Positions 1-64,000 are shown, counted from the stretch's first letter. The stretch: 64,000 nucleotides of DNA from an uncultured delta proteobacterium (GCA_963804165.1 CAWDPO010000024.1:1-64000), one strand, 5' to 3'. Numbers and translations: made by a program. The notes: generated by a model not told the origin, from the letters alone.

Positions 1-955
1 TTCGATTTCTTGAAGCAACGAAAGATCGACAAAACTCTCCGGCGACGTTTTCTTGGCCTGCGGCTGCCTTTCAGCCATTTCATCTATATGAATTTTATTC
101 CCTTGAGCGTAGGGTAGGGGATTTTTTCAGTTTTTCCGAGTAAACGGCATAGGCGTCGTCCAATAATTCTTTGTCATCTATGCGCAAATACTTTTTCATC
201 ACCCGAACGGAAAAATCCCGGTCCGTAATAAACCGGTGCAAACCCTCCGCATAGGCTTGGATAAAGGACCTTCACCACCGGCCGCCGTTCGCGCAGGTAT
301 TTAGTCGTGACCGTGACACAGGTCTGCTGCAGCTCCACGCCGAGCGCATTCAAATCAAAAAGCTCTCTCATGCCAAGTCTTTTGGCCCGACTGGTTTGCG
401 GAGGATTGGCAAATCCTGCTTGAATCGCCCCTCTCTCCATCGCCGTAACGATCTCAGGCAGGCCGCCCAACTGAACGATCGGCCACGTCTGTGTCTCGCT
501 TCAGGCCGAAACGTTGCAAGAAAAATTGACACTGCCGTGTCGCTCAAAGCGCCAAATCTGGATATCCCAAGATTTTTCCTTTAAGCTGCTCGGGGCTCTT
601 AATTTCCGGACGGGCATAGATCGAGCCAGCAAGCCTGTTCTGCACGCTCGCTATGATTCTCACGTCGGCCCCTGCTAAGATCGCCCCGGCAGTAGAGACG
701 CCAGTTACTTGAGCCAATTGAATTTCGCCCGCGATCAGCGCCTGGGTCGCTGCAACCGCAGGGATATAAATGAGCTCCGCTTCGATGCCGTACTTTGAGA
801 GGTAGCCGGCTTCTTTTGCCATCCAAGGAGCGACTTGACCTGCCGTTAAAGCCGCGTAGCCGAACTTGATGGGTTGAGCGAAGACCTCCGCGTGCTGAAC
901 ACATTACTCAGGGATAGCATCAGAGATTTGCGGAAACAGCGACGGGTCGTCTCAA
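1..955 (-). CDS. ABC transporter substrate-binding protein, NMT1/THI5/SsuA-like; frameshifted, runs off window start, start approximate
   Basis: Fragments 544..822 (AKEAGYLSKYGIEAELIYIP...IKSPEQLKGK) and 174..470 (GGLPEIVTAMERGAIQAG) plus a further frame (ELLDDAYAVYSEKLKKIPYP) join into one SBP. Confidence 0.75.
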
Positions 956-1088
956 TAGAAACAAGCTTCGGCTCTGGTCGACAATTTTCGAGGAGGCAAA
1001 TTGCCAAATTCGAGCAACGATCTGCGCGCGACCAAGAAATTCATTTCAAAATCCTCCTTTGTTACATTGCTTCACATTGGTCTGATCG

Positions 1089-2048
1089 CTACCGCGCCGT
1101 CATAATTCCAAGCTCCTTCTGCGCTTCTTTCAAGATTGACAGATCCGCGACTTCGCTCGGAGAAATCTCGCGCTCCACCTTGGCAAGCTTTTTCAGCTCT
1201 TCGATCACCAGGAGCAGTCCTTTTTCAGGCACGCTTCCGTCATCGTTAAAAAGCTTCAGAACGCTTTCATAGCCGGCTGTTGCCATCTCTTTATCGGACT
1301 TACTCCAATCGATCATTAGTTGAATCGTGCCCTCTCGGTTCTGACGGATATAACGGGTCGCCTTGATTCCCGCCTTGATCACGCGCGTAATCTCCTCCGG
1401 CTTTTCTTTGATCTTCTTAACGCTGGCTACTACGCCGCTGGTAGGATAACTGAAAAGTTCGTGGGCCCGCGCAAGCACGACAAACCCCATCTTCTTGCCA
1501 AGAAAATCTAAAGGAGGAGAGCCCATAGTGGCGGCGGTCAACCCCTGCTTCATAGCGGAAAAGCGGCGTTCGTTCGTGCCCAACGGAAGAAACTTTATCT
1601 CCTTGTCTGGATCGACGCCAAAATGCTTGAATGTTAACCTTGCCATGGACTCGAGAGCGCCGCCGGAGGTGTTAAGTCCAATGGACTTACCCCTGAGATC
1701 CGGAACAGACTTGAATTCAGGACGTGCGATGAGCGCGCTGGGGGAGCCGGGTACGTAACAGGCCAGGACTCTAAGCGGCGCTCCCTGGATCGCCGCCGCG
1801 ACCGAATTTCCAATGACCGTCCAGTAATCAAGTTCTCCGCTGACTAATGCGGCGAGTGCAACGGTGGGATTTATACGGATGATCTCACCTTGAAGACCAT
1901 CCTCTTTAAAGAAGCCGCGCTTTTCCGCCAAAGCGAGGGGAAGAAATTGGGCGTTGAATTCCGGAACGCCGATGCGGATTTTTTCAACCGCGAGGGCTGA
2001 AGTTTCGAGAACGACAATCGCGAGCAGGGCCAAAAGACTCTTCCTCAT
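1089..2048 (-). CDS. ABC transporter substrate-binding protein, NMT1/THI5/SsuA-like
   Basis: Signal peptide MRKSLLALLAIVVLETSALA; AEKRGFFKEDGL and DLRGKSIG motifs; AGGAGG RBS upstream of ATG at 2048. Confidence 0.85.
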   Translation of the reverse strand: MRKSLLALLAIVVLETSALAVEKIRIGVPEFNAQFLPLALAEKRGFFKEDGLQGEIIRINPTVALAALVSGELDYWTVIGNSVAAAIQGAPLRVLACYVPGSPSALIARPEFKSVPDLRGKSIGLNTSGGALESMARLTFKHFGVDPDKEIKFLPLGTNERRFSAMKQGLTAATMGSPPLDFLGKKMGFVVLARAHELFSYPTSGVVASVKKIKEKPEEITRVIKAGIKATRYIRQNREGTIQLMIDWSKSDKEMATAGYESVLKLFNDDGSVPEKGLLLVIEELKKLAKVEREISPSEVADLSILKEAQKELGIMTAR

Positions 2049-2139
2049 CGGAAACCTCCTGGCTACAGCTTCAATTCGCCTTGATCCCAGCTCCCGTTGC
2101 AAATGTCTTATTGGCGACAGGCCGAGTCTTGAACCACGC

Positions 2140-3693
2140 CTACTTAAACTCCGCCTTCTTGTTCAAGTAAAACTTCCGCATCGCCGGCCGGTATTTCTCC
2201 ATCATCTCTTTGTTCAAATCCAGCGGCGGCTTGGCGCCCGGCGGCAGCAGGGAAAAATATTTCGTTTCCTTCGTATCTTCTTCAAACTGTTTCTTCCCGG
2301 CGGCGCGAAGGTCAGGGGATGTGAGCAGGTCAAGAACAGAGGCAGCGATGACCTTTGCTCCAACGACCGCGCCCTTATGCGCGATCGACATCGTCGGAGT
2401 AATTCCCGCCGTCCAATGGTGCCCTTGCACTCCCGGCACGACGACGGGAAACCGAACAGTGGCCGTCGGTACAACCCAAGTAATATCTCCAATATCGTTT
2501 GAGGAACTGTTCTGTCTAGAGGCTCGTAGCGGCTCTGCTTTGGTTGGAAGACCTTCTTCCTTTTTCCCCAATGATTTCTGCAATTCCTTCGCGAATTTGT
2601 TTTCTTCATCCGTCCACTTCGGCATACCGACTATCTCGATATTTTTCTGAATCGCTTCGGCGATGACTTTGTTGCCAAGCGACGGCCACGCGGCGCCGAA
2701 CGGCTCCATTTCCATCGTGGTTCCCGTCATCAACGCCGCGCCACGCGCGATGTTGACTAGTTTATCGAAATTTTCCTTGGCCCAAGGACCGTTAGCGTCG
2801 CGAATAAACCACCAGATCTGGCCCATATCCGGGATGATGTTTGGTTGCACGCCGCCATGGGTGATCGTGCGGTGGCCGCGGTAAGTCGGTCGCAGATGCT
2901 CGCGCAGCTTGTCGAAGCCGATGTCCATTAGGACAACCGCATCGACGGCATCCTTCCCGTCCCAGGGGTTTACGCCGCCATGCGCAGTTCTGCCTTTGAA
3001 GGTGAACTTGGCACCGATCAAGGCATAATTCTGCAGGCCATATCCTGTAGCCGAGCCGTCGGCAACGTGCGTGAGGATCGCCGCATCGACGTCTTTGAAG
3101 TATCCGTCGCGCACAAGATAGGGCCGGCTCATCAACTGTTCTTCGGCCGGACCTATGGAAAGCACAATCGTGCCGGGGATCTTGAATTGCTCCATCGCCT
3201 TTTTGACGGCGAAGGCTGCGCCAATCCCAACGGCGCCCATGACGTTGTGACCTTCCATGTGGCCTGGGGCACCGTCGACGAGCGGCTTGCGCGGAATGCT
3301 TCCGGGAGTCTGTGAACCCTCCGGCAGCGCGTCCATCTCTGTCGCAATGGCGATCACGGGTTTTCCTGATCCCCATTTGGCCCACACGTTGGTGGGCATG
3401 CCGGCGCCGCCAAGCTCGACGGTAAAACCGGCGCGCTCCAAAGTTTCCTTGACGAATTTGGCGCTCTCATGCTCCTGCATCCCCGGTTCGGCGTAGTAGT
3501 AAAGCACGTCGCCGACGATCGCGATTTGTTCGGCGTTGCGATCAACGACTTCGAAGGCAACGCGCTTTGGATCGCTTGGGGAATCGGCGGTCGCCAGGGG
3601 AAAAATGAATGCGAGGATAGTAGCGGCAGCCAAAAAGGTAAGACAAAACTTTCTTGCGACAAGACTCCTCCGTAATAGATCTCTAAATAACAT
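2140..3693 (-). CDS. M20 amidohydrolase, AbgB (p-aminobenzoyl-glutamate hydrolase subunit B)-like, with export signal
   Basis: EMDALP, GHMEGHN, PAEE, GRTAHGG..PWDGKDAVDA, GGVQPNIIP and NDIGDITWVVPT motifs. Confidence 0.8.
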   Translation of the reverse strand: MLFRDLLRRSLVARKFCLTFLAAATILAFIFPLATADSPSDPKRVAFEVVDRNAEQIAIVGDVLYYYAEPGMQEHESAKFVKETLERAGFTVELGGAGMPTNVWAKWGSGKPVIAIATEMDALPEGSQTPGSIPRKPLVDGAPGHMEGHNVMGAVGIGAAFAVKKAMEQFKIPGTIVLSIGPAEEQLMSRPYLVRDGYFKDVDAAILTHVADGSATGYGLQNYALIGAKFTFKGRTAHGGVNPWDGKDAVDAVVLMDIGFDKLREHLRPTYRGHRTITHGGVQPNIIPDMGQIWWFIRDANGPWAKENFDKLVNIARGAALMTGTTMEMEPFGAAWPSLGNKVIAEAIQKNIEIVGMPKWTDEENKFAKELQKSLGKKEEGLPTKAEPLRASRQNSSSNDIGDITWVVPTATVRFPVVVPGVQGHHWTAGITPTMSIAHKGAVVGAKVIAASVLDLLTSPDLRAAGKKQFEEDTKETKYFSLLPPGAKPPLDLNKEMMEKYRPAMRKFYLNKKAEFK

Positions 3694-3771
3694 GGCAGTT
3701 TCTCCTCCAGTTACCGCGATTTATCATAATTTTGGGTGAATTTCGCAAGTAGGGCGAGTACGACCCCTTGG

Positions 3772-4141
3772 TGTCATTCTGAGCTTCAGCGAAGAATGCC
3801 TTCGTTCCAACCAACGCTGAGGTCGATCCACTTCGGATTCATGGACCCAATCAGTTCACTCTTTTTGTTCCGTCGCCAACCTTTGATTTGCTTTTCCCGC
3901 GTTATCGCAGCCTGAACATCACTGCTCTCTTTGAAATAAACAAGCATCGTTAGGTTGTAGCAAGCCGTGAAGCCAAGAAAGATTTTGTTCTTATGTTCGT
4001 AGACGCGGCGCTCGAGGTTGTTCGTAGCGCCGGTGTAAAGCGTACGAGAAGTATTGCTCATGATATAGACGTAATAGCGGTCGCGAGGCATGCCATGATC
4101 CAAAGAGCAGTCGAGACCCTTCGCTGGAGCTCAGGGTGACA
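3772..4141. repeat. Inverted pair of REP-like hairpins (3772-3797 and 4116-4141) bracketing the GIY-YIG gene
   Basis: TGTCATTCTGAGCTTCAGCGAAGAAT versus reverse complement of right arm TGTCACCCTGAGCTCCAGCGAAGGGT: 21/26 identical, 4 of 5 mismatches compensatory within each arm's stem. Confidence 0.85.
3786..4091 (-). CDS. Small stand-alone GIY-YIG nuclease family protein
   Basis: YYVYIM..LYTGATNNLERRVYEHK..AITREKQIKGWRR..NPKW motifs. Confidence 0.9.
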   Translation of the reverse strand: MPRDRYYVYIMSNTSRTLYTGATNNLERRVYEHKNKIFLGFTACYNLTMLVYFKESSDVQAAITREKQIKGWRRNKKSELIGSMNPKWIDLSVGWNEGILR

Positions 4142-4254
4142 GCTAATAGGAACTGTCACTTACCGCGATGACAAATCACTAACCGTCAAGGGAAGGACCG
4201 GACAAAACTAAAAGCCCGCAAAATTGAAATGGAGTCGCGAATCACTTCGTTACA

Positions 4255-4953
4255 CTATACAAAATTCCCATCTCTCATGTTGTAGACTTTTTTGAAATGC
4301 TCCACGGCCTTGGGATCGTGGCTCGCCATGATGACCGTTTTGCCGTACTTCTCGGCAAGGGAGAGAAAGAGCGCAGTAATCGTTTCGGTGTTTCCCGTGT
4401 CCAGATTGCCCGTCGGCTCGTCGGCGAGAATGAGCGCGGGATCATTGGCCAGCGACAGCGCCACGGCAACCCGTTGCTGCTCGCCGCCGCTCAGCTCCTC
4501 CGGCCGTTTGTTCGCTTTGGCGCCCAGGCCGACCATTTGCAGCAAGCCGTCGACGCGCTGTTTGCGTTGCGCCGCATCGACATCGGCGATCAGCATCGGC
4601 AGCTCCAAGTTTTCGCCCGCCGTGAGCGTCGGAATGAGATTGAAAAACTGAAAAACAAACCCGACTTTGTGAAGCCGGTATTTTTCCAGATCGCGCTCGG
4701 AAAGGGCCGCGAGCTTCTGGTCACCGACGAGAATGTCGCCGCCCGTCGCATGATCGACTCCGCCGAGAAGGTTGAGCAGCGTCGTCTTGCCGCAACCCGA
4801 CGGCCCCATCAATGCAACCGCCTCGCCCGGACCGATTTCCCAATCGACGCCCTTCAACGCCCGCACTTGTTCCGCGGAAGTTTCATAGGCCTTTGTCAGC
4901 TTGGCGACTTTGACCGGCACGCCGCGATTCTTGAAAAAACCGTTCTCCGCCAT
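4255..4953 (-). CDS. ABC ATP-binding protein, LolD/MacB (type VII) family
   Basis: GPSGCGKTT Walker A, VGFVFQFFNL, LSGGEQQRVAVA, ADEPTGNLD; GGAGGA RBS before ATG 4953. Confidence 0.9.
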   Translation of the reverse strand: MAENGFFKNRGVPVKVAKLTKAYETSAEQVRALKGVDWEIGPGEAVALMGPSGCGKTTLLNLLGGVDHATGGDILVGDQKLAALSERDLEKYRLHKVGFVFQFFNLIPTLTAGENLELPMLIADVDAAQRKQRVDGLLQMVGLGAKANKRPEELSGGEQQRVAVALSLANDPALILADEPTGNLDTGNTETITALFLSLAEKYGKTVIMASHDPKAVEHFKKVYNMRDGNFV

Positions 4954-4975
4954 GATGTCCTCCGAAGTCACAATG

Positions 4976-5050
4976 ATTGGAGTGATGGAATGTTGGAGTA
5001 CTGGAGTATTGCACTCGGTCCACCCATTACTCCACCATCCATTACTCCAT
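4976..5050. repeat. Intergenic inverted cluster of ~8-nt TGGAGTA-type units
   Basis: TTGGAGTGATGGAATGTTGGAGTACTGGAGTATT followed by complementary CATTACTCCACCATCCATTACTCCAT. Confidence 0.7.
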
Positions 5051-5055
5051 CTTCT

Positions 5056-8025
5056 CTATCCTTCCGTCATGCTCGTCCGCGCCGAGCGGCGGAATACCCA
5101 GAGACTAAACAGCAGCGCGATGGCCACGACCACCGCCAGCAGTCCGAGACTGATCCACACCGTCCAGTCGGAAATGACTAGATGCGTCGGCAGCAAGATG
5201 AACCACCGATTTCAGTTCGCGCAGACTCCAGATCAAGTTCGTCAGACCGAAACCGGCCGCGCCCGCGACCAGCAGACCGACCGCCAGCCCGAGCAATGCC
5301 GGCGCCAAGAGACTCGATGCGAAGAAGCGGAACAACTGCGCCGGTGATACGCCGCGCACGCGCAGAAGCCCGAGCGTGCGGCGGTCTTCCAAATAGTTCG
5401 TCAAGGCGATGGCGAGAATCGCGATCAACGCCAAGAAGCACGCCGCCGACGAGATAGATCCGCATGTTCTCCAGCGCAAGAAAGATAAACATGTCGCCGC
5501 CGACCTTCTTCAGCTCGCGCTTGAGCTCGCGCACTTCCAGCGGGCGAGATTTGAGCGTTTGCGACAGAGACTTCACAATCGGCGCTGAGCGTCGCCGTCC
5601 GGTTTCACGCGCACGAGCAAGAGAATGCGCGGAATCAGAACTTTAAGATTGGCGATTCGCGGGTTGTCCATCGTTCCGACGAGATAGGCGTCGGTGCTGG
5701 AAAGATAGTTCAAGATAATCGATGCGCGCCGAAACATAACTCTGGCGGTCGGAAATGCTGCGCGGCGGCATGCCGGGAAGAAAACCGATGATGCCGCTGG
5801 CCGGAACCAAAACCGGCTTTTTGCTCAGATCGGCGCCCAACAGCACCGGCTCGCCCGCGCTCAAGTTCCAAAACGCCGCCACCGGCGGCGACGCCGCGAT
5901 GGTTTGGCCTTTTAATTCCGTGATCACCTCGCTGAACTTCGCCGGTGACTCCGAGTTTTTCTTCGAAGATGGCGTTTTTCAAATAGCGCTGCGGATCGTC
6001 GATCAGATAAAGCGGCACGCCGCTGAGCCCGTATCCCGGAAAGAAAAAGCCGGGCAGGATCGCTTCGAAGATATACTCGGTCGGAAGTCACCGACGGGTG
6101 TCTGAAACGCCGCTAATCGTTCTTTCAAGGCGGTGCGGATCGCTTGCACCTGGCCGCCGAGTCCTTGCTCGAGTTGTTCCGCCGACACCAGATCGGTGGG
6201 ACTAATCGACACGTGCAGCTCGCTGCCGACTTGCACCGTGGCGCCGCGCAGCGCTTTGTCTTCGAAAGACTTGGACGCGATGCTCGGATACAAGCTCACG
6301 CTCGCCATCAGGCCGACGATCAGAAGAAAACTCGAAATCCGGTGCGGCTTGAGTGACATATGCTTGAGCGACAGCGCGCGCAGCTTGCCGCCGACGAAGT
6401 AAGTCACCGAGCTGAGCAGCCCGCTGATCAATTGGCGCTGCGCGACGAGCAGCGCGACCAGACCGTAAACGAAAAGCGGCAGCGCGATGAAATCGAGCGC
6501 CCGATCGAGCATGGTCGCGGCTTGAACAAATTGAGTCCACGCCGCGCTGTCTTCCTCGCCGGCGACGAGATGCGACGACAAACTGTAATCGACGATCCAG
6601 CCGATAATCTTGTAGGCGCCGATCACGAGCGCGAGCCATTCCAGCGCAGCCGAAACCGCTGCGCGCTTGGGTCAGTTCCGACACCGCCACGCGGCGCGAC
6701 GCCTCGAGCGGTGAGATCGTCGTCGCGTAACGAATCAACTTGCGGCTGATCAGCAGGACCAACACTAAACCGACGATCAAGAACAACAACATCAGCAGCG
6801 GTCCCTGGACGCGTGAGAGGGTAGTCCAAGACAGCACGCCGCCTTCGTAAACATACAAGCGGAATGAGCGTCCCCAGCGTGAGGCCGATGATGCCGCCAA
6901 TCAGCCCGCCAAGGCCGATCGAGATCAATAGGCTTTGGCCGAGCAGTTTTCCCGGCACGCCGCGCAGGCGCATGAGACCGAGCTTGCGCCGCTCATTGAG
7001 AATCAGCAGCGACGAAAGATTCGACGCGAGCATCCAGGCAATCGCGAGCAGAGGAATCGCGATCAGCAGCGTCGCCAGGCCGATCAGGCGGGAGATTTCC
7101 GCCATGCGTTTGAGCAACACCAGAATCGCATTGTCGACGAAGATCGTCGGCCCCAAGGATTTAGATTTCTGGTCAACTTCGGCGTTGAAGCTTCTCGAGA
7201 TTTGCCAGCGAACCTTGGATATCCCAACCCGAGATCAGCGCTTTCGATCGACGCGCGCCAGATGAACGACTTCCGGAAGATATTCTCCCGCGGTCACGTG
7301 AATATCGGTGTGATCGCCCAGCGCTCCGCGGGACAATGCATCGAAGCGCTGGAGCAGTTCGAAACTATGCGGCACGACGAGAATGACGCCGATATAGGGA
7401 ACAAAAGAAATCGAGCCGATCTCGTCCATGAAATAGCGATTCACTTCCGAACGTTCCAAACGCACGATGCCGCCAGCGCCATGTCAAAAACTCCGGCGCT
7501 GGTTTTTTTATGCTCGGAGTAAACTCGCACGGTAAAGCGGCGCGAGCCCTGGAGCGCCAAGAAAGCTTTTCCCATATGCTGCTCGGGACCCACCAGCGCA
7601 AGAAATGCGTTGTTGCCGTTGGCTGCCGTCGGCCGCGCTTCGGGCGGCAATAGCGAAACGTCGGTCGCCGACAGAACCGACACCCAAGGCGAGGCGAGCG
7701 GTTTGCCGTCGACCATCAGAATCGCTTCCGGGGGCGGTTTGGAGCGCAAGAAACTCAAGCTTTCGACCCGTTGAATGCCGGTGATTTTGCGCAGTTCGGG
7801 CGAGACTTCCGCGGAGATCGAAAAATCGGTGGTTTGATAGAGCGCGATGTCCCAGGACAAACGTGAGAGCTGGTCTTCGATATAGAGCTTCAGCGCGTAG
7901 TGGGACGCGAGATTGATCGCCGCCAATAAACCGGCGACTAAGAGAGTGACAATCCCAAAAGCAAAGAAAGCTCTTTTGCCAAGGATCTGTGCGAGTCGGA
8001 CGTGGAGGCTGGTCACGTTTTCCAT
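5056..8025 (-). CDS. Large (~990 aa) FtsX/MacB-like ABC permease, broken by multiple frameshifts
   Basis: Successive same-strand fragments (7441..8025, 7235..7465, 6623..7156, 6003..6626, 5643..6018, 5105..5576) with two FtsX signatures (ERRKLGLMRLRG; DRRTLGLLRVRG) and TM segments; stop at 5056. Confidence 0.75.
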
Positions 8026-8088
8026 TTTGGATTTTAGATTTTGGATTTGAGATCGACGATCAGAATCCGAATTCCGAAATCTAAAATC
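8024..8088. repeat. Intergenic inverted cluster of 7-nt ATTTT(A/G)G units
   Basis: ATTTTGGATTTTAGATTTTGGATTTGAGAT ... AATCCGAATTCCGAAATCTAAAATC. Confidence 0.7.
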
Positions 8089-8118
8089 GCTTGTCCTTTC
8101 AACGGGAAATTGCCAATG

Positions 8119-9818
8119 CTATTTTTTTGGTTTCGGCGATGGATAAAAATACTCGAAGGTGCCGGTCATCGATCTTCCGCATCACTTCGCTAAAAGTTTT
8201 CCACGGATCTTTCGCGTAGTCCTGGAACTTTCCCGGCGCGTTGATTCCGGGAATGTACGGCGACCAATCGTCGCTCAGCACTTCGTCAGGATTGCCGTAG
8301 CGCGACGCCAGAGCGCGGATCTCCGGGCTCTTGAGCGCGTTGACTTCGCCTTTGTCGATCAAGGTAAGCCAGCTGTTTTTGGTGCCGCGTACTCTCACGC
8401 GATAAGTCGGCAGCGTGTTATGGATATGCCACCAGTGATCGTTGGGCACTCCATGTTGCTTGGCGAAATCCATCCATTCCTTGGACTCCGTCGCTTTGTC
8501 CGGTCCATGATCGAGACGAAGACCGAAACCCCAATGAATCACGCCGGCGTTGTTGCGTTCGGAGCCATTGGTCCCTTCCATATTCTCATCCGGCCGCCGG
8601 AAAAACTTCGGATTGGTGCCCATGCCTGCTTCGTAAATCCACCAGTAACCGGGCTGGTCGTGAAACGGATAGGTGAGCTCGTTGATCTTCGGATATTTGA
8701 GAAACTCGCGCCACAGTTCACCGTATAAGCCGCCGCCTTTGACTTCCTTTACATAGCCGTCCTTCACGTGCACTTCGATCCTCGGATAGGAACCGGTGTG
8801 ATTGCTCGTGCCGGCGAAGACGCCATTCACTTTGACCAAATAACGCGCGTTATATTTCTTGGTGAACGCCGGATAATCAACGGAGGAATACGGAAAGCGG
8901 CCCGTCGCCTGATGCGGAAACATGAACAGGTGACCCTGCTGATAGGCTCCTTCCGCCCATGCTTGGGCCTGCTTTTCATCGAGCTCAAAGGAAAAATTAG
9001 TTCCTTCCGGGTCGTTCACTTCGACCCGATCTGCCCACGCAAGCGGCTCGACGACGCGTTCCTCCGCCAGGCGCCAGATATCGCCGGGAAAAGTCGCCGC
9101 CTTGTTCATCAGCTCATAGCGGTTATCGAAGATAAAGTTGCCGATAAAATTTATTGCCATGGGGTTCGATCGACTTGCGCGTCACGGTGCGGCCGCCGCG
9201 CCGCCAGAAAATCGCGTTCACTTCTTTGTGCTGATCGAGATATTTGACGATCGCTTCGGCGACGCTTTTGCCGCCGAAGCGCCGGCCCAGATCGATGAGC
9301 TCCTGCGCGCTATCTTCTTCGCGCTGAAACACCGCCTTGTAAAGATCCGGCCGCCGCTCCTTGAGCCACTTCTTGGGAACTTCGGCGTCGCCGAAACGCT
9401 GTAAAATCCAGGCGCGCATTTCCATGTAGCCCTGCTCCGAGGTGAACCAGCGATTGGCTTTCACCGCTTTCATCGCTTCTTCCTTGCTCACACCGAGCAG
9501 TTGATGCTCAGGAACGATCTGGATTTTTACGCCGCGCTCTTCATAGGCGCGCTTGATCGCTTGCAGGATCATCTCCTCGGCCATCGGCTCGGTGAAGATC
9601 GCAACCGTCTGACCTTTTTCGACCAATCCCAACGGGGTCCTGCCGCCGGTCTGGCGCACCGCCGCGCGCGCAAAAGGCATCACATCTTCGATGGATTTGG
9701 GCGGCCTAACGTAAGATGGAAAGCGCGGTGCGGGATATTTGCCCTTCTCCTGCGCGGCGCCGAAACCGGCGAGCAAGAATAATGATAGCGCGACCAACGC
9801 AATTTTAGAGGCGAGCAT
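8119..9818 (-). CDS. Secreted hypothetical protein, paralogue C (M29 aminopeptidase/NicX-like fold, inferred); frameshifted near 9150-9175 and 8167
   Basis: ORFs 9123..9869 and 8099..9160 together align end to end with the two upstream paralogues; alternative frame gives ...GTFEYFYPSPKPKK* ending at 8119; signal peptide MLASKIALVALSLFLLAGFGAA. Confidence 0.75.
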
Positions 9819-9830
9819 ATCTCCTCCACC

Positions 9831-9859
9831 TTGAACGCTTGAACGTTTGAACATTGAAC
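9831..9859 (-). repeat. GTTCAA 7-8 nt tandem mini-repeat (4 units)
   Basis: TTGAACGCTTGAACGTTTGAACATTGAAC on + strand, just upstream of the paralogue C RBS. Confidence 0.75.
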
Positions 9860-9877
9860 AAGGTTGCACGCGCAGCG

Positions 9878-11575
9878 TTACTTTTTCTTCGGGTAGAAAT
9901 ATTCATAATTCCCGCCGTTCACTTTCTTCATCACGTCGGTGAAGGTCTTCCACGGATCCTTAGCGTAGTCCGCGTATTTGCCGGGCGCCGTGATGCCGGG
10001 GATGTGCGGCACCCAGTCTTCTGCCAGCACTTCGTTGGGCTCACCGTAGCGCGAGGCCAACGCCCGAATTTCCGGGCTCTTGTAGGCCGTGAGCTCACCT
10101 TTGTCGATGATCGTAATCCAACTGTTCTTTGTGCCGCGCACCCGACCGCGATAGGTGACCATCATATTGTGGATATGCCACCAGTGGTCTTTGGGCAGGC
10201 CATTTTGCTTCGGGAAATCAATCCAAGCTTTTGACTCTTCCGGCTTGTCGGGATCGTGCACCACGCTGCCGCCGAAGCCCCAGTGGATCACGCCGGAATT
10301 GTTGCGCTCCGACGTGTTGTTCCCTTCCATGTTTTCGTCGGGCCGTTTGAAAAATTTCGGATTGGTGCCGAGACCGGCTTCGTAAAACCACCAGTAGCCG
10401 GGTTTGTCTTGATAAGGATACGTCGCTTCGTTGATTTTGGGATACTTGTAAAACTCGCGCCACAGGTCGCCGTAGACGCCGCCGCCTTTGACGTCGGTGA
10501 CGTAGCCGTCTTTGACGTGAACTTCGATGCGCGGATATGAGCCCGTGTGGTTGCTTGTGCCGGCAAAGACGCCGTTTACCTTAGTCTGCAGCGGCGCGTT
10601 CCATTTTTTTTGGATCGCAGGGTAATCAACGACGGAATAAGGGAAACGTCCGGTCGCCTGATACGGCGACATGAAGAGATGACCTTGGTTGTACGCGCCC
10701 GAGGCCCAGATCTTTGCTTCTTCTTCGGTTAATTCGAAATGCATGTTCGTGCCTTCGGGATCGAAGGCTTCGACCCGATCGAGCCAGGCGAGCGATTCGA
10801 GCACGCGCTCTTCCGCCAACCGCCAGACGTCGCCTGGGAACGTGGACGCCTTATTCATCAGCTCGTAGCGATTGTCGAAGATGAAATTGCCGAAGAACTT
10901 TGCGCTATGTTGCTTGAGCAACCGCGCCGTGCGCGGCCGGCCGCCGCGGCGCCAAAAGACCGCTTTGATATCTGAATGCTGATCCAGATATTTAATCATG
11001 GCCTCGGCCACTGTCGGTCCGCCGAACTGTTTTGCCAGCTCCCGCTGTTTCTGCGGCACTTCGTCGCCTTTGGTGTAAATCGCGTTGTAGAGATCCGGGC
11101 GGCGCTCCTTGAGCCATTTCTTCGGCACCTCGGCATCGACGAACAGATCGTCGATCCAGCGCCTGACTTCCATGTAGCCTTGTTCCGATGTGAACCAGCG
11201 CATCGCCTTCAACGCCTTTAGCGCTTCTTCTTTGTTCACTCCCAGCAACTCGTGCTCGGACACGATGGAGACTTTCACACCGCGCTCTTCGTAGGCGCGC
11301 TTGATCGCTTGCATCACCATTGAGTCGGCGCCGACTTCCGCAACGATCAACGCCGCCGTGCCTTTTTCGACCAGACCGAGCGGCGTGCGGCCGCCGGTCT
11401 GCCGCACGGCTGCGCGGGCGAAAGGCATGATGTCGTCAATGGATTTGGGCGGCTTCAAATACGAAGGAAATCGCGGCGCAGGATACTTTTTGCTCTCGGC
11501 CGCACGGATGAAATTCGCAGCGACTAACGACGAGAGCGTGGACACGATCACGAACACGAAAATCCGACGGATCAT
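9878..11575 (-). CDS. Secreted hypothetical protein, paralogue B (M29/NicX-like fold, inferred), 565 aa
   Basis: Signal peptide from MIRRIF; DPEGTN, YEAGLGTNPK, ERNNSGVIHWGFG and HWWHIHN motifs; GAGGAG RBS. Confidence 0.8.
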   Translation of the reverse strand: MIRRIFVFVIVSTLSSLVAANFIRAAESKKYPAPRFPSYLKPPKSIDDIMPFARAAVRQTGGRTPLGLVEKGTAALIVAEVGADSMVMQAIKRAYEERGVKVSIVSEHELLGVNKEEALKALKAMRWFTSEQGYMEVRRWIDDLFVDAEVPKKWLKERRPDLYNAIYTKGDEVPQKQRELAKQFGGPTVAEAMIKYLDQHSDIKAVFWRRGGRPRTARLLKQHSAKFFGNFIFDNRYELMNKASTFPGDVWRLAEERVLESLAWLDRVEAFDPEGTNMHFELTEEEAKIWASGAYNQGHLFMSPYQATGRFPYSVVDYPAIQKKWNAPLQTKVNGVFAGTSNHTGSYPRIEVHVKDGYVTDVKGGGVYGDLWREFYKYPKINEATYPYQDKPGYWWFYEAGLGTNPKFFKRPDENMEGNNTSERNNSGVIHWGFGGSVVHDPDKPEESKAWIDFPKQNGLPKDHWWHIHNMMVTYRGRVRGTKNSWITIIDKGELTAYKSPEIRALASRYGEPNEVLAEDWVPHIPGITAPGKYADYAKDPWKTFTDVMKKVNGGNYEYFYPKKK

Positions 11576-11592
11576 CTCAGCTCCTCTCGACC

Positions 11593-11621
11593 TTGAACTT
11601 TTGAACGTTTGAACCTTGAAC
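11593..11621 (-). repeat. GTTCAA 7-8 nt tandem mini-repeat (4 units)
   Basis: TTGAACTTTTGAACGTTTGAACCTTGAAC between paralogues A and B. Confidence 0.75.
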
Positions 11622-11631
11622 GCGCCAGGCG

Positions 11632-13332
11632 CTATTGTTTCGCCTTGATCGGCGGATAAAATCCCTCGTAGTTCCCGCCTTGAATTCGCTTGATTACTCC
11701 GGAGATGGTTTTCCACGGATCTCTTGCATAGTCCTCATACTTGCCCGGCGCGTTGATGCCCGGCAGATGCGGCGCCCAATCGTCGCTCAGTACCTCGCGC
11801 GGATCGCCGTAGCGCGAGGCCAGTGCGCGGATCTCTGGGCTCTTAAATGCGGTCAGCTCACCTTTGTCGATGATGGTGATCCAAGCGCTTTTGGTGCCGC
11901 GCACCTTCACCCGATAGGTCGGCATCAGATTGTGAATGTGCCAGCCGTGATCGTCGGGGAGATTGGCCGTTTTGGTAAATTCCGTCCACTCTTTCGGCAG
12001 CAGCGCTTCCTTGGGCCCGTGCAGCATATTCAAACCGAAACCCCAGTGGACCACGCCGGCGTTGTTGCGCTCGGAAATATTATTGCCCTCCATATTTTCA
12101 TCCGGACGTTTGAAGAATTTCGGATTGGTCCCCAAGCCGGCCTCATGCAACCACCAGTAGCCCTTCTCAGGCATGAAGGGATACTGCGCCTCGTTGATCT
12201 GCGGGTATTTCAAAAACTCGCGCCAAAGATCGCCGTAGACGCCGCCGCCCTTCACGTCCTTGACGACTCCGTCTTTTACCGTGACTTCGATGCGCGGATA
12301 GGCGCCGTAATGATTATTTGTCCCGGCGAACACGCCGTTGACTTTGATCAGCACGGGCGCGAGCCAATTTTTGCTCCATGCGGGGTAATCGACTTTGGAA
12401 TAGGGAAAACCGCGCGTCGCCTGGGTCGGATAAAGATAGAGATGCCCCTGTTGATAGGCACCTTCGGCCCACACTGCGGCTTCCTTTTCGGTCAATGAAA
12501 ATGTGAAGTTGGTGCCTTCGGGATCGGTCACATGAACTTGATCGACCCAGGCGAATGATTCGATGACGCGCTCTTCGGCCAGTTTCCACACGTCGCCGGG
12601 AAAACTCGCGGCTTTGTTCATCAACTCCCAGTGATTGTCGAAGATGAAATTGCCAAGGAGTTTTTCACCCTGCTTACCCATCGCTTTGCGGGTATTGGGC
12701 CGGCCGCCGCGGCGCCAAAAAACGCCCTTGATTTCGGGATGAGCTTCCAAATATTTCTCCAGCAAAGCGCCCATGTTTCGCTGCGCCAGTTTGTTGAACA
12801 TCTCCTTGTGCGCCGGCGTAATCACGTCGTCGTCCCGTGAGAACATCGCCTTGTAAATATCCGGCCGGCGCTCGCGCAGCCATTTTTTTGGCACCTCGGG
12901 ATCGGCGAAGCGCTGCGTGATCCAGGGTTTGATCTCCATGTAACCCAGTTCCGACGTGTACCACTTGTTGGCTTTGATCGCCTTCAAAACCTCCTCACGG
13001 TTGACGCCCGCAAGCTCATATTCCGGGATAATGCGCGCTTCGACGCCGCGTTCCTTATAGGCGCGCACGATCGCTTGCAGCACCGTATCGTCGGCGACAG
13101 GCTCGGTGACGAGGCCGATTAACGTCCCTTTTTCGACTAATCCCAACGGCGTCCTGCCGCCGGTCTGGCGCACGGCGGCGCGGGCGAAGGGCATGATGTC
13201 GTCGATCGATTTCGGCGGTTTGACGTAAGACGGAAAACGCGGCGTCGGGTATTTGGTGGTCTCGGCCGCGCCAAGCGGTAAAACCCACACCAGTGAAACC
13301 AGAAATACCAGAACAGCCATCGTCGACTTCAT
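11632..13332 (-). CDS. Secreted hypothetical protein, paralogue A (M29/NicX-like fold, inferred), 566 aa
   Basis: Signal peptide MKSTMAVLVFLVSLVWVLPLGAA; HEAGLGTNPK, ERNNAGVVHWGFG and HGWHIHN motifs; GGAGG RBS. Confidence 0.8.
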   Translation of the reverse strand: MKSTMAVLVFLVSLVWVLPLGAAETTKYPTPRFPSYVKPPKSIDDIMPFARAAVRQTGGRTPLGLVEKGTLIGLVTEPVADDTVLQAIVRAYKERGVEARIIPEYELAGVNREEVLKAIKANKWYTSELGYMEIKPWITQRFADPEVPKKWLRERRPDIYKAMFSRDDDVITPAHKEMFNKLAQRNMGALLEKYLEAHPEIKGVFWRRGGRPNTRKAMGKQGEKLLGNFIFDNHWELMNKAASFPGDVWKLAEERVIESFAWVDQVHVTDPEGTNFTFSLTEKEAAVWAEGAYQQGHLYLYPTQATRGFPYSKVDYPAWSKNWLAPVLIKVNGVFAGTNNHYGAYPRIEVTVKDGVVKDVKGGGVYGDLWREFLKYPQINEAQYPFMPEKGYWWLHEAGLGTNPKFFKRPDENMEGNNISERNNAGVVHWGFGLNMLHGPKEALLPKEWTEFTKTANLPDDHGWHIHNLMPTYRVKVRGTKSAWITIIDKGELTAFKSPEIRALASRYGDPREVLSDDWAPHLPGINAPGKYEDYARDPWKTISGVIKRIQGGNYEGFYPPIKAKQ

Positions 13333-13407
13333 GTGAACCTCCACGGAGTTCGTAGCTTTCGCCAGTCGAACCAACAGGTAGTTGAATTAGATCTGGAAAT
13401 GATTTGG

Positions 13408-13456
13408 AATCTAGTGATTTTGCAGACGGCTTGTCAAGCGAATTTCGCTGGTCGTC
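13408..13456 (-). promoter_or_regulatory. Sigma70-type promoter of the paralogue operon (copy 1 of a 49-bp duplicated block)
   Basis: TTGACA-18 nt-TAGATT on minus strand; 43/49 identical to 18962-19010. Confidence 0.7.
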
Positions 13457-13566
13457 GAGAGTCTTTTTCAAAAACCATTTCTCAGCCGGAGGCTAAATGC
13501 GCGGGAAGCGAAACGAAAAAAATATTCTCCTCGACGTATCGTGGAATGCGAATGATATTTTGCGCC

Positions 13567-14681
13567 TTACTTGCCAAGAATTTTTTCAGCGAACTCCGCC
13601 GCCGGCCTTCGAACCTTAATGACCTTATCTTCGAGATGGTTTCTCAGCCTGTGATAGTCCGCAAGAGTCATAACGTCCTTGGCGGCGTCGACGCCGATCT
13701 GGCGCATCCATTTGGTATCTACATCCAAACGGCGAGTCGCCTGCTTCATGACCTTCGCGTAAAACTCTTGGCCTTCTTTGCTGAGAAACCAGTTGACGAA
13801 TACTCTCATTGCATTCGGATGGGGCGGATTCTTGACGATTCCAAGCACGCCGTAGCCGCTGCTCGCCGGCAGTCCTTCCTTGGGTGTCGGAAGTTCCTTG
13901 ATCGGCAGGCCGGCGTTAAGAAACGGCTCGTATTCGGAGCGGCCGAGGCCGATGGTCACTGCCAGCTTTCCTTTCGCGAGCGAATCTGCAACCTGGCGAA
14001 GATTGCGGCTCAGGAAAAGTTCTTGTTGCACGAGTTTCTTAAGGTAATCCTCGCCCTTGACCTCCCACATGAAAGACCACAAGGAGATTCCGGACCCGCC
14101 GATGCGCGGATCATTCAAACCGATTTTGCCCTTCCACTTGGGATTGAGAAGATCGTCGAAAGAGCGTAGCTCGTCCGCTTTCGCCAAATCAGCATTGTAG
14201 AACAACCCTTCGGTGCCGGCGTTGGCGACGAATGAATAAAGGAAACGATTGGTCTTTAAGTTATCGTTCCAGATATGGCCGCCCCACCAGTTTTTGGGAT
14301 CTTTCACCTCGGGTAAAATCATATAGGCGCTCACGGCGTCCAGCATGCCATTGTCTTGCAGAGACATCGCCGTCGTCGTTCCTTGAATCAAGCCGTCAAT
14401 GGTGCGCACGCCGGCGTTATACTCCGAAGCGATCCGGTTTGCCGAGTCGGCACCGCGCGACACCAGCAGTTCGGCATCGATGCCGAACTTTTGTTTTAAC
14501 AAGGGCTCCAGTTCCTTTCTTAATTCAGCGCTGGGCGGAATCGCCAACACGATCTTACCCTCGGTCTTAGCCTTTTGCAGCGCCGACTCCCACTCGCTGC
14601 GCCATTCGGCTGCGTTCGCTAGCCGGAACGCGACGAAAATGGCTAGGCCGTCGCGAACAGAGAAACTATTGTCTTCGTCAT
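13567..14681 (-). CDS. Extracellular solute-binding protein (Fe3+/thiamine-type ABC SBP); frameshift in signal peptide near 14645
   Basis: AKTEGKIVL, DDLLNPKWKGKI and PHPNAMRVFVNWFLSKEGQ motifs; ATG at 14681 with AGGAG RBS, one base out of frame. Confidence 0.8.
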
Positions 14682-14839
14682 GCTTTTCTCCTGGATTGAC
14701 AAATCTGTCTCATAAAGACTACAAGTCCCCGCCGAAAAATCTCGTCGGCTTGGATAGTTTGAGTCCGCCGCACGCAAAGAATCGCCGCTGGGCGCGATCG
14801 CGGCGACACGGCGCGCATAATCTGTTGATGATGGAAATG

Positions 14840-14867
14840 GGACGGAGCCGCGCCGGCGGCTCCGTCC
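14840..14867. terminator. Perfect GC-rich hairpin (12-bp stem, 4-nt loop); terminator or REP-like
   Basis: GGACGGAGCCGC-GCCG-GCGGCTCCGTCC downstream of the deacetylase stop. Confidence 0.55.
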
Positions 14868-14913
14868 AAAGATTCGAGGCTAATGAGACAAGATCGAACC
14901 GCTGTCCTCGCTG

Positions 14914-15783
14914 CTATTTCATCGCCATCGCGCGCGCGCCGTAGCTCACGCCTGAAGACGGTTTGATTCCAGCGCACTCAAGGACTCGTCTCGCCACTTC
15001 TTCCGTCGTCGCAAACCAGATGCCTTCGTGCTTCTTCACGTAAGCCATCAGTTCATCGAAAACCTCGATCCGGCCGGGTCGGCCGACCAGAAACGGGTGC
15101 AACGAAAACTGGCAATAGGTGTGGAACGATTTGGATTCCGCATAGAACGTGTCGAAGGATTTTTTCCAGATGGATAGCGCGTCGTCGGGGTCCGCGGTTT
15201 TTCCACCCTGAAAAATGAACATGTCGCCGAACGGTTGGCGCGGCACTTCGACGATGAGTCGGTCGCCGTCCTTCAGAAGATACGGCAGATCGTGCGAAAA
15301 GGAATTGCTGTTCCAAATAAAACCCTGACCGATGCCCAAGTCGGGAGTGAGATGACTTTGGAAGCAGCAGCGCCAACCATTGATCTTTTCGCCCGTAAGA
15401 CCGGTTAAAACCTCGACCGTCTTGCGCATGGTTTCGACTTCTTCTTCCGGCGTCAGCCTCCAGGCTTTTTCATGGTGATAGCCATGCCCGGCAACATCAT
15501 GACCGGCGGCGTGGATCGCTCGAACCGTATCCGGAAACCGCTCCGCCAAGGCGCCGCAGATGACAAACGTCGCTTTGAGATTATATTTCTCCAATACCCG
15601 TAAGACTCGCCAGATTCCCACCCGCGGTCCATATTCGCGCCGGGCATATTCTTCGGCGTCGATGCGGCCTTTTGAATCCGGCTCCAATCCTTCGGCGCCC
15701 TGGTAGTTGAATACCAGATTCACCGCGCACCGATACGGCTCCGGCCATTTGAGCTTTTCCCCGAGAAAAATCTCTTGCAGCAT
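14914..15783 (-). CDS. Polysaccharide deacetylase family (PuuE-like) hydrolase
   Basis: EYGPRVGIWRVL, ATFVI, GHDVAGHGYHH, LHPFLVGRPGR motifs. Confidence 0.85.
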   Translation of the reverse strand: MLQEIFLGEKLKWPEPYRCAVNLVFNYQGAEGLEPDSKGRIDAEEYARREYGPRVGIWRVLRVLEKYNLKATFVICGALAERFPDTVRAIHAAGHDVAGHGYHHEKAWRLTPEEEVETMRKTVEVLTGLTGEKINGWRCCFQSHLTPDLGIGQGFIWNSNSFSHDLPYLLKDGDRLIVEVPRQPFGDMFIFQGGKTADPDDALSIWKKSFDTFYAESKSFHTYCQFSLHPFLVGRPGRIEVFDELMAYVKKHEGIWFATTEEVARRVLECAGIKPSSGVSYGARAMAMK

Positions 15784-15904
15784 ACCGACCTCCTTTGGCT
15801 TCGATAATTCGACGACGTGCAGAGAGTAGCTTTTTTGCGTCCGCTTTGTAAAGCGAAGCCTCGCTTGCAGGGTCTTTAATTTGCGCCGCAGCGATGTCGT
15901 TCAC

Positions 15905-17041
15905 CTACGCGGCCTTTGTTCCCTTCAATGACGTATCGAGAAACTTCTGCACTTCATCCACATCCATCCACTCAGTATCCCACAGCCGAAAGTATTGCAC
16001 GCCGTCCTTGCGGCGCGAAAGCGGCGGCACGTCGTCCTTTGGGATATCGATCCTCGCCGAATCGCAGCTCCCCTGACTTTTCTGAAAAGAGATTTGACCT
16101 TCGCGGGACATCAGCCAGTTGAGAAAAAGTCTCGCCCCGTGGGGATTGGCGGGCTTATCCATGAGCATGAAGCTGGAAGCGGCCGTCTCGACCACCGGCG
16201 CTTCCTTCATGCGCCGCGGGTCCAAAATATCCACCGGCAGCTTTTGTTCTTTCGCACGCAAGACTTCACGCGGAGAGGTGAAAAGTAAGAAAGCCAGTTT
16301 CCCTTGCGCGAGCCAATCCACCGCCTGGCGCGGGTCCTGGCTCAGCACAAGGTCCATTTCGGTCAACAAACGTTTGAAAAATGGCGGCCCGAGTTCCGGG
16401 TGAAAATAAATCAGCCTGCCGCCCTCGCGACCGCCGGCGGCGCGCGGGTCCATGGAGCCGATCTTGCCTTTCCACTTCGGATTTAGAATGTCGCCAAAGG
16501 ACGTCAGATCTCCAGGTTTCACGAGGTCGGTGTTGTACGACACCATGTCGATGTGCACGCTGACGCACGGCGACAGAATGTACTTCCCTTCGGGGTCGGC
16601 GTATTGGTGCTTTCCCTGCCACCATTTTGATCGGTCCGTCACCTCCGGCAAGATCAGCGCGCCGTCGACGGGCTGCAGTGGAAATGGCTGGGCCCGATAG
16701 AGGGCGGAGGCGGAACCGGTGCCGAGTTTTGCCACATCCGCAAGATATTTGCCGGCTCTTCTCTCCGTCATCAGCCGCGTCACCAGTTGACCCGATCGTC
16801 CGGTAACCACCACAACTTTGATTTTGGAAAACCTCTTTTGAAAGTCATTGACGCTGCCTTCGAGCCCTTCGTTGACATAAAGAACAATCTGGCCTTCTTT
16901 CTCCGCGGCTTGAACCGTTTTGCTCCATTCTTCTTGCCACGCGGCTGCGCTCGCGGCCCATGCCGCGGCAAAACCGCCGAATTGCGCTAAGAGAAACGGA
17001 ACCGCGATGCTGGTTGACGATAGCGAGGATAAATTCTTCAC
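15905..17041 (-). CDS. Extracellular solute-binding protein (Fe3+/thiamine-type)
   Basis: AAEKEGQIV, DILNPKWKGKI, NPHGARLFLNWLMSREGQ; signal peptide. Confidence 0.85.
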   Translation of the reverse strand: MKNLSSLSSTSIAVPFLLAQFGGFAAAWAASAAAWQEEWSKTVQAAEKEGQIVLYVNEGLEGSVNDFQKRFSKIKVVVVTGRSGQLVTRLMTERRAGKYLADVAKLGTGSASALYRAQPFPLQPVDGALILPEVTDRSKWWQGKHQYADPEGKYILSPCVSVHIDMVSYNTDLVKPGDLTSFGDILNPKWKGKIGSMDPRAAGGREGGRLIYFHPELGPPFFKRLLTEMDLVLSQDPRQAVDWLAQGKLAFLLFTSPREVLRAKEQKLPVDILDPRRMKEAPVVETAASSFMLMDKPANPHGARLFLNWLMSREGQISFQKSQGSCDSARIDIPKDDVPPLSRRKDGVQYFRLWDTEWMDVDEVQKFLDTSLKGTKAA

Positions 17042-17051
17042 GCGCTGAGGG

Positions 17052-17774
17052 TTACCATGTATTCCAGCGTTCGCCGCGCTTGATCAGCCGTTCATAGAAA
17101 TTCCATTCCGGGGAACGCGGCGGCCTGGAACCTCTTGCCGTCACTCTCTCCGCCTCAACTTGCTCATACTTCTTCACCACGACCCGGGGAATCGGACTCG
17201 CTTTCCCGACGCTCTGTGCCCACAGGAGCATCTTTGCCGTGCGCTCCAGATGAACCGTGTTGAGACAAGCTTCTTGGATCGTATTGCCGATAACGTTGGC
17301 CCCGTGTCCTTTCATCATCAGCGCGAAACTTTTGCCCATCGCCTTGGTCGCTCGCTCGCCGTCTTCATGATAGGTGCCGTAAAGCCATGGGCTCACCGGC
17401 ACTCCTTTGCCGAACTTGATCGAATGCTGATGGATCGGCACGATTTTCTTGCCGGTCGCGATCAGCGAAACCGCCACCGGTGGATGACAGTGAATCACGG
17501 CGCCGGTATCCGGACGCTTTCGGAATAGTGAGGTGAAGAAAAAGATTTCCGCCGGCGGATCGCGCCGGCCGGAAATCCTTTTGCCGTCGAAATCGTATTC
17601 GAGGATTTCATCGTCAGCAAGGTCGGGGTCGAAGGGTGGCCGCATCGGCATGATGAGAAAACTATCGCCGCGCGGCGAGCGACAGCTCACATGTCCCCAC
17701 ATGTCCGCCAATTCCCATCGCAGGATTTGCACCGCGGTCGATAATTTATCTTTGAGTTCTTCGTTGTCGCTCAT
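17052..17774 (-). CDS. Class II aldolase/adducin family protein
   Basis: WGHVSCR, AVIHCHP and LMMKGHGANV Zn-binding motifs. Confidence 0.85.
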   Translation of the reverse strand: MSDNEELKDKLSTAVQILRWELADMWGHVSCRSPRGDSFLIMPMRPPFDPDLADDEILEYDFDGKRISGRRDPPAEIFFFTSLFRKRPDTGAVIHCHPPVAVSLIATGKKIVPIHQHSIKFGKGVPVSPWLYGTYHEDGERATKAMGKSFALMMKGHGANVIGNTIQEACLNTVHLERTAKMLLWAQSVGKASPIPRVVVKKYEQVEAERVTARGSRPPRSPEWNFYERLIKRGERWNTW

Positions 17775-17807
17775 GATGCACCATCTGTCTATTTTCCCAA
17801 TTGAGAT

Positions 17808-18917
17808 TCATCGCTTGATCAAGCGCTCCGCCGCGGCTAACGCCGGCTTGCGAACCGCGTCCTGCTTTTCTTCGGTGTGACCCTCGAGGCGATGATATTG
17901 CTCCACGCTCATGAATTCCCGCGCCGGCCTGACCGCATAGGGCTCTTTCGGCACCTCGACATCGAGACGCCGCGTCGGTTCCCCGATGGCATTTTGATAG
18001 GTCTCCTGTCCTTCTTTACTCAACAGCCAATTGATGAAGAGCTTGGCGGCGTTGGGATGAGGCGGATCCTTGATCACCGCGAGCACGCCGGAGCCGGTAA
18101 CAGGATAAATGCCGTCTTTGAGTTGCGGCAGCGGCTTGACCGGAAGTCCAGCCTTCACGAAGGACACGAAATTGTCGATGTCCAGACCGATGGTGAGAGC
18201 TACTGTGCCCTTCGCCAAGGCTTCGGCAAGCGGTCTCTCTTCGGCCATGATCAGCAAATTTTGCTGCACGAGCTTCTTTAGAAATTCTTCGCCCTTGGTT
18301 TTCCATAAGAAAGTCCAGTTACCTTGTCCAGCACCGCCGCGCCGCGGATCGCTGTAGCCAATCTTGCCTTGCCACTTGGGATGCAAAAGATCGTCGAGCG
18401 AGCGCAACTCTTCCGGTTTCATGAGATCGCTATTGTACCAGAGGGCGTCCTGAACAAAGGCGAGGAATGAATAGCCATAGCGCTTGGTGTTATCCACGTA
18501 CATATGGCCGCCCCACCAGTTTTTCACTTCCCTGACTTCGGGAAGAATGAATTGCGCTTCGACCGGCTCGAGCATGCCGGCCAAACCAAAAATAATTGGC
18601 GCCGATCCTCCCGTATGGACATCCGTGAGTCGAAGCCCCGCTCTAAACTCGTCGGCAATTTTTTTGGCGACGGCTGCGCCACGGCCCGTAAAGAGCTCCA
18701 ACTCGATGCCGTAACGCTTCTCAAAAACCTCCTTCAAGCTCTTCCTCAATTCGGCGCCCGCTGGTATCGAAACGACTACCTTTCCTTCTTTCTTCGCCGC
18801 AGCGACGATTTGCTGCCACTGAGCGGTCTGAGCATCAGCAAGAGAGGAAACTCCGATGCTCAAAAGGACCAGCCAAGCCTGTCTCGGAGGGATGATAAAT
18901 TTATGCCGCTTTGCCAC
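17808..18917 (-). CDS. Extracellular solute-binding protein (Fe3+/thiamine-type)
   Basis: AAKKEGKVVV, DDLLHPKWQGKI, PHPNAAKLFINWLLSKEGQ; paralogue of 13567..14681. Confidence 0.85.
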   Translation of the reverse strand: MAKRHKFIIPPRQAWLVLLSIGVSSLADAQTAQWQQIVAAAKKEGKVVVSIPAGAELRKSLKEVFEKRYGIELELFTGRGAAVAKKIADEFRAGLRLTDVHTGGSAPIIFGLAGMLEPVEAQFILPEVREVKNWWGGHMYVDNTKRYGYSFLAFVQDALWYNSDLMKPEELRSLDDLLHPKWQGKIGYSDPRRGGAGQGNWTFLWKTKGEEFLKKLVQQNLLIMAEERPLAEALAKGTVALTIGLDIDNFVSFVKAGLPVKPLPQLKDGIYPVTGSGVLAVIKDPPHPNAAKLFINWLLSKEGQETYQNAIGEPTRRLDVEVPKEPYAVRPAREFMSVEQYHRLEGHTEEKQDAVRKPALAAAERLIKR

Positions 18918-18961
18918 TGCTGCTCACCTCGAAGCCAATCGAATCAAAAATCAATCGAGAA

Positions 18962-19010
18962 AATCTACTGACTTTGAAGACGGCTTGTCAAGGGAATTTC
19001 GCTTGGCGTC
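18962..19010 (-). promoter_or_regulatory. Sigma70-type promoter (copy 2 of the 49-bp duplicated block)
   Basis: TTGACA-18 nt-TAGATT; 43/49 identical to 13408-13456. Confidence 0.7.
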
Positions 19011-19265
19011 CAAAGACAAGATGGTTCTTAGGTCTGCCTCCGCCGCATCACAAACTTGATACAGCAGTTGGTGTCGCGGTGATTTCTCGTAGTGTCGCTA
19101 CGCTCGCGCTCGCCGAAAAAATCGTCCAACGAGCCACAATGGCGGATAATACCTTGTGCAGAAAAGCTCGGCTCTCTGAAAAATGACTCGGTGGAATTTT
19201 CGGCAAAATCGCTTGCGTGAGTGATTCTATTCGAGTATCGTTCGCGGGTCAGCAGGTTTTTTGTG

Positions 19266-20678
19266 ATGCGCGTATGCAAAGAACATTTGTTCCTCTTGTT
19301 GGTAGTTACAGGGACTTTCGGATGCGCTTCGACCGAGCGGTTGTCTCAACGCGCCGCTACACCTCCGGCGCAAATTCCGCAGAAATCCGATCTCGAAAAT
19401 AATTTTCCTCAGCCGACGGCCGAATTACTGCCGCCGGATTCGTCCGCGGTTGCCGCCAGCACCGCGCCGATTGATCCAGAGCCAACGCCTACCGCAGCCG
19501 CCGCCGAGGCCAAGCTGCCTGCCTTGACGCCAGTTGAACAAAAACCGGAACGTCCAACTATTCGCGAGAAAATTCCGCAACCCGCCGGTGCAGCGCCGTC
19601 ATCGGCACAACCCGAGCGGGCGCTGCGAGCAGACAATCGCCTGCTTGAATTGTTGGACAAAGATTTGGACAAAGCCGTCGAGCAACCCAAGGAGCACCGG
19701 CGGTTGCGATTTTCAAAAGAAGTCATCGACAACCCTAAGGTGAAGCATTTTGTAGGCTACTATTCCACCACGGGGAAGAGTCGTTTTCAGGAACTGCTGG
19801 GCCGCGCCGGAAAATACATGCCGATGATCGCCAAGGTGCTGAGCCAGGAGGGCTTGCCGGAGGAACTCGGTTATCTGGCGTTACTTGAAAGTGAGTTCGT
19901 CGTCAACACGACCTCGCGAAATGGCGCGGTGGGGTTGTGGCAATTCGTCACCGGCACGGCCCTGCGCTACGGATTGCGAATCGACCAGTGGGTCGACGAA
20001 CGGCGCGATCCGGTGAAGTCGACTCGGGCCGCAGCGGCGTATCTCAAAGACCTGCACGACCGCTACGGCCGCTGGTATCTCGCAACCGCGGCGTATAACG
20101 CCGGACCGGGAACCATCGACAAAGCATTACAGCAGAGCGGCGCGAGGGATTTCTGGAGCATCAAAGCAAAAGCGCAGCTCAGCGATGAAACACGCAACTT
20201 CGTGCCGAAGTTCGTAGCGATAGCCCTGATTGCGATGGATCCAAAGAAATACGGCTTGGATAACGTCGTCTATGAAAAGCCCTTGGATTATGAAGAAGTC
20301 GAACTCAAGGCTCCCATGAAGCTCGCGGCTCTCGCGCAGTCGACGGAAACTGATGTTCCGAGCCTACGGAATCTAAACCCGTCGCTGCTGCGCGACTCGA
20401 CACCGCCCGGTGAGGCGGGTTTTCGGGTCAATCTCCCGGTAGAGAAAGCCGCGGTGTTTCTCGCAAAATCCAATGAAAAAACACTCGAGAAAGATGTCGA
20501 ACCGGCGCCCGTTGTCATGCACGAAGTGAAAAAGGGCGAGACGCTTTTCTCCATCGCCCGCCGTTACGGCCTCGAAGTGAGCGCACTAATGGATTTCAAC
20601 GGCCTAACCAACTCGCGAGTGCTGATCGGCCAGAAGCTGAGAATCCTGCTGCAAGGTTTGCGAGGAGTGCTGCGCTGA
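19266..20678 (+). CDS. mltD: MltD-like lytic murein transglycosylase lipoprotein with C-terminal LysM
   Basis: Lipobox-like TFGC; LALLESEF, GAVGLWQF, DERRDPVKSTRAAA, AAYNAG, ETRNFVPK; LysM HEVKKGETLFSIARRYG. Confidence 0.85.
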   Translation: MRVCKEHLFLLLVVTGTFGCASTERLSQRAATPPAQIPQKSDLENNFPQPTAELLPPDSSAVAASTAPIDPEPTPTAAAAEAKLPALTPVEQKPERPTIREKIPQPAGAAPSSAQPERALRADNRLLELLDKDLDKAVEQPKEHRRLRFSKEVIDNPKVKHFVGYYSTTGKSRFQELLGRAGKYMPMIAKVLSQEGLPEELGYLALLESEFVVNTTSRNGAVGLWQFVTGTALRYGLRIDQWVDERRDPVKSTRAAAAYLKDLHDRYGRWYLATAAYNAGPGTIDKALQQSGARDFWSIKAKAQLSDETRNFVPKFVAIALIAMDPKKYGLDNVVYEKPLDYEEVELKAPMKLAALAQSTETDVPSLRNLNPSLLRDSTPPGEAGFRVNLPVEKAAVFLAKSNEKTLEKDVEPAPVVMHEVKKGETLFSIARRYGLEVSALMDFNGLTNSRVLIGQKLRILLQGLRGVLR

Positions 20679-20685
20679 GTCTCTC

Positions 20686-21972
20686 TTACGATCGCTTGTC
20701 CATCGCGACGTAATCGCGTATTTCCGCGCCCAGATAAACCTGCTTCGGACGGGCCAATTTCTGGTCCGGGTCGGTCAACATCTCATCCCATTGAGCGATC
20801 CAGCCAGAGGTCCGCGGAATCGCGAAAAGCACCGGAAACATATCCATCGGCAATCCCATCGACTGATAAATCAGCCCGGAATAAAAATCGACGTTGGGAT
20901 AGAGCTTGCGCTTGATGAAATAGTCATCGGACAGAGCGATCCGTTCGAGCTCTAAGGCGATATCGAGCAATGGATTGCGCCCTTTAATTTCGAAAACCTG
21001 GTCGGCGACCTGCTTGATGATTTTCGCGCGCGGATCGTAGTTCTTGTAAACGCGGTGGCCGAAGCCCATCAGCCGGCCCTCCCCGCCTTTCACCTTTTTA
21101 ATAAACTCAGGAACCTTGTCTTTAGAGCCGATTCCCATGAGCATCCTGAGCACAGCTTCATTGGCACCGCCGTGCAGTGGTCCATACAGCGCGGCCGCCG
21201 CGGCGGCGACGGCGGAATAGGGATCCACCTGCGAGCTTCCAACCCCGCGCATCGCGTTGGTGCTGCAGTTCTGCTCGTGATCGGCATGCAAGATAAAAAG
21301 AATATCGAGGGCACGCTCGAGCACAGGATTCGGCTTGTACTTGAGCTCCGTCATCTTGAAAAGCATGTTGAGAAAGTTACCGGTATAACTCAGATCATTG
21401 TCCGGATAAGAGTAGGGCAAGCCTAGACTATGGCGATAGGCGAACGCCGCCAGCGTCGGCATCTTGCTGATTAATCGGTAGGTTTGATCATGGCGCGACT
21501 TGACATCGAAAATCTTCTTGGCCTCGGGATAGAACGTCGACAGCGCGCCTACGGTGCTGAGCAAGATTCCCATGGGATGGGCGTCATGGTGAAAACCGTC
21601 GATCAGCTTTTTAATATTCTCATGAATGATCGAATGATACGTGATGTTGTGCGTCCACTCTTCAAGCTGTGATTTATTCGGCAGCTCACCGTAGAGGATT
21701 AGATAAGCGGTCTCTAAATAGGTGCTTTTTTCGGCGATCTGCTCGATCGGATAGCCGCGGTAGCGAAGGATCCCTTTGTCCCCGTCGATGTACGTAATCT
21801 TGCTCTGGCACGAAGCGGTATTCATGAAGCCCGGATCGTAACTAACGATACCCTCATCCTCGTTGACCCTGATCTGGAAAAGATCCGTCGCCTTAATGGC
21901 GCCGTTCTTTATCGGAATCTCGTACTGTTTACCAGTTCGATTGTCGGTTATCGTCAGTGTCTCTGAGGCCAT
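20686..21972 (-). CDS. gltA: Citrate synthase
   Basis: YDPGFMNTA, LHADHEQNCST, GPLHGGANE, MGFGHRVYK, YPNVDFYSG. Confidence 0.97.
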   Translation of the reverse strand: MASETLTITDNRTGKQYEIPIKNGAIKATDLFQIRVNEDEGIVSYDPGFMNTASCQSKITYIDGDKGILRYRGYPIEQIAEKSTYLETAYLILYGELPNKSQLEEWTHNITYHSIIHENIKKLIDGFHHDAHPMGILLSTVGALSTFYPEAKKIFDVKSRHDQTYRLISKMPTLAAFAYRHSLGLPYSYPDNDLSYTGNFLNMLFKMTELKYKPNPVLERALDILFILHADHEQNCSTNAMRGVGSSQVDPYSAVAAAAAALYGPLHGGANEAVLRMLMGIGSKDKVPEFIKKVKGGEGRLMGFGHRVYKNYDPRAKIIKQVADQVFEIKGRNPLLDIALELERIALSDDYFIKRKLYPNVDFYSGLIYQSMGLPMDMFPVLFAIPRTSGWIAQWDEMLTDPDQKLARPKQVYLGAEIRDYVAMDKRS

Positions 21973-22060
21973 GGGTTCTACCTTTCAATTCTCCCGTTCA
22001 CGCCTGTTTTTCCTTTTAGACCATCCCTATGCGTCGGTCAACTGCGCGTCAGATTCTCGG

Positions 22061-22507
22061 TTACGTTAGCATCCAATCGATGCTCCATCGACCACCGACT
22101 CTGCGGCAGCAAATCATCGTTGCCGGTAGAAATTCGACGACGGTGCGATGCGGGTCACCATGGACCAATAAACCCGCCAAGCGATTTAGATAAGGCAAAT
22201 GGCCGACCAGCAAAATTGATTGTTGGGCGCTGTCAAGCTCCGCCGCAACAAGCGCCGGATCGTCTTCCGGCAATAAACCGGCGTGCGGTTCTACACCCAG
22301 CGGGGGCAGGAGCACCTTGGCTAATATCTCTGCTGTCTGTTTCGCCCGCAGAATCCCCGAGTGGTAGATCACAGCGACTTGGACCCCGCGATCGAGCGCT
22401 AAACGGGCGATCCCTTCAACGCCTTGGCACCCGTTCCGAGAGAGCGGACGCTCAGGGTTTTCCGCTGCGGAGACGGCCTCTCCGTGCCGAACCAAATACA
22501 CAGTCAT
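22061..22507 (-). CDS. sixA: Phosphohistidine phosphatase SixA
   Basis: YLVRHGEA, SGILRAKQTA, LVGHLP. Confidence 0.88.
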   Translation of the reverse strand: MTVYLVRHGEAVSAAENPERPLSRNGCQGVEGIARLALDRGVQVAVIYHSGILRAKQTAEILAKVLLPPLGVEPHAGLLPEDDPALVAAELDSAQQSILLVGHLPYLNRLAGLLVHGDPHRTVVEFLPATMICCRRVGGRWSIDWMLT

Positions 22508-22708
22508 AATTGGCTAAGTGCTGGCTCCGGGTCATCGGAGGCCGGCCGTGAAATCTGCGGCTGATGGCGTTGCCGCGAGCGCGAGTCGTCGGTGACCGCT
22601 AACGATCAAGCGTCCACTTCGTTTCGTCGTGGTTGCAAAAAACAGTTGTTCATATAGTATGCCGATCAGCAATTTGCAATCCAGTCATGCGTCGCACGTT
22701 CGGTAACC

Positions 22709-23437
22709 GTGATCGAGTTTCGCAAGGTCAATAAGTGGTTTGGCTCGCTTCACGTCCTAAACGACGTCGACCTCACCATCGAAGTCGGCAGAGTGGTTGT
22801 TGTCTGCGGCCCAAGCGGCAGCGGTAAGAGCACCCTGATCCGCTGCGTCAATCGGCTCGAAACGATTCAATCCGGTGATATCATCGTGGACGGCTTGTCG
22901 CTGTCCGATGCGAAGCTGGACACCGTTAAGTTGCGCACCGAAGTCGGCATGGTCTTCCAGTCATTCAATCTTTACCCGCATATGACGGTGCTGCGAAATA
23001 TCACGCTGGCGCCGGTCAAGGTGAAAGGCGTGTCTGCGGCGCAAGCGGAAAAAATCGCCGCCGAGCTATTGGAGCGCGTGGGGATTCCCGACAAAGCTCA
23101 GGCTTATCCGGCCAATCTATCGGGAGGTCAGCAGCAGCGCGTCGCCATCGCCCGCGCTCTGGCGATGAAGCCTAAAATCATGTTATTCGACGAGCCGACA
23201 TCGGCGCTCGATCCGGAGATGATCAACGAAGTCCTGGAGGTCATGACTGATCTTGCGCGCGACGGCATGACGATGGTCGTGGTGACGCATGAAATGGGTT
23301 TTGCCCGGCGTGTGGCGCACCGGGTCGTATTTATGGACCAGGGATGCATCGTCGAAGCCAACGAACCGGAAAAATTCTTCGCCACTCCAGAATCGCCCCG
23401 CGCCCAGCAATTCTTAAGCAAGATTCTTTCACATTGA
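22709..23437 (+). CDS. Polar amino acid ABC transporter ATP-binding protein (GltL/GlnQ-like)
   Basis: [43 protein letters not shown]. Confidence 0.95.
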
Positions 23438-23447
23438 GGAGAACGAC

Positions 23448-24305
23448 ATGAAACGAAGATTTTGCTTCTGGCTTATCGGTTTGTTTGGTATCTGGACAGC
23501 TGATTTCTGCCGCGCCGAAACGACGCTCGAAAAGATCGACAAGAGCGGGACGTTGATCATCGGCACGCGCACCGGCTCGCCTCCCTTCGCCTACGTCAAC
23601 AAGAATAATGAGTGGGTCGGCTTTTCCATCGACCTTGTCGAGAAGGCGATCCTGCCGGTGCTTAACAAAAAGCTCAACAAGCAAATCAAATTGGAAAAAA
23701 AGGAGTCTGCGCCGCAGACGCGCATCCCGCTGCTCCAATCCAACGCCGTCGATCTAATCGCCGAGACCATGACCGACACCCAATCGCGCCGTGACAACGT
23801 CGATTTCAGCCTCACCTTCTTCGTCACCGGGGCTCAGTTTCTGGTTAAGAAAGGCAGTCCGGTAAAAGGCATCCAAACGATAGCGGGTAGACGAATCGCC
23901 GCACAGCAAGGCTCGACCAACGCCAAAATCATTCGAGAGCGCGCGCCGAACGCAAAGCTTCTCGAATTTCCCGATCAGCCCGCGGCGTTCCAGGCTTTGG
24001 CGCAAGGACAAGTTCAGGCCTACACGAACGACGGTATTCAGCTCGCCGGCTTGAAGGCCAAGGCGCCCAAGCCGGATGACTGGGCCGTGGTCGGGGAATT
24101 TTTTTCCTATGAGCCTTACGGGATAGCGATGCGCAAGAACGATTCCGACTTTCGCCAAGTCGTCAACGTCGGCTTGATGGACGCCATCGCCGCAAATCTT
24201 TACTTTGAAATCTACGACAAGTGGTTCGGCCCCAAGGGCGAAGTGCCCTATCCGTTGTTGCCTGAGACCAAGCGCTTCCTGCAGATGCAAATCGTTCCAA
24301 AGTAA
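23448..24305 (+). CDS. Amino acid ABC substrate-binding protein (GltI-like, family 3)
   Basis: SPPFAY, RIPLLQ, VDFS, EPYGIAMRKND, YDKWFG. Confidence 0.9.
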   Translation: MKRRFCFWLIGLFGIWTADFCRAETTLEKIDKSGTLIIGTRTGSPPFAYVNKNNEWVGFSIDLVEKAILPVLNKKLNKQIKLEKKESAPQTRIPLLQSNAVDLIAETMTDTQSRRDNVDFSLTFFVTGAQFLVKKGSPVKGIQTIAGRRIAAQQGSTNAKIIRERAPNAKLLEFPDQPAAFQALAQGQVQAYTNDGIQLAGLKAKAPKPDDWAVVGEFFSYEPYGIAMRKNDSDFRQVVNVGLMDAIAANLYFEIYDKWFGPKGEVPYPLLPETKRFLQMQIVPK

Positions 24306-24326
24306 GGCACGGCATGCCGTGCCCTT
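24302..24326. repeat. GTAG-class REP-like palindrome after the SBP stop
   Basis: Perfect 18-bp palindrome GGCACGGCATGCCGTGCC (24306-24323) preceded by GTAA. Confidence 0.7.
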
Positions 24327-24367
24327 CAACTCACCCGCCATTTAGTGCCGGTGGGTTGCGCCTTTGA

Positions 24368-25093
24368 ATGATTGACCAATTGAACTGGAGCGTTCTATGG
24401 AGCGGCCAGACCGGCGGCTGGCTTCTTAACGGCGTTCTGACCACTCTCGAAATTTCTTCCCTCAGCTGGTTGTTCGCACTCACACTGGGAGTCCTGGCTG
24501 GCGCGCTGCGGACCACGCCTCTGCCGCTGTTACGTTGGCTCGCTTCGGCCTATGTTGAATTCTTCCGCAACGTGCCGCTGCTCGTCTGGATGTTTTTTTG
24601 GTATTTCGGCATGCCCCAGCTGCTGCCGCAAGCGCTACAGGATTGGCTGCTGGACCACGGCGCGGAATTTTGGGCCGCCGTGTGCGCCTTGGGCGTTTAT
24701 CATGGTGCGCGTTTTTCCGAAGTGATTCGTTCCGGTATTCAATCGATTCCAAAGACACAATTTGAAGCCGCGCTATCCACTGGACTCACGGTGTGGCAAG
24801 CCTATCGCTTGATCATCGTCCCCGTCGCGCTCCGCCTGATCATCCCGCCGGTAACAAATGAAACGCTAAATCTAATAAAAAACTCATCGGTCGCCCTAAC
24901 AATCGGCGTCGCTGAATTGACTTTCCAAACCCGTCAAATCGAAACCTACACGGCCAAAGCATTCGAAGCGCTGGCCGCGGGAACGGTCATTTATCTCATG
25001 CTCTGCCTCGCCATCTCCAGTTTGATGGCAGTGGTCGAACGGCGCGTAGCGATTCCCGGCATGATCGCGCAACGCAATGCCAGTGAGTTTTGA
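24368..25093 (+). CDS. Amino acid ABC permease (GltJ-like)
   Basis: YVEFFRNVPLLV, EVIRSGIQSIP..QFEAA, IKNSSVA. Confidence 0.93.
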   Translation: MIDQLNWSVLWSGQTGGWLLNGVLTTLEISSLSWLFALTLGVLAGALRTTPLPLLRWLASAYVEFFRNVPLLVWMFFWYFGMPQLLPQALQDWLLDHGAEFWAAVCALGVYHGARFSEVIRSGIQSIPKTQFEAALSTGLTVWQAYRLIIVPVALRLIIPPVTNETLNLIKNSSVALTIGVAELTFQTRQIETYTAKAFEALAAGTVIYLMLCLAISSLMAVVERRVAIPGMIAQRNASEF

Positions 25094-25770
25094 CGATGGA
25101 CTTTCAAGTCGTCTTCAATAACTTCGGCTTTCTGATCCTTCAAGGTTTTTTTGGCTTGGGGGCATTTGCCGGCGGTACTCTGCGTCTGGCGCTGCCGGCC
25201 ATTGTTCTCGGTTTCATTCTAGGCACGTTCATCGGACTGGCGCGTTTGGCGCGCTCGCGGTGGATCCATTGGCCTGCGTGGATTTACGTGGAATTCTTTC
25301 GCGGCGTGCCTCTGGTCATGGTGATTTTCTGGTTTTGGTTCATCATTCCCGCCCTCGCCGGCAAATCCCTACCGGAATATGCCGTGGCCTTAACGGCGTT
25401 CGTGATCTTCGAAGCCGCCTATCTGGCCGAGATCGTGCGCGCCGGAATTCAATCGGTTTCACGTGGCCAGGTCGAAGCCGCCACAGCTACTGGCCTCTCC
25501 CGTGCTGAACTGATGCGTCATGTCGTCTTGCCGCAAGCTTTGCGCAATATGATTCCCGCCCTCGTGACGCAATTTATCGTATTGCTGAAAGACACCTCCC
25601 TGGCATCCATCATCGGCTACGTCGATCTCACCAAGGCCGCGCAAATCGTCAATAATCGAGAAATCCGCCCGTTCGAATTATATCTCTTCATCGCCTTGGT
25701 CTATTGGCTCTGCAGTTACAGTATGTCCAGATATGCAAGCTCCATAGAGACTCGACTCGTACGACAATAG
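25090..25770 (+). CDS. Amino acid ABC permease (GltK-like)
   Basis: YVEFFRGVPLV, AEIVRAGIQSV..GQVEAA, LKDTSLASII. Confidence 0.93.
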   Translation: MTMDFQVVFNNFGFLILQGFFGLGAFAGGTLRLALPAIVLGFILGTFIGLARLARSRWIHWPAWIYVEFFRGVPLVMVIFWFWFIIPALAGKSLPEYAVALTAFVIFEAAYLAEIVRAGIQSVSRGQVEAATATGLSRAELMRHVVLPQALRNMIPALVTQFIVLLKDTSLASIIGYVDLTKAAQIVNNREIRPFELYLFIALVYWLCSYSMSRYASSIETRLVRQ

Positions 25771-25971
25771 GCCCGGCGTTTCAGGATCGTCATTCTTGAG
25801 CCGAAGCTGCGTTGGCGCGTTTCGTGCCAATGCAATAGAATGTCTATTTTTAGGCTCGATAAACGGATCGGTTGGGCAAGGAACCGGTCCATGATTGAGG
25901 TTTGAATGCCGTTGAATTCAATCCGATGATTGATCGATGACGGCCAAAGGTCCGAAGGTAAGGATATCTAC

Positions 25972-26928
25972 TTGAAGGCTGCAAAACTCTTAACCGCCGC
26001 GCTTCTTACTCTTATTGTTTGCATCGCTACACTCTACGGTGCCGACCGGGATCGATTCTATTGGCAGTACCGTTGTTGGCAACGCGCGGTCGCACTGTCG
26101 TCGTGTTTTCAACGCGGCCATTTTGATTTCGAAGCTGATCTAAACGGAGCACGGTATCAAGGCACCACCGGTAACTTTGTCGACAGGCATATTTTTTTTT
26201 ATGGCGCCTTCGAAAAACCGGTATTGTATTTCCTGCGGGATGTCATGAAATCGGCATACTCCAATCAAGGCGTTTTCTTGGACATTGGGGCTAATACAGG
26301 GCAACACTCACTTTTCATGTCGAAGTACGCAAAAGAAATTCACGCCTTCGAGCCTTGGGAGCCCGTCGTTAAACGGTTTCGGCGGATGGTGGAGATCAAT
26401 CACATCAAAAACGTTGTAATCCACCCTTTCGGATTAGGCGATGAGAATTCGAAGAAGCCTTTTTTCAAACCGCCCGACAACAATCTCGGAACGGGCTCCT
26501 TCGTCTCCGGTTTCAAGGAAAATAACTCCTATGAGGGAGAGCTAGAGATTCAGCGCGGCGACGAGGCGTTGGAGAAGACCCGTGTAACATCCGTAGCGCT
26601 CATTAAAATGGATATCGAGGGCTACGAAAAACCCGCGCTGAAAGGGTTACATCGAACCTTGCAAATCCACCGACCCATAGTCGAGTTTGAGATTAGCGTT
26701 GATCCTAAGAACGCAGTCAGTATCAAAAGCCAAGATGAGTTGGTCTCGCTCTTTCCGGAAAAATACGAATTCTTGGTTTTTTCCGAGGAGGGAAATCCGA
26801 TGACCGGCGCATACTCCTTGGAACCATCGACTGAACTTTTGCGCTTCGACATAAAACGACAATTCGATATGGTTGCCTATCCCATTGAGAGGAAAAATAG
26901 TATTCCGATAAAAGGGCCTCAGCCCTAG
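25972..26928 (+). CDS. FkbM family SAM-dependent methyltransferase with N-terminal membrane anchor (copy 1)
   Basis: FLDIGANTG, HAFEP, LIKMDIEGYE; TTG start at 25972 aligns with the start of copy 2. Confidence 0.88.
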   Translation: MKAAKLLTAALLTLIVCIATLYGADRDRFYWQYRCWQRAVALSSCFQRGHFDFEADLNGARYQGTTGNFVDRHIFFYGAFEKPVLYFLRDVMKSAYSNQGVFLDIGANTGQHSLFMSKYAKEIHAFEPWEPVVKRFRRMVEINHIKNVVIHPFGLGDENSKKPFFKPPDNNLGTGSFVSGFKENNSYEGELEIQRGDEALEKTRVTSVALIKMDIEGYEKPALKGLHRTLQIHRPIVEFEISVDPKNAVSIKSQDELVSLFPEKYEFLVFSEEGNPMTGAYSLEPSTELLRFDIKRQFDMVAYPIERKNSIPIKGPQP

Positions 26929-27155
26929 TGACGCAATTCATCGTATTGCTCAAAGACACCTCGCTGGCGTCGATCATCGGTTACGTCGATCTCACCAAGG
27001 CCGCGCAGATTGTGAATAACCGGGAAATCCGGCCTTTTGAGCTTTATGTGTTCATCGCGGTGATTTACTGGGTTTGCAGTTTCGCGATGTCACGTTATGC
27101 ATTGCATCTGCAGCGCCACGAAACCATAAAGTCCGGCAGCAATTGGCTCTTTTAA
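26922..27155 (+). pseudogene. Orphan duplicate of the 3' end of the GltK-like permease
   Basis: Encodes ALVTQFIVLLKDTSLASIIGYVDLTKAAQIVNNREIRPFELY, identical in protein to 25558 onward but with many synonymous changes. Confidence 0.85.
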
Positions 27156-27278
27156 CTCGCAGACAGACCTTGCCGAGATATACAACGCTCCGGTTAGGAA
27201 TTTCTCAGTTCGATTTTTTGCTTGTGGTCTTTAAAGTAACGATCAATAATTAACGACAATTGCATTAGGTCTCGCCCA

Positions 27279-28255
27279 ATGAAAGCGATACGACTAACCG
27301 CCGCGGGCGTTATCACCGTAATTGTTCTATGCGGATATTTGTATCTTACGGATCCGGCAGGTCTTCACCGAGTCTACCTGTGTTTCACTCAATCAAAATC
27401 AATCGCGACGTGCTATCGAGGCGGCAGCATCGACTTCGTTGCGAGCATCGATGGTATCCGTTACGAGGGCAATACCGGCAACGGGGTCGACAACGACATT
27501 TTCTATTACGGGGCTTACGAGAAACACATCCTGTATTTTCTTCGTGATGTAATGCGCACAGTGTACGGGAATCGCGGAACGTTCGTCGACGTGGGGGCAA
27601 ACACGGGACAGCATTCCCTCTTCGTTTCGCGCTTCGCCTCCGAAGTACACGCGTTCGAACCGTGGGAGCCTGTACTTGAAAGATTTCGGTGGATGGTCGA
27701 ATTCAATCATATTAAGAATATCGTGATCCATCCAGTTGCACTTGGCGACGAGAATTCCAGGAAACCGTTCTACAAACCATCAGAGAACAATTTGGGAACC
27801 GGATCATTTATCAACGGCTTCAATAAAAAAAATTCTTACGCCGGCGAATTCGAGATCCAGATTGGGGACGATGCCCTTAACAAAGCTGGAGCCAAAGCTG
27901 TGGCTCTCATCAAAATGGACATCGAAGGTTACGAGAAACTAGCACTAAAGGGATTGCGCCGAAGCCTGCGCAAAGACCGTCCGATCGTCGAGTTCGAACT
28001 GAGCGCCGATCCTAAGAGTCCTGTCAGCATTAAAAGCAAAGAAGAGCTAACGGCTCTCTTTCCAGAAAATTACGAATTTCTAGTCTTTGCTGAACCGGAC
28101 GATCCATCGACGGGAGCCATTCAGTGCCCATCGATGGAATTCTTCGATTCGATGTCGCGCAGCAACATGATATGATCGCGTTTCCGATCGAGAAGAAAAA
28201 ACACATTCCACTCAAGGGAACCTTGAATCTGAAATCGTTCGGGATGATCCGTTAG
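27279..28255 (+). CDS. FkbM family methyltransferase (copy 2); frameshift near 28120
   Basis: FVDVGANTG, HAFEP, LIKMDIEGYE; alternative frame ILRFDVAQQHDMIAFPIEKK matches the copy 1 C-terminus and stops at 28255. Confidence 0.85.
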
Positions 28256-28550
28256 GCCGGAGCATTCCATCAAGTTCGTCCTTTCGGTGACCTTTTATCT
28301 CCCTGATCCGTTGGCTGCAGCTATGGCATGTCTCGGTGCGCGCGTTATTGCGATTATCGGTAGAATCCAAGCCGATCGTGAATCTCGCGCGCGTCGACTT
28401 AACCAGCGCTTAACAATAATTGACCATCGGTTGAGTTGACCCTTTCGACACCTGTGCGCTACAGTTAATACACAGCCCCGCACGTTCACCACCAAGATTA
28501 GCGAATCGAATCCAAAAGCAATACTCAATACAATTTCTTCGCGAACAAAC

Positions 28551-29501
28551 ATGCTCTTCCTAAAAAACACGCCAATCAGTCAAATCCTTTCGATCAACGA
28601 GATGATCGACGCGATCGAGGATACGTTGAAAGAAATCGCCCTGGGCCGTGGCTTCGAGTTGCCGCGGCGCAGGATCCATCATCCGAACCGGATGATTTTC
28701 GGTCTCCTGCCCGGATCCGTACATGGCGCGATGGGCGCCTATCTTCAGACCGACCTGGACCGGCGGATTCACCACGAAACAGTGATCTTGTATAGCGTCG
28801 ATACGGGCTTGCCACTCATCCTGTTTCAGGACTGCGCCATCAACGAACACCGGACCGGCGCCGCAGGCGCCATAGGCGCCAAGTATTTAGCTCGCGCAAA
28901 CGCCAGTCGCGTGGCGCTATTCGGGAGCTCGATTCACGCGGAAAGCCAACTCAAAGCGGTCGCCGCCGTCAGAAGTTTGACGCAAGTGCGAGTATGCAGC
29001 CCGACACCGGAGCATCGCAACGTACTCGCAGACAAGCTGGGATCCGAGCTGAAAATCCCCGTGCAAGCCGTCTCGAGCCCTGAAGAAGCATTGGAAATCG
29101 CCGATATCGTCATTACCGCAACCGATTCCACGGCACCGGTTTTCGACGGCAACCAGTTGCGGACTGGCACCCATATTACGTCGATTGCCAACGGCGATAA
29201 GACCAGGATACGCCAGGAAATTGATGAAGCCACAATCCGCCGGGCCGACGCAATTTTTGTGACTTCGACGGAAACCGTGTGCGTCAACGAGAGCGATATC
29301 TTTCGCGCGGTCAGAGATCGGACGATTACATGGGAACGGGTTCATGAGATTTCCCACTTGCTGCTCGGCAGCGTTGCCGGTCGGACCCAGGATCGGCAAA
29401 TCACTCTTTTTAAACTCCAGGGGACTGGCATCATGGACGTCGCCATCGGCTTATGCGCCTACGAGAAGTTGAAGGACAGCAATCTGGCGCAGCGATTGTA
29501 A
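28551..29501 (+). CDS. Ornithine cyclodeaminase/mu-crystallin family protein
   Basis: RTGAAGAIGAKYLAR, ADIVITAT, GTHITSI, GRT...ITLFK..G.G..DVA. Confidence 0.88.
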   Translation: MLFLKNTPISQILSINEMIDAIEDTLKEIALGRGFELPRRRIHHPNRMIFGLLPGSVHGAMGAYLQTDLDRRIHHETVILYSVDTGLPLILFQDCAINEHRTGAAGAIGAKYLARANASRVALFGSSIHAESQLKAVAAVRSLTQVRVCSPTPEHRNVLADKLGSELKIPVQAVSSPEEALEIADIVITATDSTAPVFDGNQLRTGTHITSIANGDKTRIRQEIDEATIRRADAIFVTSTETVCVNESDIFRAVRDRTITWERVHEISHLLLGSVAGRTQDRQITLFKLQGTGIMDVAIGLCAYEKLKDSNLAQRL

Positions 29502-29529
29502 GCTTTCGAGAAAAGATTAGGATAAAAGC

Positions 29530-30942
29530 ATGGCCCACTATGACATTTTGGTGGTCGGTTCCGGTCCCGCCGGCCAGAAAGCCGCTATTCAAGCGGCCAA
29601 AATCGGCAAAAAGGTCGCCATCATCGAGCGCAAAAAAGTTGCCGGGGGCATTTGCATCAATATCGGCACCATCCCGAGCAAATCATTACGCGAAGCGGTG
29701 ATGTTTCTGTCCGGTTTCCGCCAGCGCAATCTCTACGGCGCCAGCTATCGGGTCAAAAAAGACATTACTTTCGAGGATCTCGCGCAGCGTTGCGATCATG
29801 TAGTCAAAGCCGAGCAGGAGATTATCCAAAACCAACTGATCAGAAACTGCGTTGATTTCATCGTCGGCACCGCCACGGTGATCGACCCGCATCGGATTGC
29901 GATCAAACAGGACTCCGAGTCCAATGAACACACTGCGGATTACATCGTGCTGGCCGTCGGCACCGAGGCCGCTCGCCCACCGGATATTCCATTTGACGGC
30001 GAAGCGATTATCGATAGCGACGGCTTGTTGTCCCTAAAACAACTGCCCAAATCCCTGACGATCGTCGGCGCCGGCGTGATCGGCTGCGAGTATGCTTGCA
30101 TCCTGGCCACCCTGGGGATTCCGGTCGTGCTGGTGGAACGGCGGCCCCGGCTGCTCGAATTTGTCGATAGTGAGATTATCGAATCGCTGCAATATCAGAT
30201 GCGTAATATCGGCATCACCCTCCGCCTCAACGAAGAGGTGGTCGGCGTCACCAAAGCGGCCGACAAATCCGTCGTGCTTCAACTCAAGAGCGGCAAGCAA
30301 ATCCGCGCTCCCCTGCTTGTGTATTCGGCGGGCCGTGTCGGCGCGACCAAGAACCTGGGACTCGAACGGATCGGCATTGAACCCGACGAGCGCGGCCGCT
30401 TGAAAGTGAACGAAAACTTTCAGACCGCAGTTCCGCACATTTATGCCGCCGGCGACGTCGTGGGATTTCCCGCGCTCGCTTCAACTTCGATGCAGCAAGG
30501 ACGTCACGCCGCCTGCCACGCTTTCGGATTGACCTGCGAGACATCCTCCCATCTGTTGCCCTACGGCATCTTTACGATCCCGGAAATTTCCATGGTCGGA
30601 CGTAACGAAGACGAGCTTACACGCGATGGGATTCCCTATGAGATCGGAGTCGCGCGCTACCGCGAAATTGCCCGCGGTCAGATCATTGGCGACACGGTCG
30701 GTATGTTGAAACTGCTCTTTCACAGCGAGAGCAGGGACCTTTTGGGCGTCCACGTGATCGGCGAAGGCGCCACCGAACTGGTGCATATCGGCCAGGCCGT
30801 CATCGCCCACGGCGGCAAACTGGATTATTTTGTCGACGCGGTTTTCAATTATCCGACGCTCGCGGAGTGTTATAAGGTCGCGGCCCTCGCGGCTCTGAAC
30901 AAATTTTCCAGCAACGGCGCCCCCATGTGCGAAGTCCAATAA
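29530..30942 (+). CDS. sthA: Si-specific soluble NAD(P)+ transhydrogenase
   Basis: GSGPAGQKAA, GTIPSKSLREA, GFPALASTSMQQGR, FNYPTLAECYKVAA. Confidence 0.93.
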   Translation: MAHYDILVVGSGPAGQKAAIQAAKIGKKVAIIERKKVAGGICINIGTIPSKSLREAVMFLSGFRQRNLYGASYRVKKDITFEDLAQRCDHVVKAEQEIIQNQLIRNCVDFIVGTATVIDPHRIAIKQDSESNEHTADYIVLAVGTEAARPPDIPFDGEAIIDSDGLLSLKQLPKSLTIVGAGVIGCEYACILATLGIPVVLVERRPRLLEFVDSEIIESLQYQMRNIGITLRLNEEVVGVTKAADKSVVLQLKSGKQIRAPLLVYSAGRVGATKNLGLERIGIEPDERGRLKVNENFQTAVPHIYAAGDVVGFPALASTSMQQGRHAACHAFGLTCETSSHLLPYGIFTIPEISMVGRNEDELTRDGIPYEIGVARYREIARGQIIGDTVGMLKLLFHSESRDLLGVHVIGEGATELVHIGQAVIAHGGKLDYFVDAVFNYPTLAECYKVAALAALNKFSSNGAPMCEVQ

Positions 30943-31167
30943 CTATCGTCCTATCCCAAAAATTGGCAATAAGAATCAGTCATCATTTCGGACAGCCTGG
31001 CGACATCTCGCCGTCGCGACCAAGCACGACCCAAAATCCAGGGATGAAAAACTCCCGGCTGCCGATTGTCACCGCTGTGAGATAGCCCGCGAATGGCTTT
31101 TTCAATCAACTGCTGGCTCGCCACCAGCGCGCGTGGATGAAATTTGGCTGCAGTACTCGCCAGGTTC

Positions 31168-31565
31168 TCACCCCGAAGTTGAGATCTTGTCCGGACGAAT
31201 TTTGTAAATCACGCTCACTTCGCCGGGGCTTCGAAAGGGATAGCGCTCTTTGCCCAGATACTTCTTGGCCAGCGCATCGATGTGAGCATCCGCGCCCTCT
31301 TCCGTGATCTCAACCACATCGCCGCGAACCTCCAGATAGCGATAAGGATTGTCCGGGTCCTGGATCGAAAGCGCGACCCGCTTGTTACGCCGCATGTTCT
31401 TGTCTTTCACACGTCCCTTGGCGGAATTGACTCGAACATAAGTGCCGTCGTAGTCGACCCATACCGGTGTGACCTGGGGCTTCCGTCCTGCATGGCCGTG
31501 GCCAGGTGAGCAAAAGCCACTTTGGTAAAAAGATCCTTGAACTGCTCGGGAATCGTCGCCGCCAT
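31168..31565 (-). CDS. PPOX-class probable F420-dependent oxidoreductase; frameshift in a C-run near 31477
   Basis: MAATIPEQFKDLFTKVAFAHLATAMQDGSP joins QVTPVWVD..KDKNMRRN..DPDNPYRYLEVRG; AGGAGG RBS. Confidence 0.85.
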
Positions 31566-31598
31566 GATTCACCTCCTGCGTCACAAGATAGGAATGGT

Positions 31599-32246
31599 TC
31601 AACAGAAATAGTCGGATAGCTGCGCCGGATGATCGATTATAACATCCGGTTGCGCAGCGATTAAATCACCCTTGTTGCCGAGACCATAAGTTACTCCGCA
31701 GGTCATCACTCCCGCGCGCTTTCCCGCTTCGATGTCTATGTCGCCGTCGCCGATCATGACTGCGCTGCGGGCCGGCACGTGAAATCGTTTCAAGGCGGCA
31801 TTCAATAGTGCCGGATGCGGTTTTTTTTCGGCCGCGCTGTCGCCGCCGAAGATCGCATCGAAGCAATCTTCCACTCCCAATCCGCGCACTACGGCGAGCG
31901 TGAGTCGGTACATTTTGTTGCTCACCACGACGCGCTGCTTGCCGCTGAAATAGTCAAGCACGTCGCGAATCCCCGGATACAGCACGGTTTGGTCGAGCAA
32001 GTGCCGTTCGTAATGGTTGAGAAAGACGCGCATGATTTCGTGAAAATGATCAGGGGCTGCCTCAGGCAAAGCCTGCTTGAGCAAATGCTCCACGCCGCGG
32101 CCAACATGAACATAAACGGACGTCTCTGGCAACGGCGCTAAATTGAAATGCGCTCGGGTAAAATTCACCGAACCGGCAAGATCATGTCCCGTGTCTGCGA
32201 GCGTTCCGTCGAGGTCAAACATCACCAGATCCATCGGTATTTTCAT
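31599..32246 (-). CDS. HAD hydrolase, phosphoglycolate phosphatase-like
   Basis: FDLDGTLADT, VVSNK, KKPHP, MIGDGDIDIEAG. Confidence 0.9.
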   Translation of the reverse strand: MKIPMDLVMFDLDGTLADTGHDLAGSVNFTRAHFNLAPLPETSVYVHVGRGVEHLLKQALPEAAPDHFHEIMRVFLNHYERHLLDQTVLYPGIRDVLDYFSGKQRVVVSNKMYRLTLAVVRGLGVEDCFDAIFGGDSAAEKKPHPALLNAALKRFHVPARSAVMIGDGDIDIEAGKRAGVMTCGVTYGLGNKGDLIAAQPDVIIDHPAQLSDYFC

Positions 32247-32371
32247 TGGACTTGATTGAAATTGAAAAAGTCAGGGAAGTCAACGCAAATACACGCGTTT
32301 TGCTCTTCGCGTGCGAGATGATGTAGTTTAGCGCCAGCGAAGCTCATGAGGGTCTTCATTGGAGGTTCGAC

Positions 32372-33370
32372 GTGAAATTCAAACCGGTTGATATTTTTGG
32401 CGCTGTTTTCATCGCCGCTCTTTGCTTACAGCCACATTTGTCGATGGCGGTCGATAAACTCAATACAGCATACATTTCGACCACTCCGGGTTCGTCTTCC
32501 GTTATCTGGGTGGCCAAAGACGCAAAAATCTTCGATAAGCACGGCATCGACGCCACGGTCATCTTCATCTCCGGCAGCGTGCGCGGTATCCAATCGATAC
32601 TCGCCGGTGAGATTCTGATCGGCGAAGGCGGCGGGCCGGGACTGGCCAGCGCCCGCCTCGCCGGCGGCGATATCGTCGCCATTGCCGGCAACGTCAACGT
32701 GTTGCCTTACTACCTCGTGGCGCAACCGAGCATCAGACGAGCTGAAGACTTAAAAGGTAAGATCGGCGGCAGCCACATCGCCGGCACGACGGCGGAATTC
32801 GCGATGAAAGTCGGTCTGAAAAAAATCGGCATCGACCCGCTCAAGGATGTCAATCTACGCGTCATCGGCGGCGCCATCGAGCGCATGGTAGCTTTGCAGA
32901 AAGGCATCGTCAATTTTACGGTCGTCACCGAGGCAGGCAAAGCGATCGCGGAAAAGCTCGGCTATCCCACCGTCGTCGATATGGTAGCGTTGCAGATCCC
33001 ATTTCCTCAGAACGGCATTTATACTTCGACAAAGCTGCTCCGTGACAACCCGGATTTTATCCGCCGCTATTTGCGCGCGTACACGGAAGCCATTCATTAC
33101 TACAAGACCCACAAAGAGGACACGCTTAAAATTATGCGCAAGTACTCGCGTGTCGATGATCGAAAGATCCTCGAAGAAGCGTGGGATTGGCACGCCAAGT
33201 TTATGCCCGAAGCGCCGTATCCACCGGCCGACGGCTATCAGCTCGTTCTACAGGATATAGCGGAAAAAAATCCCAAAGCCGCCCAGGCCAATGTCAAAGA
33301 CTACATCGACACGCGCTTTGTCAAGGAAATGGAAGACTCTGGGTTTATTAAGGGATTGTACCGAAAGTGA
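32372..33370 (+). CDS. ABC substrate-binding protein, NMT1/THI5-like
   Basis: Signal peptide; IWVAKDAKIFDKHGID, EDLKGKIG. Confidence 0.85.
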   Translation: MKFKPVDIFGAVFIAALCLQPHLSMAVDKLNTAYISTTPGSSSVIWVAKDAKIFDKHGIDATVIFISGSVRGIQSILAGEILIGEGGGPGLASARLAGGDIVAIAGNVNVLPYYLVAQPSIRRAEDLKGKIGGSHIAGTTAEFAMKVGLKKIGIDPLKDVNLRVIGGAIERMVALQKGIVNFTVVTEAGKAIAEKLGYPTVVDMVALQIPFPQNGIYTSTKLLRDNPDFIRRYLRAYTEAIHYYKTHKEDTLKIMRKYSRVDDRKILEEAWDWHAKFMPEAPYPPADGYQLVLQDIAEKNPKAAQANVKDYIDTRFVKEMEDSGFIKGLYRK

Positions 33371-33398
33371 CACGACTGCGATTGGATTTCGTGCAAAA

Positions 33399-33459
33399 GT
33401 TCAAGTTTCAACGTTCAAGGAGTCCGATCCGGTTGAACTTTGAACTTTGAACTTTGAAC
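33399..33459. repeat. Inverted GTTCAA/TTGAAC mini-repeat cluster between convergent genes
   Basis: GTTCAAGTTTCAACGTTCAA ... TTGAACTTTGAACTTTGAACTTTGAAC; can fold as a hairpin. Confidence 0.75.
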
Positions 33460-33464
33460 CGTGC

Positions 33465-33920
33465 TCAAAGCTTCGCTCGCGAAGCTTTGAGCGCTTCATG
33501 CATCGGCTCGATATCGATGACCAGTGAGGATAATTGCAGCTTTTCATCGCGCAAGGTTTCCGGCACCTCCGTCATCACTTCCTCTTCGAGCACATGATAT
33601 ACGGGGATTTTGAGCGCGACCCCGGCAAGCGGGCCGGCATAGCTCGGATCGCCTGCGGTGACCGTTTCCGCGAACACTTCCACACCATTGGCTTCCCCGT
33701 TGCCCAACACTACCGTCAAATTTTCCGGACCATACTGGTCCGCCAGGCGCTTGATGACCCCTTGGTTCTCAAAGTTCATCGCGCCCGCGGCGGTTCAAAC
33801 AAAGCACTCCGTGGCTTGGAAGACCACCTCGTAGCCCGCGCCTTCCAAGCATTCGGCGATCACCGGACCGGGAACGCCGTCCCGTTCACCGATGGCGATG
33901 ATTTTTTTTCCTTTGAGCAT
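33465..33920 (-). CDS. grdA: Glycine/sarcosine/betaine reductase selenoprotein A (Sec at TGA 33795-33797), 151 aa
   Basis: [57 protein letters not shown] in one frame; CxxU motif; GGAGG RBS. Confidence 0.93.
33742..33797 (-). promoter_or_regulatory. Putative bacterial SECIS hairpin immediately 3' of the UGA
   Basis: Pairings CCGC/GCGG, CGGGCGC/GCGCCTG, GATGA/TCATC and CTTTG/CAAGG around an AGAAC loop. Confidence 0.6.
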
Positions 33921-33930
33921 TGGACCTCCA

Positions 33931-35364
33931 CTAAACTTTGTTGCGATCGACCAAGAACGAGCAGCCGTCCGAAATTGCGTCATCCGGCCGAGAAACAGAC
34001 TTCCCTTAGCGATCAAAAATGAATTGCGAATCTCGCCTTTCTGCAACGCCTCCACGGCATGTCCCAGGTAAACGATTGCTGAAGGAATATGCCCCTGTGT
34101 CGGCGCATAGCCTAGCATGCCGCGCTGCACGGACAAAATCCTCCATTTGGTTCTTTTGAATCTGCCCGCGCATCACGGCGAGTGCAGCCAAAGTCAAATA
34201 ATTGGTTCGGGGCACATCGCCGCTTCCCGACGGTACGGTGATCTCCGGATTGTGGAGTTCGACGGCGTAGCGGTCGACGTCGGTCAGTGTCATGCCGAGC
34301 TTGGCGAGCGGCTTTTCCGCGAGATATTCGGCCATCGCTTGCGGCGACGATCCGGCGCCGACCGGATGAAAGGCGGCGGAATCGAGCCGCAGGCAAACTT
34401 GCTCCGGTTTTGGCGGGCCCAATATCACGGCGAAACTACCGAGCACGTCTTCGAGCACCGGCATATTTTTTTTCAGATGGGATTCGAATTTCATGCCGAG
34501 CTTGGCGAGCGATCCGCCGGCGACCACGGCGACCCTCTTGGCGAGACCGGACTGAACCATACTAGCGCCGAGCACCATCGCGTACATCGGCCCGGCGCAA
34601 AACGCCTTCGTGTCGCAACCCGACGCGTTGACGCAACCGACGTCTTCGGCAATCGCTTTTGCCAAATTGCCGCCGCCGCGATTGTACCTATCGCCCACGG
34701 CCTCTTCCGAACAACTGATGACAAAATCGATGTCGTCGGGCTGGATCTCGAGCTGCTTAATCACCGTTCGCAGCGAATGCGCGGCACTGACCTTACCGGC
34801 GAGATTTTCCAGCAACACTTCGGCGGCAAGACTGGCATCCTCTTCATGCGCGGCCTCGAACGCGCCGATTACCCGTTCGCCGTCACGCAGCAGCAGCGCG
34901 CCCTTATCGCGGAGCGCTTGAATCTCGCCGAGTGACCGCAATCGAGGCGCACGGCCGATCAAATGCCGCGCTGCATGCTCTCGAAACCAACCCGCTTCAA
35001 AGGAAACCAGATCAAATTGATCCGCGCCGGCGAGTAAGCCGTAAAACTTCGATTGAGCGACCAGATCGCCGAAACGGCCTTCCGACGACGCGCCTTCGAT
35101 CAATCTCTCGTACCAAGGCTTTGGCAGATCTCTGAGCTGTTCCGGCGCGATGTTGCCGATGTAAACCTGATGCGGCGCATAAGCCGTCGCCGCGGCAAAA
35201 TCGCGCTGCTGCTTTACCAGCTGCTCAAGGAGCGCGGGATTAGCGCGAATCTCACGCAACGGCTTGGAACCGTAGCGCACCAAATCCGGCACGTGGGTCA
35301 GCGAATAAGAAACACCTTCGATCCCAACGCGCACGGGTTTGATGCCTTCTTTGAGTTCACTCAC
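33931..35364 (-). CDS. grdC: Glycine/sarcosine/betaine reductase component C subunit beta; two frameshifts near 34127 and 33973
   Basis: [75 protein letters not shown]. Confidence 0.88.
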
Positions 35365-35387
35365 GCCTATCGCCTCGTGCCTCCCGC

Positions 35388-35948
35388 CTATTTTTTTCCG
35401 GTAAACGCATGATGCTTCAAAAAGGTCTCGGCGTCGCCGGCGCCGAAGAACACCAGCCGGACTTCTTTGAGCGTTTGATCGAACCGCAAGAATTGTTCGA
35501 TCGTTGTCGACGACACGATCGCCGCTTCGTTGGTCGGATAACCGTAAACACCCGTCGAGATCGCGGGAAACGCTATGAAGTGAACGCCGCTTTGAACCGC
35601 AAGACTGAGCGAGTTGGCATAGCATGCCGCCAGTAAATCGGCTTTGTCCTGCCCGCCCCGGCCGTACACGGGACCGACCGTATGGATCACATGTTTCGCC
35701 GCCATCCTTCCGGCGGTTGTGATGACGGCTCGGCCCGTCGGCAGACCGTCAGGAAATTGCTCGCGGCGAATTTCTTTGCACGCAGCCAAGATCGCCGGCC
35801 CGCCGGCGAGATGAATCGCCCCGTCGACTCCGCCTCCGCCCATCAGCGTGCCGTTGGCCGCATTGACGACGGCATCGACAGCTTCTCTGGTGATATCACC
35901 CACTTTGACGATTACTCGGCCATCGAGAAATGTTCCAAGAGTATTCAT
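35388..35948 (-). CDS. Macro-domain O-acetyl-ADP-ribose deacetylase (YmdB-like)
   Basis: GDIT..DAVVNAAN..LMGGGGVDGAIH, VIHTVGP, AFPAISTGVYGYP. Confidence 0.92.
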   Translation of the reverse strand: MNTLGTFLDGRVIVKVGDITREAVDAVVNAANGTLMGGGGVDGAIHLAGGPAILAACKEIRREQFPDGLPTGRAVITTAGRMAAKHVIHTVGPVYGRGGQDKADLLAACYANSLSLAVQSGVHFIAFPAISTGVYGYPTNEAAIVSSTTIEQFLRFDQTLKEVRLVFFGAGDAETFLKHHAFTGKK

Positions 35949-36083
35949 AATTCAGCAAAAATCATGGTCCAACCAATCCGAACGAAACGCGACACCCGTG
36001 GACTCAACGGATCGAAGTTTCCTTCAATCCCCTGAGAATAGGCGAAGTCAAATTGGTTCGGTGAGATTCTCGCGACAAATCGC

Positions 36084-36818
36084 TCAACCCAGCGGCGCAA
36101 GCCGTTCTAACACCGGCTTCAGCTCATGGTAGTCGCGAATGACGGCTCGTGGTCGGGCCGCTGTCAATGTCTCCTCGTCGTTGTACGAGTGCTCGGTCGC
36201 GAGTGCGATCGGAACCACTTCGAGATTGCTATCGCCTACTTTGCAACCATCGGCGTTGTTGCCGGCGCGAATATAGGTGGCCGTCCCCGTAAGCAGAATA
36301 ATCCGCATGTGCTTCGCCTTGTGCTTGCGGTAAAGATAATAAAGGCCCTGTTCCTTGGCGTAGTACGTCTCGTCGCGATCGACGATCTCCTCGAAATAAC
36401 CGCCCATGCCGGCTTTTTCCATCGCCTGGTGTTTGTAGCGCCGGCCGCCGGTAGTCATCAAAACATTTCGCAGGCCGGCTTCCTTCGTCTCCTTGAGCGA
36501 GGTTTCTATGCCCGGAATAAATTCCGGCGGGTCGACGTCGTATCCGCGATTTTGGGCGATCGCGAGCGCTTGCCTGCGGATCTCGACGCGTTTGGCCTCG
36601 TTGAACGGTAGATTGCGATCCTTCTCGTATTCTTTAGCGAAGATCAGCGGGATCAGGAACAAGTCGAAGGGCCCGTCGGCGATTTTTCTCAACTGCTCGA
36701 AAGCAAGCGGCGCGATACCGTAGCGGGGCAAGATCTCGTTGGCGATGATATGGACGCGCTGGATATCGGTCTCCACCGTGTCGGACATCGTGCGCACCAG
36801 AAAGGTTTCGGCTGTCAT
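36084..36818 (-). CDS. Divergent HAD-like hydrolase
   Basis: HAD-like core (PGIETSLKE..AGLRNVLMT..YFEEIV), but the DxD motif I is not recognisable. Confidence 0.5.
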   Translation of the reverse strand: MTAETFLVRTMSDTVETDIQRVHIIANEILPRYGIAPLAFEQLRKIADGPFDLFLIPLIFAKEYEKDRNLPFNEAKRVEIRRQALAIAQNRGYDVDPPEFIPGIETSLKETKEAGLRNVLMTTGGRRYKHQAMEKAGMGGYFEEIVDRDETYYAKEQGLYYLYRKHKAKHMRIILLTGTATYIRAGNNADGCKVGDSNLEVVPIALATEHSYNDEETLTAARPRAVIRDYHELKPVLERLAPLG

Positions 36819-36878
36819 CGTTTTTGCCCTCCGACGAGAGGATACTATTGAACACTGCGACCTGCCGCAAGGGGAATG

Positions 36879-37160
36879 TTATTCGCGGCCGTTTTCAAAG
36901 GGCAGACCATGCTTGCGCTCGGAATTGCACTGCTTGCAGCTCGCCACCAGGTTCCCCTTGGTCGATTTACCGCCGCGGATAATCGGCACCAAATGATCCA
37001 TCGTCAGATCCTTCGGCAGAGATTTGCCGCCGCAGTGATGGCAAATGCCGGTGGCGCGCTTGCGCTTCCACCATTGGCTCGCGCGCAGTTCGCGCGCCTT
37101 CTGGCGCTCGCGGCGGATCTGCTCTTCCGAAACTTCGACCAAGAACGGCACTGAGTCCAC
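36879..37160 (-). CDS. Small HNH endonuclease
   Basis: ARELRASQWWK..CHHC..LTMDHLVP..GGKSTKGNLV.SCKQCN..K. Confidence 0.88.
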   Translation of the reverse strand: MDSVPFLVEVSEEQIRRERQKARELRASQWWKRKRATGICHHCGGKSLPKDLTMDHLVPIIRGGKSTKGNLVASCKQCNSERKHGLPFENGRE

Positions 37161-37168
37161 GGCAGTGC

Positions 37169-37369
37169 TCACTTCAATTTGTACAGGCGCGGCAAATTCT
37201 TGAGGTAAATGCCGAATCCGAGAGCGACAAAGAGATACAAGACGCAGCGCGCGATAGCCCAAGTATCGTCGCTAGCGGAATAATTCCGATACTCCCACAG
37301 AGCGAAGAAGAAAAAGAAGACCGTCGCGCTGCCGATGAGTATCTTGTGAGCCGTGATCAGTTTCATCAC
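37169..37369 (-). CDS. Small two-TM membrane protein, hypothetical
   Basis: Two hydrophobic segments; fits between neighbours in operon orientation. Confidence 0.6.
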   Translation of the reverse strand: MMKLITAHKILIGSATVFFFFFALWEYRNYSASDDTWAIARCVLYLFVALGFGIYLKNLPRLYKLK

Positions 37370-37490
37370 TCTTATGATCTAATCAAGCATATCAGCCGCG
37401 CCGAGCGCAAGCACAAGCGCGGCCGCTTCGTTGCGCTTGGTAAAAATCTTGATATAGATTTTCCCAACAGATCCCAAGGAGAACCTCACG

Positions 37491-37871
37491 ATGAACAAAG
37501 AAGTCATCAGCACCGCTAACGCCCCGAAGGCCATCGGCCCCTATGAACAAGCGATCAGGGTCGGTGAGTTTATTTATGCCTCCGGCCAGATCCCGCTCGA
37601 TCCAAGGACCGGCAACGTCGTCGAAGGCGGCGTCAGCATTCAAACCCGCCGGGTCATGGAAAATCTTAAAGCCGTCGTCGAAGCCGCCGGATCGTCGCTC
37701 GAACGCGTCGTCAAGGCCACGGTGTTTTTAAAAGACATCGGCGATTTTGCGGCGATGAACGAGGTTTACGGAGAATATCTGGGTAAGTCGAAACCCGCTC
37801 GCTCCACGGTCGCCGTGGCCGATCTACCGCGCGGCGCCTTGATCGAGATCGATCTGATCGCGCTAGTCTAA
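37491..37871 (+). CDS. ridA: RidA family reactive enamine deaminase
   Basis: [34 protein letters not shown]. Confidence 0.93.
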
Positions 37872-37885
37872 AATTGCCGCGCCGA

Positions 37886-38455
37886 TCAAATCCCGAGAAT
37901 CATTCGTGCCAAGCTCTGCAACACGAGCTTCGCCGCTCCGCCAAGGCTCTTGCCGACGAGATCGTCGCCTCCCTCTTCGCCGCGCGGATAGGCATAAATC
38001 CCCTTCGTGCCGGTAACCACCCAGGATTTCGGATTCGCGTAGACTTCCGGCAGCTTCGCGGCGACGGTTTCCATCGGCATTTTCTCAGCGCGCGTGCCCT
38101 TCTGAAAATCCTTGTAGCGATGGAACTGACCGCGGTTGAGCCAAATACCGTCGCAATGACGGCAGCGCTGTAGTTGAATCTCTTTCGGCAAAATTGGATC
38201 GGCAAAGACTCGCAGCTCGTCGGCACAGCGCGGGCAGTACAGAGTTTTTCGTTGAAGTGGCAATGCATCGCGCAAAAGCTTTTCATTCAACCGATCCAAC
38301 CGATCGGCTTCGTCGGGATCGATTGGAAAGAGCTCCCACTTATCGCACCAAATGCCACCGCATTTAGCGCACTGATCGAGTTGGATCAGCGATCCCGGAT
38401 TGGCCCGCGCCATCACCTCGGCCATCTCAAGATCGCATTGGGAACAACGCAGCAT
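37886..38455 (-). CDS. Tandem zf-TFIIB-like zinc-ribbon protein
   Basis: Two CxxC...CxxC.G.W repeats. Confidence 0.75.
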   Translation of the reverse strand: MLRCSQCDLEMAEVMARANPGSLIQLDQCAKCGGIWCDKWELFPIDPDEADRLDRLNEKLLRDALPLQRKTLYCPRCADELRVFADPILPKEIQLQRCRHCDGIWLNRGQFHRYKDFQKGTRAEKMPMETVAAKLPEVYANPKSWVVTGTKGIYAYPRGEEGGDDLVGKSLGGAAKLVLQSLARMILGI

Positions 38456-38469
38456 GGGTGAATTCTGCT

Positions 38470-39447
38470 CTATTGAACCATTTGGACTTTTGAACCTTGA
38501 ACCACGTGTTGGGTTATCCCGGCCATTCGGAACAGCAACCCAATGCGCCGGTTGATCGGCGGATGGCTCGAGAGCAGGTCCGCCAGTTTTCCCTCGTGAT
38601 CATCGACTCGCCGGCGCAATGGATTGACGAAAAACAGATGCGCCGTGCCGCGCGTTGCTTTGTGAAACGGCATTCCCGCGTCGCGGATTTTTTCCAACGC
38701 CTGCGCCAGGCCGCGCGGATTGCGCGTGTATTGCGCGGCGCCCGCGTCGGCCAGATACTCCCTCTGACGTGACACCGCCATCGCCAAAAGCCGCGCGATC
38801 AGCGGCGATAGAGCGATCAAGATCAATAGCGGGATAAACAACAGCGGATTCTTGCCGCCCAACCGTCGTCCTGACCGTGAGCTATAAAAACCCCGTTGCC
38901 CCCAGTCGGCGAGAATCGCGATACCGCCGAGGAGAATGCTCACGAGCGTCATCAACAAAATATCTTCGTTGCGAATATGCGAGATCTCGTGCGCCACCAC
39001 GCCTTGAGTTTCCTCGCGGTCCATCAACGTCAGCAGCCCCGTGGTCACGCAAATGGCCGCGTTTTTTTCATTGGTCCCGGTGGCAAAGGCGTTGGGCGCC
39101 GGATCAAAAATGACAAAGACCCGCGGCATCGGCAAACCGGAGGCTAAGGCCATTTCCGTCACGACATTGTGCAATTCGCGGTGCTCGGGAAGTTGGAGAT
39201 TGAGTTTCTCCGCGCCGAGAGATGAAAGAATGATATCGCTGCCGCCGTAGTACGCCGTGAGCGTCGTGAATGTGGCGAAACCGAGGGCGAAAATCGTCGC
39301 CACCGGAAACGCCGGCCCGACGGACGTGAAAGTATCCAGATAAATATAGTCAACAGCGCCGCCGATAAATAGAAAAAGCAGGATAAAAACGCCCACCAGT
39401 GCGGCGCTGCAGCGCTGGTTATGCGCTTGCCGTTCGACGAAGTCCAA
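38470..39447 (-). CDS. htpX: M48 zinc metalloprotease HtpX-like
   Basis: PNAFATG, GVVAHEISH, SRQREYLAD, SSHPP. Confidence 0.9.
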   Translation of the reverse strand: MDFVERQAHNQRCSAALVGVFILLFLFIGGAVDYIYLDTFTSVGPAFPVATIFALGFATFTTLTAYYGGSDIILSSLGAEKLNLQLPEHRELHNVVTEMALASGLPMPRVFVIFDPAPNAFATGTNEKNAAICVTTGLLTLMDREETQGVVAHEISHIRNEDILLMTLVSILLGGIAILADWGQRGFYSSRSGRRLGGKNPLLFIPLLILIALSPLIARLLAMAVSRQREYLADAGAAQYTRNPRGLAQALEKIRDAGMPFHKATRGTAHLFFVNPLRRRVDDHEGKLADLLSSHPPINRRIGLLFRMAGITQHVVQGSKVQMVQ

Positions 39448-39480
39448 GACTGGCGGGGTGTCCAGCGGCAGGCCCCTGGG

Positions 39481-40038
39481 CTAGCGTGTAAGCGACAGGT
39501 TCACGCGCGCCAGCGCCTTCTCCGCCTCGGCGACTTCGAAGAACTCGCTCGGATGGAAACCGAACAGACCGGCGATCATGTTCGACGGAAACACTTGCTG
39601 CTTGGTATTATACTGGGTCACCAGGTCATTGTAGTATTGGCGCGCGAACGCGATCTGGTTCTCCGTCGTCGTCAGCTCTTCTTGCAGGTCCAAAACGTTT
39701 TTGCTGGCCTTCAGCTCAGGGTAGTTTTCCATCAGCACAAAAACCTTGCCCAACGATTGCGTCAGAGCGTTTTGCGCTTCAGCGGTTTCTTTGACCCCCT
39801 TCGACGCCATCGCCTGGCTGCGCGCGTCGATCACTTTCTGCAACGTATCCTGCTCGTACTGCATGTAGCCCTTGACGGTCTCGACGACGTTGGGGATCAG
39901 ATCGTAGCGCCGCTTGAGCTGTACGTCGATTTGTCTCCAGGCGTTCTGAATCCGTAGCCGCAACGCGGTGAGACCGTTGTACGTGGAGATGACCCAGATC
40001 CCAAGTACAAAGATGATGGCCCAGATCACGAATATCAT
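39481..40038 (-). CDS. lemA: LemA family protein
   Basis: NAWRQIDVQLKRRYDLIPN, ENYPELKA, TENQIAFARQYYN. Confidence 0.93.
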   Translation of the reverse strand: MIFVIWAIIFVLGIWVISTYNGLTALRLRIQNAWRQIDVQLKRRYDLIPNVVETVKGYMQYEQDTLQKVIDARSQAMASKGVKETAEAQNALTQSLGKVFVLMENYPELKASKNVLDLQEELTTTENQIAFARQYYNDLVTQYNTKQQVFPSNMIAGLFGFHPSEFFEVAEAEKALARVNLSLTR

Positions 40039-41063
40039 AAGGCGCGCGCTCCTCCCCGCTCGTCGCGAAACAACATCGACTGGGTTATGTCGGCGATGCG
40101 CGCCGCGCCGGTCATGGTCATGACCCGCTGCATTTCCTCGGTGAGAATTGCGAACACGCGCTCGACGCCGCGCGCGCCGAAGGCGCCTAGGCCCCATGCC
40201 ACCGGCCGGCCGACAAGAACGGCCTTGGCGCCAAGCGCGAGCGCTTTGACGATATCGCCGCCGCTGCGAATACCGCTATCGAGCAGCACGGGAACCTTGC
40301 CGCCGACGCCATCGACAACTTCGGGCAGGGCTTCCAGCGCCGCGCGATTGTAGTCGAGAATCCGCCCGCCGTGGTTGGAAACGACCAGAGCGTCGGCGCC
40401 GGCATTCACCGCCGCGCGCGCGTCGTCACTGCCCATGATGCCCTTGACCACCACGGGCAGCGATACCTGCTGTTTCATCCATTCGATATCCTTCGTCGTC
40501 GATTTGTGGCCTTTGCGCGGCTTGCCGTCTTTGGTCGAAAGCGGCACTTCGTCGCCGATTTTGACCGGGCGAACCGTGTCCATGGTGATTCCCACCGCTG
40601 CGTAGCCGAGATCCTCCGACAACTTGGCGTAGTCGGATATCTCATCTCTGCCACGGTTCATGTAAGCCATGAACACCAGCGGCGACTTATCCGCGTCGCG
40701 CCAGTCTTTCGGATTGAACTTGGCTGCTTGACTGACAAACATCATCGCGCCGGCCTGATCGGTGCCTTCGGCGACTTGCCGTTCGGCATCTTTGCCGAAA
40801 AGAATGAAGCTTCCCACCGGTGCCGTGATCGCTGGAATCGGCAGCTTGTGGCCGAACAGCTCGATCGATATATCGGGCTCGGAAACATCGTGAAAAATCT
40901 TCTGGCGAAATAGATACTGGTGGAATGCGCGCGAATTGCGGTGAAACGTCGCTTTGGTCTCCGCCGCGCCGTTGAAATGTTCCCACGCCTCCGGCGGCGA
41001 TTGTTGCCGCATGAGGGCACGCAAGTCGCGCAGGCCCATTTGTTCAAGCGGTTTTTCGATCAT
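40035..41063 (-). CDS. FMN-dependent alpha-hydroxy acid oxidase/dehydrogenase
   Basis: VVKGIM, VSNHGGR, DSGIRSGGDIVKALALGA, GRP. Confidence 0.9.
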   Translation of the reverse strand: MIEKPLEQMGLRDLRALMRQQSPPEAWEHFNGAAETKATFHRNSRAFHQYLFRQKIFHDVSEPDISIELFGHKLPIPAITAPVGSFILFGKDAERQVAEGTDQAGAMMFVSQAAKFNPKDWRDADKSPLVFMAYMNRGRDEISDYAKLSEDLGYAAVGITMDTVRPVKIGDEVPLSTKDGKPRKGHKSTTKDIEWMKQQVSLPVVVKGIMGSDDARAAVNAGADALVVSNHGGRILDYNRAALEALPEVVDGVGGKVPVLLDSGIRSGGDIVKALALGAKAVLVGRPVAWGLGAFGARGVERVFAILTEEMQRVMTMTGAARIADITQSMLFRDERGGARAL

Positions 41064-41070
41064 GAAAACC

Positions 41071-41922
41071 TCAGTTTGGAGAAACGACTTCCCAGCAGTT
41101 AGTGCCGGGATCCCGAAAACAGAACGAGGCGGTATCGTCAATTTCTTGCAGAGGAAACAGCTCGCTCACGCCGAGCTCTTTGCCCGATTCGTTGAACTCT
41201 CGATGAGCGTCCTTTACCGCGTCTTTCGAAACCACGGTCAGAGTATTGCGAAAGTTTGGCGAGAAAACCTTTGGATTCTCGCGCAGGGCGCAGACGATGT
41301 AAGTTTTCGTGCTTGGATGCTTCACGTAGATCACGTGACTGCTGAAGCGGTGCACTTCCAGGTTCAGAACCCTCGTGTAGAACTCTTTGTTGGCCTCCAA
41401 ATCGATCGCGACTAAAGTGCCGTGGGTAAACGCCTGCGGCACGTAGCCGCGCCCCGGAAAGCGTTCTTCCGGATAGATCTCTTCCCAGTGCGGCTTTTTT
41501 ACGCCGCCGAATTTTTGCGCCGCTGCCTCTTTGCGCGAAAAATCTTCGTAACATTCGATTTCCCAACCGTTGGTGCCCGGCTCGACGAAGTAGCAAGAAT
41601 AGGATCCATGGCTCCACGTCGGCTTGCCGATCGCGCCGAGCTTGTACTGCTGCTTATGCGCGGTCAGATACTCGTAGGCTTTGTCGACTTCCTCCGTCGT
41701 CATCACGCGCACGCCCCAGTGATTATGCATGGGTTTAGCGGCAGCGTCCTCCCCTGCTTCATGGAGCACCAATACCCAGGGAGAATTGGGATGTTTGAGG
41801 GTCGCTTCGTCCGGTTTTTCGGAAATTTTTTCAAACGCAAGCAACTCGGTCATCACCGCCATCGACTCCTGCAGATTGCGGCATTCCATGTGAGTCGCGG
41901 ATAGCGCGATGGGCTGAATCAT
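41071..41922 (-). CDS. Two-domain VOC (glyoxalase-like) protein
   Basis: Repeated module ending YFVEPGTNGWEI and FRDPGTNCWEV; HNHWG, FTHGT. Confidence 0.8.
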   Translation of the reverse strand: MIQPIALSATHMECRNLQESMAVMTELLAFEKISEKPDEATLKHPNSPWVLVLHEAGEDAAAKPMHNHWGVRVMTTEEVDKAYEYLTAHKQQYKLGAIGKPTWSHGSYSCYFVEPGTNGWEIECYEDFSRKEAAAQKFGGVKKPHWEEIYPEERFPGRGYVPQAFTHGTLVAIDLEANKEFYTRVLNLEVHRFSSHVIYVKHPSTKTYIVCALRENPKVFSPNFRNTLTVVSKDAVKDAHREFNESGKELGVSELFPLQEIDDTASFCFRDPGTNCWEVVSPN

Positions 41923-41999
41923 GGTGCTTCTCCTCAATTGATCGGCTGAATCCAAAGTCTAATGGCGAAATTTACAGCGGTCCGACCGGGGTGTCAAAT

Positions 42000-42109
42000 T
42001 GACTCGTTCCAGACGGGAGTCTGGAACGAGTCATCCTGAGCCAAGCGAAGGACCTGCGGCTTTTCCGATTCAGTGGAGAGGACTTCGCCCTGAGCAAAGC
42101 GAAGGGTCT
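42000..42109. repeat. Perfect 15-bp hairpin followed by two REP-like units of the GTCATCCTGAG...CGAAGGA family
   Basis: TGACTCGTTCCAGAC-GGGA-GTCTGGAACGAGTCA (42000-42033); GTCATCCTGAGCCAAGCGAAGGACCT (42030-42055); CCCTGAGCAAAGCGAAGGGTCT (42088-42109). Confidence 0.75.
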
Positions 42110-42185
42110 ATGCTTTTCGAATCCATGCTTGACACACACAGGTGTTTTACTTAAATTCGCGCAGCTTTGCGGTGAGAGGAGCGCG

Positions 42186-43214
42186 ATGACAATGAAAAAA
42201 AATCGGATCGTTGTGATTTTCGCTATCACCCTTTTCGTTCAACACCTGGCGAACGCTGCGCTCGCCCAGGAACCCTTTTACAAGGGCAAATCCATTCGCG
42301 TCGTCGTCGCCACTTCCGCCGGCGGCGGTTTCGACACCTATACCCGCACGATGACTCGGCATATGAGCAAATATATCCCGGGAAATCCCGCGTTCGTGGT
42401 CGAGAATATGCCGGGGGCCGGCCACCTGATCGGCGCCAATCATATGTACAAGGTCGCCAAGCCCGACGGCTTGACCATGGGGCATTTTCAAGGCGGGCTT
42501 TTTCTTTACCAGCTACTGGGTCGTCAGGGCATCGAGTTTGACGCCGCAAAGTTTCGTTTCATCGGCGCACCGGTGACCGACAACCGTGCCTGCGCCTTTA
42601 CCAAAACAAGCGGGATTACCAGCGTGGAACGCTGGCTGGCAGCAAAAACGCCGGTCAAGCTCGGCGGCATCGGCGGGGGAGCCACCGACGATATCCCGCG
42701 CATGTTGGCGGCAACCACCGCGTTGCCGCTGCAACTCGTCAGCGGTTACAAGGGAACGTCGGAGATTCGTCTGGCGGCTGAAAGCGGCGAGTTGGCCGGA
42801 GGGTGCTGGACCTGGGATTCGATCCGCGCCACCTGGACCAAAGCGATATCATCCGGCGACGCCGTCGTGGTATTGCAAATCCTTTCTAAGCCGCACCCGG
42901 AGCTGCCCAACGTACCGCTGGCATCCAAACTTGCCAAGAATGAGGAGGCACGCCAGCTGATTCAGGTGGGCATCGAAGAGCCTTCGGATTATTACAGGCC
43001 CTATCTCCTTCCTCCTGGAACGCCGAACGATCGCGTTGAAACGTTGCGCAAGGCCTTTCAGGAAACATTGAAAGATCCCGAGTTCCTCGCCGACGCGCAG
43101 AAAGCCAAGCTCGACATCGAACCGATCACCGGTGAGGAAATGGAAAAGATGCTCAGCAAGCTATTCAAGCTTAGCCCGCCGATCGTCGCCAAGCTGAAAG
43201 AGATTTTGAAGTAA
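42186..43214 (+). CDS. Tripartite tricarboxylate transporter substrate-binding protein (TctC/Bug-like)
   Basis: AGGGFD, VENMPGAG, KPDGLT, GYKGT, DPEFLADA. Confidence 0.88.
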   Translation: MTMKKNRIVVIFAITLFVQHLANAALAQEPFYKGKSIRVVVATSAGGGFDTYTRTMTRHMSKYIPGNPAFVVENMPGAGHLIGANHMYKVAKPDGLTMGHFQGGLFLYQLLGRQGIEFDAAKFRFIGAPVTDNRACAFTKTSGITSVERWLAAKTPVKLGGIGGGATDDIPRMLAATTALPLQLVSGYKGTSEIRLAAESGELAGGCWTWDSIRATWTKAISSGDAVVVLQILSKPHPELPNVPLASKLAKNEEARQLIQVGIEEPSDYYRPYLLPPGTPNDRVETLRKAFQETLKDPEFLADAQKAKLDIEPITGEEMEKMLSKLFKLSPPIVAKLKEILK

Positions 43215-43290
43215 GCGATCTCGTTTGATCGACCAATTTGGTTTACAGGATCGCGGCGATCACAGCAGGGAAATAAAGACGAGAAAAAGC

Positions 43291-44316
43291 ATGAGACGAA
43301 TTCGTCGTATCGGTCTTATCGTTCTGGGCCTAGTTTTCTGCGCGGGCAATTCCGGCGCCATGGCCCAAACCAATTTCTATGAAGGCAAAACCGTCCGCAT
43401 TATCGTCGGCCTTGCCCCGGGCGGCGGCTACGACGTTTACGCCAGAACGATTGCCCGCCACATGGGCAAACATATTCCCGGTCATCCGAGTCTGGTCGTC
43501 GAGAACATGACCGGAGCAGGCAGCATTATTTCAGCCAACTATCTTTTCAAGATCGCCAAGCCCGACGGCCTCACCATCGGCCATTATCTCGGCGGCATTG
43601 CGCTGCAGCAGCTACTGGGCAAATCCGGAATAGAATTCGACGCGCTCAAATTCAAATATATCGGCGTGCCGGCGCAGGACAACTTTATTATCGGCGTGCA
43701 CAAATCCACCGGCATCACCGACGTGAACGCTTGGATCGCATCCAAACAAATGATCAAGTTCGGCGGTGTCGGCGCGGGTTCCGGCGCCGACGATATTCCC
43801 AAAATGCTCGCCGCTACGATCAACTTGCCGGCGCAAGTCGTCTCCGGTTACAAAGGCACGGCGGAAACGCGCCTCGCCTTCAACAACGGCGAAGTCCAAG
43901 CCACGAGCAACTCCTGGGAATCGACCAAATCGACTTGGCGCAACGAACTCGATTCGGGCAATCTAAAGGTCGTGCTGCAAGCGACGTTCAAAGCGCATCC
44001 TGAATTGCCCAACATCCCGGTCGCTTATAACATGGTCAAGTCCGACGAAGCGAAAAAGTTAATGGCGACCGTGCTGGGCGCCAACAGTCCGACGGTCCGG
44101 CCCTTCGTAGCGCCGCCGGCGACGCCCGCTGACCGCGTGCAAATCTTGCGCAAAGCTTACTCGGACACCATGAAAGATCCGGAATTTTTGGCGGAGGCAA
44201 AAAAGGCCAGGCTCGACATCGAACCCGCCGACGGCGCCGAACTGGAACAAAACGTACGCGAAATGTTCAAGCTCGAACCCGCGCTGATCAACAAGCTGAA
44301 AGAGATTCTGAAGTAG
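43291..44316 (+). CDS. TctC/Bug-like substrate-binding protein (tandem paralogue)
   Basis: PGGGYD, VENMTGAG, KPDGLT, GYKGT, DPEFLAEA. Confidence 0.88.
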   Translation: MRRIRRIGLIVLGLVFCAGNSGAMAQTNFYEGKTVRIIVGLAPGGGYDVYARTIARHMGKHIPGHPSLVVENMTGAGSIISANYLFKIAKPDGLTIGHYLGGIALQQLLGKSGIEFDALKFKYIGVPAQDNFIIGVHKSTGITDVNAWIASKQMIKFGGVGAGSGADDIPKMLAATINLPAQVVSGYKGTAETRLAFNNGEVQATSNSWESTKSTWRNELDSGNLKVVLQATFKAHPELPNIPVAYNMVKSDEAKKLMATVLGANSPTVRPFVAPPATPADRVQILRKAYSDTMKDPEFLAEAKKARLDIEPADGAELEQNVREMFKLEPALINKLKEILK

Positions 44317-44380
44317 CGTAGCCTGAGCTACGACACATTCTTACTCTAAAGCACGCGAGAAGTGGTTCAATCCTCAGGGA

Positions 44381-44460
44381 TGTCATCCTGAGGCGAAGCC
44401 GAAGGATCTCGCCTTTGGCACACGACAAGCGGTCGAGATTCTCACTTCGTTCAGAATGAC
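44381..44460. repeat. REP doublet (REPIN-like), same family as the GIY-YIG flanks
   Basis: TGTCATCCTGAGGCGAAGCCGAAGGATCTCG, ~22-nt spacer, CGAGATTCTCACTTCGTTCAGAATGAC, between convergent genes. Confidence 0.85.
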
Positions 44461-44500
44461 GGCGGTGTCGTTCCTCGGTCGCAATGCTGCCGGATGAACC

Positions 44501-45541
44501 TCACCTCGCTTTGTTAAAAATCTCGTTGAAGCGCGCCACGGTATCGGGGTAGTTTTCGATCATCCCCTCCGGCCGCGCCGGGTAGAGCTTCAATCCTTGA
44601 GTTAGCGTCGGAGGATCGGGCAAAATATCTGGTCGCGCCGGAATTCGGCGCAAGCCGCGCAGCAAATTTTGTCCTTCCTTCGACAGCGTGAAATCGACGA
44701 ACAGTTTCGCCGCGTTGGGGTGCGGCGCTTTCTCCGGAATTCCTATGGCATTGATCGCCGTGATCGTCGGTCCTTTAAATCTCACCCAGTCGATCGGCGC
44801 GCCGCTCGCTTTCATCCGCTCCACCCGGTTCGAATAAACCACCGTCGCCAGCGCGACCTCTCCGGCCGCGACCAGCTGAGCCAGCAGTGTATGGCCTGCG
44901 CGCATCTGGAGATTTTGGCCGGCAAATTTTTTCATAAAGTCGGAGCCCTTGTCTCGACCCAAAATCTGCATCCAGTGATAAAACCACTGGTACTCTTCGG
45001 TTTCCAGAGCGATCCATCCTTTCCATTTGGGGTTTAGCAGATCTTCGTAACTCGCCGGCGCGTCCTTTGGCGCCACCAGCCGCGTGTTGTAGCCGATGAC
45101 ATAGGGAATTTGATAGAGAGCGGTCCAGTATCCCTGCGGATCTTTGAAACCGTCCCGATAACCTGCGGCTTCCTCGGAAACGTATCGCCCCAGCAGCTTG
45201 AGGTTCTTTAGCTGATAAACTTGAATGATGCTTGCCTGAAACACGTCCGCAGTGTGCGTGTTGGCGCGGTGCTCGACGAGAAAGCGCGCCTGGATTTTTT
45301 CGCCGCTGGAACGAAAGATTTCAGATTTTATGAACGGATACTTTTTCGAGAATTCGTTCGTAAAAAGTGTTGCTTCCTCAGTCTCCATGCCGGCGTAAAG
45401 AACCAGCCGGCCTTCTCTTTTCGCCCCTTCGAGGATGCGCTCGCGCTCGGCGGAGGCGCCGATGGCAAGTTGATACTGCAGCACAACCAGGGAGAACAAT
45501 AATCCACGGACGCTGTGACGCGCCCGCTGCCGACGAACCAT
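44501..45541 (-). CDS. Extracellular solute-binding protein (Fe3+/thiamine-type)
   Basis: GAKREGRLVLY, YEDLLNPKWKG, APHPNAAKLFVDFTLSKEGQ. Confidence 0.85.
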   Translation of the reverse strand: MVRRQRARHSVRGLLFSLVVLQYQLAIGASAERERILEGAKREGRLVLYAGMETEEATLFTNEFSKKYPFIKSEIFRSSGEKIQARFLVEHRANTHTADVFQASIIQVYQLKNLKLLGRYVSEEAAGYRDGFKDPQGYWTALYQIPYVIGYNTRLVAPKDAPASYEDLLNPKWKGWIALETEEYQWFYHWMQILGRDKGSDFMKKFAGQNLQMRAGHTLLAQLVAAGEVALATVVYSNRVERMKASGAPIDWVRFKGPTITAINAIGIPEKAPHPNAAKLFVDFTLSKEGQNLLRGLRRIPARPDILPDPPTLTQGLKLYPARPEGMIENYPDTVARFNEIFNKAR

Positions 45542-45634
45542 GTGGTTTTTCCTCTTTCGTTCGTTGCTGTGCCAAGCATAAACTCCGACGGCTTTGCCAT
45601 GTCAACCGGAAAATTGTCGGGAGCTCGCGAGCGA

Positions 45635-47021
45635 GGTAGCGTCAAGACTTGTGTGTAAATTTTAGGGGTAGCTGGAGCCAATTTTGATTCAAGTGATGAA
45701 ACACAGCGAAAACGATTCTTTGTAAGCTCTGGGTATGAGCCATCACACCCATCGGGCGAGTTCTTCGTCTGACTTCCCGAAACGCTCTTTCTATTAAGTT
45801 AGTGGTTCTCAATCGGCTCCACTGCTGTGAGTTCTTGATCTGAAAAAAGCTCAGGAGCTGATCGAAATCCTTCTTTAAGCAACCCACCGCTCTCGGATAA
45901 GCTTTTCTCCACCGCGCCGAGAATCGCCAGTAAGCCTGGGTCGCTTCTCGACGGTTGGCAGCATGGCTGATTCGGTTTAAAGCTTGCTTGACCGCCGGCT
46001 GATCTTTCTTTTTCACTTTGTCCAAGACGTTTCGGGTCTTATGGGCCCAGCAGCGCTGCAAAACGATCTTGGGATAGACGATCTGTAAAGCTTGATGGAG
46101 TCCCGTGCCGCCATCGGTGGCGATCAACTCACATGGGCTCCCCGTAAGTCCCCGTTTATACAGATCGGCTAAAAACGCTTCCCAGCACGCCCCCGATTCA
46201 CTGTGCGGGATAAAAATCAATCATCTCATGGCGGCCTTCCACCGTGATGCCGAAGGCACAAAGTAAGATCTTCTTTTGCACCTTGACCGCTCCTTTGCTC
46301 TTTAACACTACGCCATCGAAGAATAGATACTGATATTGATCCTTGAGCGCACGGCCGTGATAGCCACTGACCTCCTGGTCCAAATCCCGCGCGATGCGCG
46401 AAATCGTGGAGGCCGAGACCTTCTCTCCCAGCACAGGAGCCAGCACTGAGGCGGCTTTGCGCGTCGACAGCCCTAAACAAAAACAGGCCAACAACACCTT
46501 ATCGACCGAGCGGCAGCGCCGGGCATAGCGCTCAAAGAGCTTGGAAGGAAACTTTCCCCTACGGCATCTCGGCACTAAAAGCTCGATATCTCCCATCTCG
46601 GTCAACAGATGTCTTACATAGTGACCATTTCTATAATCGTGCCGATCCCTGGCATGCTCGTAGCGAGAGACTCCCAAATAATCCGCCATCTCTTGGTCCA
46701 AGCGGTTCTCCAAAAACTCCTTGAGAGCCTGGCGCGCCATCGGCTTAAAGTCTCCCTCCCATTCAAAACCGTTGATCTCCTTAATCGCGCGCGATACATT
46801 GCCGGCTGTTGCTGGCTCGAGCAGCATCGGGGTGCCCTCCTGATGTTTGTGTTGGTCGCACAACTCTGGAGTTAGCACCCCTTCTCTGTTTTCCCAATCA
46901 ACAAATGCCCTAGCTCTTACCCCTAACCATCTCCCGATCGTGCTGCTTCGGCCAAATCTGAAAGCCATTTTTCCCCATTCCCTCTCTCCCCACCCAATTT
47001 ACACACAATTCATACATCACC
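45635..47021 (-). mobile_element. IS256-family insertion sequence with 9-bp target-site duplication
   Basis: Imperfect terminal IRs GGTAGCGTCAAGACTTGTGTGTAAATT / GGTGATGTATGAATTGTGTGTAAATT; direct repeat CGCGAGCGA at 45626-45634 and 47022-47030. Confidence 0.93.
45642..46827 (-). CDS. IS256 (Mutator-family) transposase; frameshift near 46205
   Basis: RNGHY, GLSTR, YLFFDG, ATDG..GL, QRCWAHK.RN, RTTNLIER..RE..RR. Confidence 0.92.
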
Positions 47022-47037
47022 CGCGAGCGAAGTAAAC

Positions 47038-47067
47038 TTGACAACCAAGGTAGGGCTCTCTTATGGT
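47038..47067 (+). promoter_or_regulatory. Putative sigma70 promoter for amidohydrolase-ferredoxin
   Basis: TTGACA-18 nt-TATGGT just outside the IS target duplication. Confidence 0.45.
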
Positions 47068-47204
47068 TGGCAGGGAAAGCAGTTTAAAACTTTACCTGCG
47101 CTTTTGACGCTCTACGATGATGAAGTTGGACGGATAAATCTCGCGCTTTGCGGCGACTTCATGGGGTCGCGCCGTCTGGCGGTTGATTGCTCAGGGAGAA
47201 ATTC

Positions 47205-48378
47205 ATGCCTGACTTTAAACTCATCTCCGCCGACAGCCACGTCAACGAACCGCCCGCCGCTTGGGAGCGCGTGCAGAAAGAATACGGCGAGCGCGCGCCG
47301 AGAGTCGTTAAAGATCCTCCTGGCGTGCCCAAGGGCATCTGGCTGCTGATCGACGGCTTGCCGCCCGTGGGCCTGTCGCATTATTCGAAAGGTCTCGTCG
47401 TCAGCAAGAATCAGGGCATCTCCGAGGTCGAACAGGAAAAACATTTCGAAACCGTTCGTTTTAACGAGTCGTTCCGCTACGAAGATTACCCCGGTGGTTG
47501 GGAGCCCGCGGCGCGCACAAATGATCAGGACACCGACGGCATCGACGCGGAAATTCTCTTTTCTAGCGCCGTGCGCCAACTTTACAGCATCACCGACGAA
47601 CCGTTTCAGCGCGCTATTTTTCATTCCTACAACGCCTGGCTCCATGAATTTTGCAGCGTCAATCCAAAGAGATTGATCGGCCTGGCAACGCTATCGATAT
47701 TAGACATCGAACACACAGTGGCGGACATCCAGCGCTATGCCAAGCTCGGTTTTCGCGGCGTGCAAATTCCCACACGGATCAGAGACAGCGGCTACTACGA
47801 GCCGAAATACGAGCCCATCTGGGCGGCGCTAGAAGACAGCGGGATGGTCGTAAACGTGCACACGAGCGCCACCCAAGGTGTCGCCCGCACGCATTATGAA
47901 GGGCCGCGCGACATCGATCCTAAAAAACAAAGCCTCGGTTTCGCCACCAAACAAGCGCCGGCGCAGCAATTTCTCGGCAACATGATTTTATCCGGCGTCT
48001 TCGACCGCCATCCCAAGCTTAAAGTTGTCTGCGCGGAGTTCGACGTCGGTTGGGTGGCCAATCTCGTTCAGCAGGTCGACTATTGGTTCGGCCGCGACAG
48101 CACTTTCGACTCGGAGAGGAATATCAACAAGCTCCCGCCCAGCGAGTATTTCAAAAGGAATGCTTTCTTTACCTACCAAGACGACCGTGCCGGCGTGTTG
48201 ACGGCATCCGTCTACGGCGAAGACAATTTTCTCTGGGCCAGCGACTATCCGCACGGCGTGACGACGTGGCCCAACTCGAAAGCAACCGTCGACAGGAATT
48301 GCGCCGGCATTGATCCCACCGTCAAGCGCAAAATTGAACCGAGAGAATGCGGCTAAGCTTTATCGCTTGGCCGACTGA
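47205..48378 (+). CDS. Amidohydrolase family 2 protein; frameshift in the last codons
   Basis: ISADSHVNEP, YNAWL, GVFDRHPKLK, WASDYPH; alternative frame gives NAAKLYRLAD*. Confidence 0.88.
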
Positions 48379-48401
48379 TTCGAATATTCTAAGGAGACTC
48401 T

Positions 48402-48620
48402 ATGAAAATCACGATCGACCGAACCAAATGCGAAGGCTACGCCAAATGCATTCAAGCTTCGCCCAAAGTTTTCAAGCTCGACGCCAAGATGATCGCCGAA
48501 GTGATCGATTCCAACGCCGACACCGACGAAAAAATTACCCTCGCCGCGAAAATCTGCCCGACGAAAGCGATAAGCCTGGAAGAGGAAGGAACGGGCAAAA
48601 AGATTTTTCCGACTGAATAA
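48402..48620 (+). CDS. Single-cluster ferredoxin (probable 3Fe-4S)
   Basis: IDRTKCEGYAKC...P..F...ICPTKAI. Confidence 0.85.
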   Translation: MKITIDRTKCEGYAKCIQASPKVFKLDAKMIAEVIDSNADTDEKITLAAKICPTKAISLEEEGTGKKIFPTE

Positions 48621-48856
48621 GCAGGATTGCTGGAGAAAACGTCTACATTCTCACGGCTGCACGTTATCAGAACATAGCAACGAGAATTTATCCTAACGGC
48701 GTCACCTCCGAATGTTTTAATCGGTGGCAGTCCGCGACTCCGGATTCCATAGAAACAACGGGAACGCCGAACTCTGTCGGGAATCAGCTTGATGATCCAA
48801 CCATCCCCCGCCAACGGGTAATAAAGCCAAGAAGCTGCTAATATGTTCAGGATTAT

Positions 48857-49414
48857 TTAAGATTTTGCATCCTGCTTGTCTCTCACCGCCTGCATCTCCT
48901 CCAAACATCCCGCGCACATGTAGGCCGCGTGCGGCAGAAAGATCAATTCATCGGTTTCCCGCGGCTCCATGCAAATGCCGCAAAGGCGACTTTCTTTTGC
49001 CTTGGCTTTGGCCGTTTTAGTCTTGGCTTTTTCGCTGGTGTCGACCTCTTGGGCAATGATGTTCTTGCAAAGCTCGACGCATTCGTCACAGATGTGCACC
49101 GACGGCCCGGCAACGAGTTTGCGTACCTCGCTTTGATTCTTGCCGCAAAATGAACACGAAGAATGTTTGGTGTCATCGTCGACTCTCGGAACGTGAGCAT
49201 CCCAATCCTCGCCCATCGCTTTCTTAAGCGTTTCTTCGAGCGCGCTTCCGATCTGGAACAATTGCCGGGCTATTTCTCCTCTTTTCGGCGGGCTCTTGGA
49301 ATCGAGAAATTTACCGACCGACTGCTGAAACTGCCGCAGCGCCGCGCCGTATCTCTGCTCACTCACCAAATCGGCGCACTCCACAAAACCAAACTTGGAC
49401 AGGGTTTTCGCCAT
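48857..49414 (-). CDS. Stand-alone ClpX C4-type zinc-finger protein with second zinc ribbon
   Basis: [30 protein letters not shown] plus CGIC...CAGC; no AAA+ domain. Confidence 0.8.
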
Positions 49415-49728
49415 AGGCGTTTCTCCTAGTTTCCTTGTAAAAACCCAAAGCGTTGACGGTGCAAATGGAACGGCGATGAGGGTTTGAAATGAGCGCACCG
49501 CCTAAGAACCTTTTACACCCTAATGCGCACTACACTCAAACGGCGGGAATGACTAATCGGCCTGGGATTTTTTTCGGCGCCAGGAATTTTTCACAATCAA
49601 CGTCGTGAAGTGAGGATTCCTCGCCTCCATTCAACACACAACACAAGCGAGCCGAGCGAAGCCTTAGGTGTTAACTTCGTCGAATGATCACCGTTCGTTA
49701 GAGCTTAGAGACGATTACTGAAGCCGTT

Positions 49729-50546
49729 CTACACCCGCTGGACTTCCAGGTAGAGCAAACTGTGATCCGAGAAATCTTTGATCCACTGGTCCTTCGCCGC
49801 CGTGGTCGCTTGGTTTGTCCAGCCGCGCACGTCGACTTCAGCCTTGGTGTCGTCGGGGCGGGTGAACGATTTGAATTTAAGATGATTGAAGCGTAGACAT
49901 GGTCGAGATTGCTGTCGGGGATCGATGAGCCTGAGCCGTTGGACCAAGAAGCGTCGTGGATCTTAGCGAGCCTACGCATATCGTAGTATTGAGATGCCCG
50001 CATGTCCCATTTCTTGAGCTCGGTCACCACATTGATATCTCTCTGATACGGGTAATCCAAGCCCATCGTATTCAGGTCGCCGAGAAATAAGTAGTGGGCT
50101 TTGCCACCGGCCGCCGCATCGAGGGTTTTGCGAAACTTGATGGAGCGGATGGCCATGTCGTCGCGCAAACCGAAACCGCGCGGCTCATTATTGCTCGCTA
50201 GATGAAGGAAAAGAACGCAATAGGACACACCAGCAACAGTAAGGGTGACCAATAGTCCCGGTCGCATCGACGTGGTGCCCGATTTAAATTCGAGCTTTTG
50301 CGTGAAAAATGCCGAGATCGATGCGCGCACGCCGACGAGGATCTCCTGGCTTTCCTCACCTTCGGTGATTTGGAACGTGTAGCCGGGAAACTTCGCCGTA
50401 ACACTGGCGAAGATTTCTCTGCTCTCGTAAAGAGCCAATACGTCCGGATCCTGCAATGCGATATAAGCGACGACGCGATCGACGCGGCTCGCATCGTTCT
50501 TGAAATGCTCGACGTTCCATGACGCGATCGAAAAGGCTTTTGCCAT
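49729..50546 (-). CDS. Endonuclease/exonuclease/phosphatase family protein; frameshift near 49885
   Basis: IASWNVEH, DVLALYE, FLHL, LGDLNT, LDHVY, and FSDHSLL in ORF 49729..49947. Confidence 0.82.
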
Positions 50547-50608
50547 ACGGTTCTCTCATGTGACGAATGGTCTGTGCGGTGCAAACGGCCGGCAGGGCTT
50601 CGCAAGGT

Positions 50609-51355
50609 CTAAATCATAACGGTTCCGCAGTTGATATTATACGCTTGGCCGGTGATATACGCCGCCGCGTCGCTGGCGAGGAAAAGAATCGGGCCGGCGA
50701 TATCGTCGGGCTCGAGGACGCGGCCCAACGGTGTCGCCCGCAAACGCGCCATCGTTTCCTCTTCCGAGCGGTGGCGCCGCGGCATATCGGTATTGGCGGA
50801 GCCGGGGCAGATCGCGTTAACGGTGATACCGTCGGGACCGAGCTCCCGCGCCAACGCTTTAACGAAGCCGATGATTGCGGCTTTCGACGCAGCGTAGTCG
50901 GCGAACTCGCGGGCGCCGGTGTGGGCGATCGACGAGGCGATGCTGAGAATGCGACCGCTCTTTTGTCGGCGCATGGCCGGGACGAAGGCCCGCGCGCAGA
51001 GAAAATTGCCGCCCAAGTTAATATCGATTGTCCGATCCCAATCTTCCTCGCTCTTGTCGACGACCGGCGCTTTAAGATAGATGCCGGCATCGTTGACCAG
51101 GATATCGACACGACCGAAACGCTCCAGGGTCTGATCCGCAAGCCGTTTCACCGACGTCTCGCTGGCAACATTGACCTCGATTGCAATCGCGTCTGTTCCG
51201 AGGGCCTGCGCTTCATCCGCCACGCTCTTGGCTCTTTCGCCTTGCAAGTCTACGATGACAACTTTAGCCCCTTCGCGGCCCATGCCTAGTGCGATCGCCC
51301 GCCCGATGCCTTGAGCGCCGCCGGTAATCACCGCCACTTTGTTCCGCAAGCGCAT
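50609..51355 (-). CDS. Short-chain dehydrogenase/reductase (FabG-like)
   Basis: TGGAQGIG, YAASK, VNAICPG. Confidence 0.92.
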   Translation of the reverse strand: MRLRNKVAVITGGAQGIGRAIALGMGREGAKVVIVDLQGERAKSVADEAQALGTDAIAIEVNVASETSVKRLADQTLERFGRVDILVNDAGIYLKAPVVDKSEEDWDRTIDINLGGNFLCARAFVPAMRRQKSGRILSIASSIAHTGAREFADYAASKAAIIGFVKALARELGPDGITVNAICPGSANTDMPRRHRSEEETMARLRATPLGRVLEPDDIAGPILFLASDAAAYITGQAYNINCGTVMI

Positions 51356-51357
51356 GG

Positions 51358-52095
51358 CTATAGCAGCCCTCCGTTGCAGTGGAACAATTGCCCCGTGATC
51401 GCGTCGCTTTCAGGAGTCGTGAGAAAATAATAAAGCTCCGCAAGGTCTTCCGGCTGGCCCGTTCGTCCGAGCGGGATCGACGAATGCCAGCGTTGCCGGC
51501 GCGCTTCGGGAGTTTCTTTTTCCATCACTCGCGGTGTGTCCGTCGGGCCGGGGGCGACGGTGTTGACGCGAATCCCGTCCGGCGCCAGTTCCAGAGCCAA
51601 ACTCTTGGTAAACGCAATGATGCCGGCTTTGGCGGCAGAATAAGGCGCGCGCAGCGCCGAACCGGTCACTCCGTAGTTGGACGCGGTGTTGAGAATCCGG
51701 CCGCTCTTATGTTTCTGCATGATCGGCGCCACTTCACGGCACATGAGGAACGTCCCCTTCAAGTTGGTGTCGATGACTTTCTTCCATTCGGCCCAGGTGA
51801 AATCTTCGATGCGCTTCGTATAGAAACTGCCGCCGGCGATGTTCGCCAACACGTCGATGCGGCCAAAGCGCTGCGCGACAGCGCTGACGACGGCTTTGAC
51901 TTCGCGCGCGACCGTGACATCGACCGACAACGCGTCAGCATTACCGCCCGCGTCTACGATCTCCGCGCGCACCTGCTCCGCGGCCGCGTGATCGAAATCC
52001 GCCACGATCACGGTCATCCCGGCGGCGGCCATGCGATGCGCGACGGCTCGGCCGATGCCGTTGCCTCCGCCAGTGATCAATGCGACTTGATTCAC
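51358..52095 (-). CDS. Short-chain dehydrogenase/reductase (FabG-like)
   Basis: TGGGNGIG, YSAAK, VNTVAPG. Confidence 0.92.
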   Translation of the reverse strand: MNQVALITGGGNGIGRAVAHRMAAAGMTVIVADFDHAAAEQVRAEIVDAGGNADALSVDVTVAREVKAVVSAVAQRFGRIDVLANIAGGSFYTKRIEDFTWAEWKKVIDTNLKGTFLMCREVAPIMQKHKSGRILNTASNYGVTGSALRAPYSAAKAGIIAFTKSLALELAPDGIRVNTVAPGPTDTPRVMEKETPEARRQRWHSSIPLGRTGQPEDLAELYYFLTTPESDAITGQLFHCNGGLL

Positions 52096-53885
52096 CGTTC
52101 GTTAACCTCCACGAGCGACGAATAAATCCCGTCGATTACTGTTTGATACCGCAGCGCGACGGCTTTGCGGTCGACTTTGACCTTTTGAAAAACATTGATG
52201 CTCCGCACCTCGGCGGGAAAATCGTCCCTGACGATGGCAAATTCACGGATTCTTTCGTAGTGCTCCAGGCGCTCATTAACGCGCGCGAGCTGCGACGCCA
52301 ACGCCGCGCGCATTTCGATATCCGTCAAGGCGGCATCCGCGCATCCGAGAAATTCCGCGATCCGGCGTCGCTCGGGAACGACGAGGGCCGCGATAAACGG
52401 CCGGTGGTCGCCAAGCAAAACCGCTTGGCGGATAAATGGCTCATTCTCCAACTGCAGCTCGATGAAAGCCGGGTAGATATTGGATCCTTCCGCGCAATAA
52501 AAAACATCCTTTTTTCGGCCGATGATTCTCAGCGAGCCGTCGGGATCGAGCGCGCCGAGGTCGCCCGTGTAGAACCAGCCGTCCGCATCAAACACTTCAC
52601 GCGTCGCCTCGGGATCGTGAAAATAACCCGGCGAAACCGTGGGCCCGCGCACGAGGATCTCCGCATCGCCGGCGATACGGACTTCGACGTTGGGAAAAGG
52701 CTTGCCCAAATTGCCCGGCCGATTCTCGCCGATACCGCAAAGAGTGACGCCGCCGCACTCGGTTGAACCATAGGAACCGAGCAACGGGATGCCGATCAAT
52801 TCGAAGAATCGCATGATCCGCGGCGGCATCGCCGCACCGCTGTAAGTGATATATTTGATGCGCCCGCCGAGCGCTGTGCACGCGGCGTCCTTGAGACCGA
52901 TTCTTAGCTCTTCAAATTTCATGCGATCGGAGGCACTAAGCCCATCCTTGGTTTTTTTCTGATCAAGCGCCTCGAGCACTTCCCAGCGTTGTCGATGACC
53001 CTCCTGGTCGAGAATGCCTTTCCATATTCGCTCCATGACTCGCGGCACTACCGCCATCACCGTTCCCGCCAAAGACTCGATCACGCCGAGATCCAGGCCC
53101 AATTCCGTCGCTTCGACGATCGCGGTGGTCCTGCCGGTAACGGCGCTCTTCAAAAGGCCGAATCGCCCAAGCAAGTGGTTGAGGCTCAGGACAATCACAA
53201 GCAATTCATCCGGTCTGCTGACTGTAATCTCGCGGCCGTTCGTAATGTTGGACAAGAGATTGTCTTGTGTGCGCATAACCCCTTTCGGCTCGCCCGTTGA
53301 GCCGGAGGTGTACATGATCGTCGCGAGATCGTGCGCATGCACGGATTCGAGAATTTCTTCCAGCCGTGCGGGGTTGATGCGCCGGCCTTTTTCCACCAAG
53401 TCATCAAAGGAAAACGTGTTTGGCAACGCTGTGCCGGTTCTCTGCATAATGAAAAGATGCGTCAACGCCGGAAGTTGTCCCTTCAGATTGAGTAACCTAC
53501 CGACGTCCGTTTCATCTTGAATAAAAGCTGCGCGACATTGGGAATGATCGAGCACCTTGAGAAGCATGCGCTCGGAGAAGGCGGGTGAAATCACCACATT
53601 TGGAAATCCGCCTGCCAAAGTCGCCAGATCGGCGCAAACCCTCTCGACGCTGGTTTCACCGATGATCGCTACGGCGTCTCCCGGAGTCAGACCGACGGCG
53701 TACAATGCCAGAAGAGTGTTTTGGACGAGCGCGCCGACATCGCGCCAGGTAATCTCTTCCATGCCGCTGTCTCTTTGAAATTTGATGCACGTGCGATCGG
53801 CAAACTCTTTAACCCTTCGGAAAAAAATTTGGCCGATATGGCGGCCCTGCGAAAAATCAACGAAAGGCGCGGTCCGAGAGCTCAT
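52092..53885 (-). CDS. AMP-dependent ligase, long-chain acyl-CoA synthetase type
   Basis: YTSGSTGEPKG, YGSTE, FYTGDLG, IIGRKKD. Confidence 0.9.
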   Translation of the reverse strand: MSSRTAPFVDFSQGRHIGQIFFRRVKEFADRTCIKFQRDSGMEEITWRDVGALVQNTLLALYAVGLTPGDAVAIIGETSVERVCADLATLAGGFPNVVISPAFSERMLLKVLDHSQCRAAFIQDETDVGRLLNLKGQLPALTHLFIMQRTGTALPNTFSFDDLVEKGRRINPARLEEILESVHAHDLATIMYTSGSTGEPKGVMRTQDNLLSNITNGREITVSRPDELLVIVLSLNHLLGRFGLLKSAVTGRTTAIVEATELGLDLGVIESLAGTVMAVVPRVMERIWKGILDQEGHRQRWEVLEALDQKKTKDGLSASDRMKFEELRIGLKDAACTALGGRIKYITYSGAAMPPRIMRFFELIGIPLLGSYGSTECGGVTLCGIGENRPGNLGKPFPNVEVRIAGDAEILVRGPTVSPGYFHDPEATREVFDADGWFYTGDLGALDPDGSLRIIGRKKDVFYCAEGSNIYPAFIELQLENEPFIRQAVLLGDHRPFIAALVVPERRRIAEFLGCADAALTDIEMRAALASQLARVNERLEHYERIREFAIVRDDFPAEVRSINVFQKVKVDRKAVALRYQTVIDGIYSSLVEVNER

Positions 53886-55264
53886 AGCTGCTCAAAGTGT
53901 GCAGGGTCATATTTCGCCCTGGCGGGGTCTTCGACTCGTTTGAGACCCTTGATTTCGTGACGATGCGCGTACGAATAGAGAACCGCTTCGGTCACGTCAT
54001 CCATGTGTCCGCGCAAGTACTTGCGCGCCGGGATGGCGAGTCGGAGCAGCTCTACGCCGCGGCGAGCCTGGCTTGGCGCCGCCGGCGGGCCCTTGGTCAA
54101 GCGAACGCCGGACATATGATAAACGAACGCCGCCAATGCTTCGGCGGGAAAGTGCTCCGGCGACAAATGCGGCAGAAATGCTTTGACGTCAATAAAAACC
54201 GCGTGACCGCCCGCCGGTCTCACCAACGGCACGCCGTCACTTAGCCGGTGCCAAAGATAGTTCACTTGTCCGACTCGGTTTGCCATGGTCGACTCGGACG
54301 CAAAAATTTCTTCCAGAGACGTGGCCAGGAGCTCCATGGCACCGCCGGGCAGTTGAACCCCGTCGATAAACGCCTGCACGGAGGCTTTTTGGTAACTTGC
54401 CCTATCGCGCGTCATTATGAATCCGCCTGACGATACCAACAGATCTTTGAGCGCGCTCATGGTGCATGCATCCGCCAGCGCGCAGGTTTCTCGGACGATC
54501 TCACGCAACGTGCGGTCGTGATAACCCTGTTCTCGCTCTTTGACCAGGAAACTGTTCTCGAGGATGCGGCAGGCATCGAGAAAAAGTGGAATCTTGTGCG
54601 CCGTGGCCAGGGTTCTGAGTGCTTTGAGATTGGCGAGAGACACCGGATGGCCGCCACAGGCATTGACACAGAGCTCGACGTAGATGCAGCTAAACGTTTC
54701 AGCGCCGTGTCGCTCGATTGCCGCGGCCAACATTTCGACATCCACGTTGCCCTTAAACGGATTGCTTGACACCAGATCGTGGGCGGACTCGGTAATCACG
54801 TCGATGATTTTAGCGCCGTTCGTCTCGATATGGTTGCGCGTTGAGGGAAAGAGCATGTTACCGGCAACCACGGTGTTGGGCTTGATGTTGATCTTCGTCC
54901 AAATCCGCTCCGCGGACCGGCCTTGCGTGGTCGCGACGACGAAAGGAAAACCAAAGGACTGTCGAATTTGCTCGGAGAGGAGCGCGTAAGAGCGGCTTCC
55001 CTCAGCGGCCAGCCCCATGCCCGGCTCCGCAAACTTCGAGCCGGCCAAGGCGGATAACTGGCTCGTGCTCAGTGAGCTGACACCGCTGTCCGTGCAAAGA
55101 TCGATGTAGATCAGGTCCTGGGGAAGGAGTTCTGTGTTGTAATGCGCCGCACGCAGCGTCTCGTCGCGCTCGTCCAGGGTCGTTTGACGCAGCGGTCGCA
55201 CGACGGCGATTTCGTACGGCACTGAAAAAATTGTCCCTAACGAGCCCGCTTTCATGCCGCCCAT
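53882..55264 (-). CDS. PLP-dependent beta-eliminating lyase, divergent tryptophanase/tyrosine phenol-lyase homologue
   Basis: IDLCTDSG, QGRSAE, FKGNVD, GGHPVS, DACRILEN, TMSALKD, GGHAVFID, RLAIP. Confidence 0.88.
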   Translation of the reverse strand: MGGMKAGSLGTIFSVPYEIAVVRPLRQTTLDERDETLRAAHYNTELLPQDLIYIDLCTDSGVSSLSTSQLSALAGSKFAEPGMGLAAEGSRSYALLSEQIRQSFGFPFVVATTQGRSAERIWTKINIKPNTVVAGNMLFPSTRNHIETNGAKIIDVITESAHDLVSSNPFKGNVDVEMLAAAIERHGAETFSCIYVELCVNACGGHPVSLANLKALRTLATAHKIPLFLDACRILENSFLVKEREQGYHDRTLREIVRETCALADACTMSALKDLLVSSGGFIMTRDRASYQKASVQAFIDGVQLPGGAMELLATSLEEIFASESTMANRVGQVNYLWHRLSDGVPLVRPAGGHAVFIDVKAFLPHLSPEHFPAEALAAFVYHMSGVRLTKGPPAAPSQARRGVELLRLAIPARKYLRGHMDDVTEAVLYSYAHRHEIKGLKRVEDPARAKYDPAHFEQL

Positions 55265-55328
55265 TCACCTAAATCCATCGGACTCTGGATAGCACGAAAC
55301 TATCGGATTGAAAATCAGAAGTCGATTT

Positions 55329-56138
55329 TCACGGGTTTCTCTGCGCTCCGGGTGAACGGTTTGGCCGCTGCCGCGCGGCAAGCATCGACCACGCCCGGTG
55401 TACCATTTTGCGCTCGGTTGCGAATTTGAGCTGCTTGACGGCCTGTTCGATTGGAAACCAGCGCACGTCATCCGCCTCATGATCGTGATCGCGCACGTCG
55501 CCCCTGAGGTAGCGCAACAAATAGAAATGAACCCGCTTATAGATGCGCACCGGCTCGTGTCCTTCTTTCTCGCGGTAGGAATAACCGATGTCGCCCAGTT
55601 TCCTTATGACCTTTCCTTCGAGACCGGTTTCCTCACGCACTTCGCGCAGCGCCGCTTGCTCCACGCTCTCCCGCTCTTCGACATGTCCTTTCGGCAGTCC
55701 CCAGCGATTGCGCGTGTGGATCAGGGCGACTTCAAGATCATCGCCGATTTTTTTGTAGATCACACCGCCTGCCGAGATTTCTTTGATCGTTCGAATGCCA
55801 TCTTCTTTCAGCGGCGCGCTCGCCGGCGCCTGCTCCTGAAGCCATTGGAGATATCCTGCGCTGCCGGCGATGAGCGGCACCGCGACGATCTCCGGCACCG
55901 AATAGCTGTGCAGCTCGCGCACCTTTTTTTCCAGCGCAGGAAACAGCTCCCTGCGGGTCTTAATGATGAGCAGTTCTTCTTCGCTCTGTTCGACTTGGCC
56001 TTGCCAGCGATAGGTCGACTGAATCGATTTGATCCGATTCACGCACGCCGCAAGTCTTTCACCGACCAGCGTTTGGGCCAGTTGCTCGGCCTCTTTCGCG
56101 GATCCCGCAGTCACGTAAACAATGATAAATTCGAGCAT
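55329..56138 (-). CDS. CutA - NUDIX hydrolase fusion
   Basis: N-terminal CutA ([21 protein letters not shown]); C-terminal Nudix box [24 protein letters not shown]. Confidence 0.8.
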
Positions 56139-56283
56139 CGTCGTTAATCTTACAACTCACTTTTATGGACAGTCAATCAACCCGGCGAAAAGAGCGAAAC
56201 GAACCCATCAAGGCTTCGAGGATCGAAGCAAGACAAGCCCGTGGTGTTGCCTCCTGCCTGTCGGCTAATCTAATTTGACCTTG

Positions 56284-57000
56284 ATGCGAACCAAAAACGA
56301 AATCCGCGAACAGATTTGGAAGTTGTTACAAAAGAGTAAAGTCGCCCGCTTCCCCGGAGCTGAAGGACGCATACCGAACTTCATCGGCGCCGAGGCGTGC
56401 GCCAAGCACGTTTCTGAAACTCTGCATTGGAAAACAGCAAGGGTTCTAAAGGCCAACCCCGACTCACCGCAACGCGCCATCAGACACAAAGCGCTGGCCG
56501 AAGGCAAGATCGTTTATATGGCCGTGCCGCGGCTCCGCAGCGACAAGCCTTTCATCGAGCTCGACCCGAAGAAGCTAAAATGTTCGCCCTTCGTGGCGTC
56601 CTCGATCAAAGGCGCGACGCAATACGGCCGGCCGGTGAGGTTGGCTGAAGTGAGAAAAATCGATTTGGTTGTTTGTGGTTCGGTCGCGGTGAATCGCCAC
56701 GGCGCCCGGGTCGGTAAAGGCGGCGGTTACTCGGATCTGGAATTCGCGTTGCTCACCGAGGAAGGTAAAATCGGACCCAAGACACCGATCGTCACGTCGG
56801 TTCATCCGCTGCAAATCGTCGACGAAAAGATTCCGATGACCGAACATGATATCCCGCTCAGCGCGATCGCGACGCCGACGGAGACCATTGATTTGCAACC
56901 GCCATTTGCACGTCCCCAAGGTATTTACTGGCACTTGTTACCACAGGAAAAAATCGACGACATACCCGTCCTGGCACGGCGCGCGAAGTATCGTCCGTGA
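56284..57000 (+). CDS. 5-formyltetrahydrofolate cyclo-ligase (MTHFSD/archaeal-like type)
   Basis: GRIPNFIGA, KANPDSPQ, GSVAV, RVGKGGGYSDLE, HDIP. Confidence 0.88.
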   Translation: MRTKNEIREQIWKLLQKSKVARFPGAEGRIPNFIGAEACAKHVSETLHWKTARVLKANPDSPQRAIRHKALAEGKIVYMAVPRLRSDKPFIELDPKKLKCSPFVASSIKGATQYGRPVRLAEVRKIDLVVCGSVAVNRHGARVGKGGGYSDLEFALLTEEGKIGPKTPIVTSVHPLQIVDEKIPMTEHDIPLSAIATPTETIDLQPPFARPQGIYWHLLPQEKIDDIPVLARRAKYRP

Positions 57001-57074
57001 GTTTCGTCGCTCGGATCGCCATATTGAAGGCCCCCGGTATCTATGTTAGCTAAACAAGTTCGAGGAAAGCGCCA

Positions 57075-57467
57075 ATGACAGAGGTAAATATCGACTTCGC
57101 GAAGGGCAACGGTCTGGTTCCGGTGATCGTACAGGATTACCAATCGCGTGAAGTCTTGATGGTCGCATATATGAACGAAGAAGCCTGGGAAAAAACCAAG
57201 GAAACCGGCAAAGCTCATTACTACAGCCGGTCGCGCAAGGGTCCTTGGTTCAAAGGCGAAGAATCGGGGAATTTTCAGGAAGTCAAAGATGCCTACATCG
57301 ATTGCGATAACGACACCATCTTGCTGCAGGTCAATCAGATCGGCGGCGCCGCCTGTCACGAAGGTTATCGCAGTTGTTTCTTCCGCAAGCGTGCCGGCGG
57401 CGACTGGAATGTCATAGCCGAGCGCGTGTTTGATCCCAAAGAGGTCTACAAAAAATCGTCGCGATGA
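57075..57467 (+). CDS. hisI: Phosphoribosyl-AMP cyclohydrolase
   Basis: [35 protein letters not shown]. Confidence 0.95.
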
Positions 57468-57470
57468 CGA

Positions 57471-57498
57471 TTCAACGTTCAAGGTTCAAAGGTTCAAC
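57471..57498 (+). repeat. GTTCAA mini-repeat between hisI and hisG
   Basis: TTCAACGTTCAAGGTTCAAAGGTTCAAC. Confidence 0.7.
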
Positions 57499-57503
57499 GT
57501 CAA

Positions 57504-58400
57504 ATGCCATCCCAAGAATTGAAGTTGGGAATCCCGAAGGGGAGCCTCGAGGAAATGACCATCGAGCTCTTCAAGAAATCGGGATGGAAGATTTCGACCA
57601 CGAGCCGCAGCTACTTTCCTTCGATCGACGATGAAACGATTCGGTGCAGCTTGGCGCGTCCGCAGGAAATGTCGCGCTATGTGGAAATGGGCACGTTGGA
57701 CGTCGCGATCACCGGCAAAGATTGGACCCTGGAAAATGCTTCAGACGTCCAGGTGGTCTGCGAAATGGTCTATTCAAAAACGAGTTTTCGGCCGACGCGT
57801 TGGGTATTGGCGGTGCCGCAGGACTCACCGATCAAAAAAATCGACGATCTCAAAGGCAAGCGAATTTCCTCGGAGATGGTCAATTTCACAAAGCGCTACT
57901 TTGCCGAGCGCAATATCCCTGTCACCGTCGAATTTTCCTGGGGCGCCACCGAGGCCAAAGCCGCCGAAGGGTTGGTCGATGCCATTGTCGAGGTCACTGA
58001 AACCGGCAGCACGATTCGGGCCCACGGCCTGAAGATTATTCATGAGCTGATGGAATCTTGCCCGCAACTGATTGCCAACCAGCAGGCTTGGCAGGATCCC
58101 TGGAAAAGAGAGAAGATCGAGCAGATCAAACTATTGTTGCTAGGAGCGCTTTCCGCCGAGAACAAGGTCGGCATCAAACTCAACGTTGCGGAAGGTAACC
58201 TCGAGAAGATCGTCGAGCTGATTCCGAGCATCACGGCGCCCACTGTCGCCACTCTTCACCCGTCGCCCAATCTCAAGGGAGTGAAATGGTATTCCGTCGA
58301 AAGCGTGCTCGAGGAAGCGAAAGTAAGGGATCTGATTCCCAAGCTGATCCAGAGCGGCGCGGTGGGAATTATCGAGTACCCGCTGAACAAAATCATATAA
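57504..58400 (+). CDS. hisG: ATP phosphoribosyltransferase, long form
   Basis: [38 protein letters not shown]. Confidence 0.95.
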
Positions 58401-58457
58401 CAACCCGGCAACCGGTAATAGGCAATAAAAGCTTCAGTTTATTCGGTTGCCAATAAC

Positions 58458-59831
58458 CTACGGCCCGTTGCCTGCTGCCTGTGGCCTATCCTGGTGCGCG
58501 TCCCGCCACAAAAAAAAGTCTTTGGCGATTTCCGGGAATAATGCGTAGGTCAGCACGTCTTCTTCGCTATGCGCCATGCCCGCGGCATCTTTACGCGCCT
58601 GGTCGAGGCCAGGTTCCAACAGGTCGGCCGGCCGACAGGTAATCGGCTCCTTCTTGCCGAGAACCTTCGTTCGCATTTCTTCGCTCACCGGTCCAGGCGG
58701 CTCGCCGTACAGGCCCATCACATAATTGCGCGTTTCCATGGCGACGACGGAATAGCGTTTGCCGGTCATGACGTTCAACGCGGCTTGCGACCCGACGATT
58801 TGGCTCGTCGGCGTGACCAGCGGTGGATAGCCCAGGTCTTTTCTCACCTGCGGCATCTCGGCCAGCACGGCTTCGAGTTTATCTTCGGCTTTCTGCTGGC
58901 GCAGCTGTGCGACCAGGTTGGAAAGCATCCCGCCGGGGATCTGCGAGGTCAACACGTCCGTCTTGATCTGATTATTGACCGGGCTTTCGAACTCGGAATA
59001 ATTGCGCCGCACTGCATAAAAATAATCGGCAATCTTGTTCAGCTTAGCGAGATCCAAGCCGGTGTCATACGGCGTGTCTTTGAGGGCCGCAACCAGCTGT
59101 TCGGTAGCCGGCTGCGAGGTCCCCTGGGAAAACGGCGCAATCGCGGTATCGAGGATATCGGCGCCGGCTTCAATCGCCATCATATAAGTCATCGGCGCCA
59201 AACCGGCGGTGCAGTGGGAATGGAGATGCAGCGGCAGCGGGATGCGCGATTTGATCTTCTTGATGATTTCGTAGGCGACATAGGGCGCCAGGAGTCCGCC
59301 CATGTCCTTCAGGCAAATGATTTGCACGCCCGTGTCCGCGAGCTTTTCCGCCACGCGTAGGAAGTAATCCGGGGAATGCACCGGGCTGATCGTATAACAA
59401 ACGGTTCCTTCCACGAGCTTGCCGGCCTTGAGCGCCGCCGCGATACCGGTCCTCATATTGCGGATATCGTTCATCGCGTCAAAGATTCGGAAAACGTCGA
59501 TGCCGTTCGCCGCCGCGTGCGCGACGAACTCCTGTACGATATCGTCGGGATAATTACGGTAACCGACCACGTTCTGTCCGCGTAAGAGCATTTGAAAACG
59601 GGTTTTCGGCATGGCCGCGCGCAGCTTGCGCAAACGCTCCCACGGAGACTCTTTCAGGAAGCGCAAAGTGGCGTCGAACGTGGCGCCGCCCCAGGTCTCG
59701 AGCGACCAGTAGCCGATCTCGTCCAGTTTTGCGGCGATCGGCAGCATGTCTTCAGTACGCATACGTGTGGCGACCAGACATTGATGCGCGTCGCGCAGCA
59801 CCGTTTCCATGACCTCTATTTTTTTTGCCAT
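58458..59831 (-). CDS. Pyruvate/oxaloacetate carboxyltransferase subunit (PycB/OadA-like), no biotinyl domain
   Basis: LRDAHQ, WGGATFD, QMLLRGQN, KDMGG, HLHSH, IPGGM.SNL, PPLVTPTSQIVG; ends without an EAMKM domain. Confidence 0.9.
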   Translation of the reverse strand: MAKKIEVMETVLRDAHQCLVATRMRTEDMLPIAAKLDEIGYWSLETWGGATFDATLRFLKESPWERLRKLRAAMPKTRFQMLLRGQNVVGYRNYPDDIVQEFVAHAAANGIDVFRIFDAMNDIRNMRTGIAAALKAGKLVEGTVCYTISPVHSPDYFLRVAEKLADTGVQIICLKDMGGLLAPYVAYEIIKKIKSRIPLPLHLHSHCTAGLAPMTYMMAIEAGADILDTAIAPFSQGTSQPATEQLVAALKDTPYDTGLDLAKLNKIADYFYAVRRNYSEFESPVNNQIKTDVLTSQIPGGMLSNLVAQLRQQKAEDKLEAVLAEMPQVRKDLGYPPLVTPTSQIVGSQAALNVMTGKRYSVVAMETRNYVMGLYGEPPGPVSEEMRTKVLGKKEPITCRPADLLEPGLDQARKDAAGMAHSEEDVLTYALFPEIAKDFFLWRDAHQDRPQAAGNGP

Positions 59832-59855
59832 GTTCGACTCGCTTCCAGGACGCGG

Positions 59856-60401
59856 TTACTCGTATATCTCGCTTTGTTTCTCTTCCAGGCGCGCTTTCTC
59901 CTCGGGTTCCACGACGTAGAGTCCGTTTATTTCTTTGATCTTCGTGATGTCGTAGAAGTACTCAGACATCGCCAGGCCATCGTCGAACTCGTACATCTTG
60001 ATGGCGTCCCAGGGGCAAATCTTTTTATCCAAGCGGTCTTCCGATTCCGTACCGATCAGCTGCAATTGAATGCGCTTGGGCACGGCGTCAGGGGGTATCG
60101 GTTTGCGATTGCTGTCGAAAAAACGGTTGTTGTATTCGAAGAAAATTTCACCCGTTTCCTTATGCTGCTGGATCTTCGTCAAGTCGTCGCTGTAACACAT
60201 CTGGCAGCCGATGCACTTATCATTGTCGACGAATACTCGATACGGCTTGAGCCCACCCTGCGGCAATTCTTCGTAGAGCAGGTTGATGCAACCGTCCACC
60301 GGACAATGCAATTCGCAGATCGGCGAGCCAGCGCAGCTCGAGCAATTCTCATTCATCACCGCCAGAAGCGCCGTTCCTTTGCGCTTTTTTGCTTCAGCCA
60401 T
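59856..60401 (-). CDS. 4Fe-4S dicluster-type protein with large insertion
   Basis: CSSCAGSPICELHCP and CIGCQMC...ICPWDAI. Confidence 0.7.
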   Translation of the reverse strand: MAEAKKRKGTALLAVMNENCSSCAGSPICELHCPVDGCINLLYEELPQGGLKPYRVFVDNDKCIGCQMCYSDDLTKIQQHKETGEIFFEYNNRFFDSNRKPIPPDAVPKRIQLQLIGTESEDRLDKKICPWDAIKMYEFDDGLAMSEYFYDITKIKEINGLYVVEPEEKARLEEKQSEIYE

Positions 60402-61218
60402 TGGCTTCCACCCTCGCTTTCTTAAACCGCCCTCGAAGAGCAAGCGCTATCGCCGCCGATAGCAGCACCCACCAGTAACGGATCAATCCTATTCTGCCCC
60501 ATTCCAGCCAATAAACAAAATTGGGCGAACGTGAAATGAGCTCGCCTAGCGCGCTTTGCGCGCCCGCGTAGTCCCGCGACTCGCGCAGCGACTGCGCCAA
60601 CCCGTAAAGCGCGCCGTCATCGCGCGGGTCGAGCTTCAGCGCCGCTTCGAAGTCGCGCCGCGCCTCAGCCCACTTGTCTTGCTCCGCCAAAATGCCGCCG
60701 CGGGTCGTTAGCGCCGAAGCGAAATCGGGCTTTCGTTCCAGCGCGCGGTTCAAGTTTGCGACCGCGCGGTCGAGCTCGCCTTTCCGTTTCTGCGCCACCG
60801 CAAGATTGCTGTAAGCATCCGGCAGCTCCGGATGCAGCTCGATGATCTTTTGATATTCATTGATCGCGGCATCGACATCGCCGCGCACTTCCATCGCGAT
60901 CCAAGCCAGGAAAGTCCGGGCGTCGACATGTTGCGGATTTAATGCGATTGCCCTTCTGACCGCCACTTCCGCTGCGCGCGGATCGCGCAATCGGAGCAGC
61001 GCCATGCCGAGAAACAATTGCAGGTCAGCCTCATTTGGAAAACGGTTGAGTAAAGTCTCAAATTGCGCTTTCGCTTCGGCCGCTTTACCCTCCGCTAAAT
61101 CTTTGCGCGCCTGTTTCCACCGTTGATCGCCAAGTAGGGCAGGGTCGCTAGCGGCGGCGCTGGAAAAACCAATCCCCGCGAGGACGACTAAAACAGCCAG
61201 CCAAGCCCGCACACCCAC
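60394..61218 (-). CDS. Exported tetratricopeptide repeat protein with C-terminal TM anchor
   Basis: Signal peptide, repeated TPR patterns (AIALNP, IIELHP..PDAYSNLA, ALKLDP), hydrophobic tail. Confidence 0.8.
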   Translation of the reverse strand: MGVRAWLAVLVVLAGIGFSSAAASDPALLGDQRWKQARKDLAEGKAAEAKAQFETLLNRFPNEADLQLFLGMALLRLRDPRAAEVAVRRAIALNPQHVDARTFLAWIAMEVRGDVDAAINEYQKIIELHPELPDAYSNLAVAQKRKGELDRAVANLNRALERKPDFASALTTRGGILAEQDKWAEARRDFEAALKLDPRDDGALYGLAQSLRESRDYAGAQSALGELISRSPNFVYWLEWGRIGLIRYWWVLLSAAIALALRGRFKKARVEANG

Positions 61219-61403
61219 TATTTCCACATTTCGTTGGGGATCTCGTCTTCTCTGTCTTCTTCGATCAGCTTGTCGTTTTTGAACGCTTCACGTAGCCCTA
61301 GCCAAGTGAAGAAGATGACGAGAATCAACATTCCGACAATTGGGATATTGTCGGGTTTAGTCACGATTTCAAGAAAATTTTGCAGTCCGCTCGGCTCTTC
61401 CAT
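61218..61403 (-). CDS. Small single-TM membrane protein (KPDNIPIV motif)
   Basis: 61 aa, one TM helix, coupled to the TPR gene. Confidence 0.6.
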   Translation of the reverse strand: MEEPSGLQNFLEIVTKPDNIPIVGMLILVIFFTWLGLREAFKNDKLIEEDREDEIPNEMWK

Positions 61404-61548
61404 AAAACGTAAGCACCTGTAAATTCAGATTCTTATGCCAACAACATACCGGAATAAATTATTTGAAACAACCGGCTGAACGACTGTCAGCCGAGCGCCG
61501 AAATAGTAGAATGTTTCGACACAACGCCGGTACTCATTAGGCGCACGA

Positions 61549-63132
61549 TCAGTGCGACTGATGATGCCCGCGGCCATGTTCGGTGTGGCGGAAAATCAAC
61601 GACTTGATCACAACCGGCACAGCCTTGGCGTCGGGCAGTTCCTGACCGATATCGATAAAATCGAAATCCTTCAGATCGATGCCATCGATGGAAATAATGC
61701 CGGCGCCGGGAACCAACTCGCGCTCGATGATATTGCCCATCAGTTTGGCGATATCCGCGTCGAAGACCAGCACCAGAGGCTGCCCGTGGTCGATATGCCC
61801 CTTCATTGCGCCGACCAAACCCTCCGCCAGAGTGCGAATTAAAGGATAGGCGGGGCCGAGCTCCCAGCGTATCGCCAGCGCCACCGTCCGTTCGGTGTCG
61901 TGGGCGTCGAAACGTTGCAGGGCTCGGGTCACGGAATCCCGAATTTCTGCCGCGCTGATCGCTTCGGTTTGTTCAAATTGCGGCGTCACGACCTGCAAAT
62001 TGCGCAGCGGCAACAAGTCCGGATGAGAAAGATAAATCGTATTGCCGCTGACTTGGACCGTGTACTGGGAAGCGCCGATCACCGTCGCGCGAATCCGCAC
62101 ATCCGCAGGTCGGAGCGGAATATTCCCACCACCCAACTGGTTCGCTCGCGCCCGGACCTTTTTCCCAAGCTGCACGCCGAGGTCGCCAAGATTGCGTTTC
62201 TCATAGCCGTAAACGAATTCGGAAACGCCGCCCGAGAACATCACCGCGTGAATCGGGTCCTTATAATCGATGTTCGGCGTCAGCAAGAGATCTTGCACCT
62301 GCGGCGAAAGCGGGCCACGCTCCATCACCGCAAAAAGCGAATCGCACAGCGCTTGCGAGAACTTGTCTTTTTCGGCGTCAGTCATGGTGCCGCCCAATTT
62401 AAGCCCATCGATGCCGGACATCTTGGCAAACTTGAGCGCCGTATCTTCCAGGCGGTTGATCACACCATTTTCATCCATCGCCACCAACCGAGCGCCGACC
62501 TCAACGGCGCAGGAGTCGATCACCTTACCGCCCTTAACAATAGCGATCTTGCTGGTACCGCCGCCGATGTCGACGTTCATAACCGTGAAATCGCCGCCCT
62601 CGTGATAGGTCATATGCACGGCGCCGGAGCCGTAGGCGGCCAAGATCGCTTCTAAGTTATGCCCCGCCGTGGCGCAGACGAATTTCCCAGCTTCCGCGGA
62701 AAACAACGCGACGATCGCTTCAGCGTTTTTTTTCTTCGTCGCCTCGCCCGTGACGATGATCGCGCCGGTGTCGATATCCTCCGGCGTCAGATTCGCCCTT
62801 CGGTAAGACTCATGAATGAAGTCGCCGAGATTGTTAGTATCAATCGTGGTCTTGTCGAGGTAAGGGGTCAACAGGATCGGCGATTCATGAATAATTTCCC
62901 GGTTGATCACGACAAACCGGCTGGAAAGCGCCACGCCCTGGCGACGCAGCGTCAGACGGGAAAAAATTAAATGCGACGTGGACGAACCGATGTCGATGCC
63001 GACGGAATTGAGCGTGATCCGCTCGGACCGCCACATCGGATGGTTTTCATCCATCAACTCCCCGTCGTCTTCATCGAAATCGTCTTCGTGTCCCTCATGT
63101 AGCTCAAGCTTGTCGGTCTGCAAATTGTCCAT
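61549..63132 (-). CDS. eutA: Ethanolamine ammonia-lyase reactivating factor EutA-like ATPase
   Basis: SVGIDIGSSTSHL, DTGAIIVTGE, FVCATAG..LEA, NVDIGGGTS, IRATVIGA, FIDIG, VPVVIKSL. Confidence 0.88.
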   Translation of the reverse strand: MDNLQTDKLELHEGHEDDFDEDDGELMDENHPMWRSERITLNSVGIDIGSSTSHLIFSRLTLRRQGVALSSRFVVINREIIHESPILLTPYLDKTTIDTNNLGDFIHESYRRANLTPEDIDTGAIIVTGEATKKKNAEAIVALFSAEAGKFVCATAGHNLEAILAAYGSGAVHMTYHEGGDFTVMNVDIGGGTSKIAIVKGGKVIDSCAVEVGARLVAMDENGVINRLEDTALKFAKMSGIDGLKLGGTMTDAEKDKFSQALCDSLFAVMERGPLSPQVQDLLLTPNIDYKDPIHAVMFSGGVSEFVYGYEKRNLGDLGVQLGKKVRARANQLGGGNIPLRPADVRIRATVIGASQYTVQVSGNTIYLSHPDLLPLRNLQVVTPQFEQTEAISAAEIRDSVTRALQRFDAHDTERTVALAIRWELGPAYPLIRTLAEGLVGAMKGHIDHGQPLVLVFDADIAKLMGNIIERELVPGAGIISIDGIDLKDFDFIDIGQELPDAKAVPVVIKSLIFRHTEHGRGHHQSH

Positions 63133-63281
63133 GCTCGCGATCGAATCCTTTCTCTCACTGACTTCGGTGGATCAAAATTGCATAGCACAGCGCGTTCCGT
63201 CTTGCTACCGTTTGAAAGCGTGCGTGGCGGGATAGACAAGGGCCCCTAATCGGGGATAATATAAAACTGGTTTGCCGAGTC

Positions 63282-64000
63282 ATGGGACAAGAAGAATATC
63301 AAGAGCTGTCGTCGTTTTTGCGGCGCTTTATCCGGCGCCTGAAACTTCTCCAAGGAGCTGAAGGACTGTGTCTGACGGCGACCTGCGCGCTTCTGCTCTT
63401 GGCGCTCGGTCCAGGTGTTGCCCAGCTCGCGAATTTTTTTCCCTACGCGCCGTTGGCCTATAGTCTGCTCACGGGACTGGTGTTATTGGCGGCGGTCAGC
63501 TGGTCACTGTTTCGTTTCCTGCGCCGGCTTTCGCAAGAAAAAGCCGCCCTCTACATCGAACAGAAACAACCCAAGCTACGCAATAATTTAATCAATTCGC
63601 TGCAACTCTATCCACAGGTCGTTGGCGCCGAACACGCCCAAGGCTTTTCTGCCGGAATGATCCTGGCGCTTTTGCGCACGACCCGGAAGCAGATCGCGAG
63701 CTTGCAAGTCGACGAGCTGCTCGACAAACGGCGTCTAATCACCAGTTTGCGCTTGCTCGGCTTTCTCGTCGTGCCGGTGTCGGCAATGGTGCTGCTCAAT
63801 CCCGCCTGGGTGGGCGGCACGATCAGCATGTTGACCCGCCCGCTCGATCACTTGCCGCCGACGAAGACGGCGGTGGAAATCGAGCCCAAGGGCACTCGCG
63901 TCGTGCGCGGCGCTCCGGTGACGATCCAAGCCGCCACCTCGGGCGCGATCCCGGCAGCGCTGGATTTGATCACATGGACCGGAACCAACGAACGCGGCGA
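63282..64000 (+). CDS. Membrane-anchored hypothetical protein (DUF4175-like N-terminus), partial
   Basis: ATG at 63282 opens MGQEEYQELSSFLRRFIRRLKLL, then two TMs and AALYIEQKQPKLRNNLINSLQL; frame appears open to the window end. Confidence 0.65.
   Translation, partial: MGQEEYQELSSFLRRFIRRLKLLQGAEGLCLTATCALLLLALGPGVAQLANFFPYAPLAYSLLTGLVLLAAVSWSLFRFLRRLSQEKAALYIEQKQPKLRNNLINSLQLYPQVVGAEHAQGFSAGMILALLRTTRKQIASLQVDELLDKRRLITSLRLLGFLVVPVSAMVLLNPAWVGGTISMLTRPLDHLPPTKTAVEIEPKGTRVVRGAPVTIQAATSGAIPAALDLITWTGTNERG

Follow-up and report, generated by a model that had tools for sequence, protein, structure and literature searches.

Why would a bacterium line up several exported relatives of cytoplasmic metalloenzymes beside an ABC transporter? 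The question is raised by a gene cassette in a window of 64,000 nucleotides (the whole stretch of DNA analysed, CAWDPO010000024.1:1-64000). The host is a soil-dwelling member of the Binatia, and the cassette is conserved. Type VII ABC systems have long been viewed as efflux pumps, lipoprotein extractors and cell-division regulators. To our knowledge, the first description of such a system paired with a periplasmic enzyme dates from 2025 and concerns a single system of E. coli. Based on the analysis below, we give roughly even odds (a probability of about 0.5) to the reading that the locus encodes an envelope system similar to E. coli YbbAP-TesA, in which an ABC motor would serve periplasmic metalloenzymes.

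Layout of the cassette

The whole cassette (paralogues, permease and ATPase) is encoded on the minus strand. Paralogue A (11632..13374), which belongs to an A-type clade, is an intact ORF of 580 aa when read from a TTG; it probably starts at the ATG of position 13332 (MKSTMAV...), giving about 566 aa, and its homologues have 562-571 aa. Paralogue B (9878..11716), of a B-type clade, is also intact, with 612 aa from a GTG and a likely start at M47 (position 11578, MIRRIF...). Paralogue C (8099..9869) is broken into two pieces, 9123-9869 and 8099-9160; in relatives it is the copy that adjoins the permease, and its orthologue in the related contig L017 is an open frame. A double-FtsX permease of the YbbP type (5056..8025), broken by about 11 single-base indels, and an intact ABC ATPase of the LolD/FtsE/MacB/YbbA group (4255..4971; ABC_tran E 5e-33) complete the cassette.

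An earlier note, made from the sequence alone, had read here three secreted paralogues of ~565 aa and an FtsX-like permease of ~990 aa behind one promoter. The first description holds for A and B and fails for C, which is split and not an open frame of that length. The permease fails as an open frame, its reading frame being scattered over all three frames. A candidate for the promoter is a sigma-70-like consensus match, TTGACA-18-TAGATT, just upstream of paralogue A (13408..13437, minus strand); two such sites are found in the 11-kb region against 4.7 expected by chance, which gives this candidate promoter weak support. Rfam returned no riboswitch in the leader (13300-13650).

In line with the same note, neither a HlyD-type adaptor nor TolC is encoded among the ORFs scanned at 1-27 kb of the window, and the flanks of two related loci (L016 and L024) hold no HlyD-family adaptor. 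The neighbouring adaptor expected of a MacAB-TolC tripartite pump is absent from these regions. Other neighbours in the window include a polysaccharide-deacetylase-family gene (14914-15783), a class II aldolase and an M20-like peptidase.

Broken frames in paralogue C and the permease

With L017 (89% DNA identity) as the reference, the stretch from 5196 to 9144 shows about 13 indels of a single base each, in paralogue C and the permease. In paralogue C, an extra base near 9144 splits the frame and another near 8166 shifts the C-terminus. In the permease, one base is missing at each of 7474 and 7241, and extra bases are found at 6858, 6651, 6102, 6084, 5941, 5715, 5584+5582, 5437 and 5196. Automated gene calls at the locus are expected to be fragmentary because the frames are broken in the assembly.

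No public run contains the stretch itself (the best share of its words is 0.11), but related contigs, assembled from three independent soil metagenome runs, side with L017 at 12 of the indel places, and they carry one base fewer at 9145 in paralogue C. The indels are probably consensus errors of the assembly. Real decay, with C and the permease as true pseudogenes and the system non-working in this organism, is the less likely explanation, and it has arguments of its own. All 13 indels fall between 5196 and 9144; the ATPase, paralogues A and B, the remaining long ORFs of the window and rpoB and rpoC (8 kb) have none and are open frames. Copies are broken in two relatives as well (G001 and G012). 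Moreover, of 25 genomes in the genus only 5 have a strong match (E below 1e-100) to the long exported form, which makes the cassette dispensable.

Selection and the indel spectrum nevertheless argue against decay. The dN/dS values against L017 are 0.046 for the broken C and 0.044 and 0.059 for the permease, not above those of the intact neighbours A (0.052) and B (0.044), and a permease dN of only 0.016 leaves little room for a neutral phase in which 11 indels could gather. Natural indel spectra are deletion-biased and repeat-associated; here 11 of the 13 changes are insertions, two are deletions, and no change falls within a homopolymer of three bases or longer. L017, a close long-contig MAG, and L018 are themselves frameshifted in the same genes at places that are not shared, which resembles assembly error.

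The indels are restricted to one 4-kb stretch spanning exactly two genes, and gene inactivation would look alike. A genome-wide screen of ORF coverage, to which small and broken genes are indistinguishable, returned 137 low-ORF regions and did not flag the locus.

Exported paralogues with a constrained N-terminus

The three tandem paralogues are 52-67% identical in pairwise comparison (64% for B against A), and each begins with a hydrophobic segment of the export type. The near-invariant N-terminal stretch pointed out earlier (KYPxPRFPSY...LVEKG) is confirmed: 39-41 of its 43 residues are identical between copies. Its third codon positions agree at only 21-23 of 43; because they have diverged, the identity is due to protein-level selection rather than recent gene conversion. 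The motifs EAGxGTNP, SERNNxGVxHWGFG, WHIHN and P-T-Q, also listed in that note, recur in A, B and C alike.

An undescribed family of the NicX/M29 fold

AlphaFold2 modelled paralogue A with confidence (pLDDT 90.5, pTM 0.89), and the fold proposed earlier withstood the structural comparison. Foldseek gave significant matches to M29 aminopeptidases, NicX and CgnB/CgnE only (E 1.5e-10 to 6e-3). NicX and M29 enzymes fill the top eight places (E 1.5e-10 to 7e-8; 1.5e-10 to 1e-8 for PepS, AmpT and AmpS), followed by CgnB and CgnE. By VIA-align, the best match is NicX (7cn3_C), with a Z of 16.8 and an rmsd of 4.4 over 302 residues, covering the whole chain 2-350. M29 enzymes reach Z 9.6-11.2 over 282-322 aligned residues, and CgnE and CgnB reach 10.5 and 10.2, compared to 6.8 or less for unrelated chains. 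On these models, the enzymes form an undescribed family of the NicX/M29 fold.

Existing family models miss it. Neither A nor B nor the two pieces of C draw a Pfam match, even with E relaxed to 10, and the enzymes and permease pieces are likewise without an NCBIfam model. The M29 model PF02073 found no match in all six frames of the whole genome, and four control genomes gave matches. PF26233, named 'NicX', appears among the precomputed matches of 6 homologues out of 120 listed; we found no mention of it in the literature, nor any literature combining 'Type VII ABC', 'periplasmic' and 'NicX'. Sequence searches of PDB chains gave no meaningful match with A, a 54-sequence profile, a distant paralogue from the same genome or the permease profile.

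At the profile level, hhalign aligns the enzymes with the M29 family at 87% probability (E 3.9e-6). E411 stands where the dinuclear site of M29 has its bridging Glu, E435 where it has its second Glu and H443 where it has its first His. The alignment agrees with the ligand reading of the earlier note, in that Q318 stands at the PxxE Glu and H481 (in H479-x-H481) at the HxD Asp, with a register that is ambiguous by 1-2 positions near WHIHN. The full dinuclear ligand set of M29 is thus not present in this alignment. Q318 is a Gln in 132 of 133 exported copies and is variable in the wider family. By contrast, D284, H311, H355, E411, E435, R436, H443, H476, H479 and H481 are each kept in 130-133 of the 133. 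Among 54 diverse relatives, D284 is found in 52, H311 in 48, H355 in 51, R436 in 47, H443 in 49, H476 in 53, H479 in 52 and H481 in 50, while E411 and E435 are found in 40 each, with Asp in a further 4 and 9, respectively.

How do these proteins differ from their structural relatives? According to excerpts of the NicX work, that enzyme is cytoplasmic, has 350 aa and holds Fe(II) through His265, Ser302, His318 and Asp320 (PMC7910607). Its substrate residues are Leu104 and His105. NicX/Hpo, the 2,5-dihydroxypyridine 5,6-dioxygenase (PDB 7CN3, 7CUP; PF26233), is the best fold match of the cassette enzymes, and, when the ligands named in these excerpts are compared through the M29 alignment, both metal-site His (H443 and H479) seem to be retained. 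In the same comparison, His481 stands at the Asp position, and further invariant His and Glu are found here. The cassette enzymes also differ from NicX by some 215 additional residues (an extension at the C-terminus and, at about 118-215, an inserted helical part), by the export signal and by their surroundings, as no genes of the nicotinate/maleamate pathway (NicC, NicD, NicF, NicE) lie near the cassette. The M29 enzymes AmpS, AmpT and PepS (PF02073; PDB 1ZJC, 2AYI, 4ICQ) have the same fold and are cytoplasmic dimers, unlike the exported cassette enzymes. CgnB and CgnE of crocagin biosynthesis (PDB 6ZSV, 6ZSU) offer a parallel as tandem paralogues of an M29-derived fold outside Pfam M29. In that family the metal site is lost in the second copy, as excerpts of the report describe it (PMC10070186), whereas every candidate ligand is kept in all paralogues here. 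The cassette has no RiPP precursor or CgnC-like gene, and its enzymes are exported and about 260 residues longer.

A permease of the YbbP type

Intact permease orthologues have 980 aa (L016) and 984 aa (L021), and open frames of 980-984 aa are found in other assemblies. FtsX matches of Pfam fall on two pieces of the window permease and on the L016 orthologue. We modelled an orthologue and not the window copy, with moderate confidence (pLDDT 68.3). The predicted topology is TM1, a periplasmic domain (56-294), TM2-6, TM7, a second periplasmic domain (598-826) and TM8-10. The best match of the model is E. coli YbbP (Foldseek E 2e-13; VIA-align Z 19.2 over 627 residues); FtsX, LolC/E and MacB chains also match, at Z 9-14. 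The model thus presents the permease as YbbP-type, with ten helices and two periplasmic domains. The ATPase, 99.6% identical to that of L017, scores best with LolD among NCBIfam models, as the earlier note had it (219 bits, then FtsE 190, MacB 182 and YbbA 181), with no score reaching its equivalog cut-off.

In excerpts of the YbbAP study, the complex binds the periplasmic hydrolase TesA at 2:1:1, and YbbP has ten helices with periplasmic domains between TM1-2 and TM7-8 (PMC12646458). Like YbbAP-TesA (PDB 9GE6-9GE8), the cassette combines a single-chain ten-helix permease carrying its periplasmic domains at TM1-2 and TM7-8, a separate ATPase of the LolD/MacB type, and an exported-enzyme gene beside the transporter, with no gene for an adaptor or an outer-membrane duct. 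The enzyme partnership is known here as gene adjacency. The partner differs, being two to five paralogues of a 565-aa metalloprotein of the NicX/M29 fold and not an SGNH esterase. The permease is about 180 residues longer than YbbP and about 13% identical to it, and the ATPase falls short of the YbbA equivalog cut-off of 336 bits. By this analogy, the role of a dedicated transporter suggested earlier can be sharpened to that of a YbbP-like permease, of the kind that hands membrane-extracted molecules to a periplasmic enzyme.

Enzyme arrays and transporter occur together

The co-occurrence of the enzymes with an FtsX/LolD pair, which the earlier note had proposed to survey, was observed widely. 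A metagenome survey yielded 76 loci, 38 of them cut by contig ends, and the transporter is adjacent to the enzyme array at 35 of the 38 informative loci. Of 13 genome loci, two are cut, and 10 of the 11 informative ones have the transporter. Positive genome loci include Beijerinckiaceae, Rhizobiales and Hyphomicrobiales (Alphaproteobacteria), with a different gene order. Synteny is conserved across phyla. Most of the sampled loci come from close relatives and therefore lack independence.

Position within the cassette is specific to each copy. Of the 28 sequences in the C-type clade, 25 immediately precede the permease, and two further paralogue clades are located downstream of the ATPase; the paralogues are old clades with a fixed gene order. 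Enzymes without a transporter are found at the three remaining informative metagenome loci, for example L048, where the first copy is 92% identical to A and a histidine kinase comes next, and at one acidobacterial locus.

What the cassette may do

Under the YbbAP-TesA-like reading, one transcription unit would encode a type VII (mechanotransmission) ABC machine together with several exported paralogous metalloenzymes. The machine would consist of two copies of the LolD/MacB-type ATPase on one ten-helix, double-FtsX permease, and the ATPase cycle would move the periplasmic domains of the permease. These domains could lift an amphipathic or membrane-embedded substrate from the outer leaflet of the inner membrane, or present it to the enzymes in some other way. 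At a metal site of one or two ions, the enzymes would next cleave it, either by amide or peptide-bond hydrolysis as in M29 or by oxidative ring cleavage as in NicX, and multiple paralogues may provide different specificities or successive steps.

A bolder version is tentative, and we rate it well below the general reading. The exported NicX/M29-fold proteins would be a new class of periplasmic metalloenzyme, with a His-rich and possibly three-histidine or dinuclear site, that docks on a YbbP-like extractor and degrades or remodels the extracted membrane molecules. Substrates might be lipopeptides, aminolipids or hydrophobic N-heterocycles, with three to five paralogues working as an assembly line. 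A complex prediction for the two periplasmic domains of the L016 permease with the adjacent paralogue (score 0.00 against a mark of 0.32) speaks neither for nor against docking, three chains and isolated domains lying outside the calibration.

Could the ABC machine instead only switch or position the enzymes, as FtsEX does with EnvC, while these act on soluble or cell-wall substrates? We consider this unlikely. Regulation of periplasmic hydrolases by type VII systems is known, FtsX, LolC/E and MacB chains are among the structural matches of the permease, and an SLT-LysM lytic transglycosylase gene lies near the cassette both in the window (19221-20678) and in L016. In the alphaproteobacterial locus, however, that gene does not adjoin the cassette, and no gene for an EnvC-like coiled-coil adaptor is present. 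Furthermore, the best match of the permease is YbbP, with two full periplasmic domains of the Porter/Sabre type and not the small domain of FtsX.

A looser coupling is similarly improbable. Here, a soluble periplasmic nutrient (a peptide or an N-heterocycle) would be processed and its products taken up through solute-binding proteins, the ABC system clearing or conferring tolerance to a by-product, or being merely co-regulated. A solute-binding protein gene (SBP_bac_8/1/11/6) lies directly upstream of the cassette (13567..14550, minus strand), two more follow at 15905-17041 and 17808-18917, and the same Pfam families flank the cassette in L017 and L024. Many family members lack the N-terminal hydrophobic segment and sit in catabolic-looking contexts, and the transporter-less arrays fit as well. 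Nonetheless, no importer permease or ATPase lies beside the solute-binding-protein genes of the window, and the ordered synteny together with the copy-specific position next to the permease exceeds what co-regulation usually produces.

Finally, a Lol-like release, in which N-anchored paralogues are cargo that the permease recognises by KYPxPRFPSY and frees, would draw on LolCDE chains among the permease matches and on a constraint over the first 43 mature residues far above the about 64% overall identity, but is very improbable, as the N-terminal segments have no lipobox cysteine in common, the conserved segment belongs to the folded domain of A (pLDDT above 95 from residue 41) and a LolA-like carrier gene is absent.

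If the YbbAP-TesA-like reading is right, the cassette suggests that the pairing of a type VII ABC system with periplasmic enzymes is a general principle, used here with an entirely different and unstudied enzyme family of hundreds of members that has no Pfam or NCBIfam name. Should the docking version also be true, it would be a second, chemically unrelated case of 'extract and degrade' after YbbAP-TesA, widespread in uncultured soil bacteria. Identifying the substrate would give a function to many 'hypothetical proteins' of Binatia and other soil bacteria, and would reveal the role of the aminopeptidase/dioxygenase scaffold outside the cytoplasm.

The wider family

At an E cut-off of 0.001, the family comprises 566 cluster representatives, and it includes both exported and cytoplasmic forms. 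Distant homologues of 413 aa, in L120 and L121, are flanked by solute-binding-protein genes. The cytoplasmic paralogue found on contig C2 lies, in five relatives of the genus, between a polysaccharide-deacetylase-family gene and leuC, within a cluster for leucine biosynthesis. Among 11 homologues of odd length, only P0125 carries an extra domain, CarboxypepD_reg, which is compatible with an extracytoplasmic location.

Layout of the cassette

All genes of the cassette lie on the minus strand, with downstream running towards falling coordinates. Paralogue A occupies a 580-aa ORF at 11632-13374, with its likely start at 13332. It is followed by paralogue B (9878-11716, minus strand; likely start 11578), paralogue C (minus strand, split over two frames at 9123-9869 and 8099-9160), a permease (minus strand, 8025 to about 5056, spread across all three frames) and an intact ABC ATPase (4255-4971, minus strand). 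The gaps between these genes measure about 50-100 nt, and A, B and C are 52-67% identical to each other. The sigma-70-like site at 13437-13408 (minus strand) is a weak consensus match, the region holding 2 such sites compared to 4.7 expected.

Immediately 3′ of the ATPase is a small gene with a GIY-YIG nuclease domain (3786-4103, minus strand), also present in the related MAG L017 (74% identical) and absent from more distant loci. Upstream of the cassette are three paralogous "orphan" solute-binding-protein genes (SBP_bac_1/8/11; 13567-14550, 15905-17041 and 17808-18917, all minus strand). In L017 and L024 the cassette is likewise flanked by similar genes, as are distant family members at loci L120 and L121. 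A few kb off the cassette, on the opposite strand, an SLT lytic transglycosylase with a LysM domain is found both in the window (19221-20678, plus strand) and at the related locus L016 (5583-7217).

Probably exported proteins with a NicX/M29 fold

A, B and C each start with a hydrophobic segment, after which come small residues (..GAA/E.., ..RAA/E.. and ..GAA/Q..). The model of A shows the hydrophobic segment as a helix of low confidence, with the folded domain beginning after it, at residue 41. From these features we infer that the three proteins are exported. The near-invariant N-terminal stretch pointed out in the earlier note is real, with 39-41 of 43 residues identical between the copies, yet only 21-23 of the 43 third codon positions agree. 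The stretch is thus held by selection on the protein rather than by recent gene conversion.

Pfam and NCBIfam models did not match A, B or C, an M29 HMM found nothing over the whole genome, and PDB sequence searches with the family were empty. The family itself is large: a 90%-clustered collection yielded 307 matches, almost all of them proteins without a name from Binatia-type MAGs, and at E <= 0.001 there are 566 cluster representatives. PF26233, "NicX" according to the ESM Atlas, is precomputed on 6 of the 120 homologues listed.

Using 54 diverse relatives, AlphaFold2 gave a confident model of A (pLDDT 90.5, pTM 0.89), which Foldseek matches significantly to PepS, AmpT, AmpS, NicX, CgnB and CgnE only. 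With VIA-align, NicX scores Z 16.8 over 302 residues, the whole NicX chain, followed by the M29 enzymes (Z 9.6-11.2) and CgnE and CgnB (Z 10.5 and 10.2). The next, unrelated chains reach Z <= 6.8 and cover the N-terminal alpha/beta domain only.

To place candidate ligands, the family profile was compared using hhalign to an M29 alignment comprising ten genes from this phylum (87% probability, E 3.9e-6). In paralogue A numbering, the candidate bridging Glu is E411, the candidate third Glu is E435, displaced by one position, and the candidate first His is H443. The HxD motif lands on the strand W478-H-I-H481, which would most naturally supply H479 and H481, and the PxxE glutamate aligns with Q318. 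The ligand pattern previously drawn by eye, including WHIHN at HxD and Gln at PxxE, is the one that hhalign returns. For comparison, the ligands are Glu161, Glu252, Glu274, His280, His291 and Asp293 in CgnB (available text of PMC10070186) and His265, Ser302, His318 and Asp320 in NicX (available text of PMC7910607).

The candidate ligands and the other conserved polar residues (D284, H311, H355, R436 and H476) are each present in 130-133 of 133 exported copies from 89 loci. In contrast to the CgnB/CgnE pair, no paralogue of the exported family has lost the candidate site.

Paralogues follow gene position

We built a tree from the 133 complete copies, excluding non-open frames, proteins of <500 aa and those without the picking motifs, which leaves out the C copy of the window. 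Clades are well supported and track gene position: 25 of 28 members of the C-type clade lie immediately upstream of the permease, the A-type and B-type clades occupy the second and third positions, and two further clades are copies downstream of the ATPase. This agreement indicates that the paralogues are old and separately maintained. Judged from the tree, the clades would fit paralogues that differ in specificity, act in successive steps or form a heteromer.

The transporter and a possible mechanism

The ATPase scores highest with the LolD, FtsE, MacB and YbbA models, below the equivalog cut-off of each. Because the permease of the window is broken, we modelled its intact orthologue from L016; the aligned pieces of the two share about 68% identity. 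This moderate-quality model (pLDDT 68.3) has a long helix 1, an alpha/beta domain (56-294), helices 2-6, helix 7, a second alpha/beta domain (598-826) and helices 8-10. In both Foldseek, over the whole length (E 2e-13), and VIA-align, over 627 residues (Z 19.2), its best match is E. coli YbbP, with BceB, LolC/E, HrtB, MacB and FtsX ranking behind. The predicted topology equals that of YbbP in the YbbAP-TesA system, as described in the available text of PMC12646458. Neither an HlyD-type adaptor nor a TolC gene accompanies the cassette in the window, as the earlier note had it, or at L016 and L024.

We consider a YbbAP-TesA-like system the best-supported reading, at a probability of roughly 50%. 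It builds on the fold, the residue conservation, the architecture and the synteny observed here. ATP binding and hydrolysis would shift the periplasmic domains of the permease, which would offer a membrane-derived or amphipathic substrate to the exported metalloenzymes for cleavage. Docking, substrate, metal and chemistry are all inferred. FtsEX-like allosteric control, without extraction, is unlikely; FtsX is among the chains that YbbP outranks. We give equally little credence to a loose metabolic coupling to the nearby solute-binding proteins; such genes flank the exported arrays as well, and no importer permease or ATPase lies next to the three in the window. A Lol-like release of the paralogues themselves is highly improbable; the N-terminal segments of A, B and C have no conserved lipobox cysteine.

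Systems that pair a type VII ABC machine with a periplasmic enzyme are known from one example; what is new here is the enzyme family and the arrangement with several paralogues. Our literature search found no link between this family and a type VII transporter and no mention of PF26233 by accession.

Conservation of the pairing

Among 13 loci from species-representative genomes, the permease and/or its ATPase adjoins the enzyme array in 10; one is negative, an acidobacterial single copy without transporter, and two are cut by contig ends. Positive loci include Beijerinckiaceae, Rhizobiales and Hyphomicrobiales records with the order enzyme, enzyme, ATPase, permease. The transporter is found at 35 of 76 metagenome loci, with 3 informative negatives and 38 uninformative loci where the array reaches the contig end; these counts overstate independence, the sample being dominated by relatives at >=47% identity. 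One negative, metagenome contig L048, has a three-copy array (4246-9501), the first copy of which shares 92% identity with A. There, a dCache-HAMP-GAF histidine kinase (9585-12008, opposite strand) follows the array in place of the transporter.

Frame breaks in C and the permease

The third protein of ~565 aa and the permease of ~990 aa proposed in the earlier note are not encoded by the window as assembled, both being frame-broken. A comparison of 24 kb with L017, which has the same order of genes and 89% DNA identity, confines the frame-breaking single-base differences to 5196-9144: on the minus strand, C has extra bases near 9144 and 8166, and the permease has missing bases at 7474 and 7241 and extra bases at 6858, 6651, 6102, 6084, 5941, 5715, 5584+5582, 5437 and 5196. 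In the remainder, uncompensated indels are intergenic, apart from a break that L017 itself has in A and one indel near 2084, at the beginning of the 1089-2102 ORF. At 12 of the indel places, L017 is backed by contigs of relatives that come from three independent soil metagenome runs; the window's own sequence was not found in public runs (best share of words 0.11). The permease is uninterrupted in short-read assemblies, where its open frame measures 980 aa (L016) or 984 aa (L021).

The breaks are probably an assembly artefact. True decay of the cassette in this organism is the less probable alternative. In its favour, the breaks are limited to one stretch that takes in exactly two genes; rpoB, rpoC and the remainder of the window have open frames; and the cassette is dispensable in the genus, with strong matches in 5 of 25 genomes (unpublished G005 counted as a non-holder). 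Against decay, C has a dN/dS of 0.046 relative to L017, and the two parts of the permease have 0.044 and 0.059 (permease dN only 0.016), equal to the intact A (0.052) and B (0.044). By this measure, there is no trace of relaxed selection on the broken genes. Furthermore, 11 of the 13 events are insertions, none of the 13 falls inside a run of >=3 identical bases, and the frameshifts of L017 and L018 in the same genes lie elsewhere and are not shared.

In two other genomes of the genus (L006, G012:C18, about 1380-1620; L005, G001:C339), a copy 56% identical to A is broken at the same place, after ..FSSEQG. The lesions differ, one being a missing base in a G run and the other a deletion of ~25 nt.

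The wider family

By a rough hydropathy rule, the N-terminus is hydrophobic in 17 and not hydrophobic in 23 of 40 near-full-length representatives keeping the core motifs, among 150 listed. The genome of the window has a cytoplasmic member of 460 aa that shares about 32% identity with A and lacks the hydrophobic N-terminal segment (contig C2:21729-23111; 7730-9112 of locus L001, minus strand). Its neighbours are a polysaccharide-deacetylase-family gene on one side and leuC/leuD on the other, within a leucine-biosynthesis cluster, a placement of the pair common to five relatives of the genus (leuA-leuB-asd-truA ... leuCD). Such CE4 genes are found near both the exported array (14914-15783, minus strand) and this paralogue (L001:9227-10138), and may be a partner that recurs across the family.

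Distant 413-aa members adjoin genes for solute-binding proteins, a Rieske/LigXa-type oxygenase and LigB-type dioxygenases. Taken together, the gene contexts hint at small organic substrates. Another distant member, P0125 (772 aa), has a C-terminal CarboxypepD_reg domain, which is usual in secreted or outer-membrane-associated proteins.
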